Positions 1-12,032 of a DNA stretch of 12,032 nt are shown here, piece after piece (position 1 is the stretch's first letter; every line of letters begins with the position of its first letter). The stretch spans positions 1 to 12,032 of the forward strand of contig NW_021826754.1 in NCBI RefSeq assembly GCF_006345805.1, given 5' to 3'. A program made the translations under genes and the position numbers. A model generated the notes under the pieces. That model saw only the letters and a program-made list of their open reading frames with translations. It did not search any database and was not told the origin of the DNA. The stretch is from Octopus sinensis. Taxonomy: Eukaryota.

Positions 1-534
1 TAAATTTTATAGAGCGGAAAGCTTATAAACACAGTTTGTTTCTGTTATTTCTTGAACCGTTTCCGTATCTTTTTAGCTAGAATAAGGACAAATTAGTCTA
101 CCCTCTCTTGAAGCAGCAATAATTTCAATAAAGCAAGAATATACCTTTTACTCTTTTTAATATAATTCTATTCATGCTTTTTCAAATGCATGTTGCTAAA
201 CACTGTGGGTCACTTCACCTGGACAATATTCTTTACATTTACGAAATTTATCTGTGCCATTGATATGAACTTATATCGGTATATGTCAATGTATCTCCCT
301 TGCTGCACATAATATAGGAGACTCGCAGCGCTGATGGCATCTATGAAGGCCAAACCACTCATCACCTGATGTCATTTTTTTGGCTGACAATCATTGGAGA
401 TAATGAATGCTGAGATTATTTTCACATCTTCACATCTGGAGTTGGTATCAATTGTCACGGTCTGATTAATGTCTTCTATGTGGGAGAAGCAGCATGGCTT
501 ATTGGCCAGTGTATTCGGCTCAAAATTCGGCATC

Positions 535-796
535 ATGCCCTTGTGCAAGATCCTTATTTCCCATTGCTCATGGGGCCTGTTACCCGGTTTCCGCGGGGTG
601 TATATTCTCTCCACCCCACCACTGGAAAAGACGCTGGTCCATCGTAGGACTGTTCATTTTGCAAGCTGAGTAATGCGTAGTAACGTAAAATGAAATGTTT
701 TGCTGAAGAACATAACACATCTCCCTGGCCAGGTATCGAACCTACATTCCTCCAATCTTGTATTCAACATCCTAATCACTAAGTGACCCGCCTCCA
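535..796 (-). mobile_element. tRNA-derived SINE, family A (diverged copy)
   Basis: The minus strand begins TGGAGGCGGGTCACTTAGTGATTAGG (degenerate A box) and has B box GGTTCGATACC (plus 732-742). It then shows TTATGTTCTTCAGCAAAACA, CTACGATGGACCAGCGTC and GCGGAAACCGGGTAACAGGCCCCATG, which align with the plus-strand copy at 4966-5283. The 3' boundary is approximate. Confidence 0.75.
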
Positions 797-1104
797 GCAT
801 CGTGATGGACAACGGGTCACCGACGATTTTTCTCCTATGTTATCTCTACTCTGGGATCTTTGATTTCTGAGCATTGTTGGTTTCTTTAGAATTTTTCCCT
901 CGGGGAAGGTCCTTCCTTTCCTAATTCTCGTCAGTTAAGAATTTTCCTCGATTATTCTATATCTTTGCTTTTATCTACGTAGGGGAGCTGACCCTCAAGA
1001 AACCGATTTTTACCTGGGGGAAAATCTAATGCTTATTAGACTCACCTCCAAGTCAACATGTGAAGATGTAAGCAAAACAAGTCCAAGATGCACGCATATT
1101 GCTA

Positions 1105-1203
1105 CATACACACACGCGCACACACTCACATATAGAATCACACACATTTTGTATATACATGCACACACATATATATATATATATACATATAAATATGTAT
1201 GTC

Positions 1204-1241
<38 letters not shown>

Positions 1242-1278
1242 CACACATATATATATATATACATATATATACATACCT

Positions 1279-1323
<45 letters not shown>

Positions 1324-1332
1324 CATATACAT
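1105..1332. repeat. compound (CA)n/(TA)n microsatellite
   Basis: Alternating CACA, TATA and TATG runs are directly visible. Confidence 0.95.
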
Positions 1333-1436
1333 CATATCACCGTCATCAGCCTCGGGCTTCACCACAAATCCACGAACTCTCTATACAGCCTGAATCAGTG
1401 TTACATTCTCACTCTAAAAACACAAATTCCCTTCGG

Positions 1437-1765
1437 ACTCAACACAAACCCCCTCCTATCAATATCTCTCCCTACACCCTCCTTAAAATCTTTTTATCCT
1501 ATTTCATATTCACTCACTCTTTATAATTCTTATTCAGTTTCTATCGATTTTTAATTCTTTATTTTCCGTCGTAGTTATTTATTTTGATCATTTTATTCTA
1601 TTTTATTTTATCTATTTTTTATCTCATCTTATTTTTTTCATTTTATCATTGTACTAATTTCTACTTTTTATATTTTTAATTTATTTATCTTGTATCTTTT
1701 ATTTTTATTCTATTTTTCATTTATTTTTATTTTTCATTTTCAATTTTTCTCACTTTAGTCTGTAA
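1437..1765. repeat. G-depleted, pyrimidine/T-rich low-complexity tract
   Basis: There is no G on the plus strand from 1437 to 1536 and only a handful to about 1757. The second half is TTTTA/TTTC-like. Confidence 0.85.
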
Positions 1766-1769
1766 TTTG

Positions 1770-1775
1770 TATATA

Positions 1776-1813
<38 letters not shown>

Positions 1814-2020
1814 GCCCACCCACACGGACACATACTCACATGTAAATACAAGCACATACACATACAAGCTCGCAAACACACACGAATGCACCGGCCGCAT
1901 GCACACACACGCACTCAGTTACTGCCACGCAAACACTCACAAACCTATTTAGTTACTGCCACACATGCTACCATACACACACATGCTATCACACACACAC
2001 GTGCACATACCCACACATAC
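1770..2020. repeat. (TA)n followed by decayed (CA)n microsatellite
   Basis: Pure TA run at about 1783-1810, then an interrupted CACAC-rich tract. Confidence 0.9.
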
Positions 2021-2099
2021 AAACAGATACCTCCTTCCCTTACAATGTCCTGCTTTGGAAAGCACCTTTTCTTTGTCCATCCACTTTCGGTCCTTCCAC

Positions 2100-2292
2100 A
2101 ATATAACTACATATGGACTGCTGGCGACTTTTTTCCTCCGTTTTCCCTTTCTTTTGGACTTTCTTGAGCTTCCTGTTATGAAGAAGTGCTTTGTACGAAA
2201 CGTAAAAGACATTCTCGCTTCCCGAGCGTTAAACTAATACATCTGTTTGTTGTTACAACACCTGTCTTCGTCTATTGCGGTTTTGCAAATTC

Positions 2293-2297
<5 letters not shown>
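2100..2297 (+). mobile_element. putative Penelope-like element terminal (pseudo-LTR) fragment with a degenerate hammerhead-like motif
   Basis: Contains ATGAAGA-A-GTGC-TTT-GTAC-GAAACGTA (2178-2204), which matches the layout of minimal PLE-associated hammerheads except at C3. It ends abruptly at a (TA)n array. The 5' boundary is uncertain and the family assignment rests partly on unverified recall of octopod repeats. Confidence 0.45.
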
Positions 2298-2359
<62 letters not shown>

Positions 2360-2380
2360 GATATATATAATATATAATAC

Positions 2381-2425
<45 letters not shown>

Positions 2426-2587
2426 ATATATATACATATACATATATATATATTGATACAAGTATATGTATATATATACATATTCATATAAATATATATA
2501 TACATATATTTATACATACATAAATATGCATACACATATATACATATATATATATACGCATATATAAATACATATATATACATATAT

Positions 2588-2620
<33 letters not shown>

Positions 2621-2637
2621 TATATACATATATATAC
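2298..2637. repeat. long interrupted (TA)n / (TATACA)n microsatellite
   Basis: About 340 nt of TA dinucleotides with C/G interruptions. Confidence 0.97.
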
Positions 2638-2712
2638 AGTTCTATATTTAAGACATGAGAAATTATATACAGTGTATATTATTTAAATTTGACGGATATT
2701 TGTCCTCTTCTT
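2638..2712 (-). mobile_element. possible Penelope-like element 3' terminal fragment
   Basis: The minus strand reads AAGAAGAGGACAAATATCCGTCAAATTTAAATAAT...CTCATGTCTTAAATATAGAACT and runs straight into the TA array. It resembles a repeat terminus I recall from octopod DNA (unverified). No diagnostic motif lies within the fragment. Confidence 0.3.
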
Positions 2713-2770
2713 GAGATTGAACCTGATGTTACAGAGAAAACATCTTAATCACGTAGCCATGCCTGTGTCT
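2713..2770 (-). mobile_element. isolated tRNA-like head of SINE family B
   Basis: Minus-strand CAGGCATGGCTACGTGATTAAGATG matches the family B head CAGGCGTGGCTAAGTGGTAAGAAG (5324). It is followed by B-box-like GGTTCAATC (plus 2715-2723). The body is absent. Confidence 0.55.
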
Positions 2771-3112
2771 AGCCGTATACCTCTAACTTTCTTTACGCTG
2801 CTCAGACCTTCAAAAAGTCACAATGCTATATTACTGGCAAACTGGTGAACTTCCATTAATTGAAAATTTTTGTGAATTTCTTTCAGGAAATATTGTCTCA
2901 GTATTCACAGAAAATTAGTAAACGGAACACGAGACCTTCGCGAATGACCAAAGAATCGTAGACCGTCCAATACCTTTTATTGGCTCTATGTTGGGATACA
3001 GAGCAAATTTATACAACTGGCGAGAGTTGTATCCAGAGTACAGAAATCCAAAACGAATCCAAATTGCTTTTTTATCTCATCTTCTAACACCTCCACGAAT
3101 TCTCAACTTACG

Positions 3113-3117
3113 CATAC

Positions 3118-3148
<31 letters not shown>

Positions 3149-3280
3149 TGTATGTATGTATGTATGTATGTATGTATGTATGTATGTATGTATGTACCAA
3201 TCTATCAATCTCTCTCTCTCTATCTCTCTCTGTATATATATATATATATATAATTATATGTATGTGTGTATGTATATGTA
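3113..3280. repeat. (TATG)n tetranucleotide array plus (CT)n and (TA)n
   Basis: About 19 perfect TATG units at 3119-3196, then CT and TA runs. Confidence 0.97.
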
Positions 3281-3498
3281 AGGTCAGGAGTGGAGGTGTG
3301 ATAAGTAGCTTGCTTACCAACCACATGGTTCCGGGTTTAGCCCCGACTGCATGGCACCTTGGGCAAGTGTCTTCTACTATAGCCTCGGGCCGACCAAAGC
3401 CTTGTGAGTGGATTAGGTAGACGGAAACTGAAAGACGCCCGTCGTAATATATAATATATATATCTTATATATATATATTGTGTGTGTGTGGTGTGTGT

Positions 3499-3540
<42 letters not shown>

Positions 3541-3753
3541 TGTGTTTGTATTTGTACCCCCAACATCGCTTGACAACCGATGATGGTTTATTTTCCCATA
3601 ATTTAGCGGTTCGGCAAAGGACACCGATAGAATAAGTACTAGACTTGCAAAGAATAAGTTCTACAATCGATTTTCTCGACTAAAGGCGGTGCTCCAGCAT
3701 GGCCGCAACCAAACGACTAAAACAAATAAAAGAGCAAAGAGAATAAAAGAGTA
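3281..3753 (+). mobile_element. tRNA-derived SINE, family B (full length, internal TA/TG microsatellite)
   Basis: Has a tRNA-like head, then ACCTTGGGCAAGTGTCTT (3356-3373), which resembles the start of the CORE-SINE domain. An internal (TA)(TG)n tract lies at 3446-3550, followed by the 3' block AAGGCGGTGCTCCAGCATGGCCGCA and an AAAGAG-type tail. Colinear with 5321-5852. Confidence 0.85.
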
Positions 3754-4344
3754 TATACGTCTGCATCTGTGTGTGTGTGAGCGTGCGTTGGCAAGTGTAA
3801 AACTTTCCGCAGTGTTTCTTCACCAAAATCATCAAATACATCAAGATACGTATATTTTACTCAAACAGCGTCCATTGTCTAATTTATTTATCTCTATTTT
3901 ATCTGTTTACAATAAATAACGAATCTATGTCTGTATCAACGTCGAAGGACGAAAGCTGCAAGTTTATTGTACTTCAACTAATATTTACTATATCGATAGA
4001 TCTTTCAACGTACCACTTCACTTAAGTGTATAATATATTTTTTATTGAATGTCTAAATCATTTCATATGTTGTTGGGATTCAACAGCTAATGAAATCTTT
4101 TATTCTCGCCATTTTCTCTTTATCCACAAGGATATTTCAGATATTTAGATTGTCTTCGCTAGTAGAGACTTTTAATTAATTACCTCGCCGATTTAGATTT
4201 CATACTCGATGAGTTTAGTAAATTACCGTTTTATCTTATTTTATTCGCAATTTCAAAACCGTGAAGTATTTGCCTGCGATTCTAAACAAATAAACAATAT
4301 CAAAACTCAAAAGAAAAAACAAAAAGGAAAAATGTTACGTTTTA

Positions 4345-4420
4345 CAATGGCGCAGAAAAAGCAGTAATGTAAGTGCTTAGCGAAAATCTTACTGTCTTTA
4401 TGTTCTACAGACTTTGGCTA
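4345..4420 (+). mobile_element. possible heavily decayed SINE family C remnant
   Basis: TGCTTAGCG...CTGTCTTTATGTTCT (4374-4406) matches family C segments in this window (ACTTAGCAG..ATGTTCT at 9201-9232; CTGTCTTTAGGTTCT on the minus strand near 8690). The B box is missing. Confidence 0.3.
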
Positions 4421-4615
4421 ATGATATCTATTATTTGTTATGGCTTTGGTAGGAATTTAAATTGCGTCATCCTTGCCTTATATTGTTCCACTAGAAGCAG
4501 AGATCGAAATAATCTTCAGTATGTTTAGAACAAAGAATAAGGCGAAATGGTGTAAAGAAGACTCCGTGCGGTGTCCAATATGGCTTCGTAATAAGTCAGT
4601 CTCTAACCAACAAAT

Positions 4616-4821
4616 CATCATCATTGTTCGACCGTGGTCGGGACAATGGAATTTACCATGCTACGCCAGACTTCACGGTCCATCATGGCATTACGGAGGT
4701 CCTGTTGCTGGATGCCTGTATCCCTGGAGATCACATCAGGGTAGGAGAGCGTGCGCCCTCTGTTATTGCGAGTAGATGGCTTCCAGAAGAGAAGAGTAGA
4801 TATTGCCTCGTTTTTAGCTCT
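4616..4821 (-). mobile_element. 5'-truncated RTE-clade LINE, 3' end with (TGA)n tail
   Basis: The minus frame reads RAKNEAISTLLFWKPSTRNNRGRTLSYPDVISRDTGIQQQDLRNAMMDREVWRSMVNSIVPTTVEQ*, matching the RTE ORF C-terminal pattern (W.P....RGR...D.I..D...A.DR..WR). The tail is ATGATGATGAT. A perfect 10-bp TSD ACCAACAAAT lies at 4606-4615 and 4822-4831. Confidence 0.9.
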
Positions 4822-4965
4822 ACCAACAAATATGCGAACAATTAATTCGGTTTTCGCGCAATTTGCGTGATTGAGTTTATATTAACAATATTTGAATTAA
4901 GCCCTGATAATCTTTCAGATGTTCTGTGTTCGAGAAGGAAATTTTATTCGCTACTGATGGGCAGT

Positions 4966-5283
4966 GTGGAGGTGCAATGGCCCAGTGGTTAGGACAGCGG
5001 ACTCGCGGTCGGAGGATCGCGGTTTCGATTCTCAGACCGGGCGTTGTGTTTCTTGAGCGAAAACACCCAAAAGTTCCACGGGGCTCCGGCAGGGTCTGGT
5101 GGCGACCCATGTATACTCTTTCGCACCAACTTTCTTTCGAACTTTCTTCCTGTTTCTTGAGTAACGCTGCGATGGACTGGCGTCCCGTCCAGCTGGAGGG
5201 AACACATGCGCCACAGAAACCGGGAAATCGGGCCAATGGGCCTGGCTAGGCTTGTAGAGGGCGCCTAAATAAATAAATAAAAA
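4966..5283 (+). mobile_element. tRNA-derived SINE, family A (full length)
   Basis: A box TGGCCCAGTGGTTAGG (4978-4993) and B box GGTTTCGATTCTC (from 5021). The central block CTGCGATGGACTGGCGTCCCGTCCAG resembles the Meta/V-SINE conserved block (recall, unverified). Ends in a (TAAA)n tail. A 14-bp TSD with 2 mismatches: TACTGATGGGCAGT (4952-4965) / TACTAATGAGCAGT (5284-5297). Confidence 0.88.
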
Positions 5284-5320
5284 TACTAATGAGCAGTATA
5301 TATACTCACCACACAGCTAC

Positions 5321-5852
5321 GTGCAGGCGTGGCTAAGTGGTAAGAAGTTTGCTTCCTAGTCACATGAATTTCGGTTCAGTGCCACAGCGTGGCACATTGA
5401 GTAGGGTTCTTCTGCGACCAAAGACTTATGAATGGATTTCGGGGAAGGAAACTCAAAGGTCTGGCGTGTATGTGTCTGTGTGTGTTAATGTGTTTGTTGG
5501 TATGTGCGTGGGTGTATATGTGTGTGAATGTATGTCTGTGAGTGTGTGCGTGTGGGTATCTACGTGTCTTTGTGTCAGTATTTACCTCCCCTCACTCCTT
5601 GACATTCGATGTTGGCGGGTTTACTTCCCTGTAACGACAGTTTGTTAAAAAAGACTGAGTGAATAATTTACCAGGTTATCAAAATAAAATAAAATAAAAT
5701 AAAATAAAATAAATAAATAATAAATCTCTAAAAAGGGTGAAAATAAAAATAGAAGTAAAAGGAAAGTATTAATGTCGATTCTTTTGAATAAAATTCTTTA
5801 AGGCGGTGCCGCAGCATGACCGCAGTCTAATGACTTGAACAAGTAAAAGATA
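5321..5852 (+). mobile_element. tRNA-derived SINE, family B (older copy)
   Basis: Head GTGCAGGCGTGGCTAAGTGGTAAG and B box GGTTCAGTGCC (5373-5383). Contains a decayed internal TG tract, an (AAAAT)n expansion at about 5682-5725, and the 3' block AAGGCGGTGCCGCAGCATGACCGCAG. Possible 6-bp TSD AGCTAC (5315-5320 / 5855-5860). Confidence 0.8.
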
Positions 5853-5984
5853 TGAGCTACTAACTCCTTCAAACTATTTCACGTCTTCAGATGCCATTAC
5901 CGTTGTTACCCCGCAGACGCCTACCACTACACGTAGATTTCTTTTATTTAACCTATGATAGATCCATCTTGTAATGTAAATCCT

Positions 5985-6312
5985 ATCTTTCCCAATCTGC
6001 GGCAGATTAGGCAGGAGGACCTGGAGTGGTAGAGTAACAAATGACCTAGTATTAGAAAGCTGAACGTCCAAAGATATCTATTGTCGGGAAACAAATCGCC
6101 CAACATTATCCTATTTACGAAAAGGAATGCGGAAGAAACTACTGCCATCCCGAGGGGTTGTTTGAAAGGGAAGAGTGCAAGCGACCGTTCTGGATCGACG
6201 ACATGAAAAAATGAATTCGAAACAAGAACCGGGTTGTGCCTGTAGCACAAGAGGCGACTAGAGAGACTCAGTAAGTCTACGTCTGGACACATAGAAGTAC
6301 CGAACTGATGAG
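5985..6312 (+). mobile_element. decayed RTE-like LINE 3' fragment (different family)
   Basis: One plus frame gives FPICGRLGRRTWSGRVTNDLVLE (RTE pattern F..C.RR....W...VTN..VL). After a frameshift a second frame gives EGLFEREECKRPFWIDDMKK (RTE pattern EG.R.RGRP..W.DD.K). Contains stops and ends near TGATGAG. Confidence 0.55.
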
Positions 6313-6584
6313 GGATGGAAAACAAAAATGCCGAAACTACGGGCCATGGAACGAAATTCTTTACTGCTAAGATATACGACCTTTAATTACATGTAAGCAA
6401 GAGAGTATTGAGAGAGCAAGGTTCTTGTAGCCTCAGTAACTCTCCTGGTCTTCTGAAAACTCGGATCTAAATCTAGGGATTTCTGGATATTCACATTAAT
6501 TACATCATCCTCATGTTTCAATATTAGAGATGTGGCAGACAACAGAATATTTATGAAGCCAAGTTGACTTAATCCTTAATTCCC

Positions 6585-6752
6585 CTGTCTGAGTTTGAGA
6601 CATACATACCAATTCCAAGTCCTCGGTGATCAACTTTGCGTTTAATCTTTCGAGATCGATAAAATAAAAATATAGTTGAGCACTTGGGTCGTTATAATCG
6701 ACCTAAGCTTTCCCTTAATACGGCTGGTATTATGCCAGAATTTGTAACAGTT
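6585..6752 (+). mobile_element. diverged SINE family C fragment
   Basis: CAACTTTGCGTTTAATCTTTCGAGATCGATAAAATAA...AGTTGAGCACTTGGGTCGTTATAATCGAC...TGCCAGAATTTGTAAC aligns with the body and tail of 9158-9365. The head is poorly preserved. Confidence 0.6.
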
Positions 6753-6826
6753 GATACATTTGGTAGTAGTAGCAGTAGTAGCAATAGGGTGTGAAACACA
6801 TTTATTTGACACATGGTAAAAATAAC

Positions 6827-7092
6827 GTGGTCGAAGCAATGGAATTTACCATGCTACGCCAGACTTCACGGTCCATCATAGCATTACGGAGGTCCTGTTA
6901 CTGGATGCCTATATCCTTGGAGATTACATCAGGGTAGGAGAGTGTGCGCCCTCTGGTATTGCGAGTAGATGGCTTCCAGAGGAGAAGAGTAGAAATTGCC
7001 TGGTTTTCAGCTCTACAACAATGTCCAGCTAACTGGACTCTCCTACCTTTCACAAGAGATGACACAGGTCGAGCAATGATGATGATGATGAT
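6827..7092. mobile_element. RTE-clade LINE 3' fragment with inverted body (body on minus, tail on plus)
   Basis: 6827-7066 on the minus strand encodes PVSSLVKGRRVQLAGHCCRAENQAISTLLLWKPSTRNTRGRTLSYPDVISKDIGIQ*QDLRNAMMDREVWRSMVNSIAST, with about 14 mismatches over about 190 nt versus 4634-4823 (manual count). 7067-7092 is the element's last GGTCGAGCAA plus the (TGA)n tail in plus orientation. TSD GTAAAAATAAC lies at 6816-6826 and 7093-7103. Confidence 0.9.
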
Positions 7093-7934
7093 GTAAAAAT
7101 AACCAAGATGGCATTTCATGACAAACCATTCATATTCGCAGTCCAAATTTCATGGATGTCAGCAGCAAAGTGTGTGTAGTCTGGGAAATTTTCTCTATAA
7201 AATGTACGACCATTTTGACATTTTTTTGTTGTTGGCATTATGTTTATACTATATGACTGTCTGGCAGAGAAATGTTCGTTATTTTAATATTTTACTCCGC
7301 TCTGTATCCCTCTCAATGATGGGCATGTATCCCCCAGACATTTTTGTTAGACATGCTCATTTAATAAACGAGTCATCATTAACAAAGTAATTTTGATTAA
7401 TTAGCATTTCTCTGCTTACTTCATCAAGTATACGACAGTCCACATTATTGCTAATGACTTTAGCTGTCTAAAACAACTTGATCCGCATCAGAAATGCGAT
7501 CTTACAACACTTATGACATTTTCTATTATTTTCATTTCATAAACTTTAACCGAACATCGCGCTGATATTTGACCTCGGATATAAAATCTAGTATGATAGC
7601 TTGCAGCGTTGATGTAATTGAATCGAAATACCAAAAAAAAAATAATAATAATAGTAGTATGGAATCAAATATTATGAGAGAATTTTATTCATCCAATTTT
7701 CTTTGCTTAGGCCAATTCCAAATCGTAACTAAGACACTGAATGTGAAATTCCTGTAAACGTTAACCAAAATTTGAAATTTAAATTACTTCCAGCGTCATA
7801 AAAAAAATATATTCAATTGAAAAATGAAATTCAATTTAAATCTTAATTTTCTCAGGAGAAAATTATTCACCTTAGTTATTAACTTTACATGGGCATTAGT
7901 GGATAATTGTATAAGACTAATAGAAATCAATCAA

Positions 7935-7999
7935 ATTATTACTATTATTATTATTATTATTATTATTGTTGTTGTTGTTGTTATTATTATGTTATTGTT
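7935..7999. repeat. (ATT)n/(GTT)n trinucleotide microsatellite
   Basis: ATT run switching to GTT and back. Confidence 0.95.

Positions 8000-12032: not shown

What the first reader, a model, noticed from the sequence alone, without database searches (positions are those of the whole stretch)
6816..7103. RTE LINE insertion inverted exactly in the loop of its own 3' hairpin (twin-priming-like)
Seen: a perfect TSD GTAAAAATAAC brackets the insert. Inside it, 240 nt lie on the minus strand and end at ...TCGACCAC, while the last 26 nt (GGTCGAGCAA + TGA tail) lie on the plus strand. Rejoining the two pieces gives TCGAC-CACG-GTCGA with no gain or loss, as in the intact sibling at 4616-4641. The break therefore sits within the CACG loop of a terminal stem-loop. 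Established: the layout TSD-[inverted 5' part]-[3' part + tail]-TSD is the twin-priming signature described for mammalian L1. Inference: the forward piece is very short, and the target end has only about 1 nt of complementarity at the internal priming point. This suggests a structure-directed route, such as RNA nicking or RT stalling at the recognition hairpin followed by second-strand priming, rather than ordinary microhomology-driven twin priming. I am not aware of this being described for RTE elements.
Basis: partly seen in the sequence, partly recalled or inferred. Interest (0 to 1): 0.82.

Follow-up and report, generated by a model that had tools for sequence, protein, structure and literature searches.

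The report
Inverted RTE retrotransposon insertion (twin priming)
A short, dead copy of an RTE-type jumping gene was inserted with most of its body flipped; the flip point lies in the loop of the element's conserved terminal RNA hairpin, which fits the known "twin priming" accident, and one case cannot show that the hairpin caused it.

Summary
An 11-bp perfect target-site duplication (6816-6826 and 7093-7103) brackets 240 nt of RTE 3' coding sequence on the minus strand, followed by 10 nt plus a (TGA)n tail on the plus strand. Rejoined, the two pieces restore the family's 3' end with no base gained or lost.

The element is an RTE-like LINE. A related full-length copy has one ORF with an APE endonuclease and a reverse transcriptase, and its stop codon is the first TGA of the tail. 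The terminal hairpin is real. It is present in 10 of 12 3' ends examined and is weakened by one stem mismatch in each of the other two. It is also conserved at synonymous sites. The break lies in its 4-nt loop.

The layout meets every testable criterion of twin priming. This includes short microhomologies at all three junctions (1, 1 and an inferred 2-3 nt).

The claim of a special hairpin-directed route is not supported. There is only one event. The ordinary tail priming of this same insertion also shows only 1 nt of complementarity. L1 already offers precedents for very short forward pieces and for loop-located twin priming. The source genome could not be reached, so recurrence was not tested. 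I rate this a new member of a known kind, of modest interest.

The parts
6816..6826 (+). 5' copy of the target-site duplication, GTAAAAATAAC. Its last C (6826) could also be the complement of loop base G, giving 1 nt of microhomology at the internal priming point.
   Evidence: In one search the blastn alignment of the rejoined element runs 1 nt into the TSD.
6827..7066 (-). Inverted 5' segment of the insertion: 240 nt of RTE 3' coding sequence, sense on the minus strand. It reads ...VSSLVKGRRVQLAGHCCRAENQAISTLLLWKPSTRNTRGRTLSYPDVISKDIGIQ*QDLRNAMMDREVWRSMVNSIASTT. It ends next to the TSD with the 5' arm of the hairpin plus loop bases CAC (plus strand GTGGTCGAAGCAATGG).
   Evidence: In one search, tblastn aligns it to residues 961-1042 of the L001 ORF at 65% identity.
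7067..7076 (+). Non-inverted 3' segment GGTCGAGCAA: the last loop base plus the 3' arm of the hairpin. GG, or GGT (7067-7069), is probably microhomology shared with the 5' end of the inverted segment, since the close relatives read ...ACCACC|TGT at that point.
7077..7093 (+). (TGA)n microsatellite tail. Its first TGA is the ORF stop codon in intact relatives.
7093..7103 (+). 3' copy of the target-site duplication, GTAAAAATAAC. G7093 is shared with the tail.
4614..4829 (-). Sibling copy of the same family. It is 5'-truncated and not inverted, with an intact terminal hairpin and tail (TTGTTCGACCGTGGTCGGGACAA at 4624-4646 on the plus strand; tail at 4614-4623).

Best explanation
This is a single, dead, 5'-truncated insertion of an RTE-clade LINE, made by target-primed reverse transcription with twin priming.

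The proposed sequence of events:
1. The element's endonuclease nicked the bottom strand at ACATG|GTAAAAATAAC. That 3' end primed cDNA synthesis on the (UGA)n tail.
2. The top strand was nicked 11 bp downstream. Its 3' end (...ATAAC) primed a second cDNA on the same RNA, starting in the 4-nt loop of the terminal hairpin only 10 nt upstream of the tail. This cDNA ran about 240 nt towards the 5' end of the RNA.
3. The first cDNA could copy only the 3' arm (GGUCGAGCAA) before it met the second primer.
4. The two cDNA 3' ends were joined through 2-3 nt of microhomology (CC/GG, or ACC/GGT).

The result is TSD-[inverted 240 nt]-[10 nt + tail]-TSD with no base lost.

Shown here: the layout, the TSD, the element's identity, the hairpin and the break position. 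Inferred: the order of events, and the idea that the loop was used because it is the nearest unpaired RNA to the tethered 3' end. With one event, coincidence remains possible.
For: - TSD: a perfect 11-bp duplication, found twice where 0.02 copies are expected. Its length falls on the RTE-clade peak of 10-12 bp (PMC4245944, PMC6007223).
- Geometry: the inverted segment abuts the 5' TSD with its 3'-most base. The forward segment plus tail abuts the 3' TSD. The two segments are contiguous in the source sequence.
- Element identity: the relative L001 has one 1044-aa ORF with Exo_endo_phos and RVT_1 domains, and the stop codon is the first TGA of the tail. There are 337 relatives with the same C-terminus.
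- Hairpin: the inner stem TCGAC/GTCGA with a 4-nt loop is intact in 10 of 12 3' ends. The window sibling (CCGAC) and L007 (TCGAG) each carry one stem mismatch. The hairpin lies right beside the tail. It is the minimum-free-energy fold in all 8 sequences folded, with z-scores from -1.3 to -3.2. Four-fold degenerate third codon positions are invariant at 3 of 4 sites in the hairpin against 1 of 14 upstream (p = 0.019).
- Microhomology: 1 nt at the 5' junction, 1 nt at the 3' junction, and 2-3 nt inferred at the inversion junction. This is the pattern described for 5'-inverted L1 (PMC2912911).
- Precedents: twin priming with very short non-inverted parts (PMC2837659) and with breakpoints in single-stranded loops (PMC4476161, PMC13174262).
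Against: - There is one event only.
- No empty allele and no reads were available, so the insertion and the assembly are not independently confirmed.
- The 2-3 nt microhomology at the inversion junction is inferred from relatives (L002, L003 and others), not from this family's own consensus.
- In cell-culture assays 5' inversions were found almost only with human L1 in human cells (PMC4245944), so twin priming by a non-L1 LINE is not well documented.
- A priming point only 10 nt from the tail requires the first reverse transcriptase to have barely started or to have stalled. The classical model does not explain that by itself.
Confidence: 0.75

Rival explanations
1. Hairpin-directed inversion. 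The template RNA was cut in the hairpin loop, or the first reverse transcriptase stalled there. The 3' fragment was copied to its end from the bottom-strand primer. The top-strand 3' end then started on the very 3' end of the 5' fragment by template jumping, with no base pairing needed. If so, the loop breakpoint would be a recurrent property of this RTE family.
For: - The break is exactly in the 4-nt loop.
- Nothing is gained or lost.
- There is only 1 nt of complementarity at the internal priming point.
- The hairpin is the one conserved RNA structure of the element and is presumably bound by the reverse transcriptase (PMC6007223).
- L1 chimeras with tRNA halves cut in the anticodon loop, in antisense orientation, are a precedent for loop-cleaved RNAs being used in twin priming (PMC13174262).
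Against: - There is only one event, and the feature was picked out after the fact.
- The ordinary 3' junction of the same insertion also has only 1 nt of complementarity, so low complementarity is normal for this element.
- An exact rejoin is equally expected from a collision of the two reverse transcriptases on an intact RNA.
- No second example appeared in the few loci that could be read (10 related loci, one copy each).
Confidence: 0.15
2. Rearrangement after or during integration at the DNA level. A normal insertion, or its double-stranded intermediate, was broken at the short palindrome TCGACC..GGTCGA and at the 5' junction. The released 240-bp fragment was then religated in reverse by end joining.
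For: The break coincides with the centre of a near-palindrome in the DNA, TCGACCACGGTCGA.
Against: - It needs two breaks, one exactly at the TSD/element boundary, and two ligations with no loss.
- Arms of 5-6 bp are too short to extrude a cruciform.
- No inverted repeats link the two breakpoints.
- Twin priming explains the same structure in one step.
Confidence: 0.04
3. Two independent insertions side by side, or an assembly or read chimera.
For: No spanning reads or second assembly of the locus could be obtained.
Against: - The minus-strand piece lacks its own last 10 nt and its own tail, which target-primed reverse transcription (TPRT) does not produce.
- The 10-nt plus-strand piece supplies exactly the missing bases.
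- A single perfect TSD brackets both pieces.
- A chimera would not place its junctions exactly at a TSD boundary.
Confidence: 0.03

Closest known systems
Twin priming / 5'-inverted insertions of mammalian LINE-1 (Ostertag and Kazazian 2001; junction analysis in PMC2912911)
   Same: The layout is TSD-[inverted upstream segment]-[non-inverted 3' segment + tail]-TSD. The two segments are contiguous in the source RNA. There are short microhomologies at the 5' junction and at the inversion junction. The TSD has the full length typical of the clade.
   Different: The element belongs to the RTE clade: a single ORF, a microsatellite (TGA)n tail and a 3' hairpin. It sits in an invertebrate-like, microsatellite-rich genome. 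The non-inverted part is only 10 nt plus the tail. The inversion point has neither a deletion nor a duplication.
[quoted passage not shown] 2010, PMC2837659)
   Same: The first-strand cDNA barely left the tail, or never did, and almost the whole insert comes from the top-strand-primed cDNA.
   Different: In those 39 primate loci the forward part is the poly(A) tail alone and an internal deletion is usual. Here the forward part is the tail plus exactly the 3' arm of a hairpin, and nothing is deleted.
Antisense U5 snRNA/L1 and tRNA-half/L1 chimeras attributed to twin priming (PMC4476161, PMC13174262)
   Same: The internal priming points or breakpoints fall in a single-stranded loop of a structured RNA.
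   Different: Those cases involve a second, cellular RNA captured in trans by L1. Here the structured RNA is the LINE's own 3' end, copied in cis.
Conserved 3'-terminal hairpins of RTE-clade LINEs and their SINE partners (Nishiyama and Ohshima 2018, PMC6007223), and the stringent-type LINE 3' stem-loops
   Same: A short hairpin lies immediately upstream of a microsatellite-like tail and is conserved across diverged family members.
   Different: Here the hairpin lies inside the last codons of the ORF (S-T-x-V-E-Q). Its inner stem is invariant rather than covarying, and its role in recognition has not been tested.

Membership tests
RTE-clade LINE | A single ORF encoding an APE-type endonuclease followed by a reverse transcriptase | tested here: met
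   The window copies hold only the last ~80 codons. The relative L001, 64-67% identical to them in protein, has one 1044-aa ORF with Exo_endo_phos at 101-317 and RVT_1 at 607-836. It matches L1 ORF2p and R2 structures.
RTE-clade LINE | [quoted passage not shown] | tested here: met
   The stop codon is the first TGA of the (TGA)n tail in both window copies and in L001-L005 and L008-L010. In L006 and L007 the ORF likewise stops at a TGA just after the hairpin. PMC9115989 describes the same feature for an octopus RTE.
RTE-clade LINE | Target-site duplications that peak at 10-12 bp | tested here: met
   The TSD here is 11 bp. The clade peak is taken from PMC4245944 and PMC6007223.
RTE-clade LINE | Phylogenetic placement of the reverse-transcriptase domain inside the RTE clade | not tested
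   No reference RTE sequences were at hand. One lead only: a weak hit, P0136, has a C-terminus that I recall as Bov-B-like.
Twin-primed (5'-inverted) LINE insertion | One TSD brackets both segments | tested here: met
Twin-primed (5'-inverted) LINE insertion | The inverted segment abuts the 5' TSD with its 3'-most base, and the non-inverted 3' segment plus tail abuts the 3' TSD | tested here: met
Twin-primed (5'-inverted) LINE insertion | The two segments are adjacent in the source element, give or take a small deletion or duplication | tested here: met
   The rejoin has 0 nt gained or lost when compared with the sibling and ten related 3' ends.
Twin-primed (5'-inverted) LINE insertion | Short microhomologies at the 5' junction and at the inversion junction | tested here: inconclusive
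   There is 1 nt at the 5' junction. The 2-3 nt (GG or GGT) at the inversion junction is inferred from the conserved Pro codon and from ...ACCACC in L002 and L003.
Twin-primed (5'-inverted) LINE insertion | An empty site with a single copy of the TSD exists | not testable with these tools
   The source genome is not in any reachable collection.
LINE 3' recognition stem-loop (stringent type) | A stem-loop next to the tail, conserved across diverged members | tested here: met
   The inner stem is intact in 10 of 12 3' ends, and the other two (window sibling and L007) carry one stem mismatch each. The loop sequence varies: CACG, CTCG, TACG, CAAG, TGCG, CGCG. Synonymous sites are frozen in the stem.
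LINE 3' recognition stem-loop (stringent type) | Covariation supports the base pairing | tested here: inconclusive
   88.9% of cells are paired, but 4 of 9 pairs never vary and only one compensatory change (C-G to U-A) was found. That is no better than the shuffles (147 of 500).
LINE 3' recognition stem-loop (stringent type) | The stem-loop is required for retrotransposition or for binding by the reverse transcriptase | not testable with these tools
   This needs a retrotransposition or binding assay.

The most novel reading that the evidence does not exclude
In this RTE lineage the terminal recognition hairpin is a hotspot for the second (top-strand) priming event. The cause would be either cleavage of the bound RNA or a pause of the first reverse transcriptase at the loop. 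Under this reading, 5'-inverted copies recurrently break in the loop. That would be a structure-directed form of twin priming in a stringent-type LINE, and it would report on how the RTE ribonucleoprotein holds its RNA at the target site.
Probability: 0.12. Interest if true: 0.6.

Novelty: new member of a known kind. Interest (0 to 1): 0.3.

Why it matters
Twin priming has been documented almost only for mammalian L1. In cell-culture assays other LINEs gave essentially no 5' inversions (PMC4245944). A clean, TSD-flanked example in an RTE-clade element shows that a LINE which recognises a 3' hairpin can also start a second cDNA from the top-strand nick before the first cDNA has gone far.

If a genome-wide survey found such inversions clustered at the hairpin loop, the insertions themselves would map where the RNA is exposed or cut in the integration complex. 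This single locus is a neat textbook-style case and not a new mechanism.

Tried and rejected
**Reaching the source genome, for more copies, an empty site or a second assembly**
- A word-indexed protein search with the 66-aa sibling peptide found nothing.
- An exact 26-mer scan of metagenome contigs and genome contigs found nothing.
- An exact look-up of ten window ORFs, including those spanning the junctions, found none in the collection.
- A degenerate hairpin+tail pattern found nothing in viral contigs or genome contigs.
- Cluster look-ups gave no organism names.
- The octopus RTE paper's supplements do not contain this sequence.

**Looking for a second inverted copy**
- tblastn of the full ORF against all fetched loci showed one ordinary copy per locus.
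- Screening the C-termini of 267 related proteins for ORFs that diverge right after the loop codon gave no candidate.

**Other checks that led nowhere**
- Rfam and ARAGORN on the window gave only low-complexity sub-threshold hits and no tRNA.
- Ostertag and Kazazian 2001 and Ichiyanagi and Okada 2008 are not held in the paper library.

**Explanations rejected**
- Two independent insertions: the minus-strand piece has no tail, and its missing bases are exactly the plus-strand piece.
- Recombination between inverted repeats: there are none at the breakpoints.
- Snap-back of the cDNA 3' end: the pivot would then be at the 5' truncation point, not at the hairpin.

Full report
**1. The observation**

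- GTAAAAATAAC lies at 6816-6826 and again at 7093-7103. These are its only two occurrences in the window. Shuffled sequence gives 0.02 on average and never 2.
- 6827-7066 (240 nt) is the reverse complement of a coding 3' region.
- 7067-7076 is GGTCGAGCAA, and 7077-7093 is a pure (TGA)n run, both on the plus strand.
- Turning the 240 nt round and joining them to the last 27 nt gives ...AATTCCATTGCTTCGACCAC|GGTCGAGCAATGATGATG.
- The second copy in the window lies on the minus strand at 4614-4829 and is 5'-truncated. It reads ...AATTCCATTGTCCCGACCACGGTCGAACAATGATGAT and is 92.6% identical over 216 nt.

The two pieces fit with no base gained or lost. G7093 can belong to either the tail or the TSD, and C6826 can belong to either the TSD or the element. 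The TSD is therefore 10-11 bp, and the 3' and 5' junctions each carry 1 nt of ambiguity.

**2. What the element is**

The rejoined copy reads ...RGRTLSYPDVISKDIGIQ*QDLRNAMMDREVWRSMVNSIASTTVEQ in one frame, followed directly by TGA TGA TGA.

A back-translated scan of JGI metagenome contigs found one relative, L001.
- It has a single 1044-aa ORF.
- It has an APE-type endonuclease domain (Exo_endo_phos, residues 101-317) and a reverse transcriptase (RVT_1, residues 607-836).
- It resembles L1 ORF2p and R2 proteins among solved structures.
- It ends ...AMMDREVWHSYVEAIVSTSVEQ, with the first TGA of a (TGA)n tail as its stop codon.

A full HMMER scan found 172 proteins carrying this C-terminal module. 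A word-indexed search with the last 200 residues of L001 found 337. Nearly all come from marine metagenome assemblies, one of them a TARA Oceans scaffold. The closest, P0208/L002, is 88% identical in protein and 88.8% in DNA to the inverted copy.

The features that fit the RTE clade are these:
- a single endonuclease-reverse transcriptase ORF;
- an 11-bp TSD, on the clade peak of 10-12 bp (PMC4245944, PMC6007223).

I did not build a tree, so clade membership is consistent but not proven. The host was not identified. The window is rich in microsatellites and carries tRNA-like SINE sequences. That made me think of a cephalopod or another mollusc, but this is a guess.

**3. The hairpin**

I collected twelve 3' ends: two from the window and ten from other sources (L001-L010). 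Ten of the twelve have the same architecture immediately before the tail: CCATTG-Y-N-TCGAC-NNNG-GTCGA-ACAA-(TGA)n. The window sibling (CCGAC) and the decayed L007 (TCGAG) each have one mismatch in the inner stem. The outer part also differs in L005-L007 and L010.

- Folding: the minimum-free-energy fold of all eight sequences folded is one hairpin with a 4-nt loop. The stem has about 11 pairs, with a 1-nt bulge in most sequences. Energies range from -10 to -15 kcal/mol and z-scores from -1.3 to -3.2. The 3' strand of the stem runs into the first TG of the tail.
- Loop: the sequence varies (CACG, CTCG, TACG, CAAG, TGCG, CGCG) while the inner stem does not.
- Covariation: it is weak. One compensatory change (C-G in the inverted window copy against U-A elsewhere) was found, which is no better than the shuffles.
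- Synonymous sites: the hairpin lies in the codons S-T-x-V-E-Q. Four-fold degenerate third positions are invariant at 3 of 4 sites there against 1 of 14 in the 100 nt upstream (one-sided Fisher p = 0.019). The sequences are related, so this is a rough figure.

The hairpin is therefore a conserved, nucleotide-level feature. This agrees with the conserved 3' hairpins reported for other RTE lineages (PMC6007223). The break in the inverted copy lies between CAC and G of its loop. The forward piece is exactly the last loop base, the 3' arm and the tail.

**4. Mechanism**

The geometry matches twin priming.
- The bottom-strand nick lies at the left edge of the TSD. It primes on the tail and gives the forward piece.
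- The top-strand nick lies 11 bp to the right. It leaves ...GTAAAAATAAC-3', and the sequence that follows it (GTGGTCGAAGC...) is the cDNA of the RNA read from the loop towards its 5' end.
- In twin priming the first cDNA stops where the second primer sits. Two segments that are contiguous in the source are therefore expected.

The other end of the inverted segment joins the forward piece at ...GACACA|GGTCGAG.
- tblastn carries the coding alignment 2 nt further, into a Pro codon.
- That Pro is conserved in the relatives.
- The closest relatives, L002 and L003, read ...ACCACC|TGT at that point.

So GG, or GGT, at 7067-7069 is probably microhomology between the two cDNA ends. This is the usual way such junctions are resolved in L1 (PMC2912911).

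All three junctions thus carry short microhomology (1 nt, 1 nt, and 2-3 nt inferred). In particular, the ordinary tail priming of this insertion has no more complementarity than the internal priming.

**5. Is the loop position meaningful?**

Under uniform priming along an RNA of about 3.2 kb, hitting a 4-nt loop has a chance of about 0.1%. However, the feature was singled out after the fact, and uniform priming is not a realistic null model.

A priming point 10 nt from the tail does need the first reverse transcriptase to have been slow or blocked. The loop is the nearest unpaired RNA to a 3' end that is tethered 11 bp from the second nick.

Precedents exist for both elements of the story:
- L1 twin priming in which the forward part is little more than the tail (39 primate loci, PMC2837659);
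- twin-primed U5 snRNA chimeras all truncated in the same single-stranded loop (PMC4476161);
- antisense tRNA/L1 chimeras whose breakpoints match anticodon-loop cleavage sites (PMC13174262).

One locus cannot separate it from the classical model.

I could not test recurrence. The source genome is not in any collection I can search. The ten related loci hold one ordinary copy each.

**6. Rivals**

- Two independent insertions are excluded in practice. The minus-strand piece lacks a tail, and its missing 10 nt are exactly the plus-strand piece.
- A DNA-level inversion needs two precise breaks and two ligations without loss, and no repeats link the breakpoints.
- An assembly chimera would not place its junctions at a TSD boundary. 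Without reads, though, this cannot be formally excluded.

**7. Verdict**

The RTE identity, the hairpin and the twin-priming layout are supported. The claim of a special hairpin-directed mechanism is not supported.

In the searchable literature I found no description of twin priming for an RTE-clade element, and 5' inversions outside L1 are reported as rare (PMC4245944). This is therefore a new member of a known kind. Interest is modest at 0.3. It would rise only if a genome-wide survey showed clustering at the loop.

Noticed in passing
window 4600-4614 and 4818-4830 (minus strand): The sibling copy's TSD is TTTGTTGGTTAGAG at the 3' side and TTTGTTGGT-AGAG at the 5' side. It overlaps the element's own sequence at the truncation point (TTGTTG-TAGAG in the other copy). 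The 5' copy looks like a mosaic of target and element. This suggests 5' truncation by annealing of the 11-13-nt top-strand overhang to the cDNA, which would be an unusually long microhomology.
   Followed up: partly
window ~4960-5285 and ~5325-5720 (plus strand): Two adjacent SINE-like elements. By eye both have tRNA-like A and B boxes (GGCCCAGTGGTTAGG...GGTTTCGATTC, and GGCTAAGTGGTAAG...GGTTCAGTGCC). They end in (TAAA)n and (AAAAT)n respectively. ARAGORN and Rfam do not call them tRNAs.
   Followed up: no
window 8495-8714: Two tandem copies of a ~121-nt unit, 78% identical (AACTGGTG.TTATTT.ATCGAC...GGAATTTGAACT.AGAAC). It is possibly part of another repeat family.
   Followed up: no
window 1150-1330, 2297-2636, 3119-3196, 10546-10939, 11253-11492: Very long (TA)n, (TATG)n and (TATC)60 microsatellites. 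They produce many Rfam miRNA hits (mir-297, mir-466 and others), all far below the gathering score and best treated as low-complexity artefacts.
   Followed up: yes
L004 583-2908: In this metagenome contig the (TGA)n tail of the RTE relative is followed within a few bases by another LINE ORF of 783 or more aa, only 27% identical to L001. This points to nested or head-to-tail LINE insertions.
   Followed up: no
P0001, P0002, P0004, P0016, P0024, P0139, P0141, P0176, P0219 and others: Many database proteins of this family continue past ...VEQ with runs of W. The gene caller read the (TGA)n tail as tryptophan, which inflates the ORFs. This also shows that the TGA tail is widespread in the lineage.
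   Followed up: partly
L003 ~565-615: This ENA contig ends in a Nextera adapter sequence (CTGTCTCTTATACACATCT...) right after the RTE tail. Adapter read-through was assembled into the contig.
   Followed up: no
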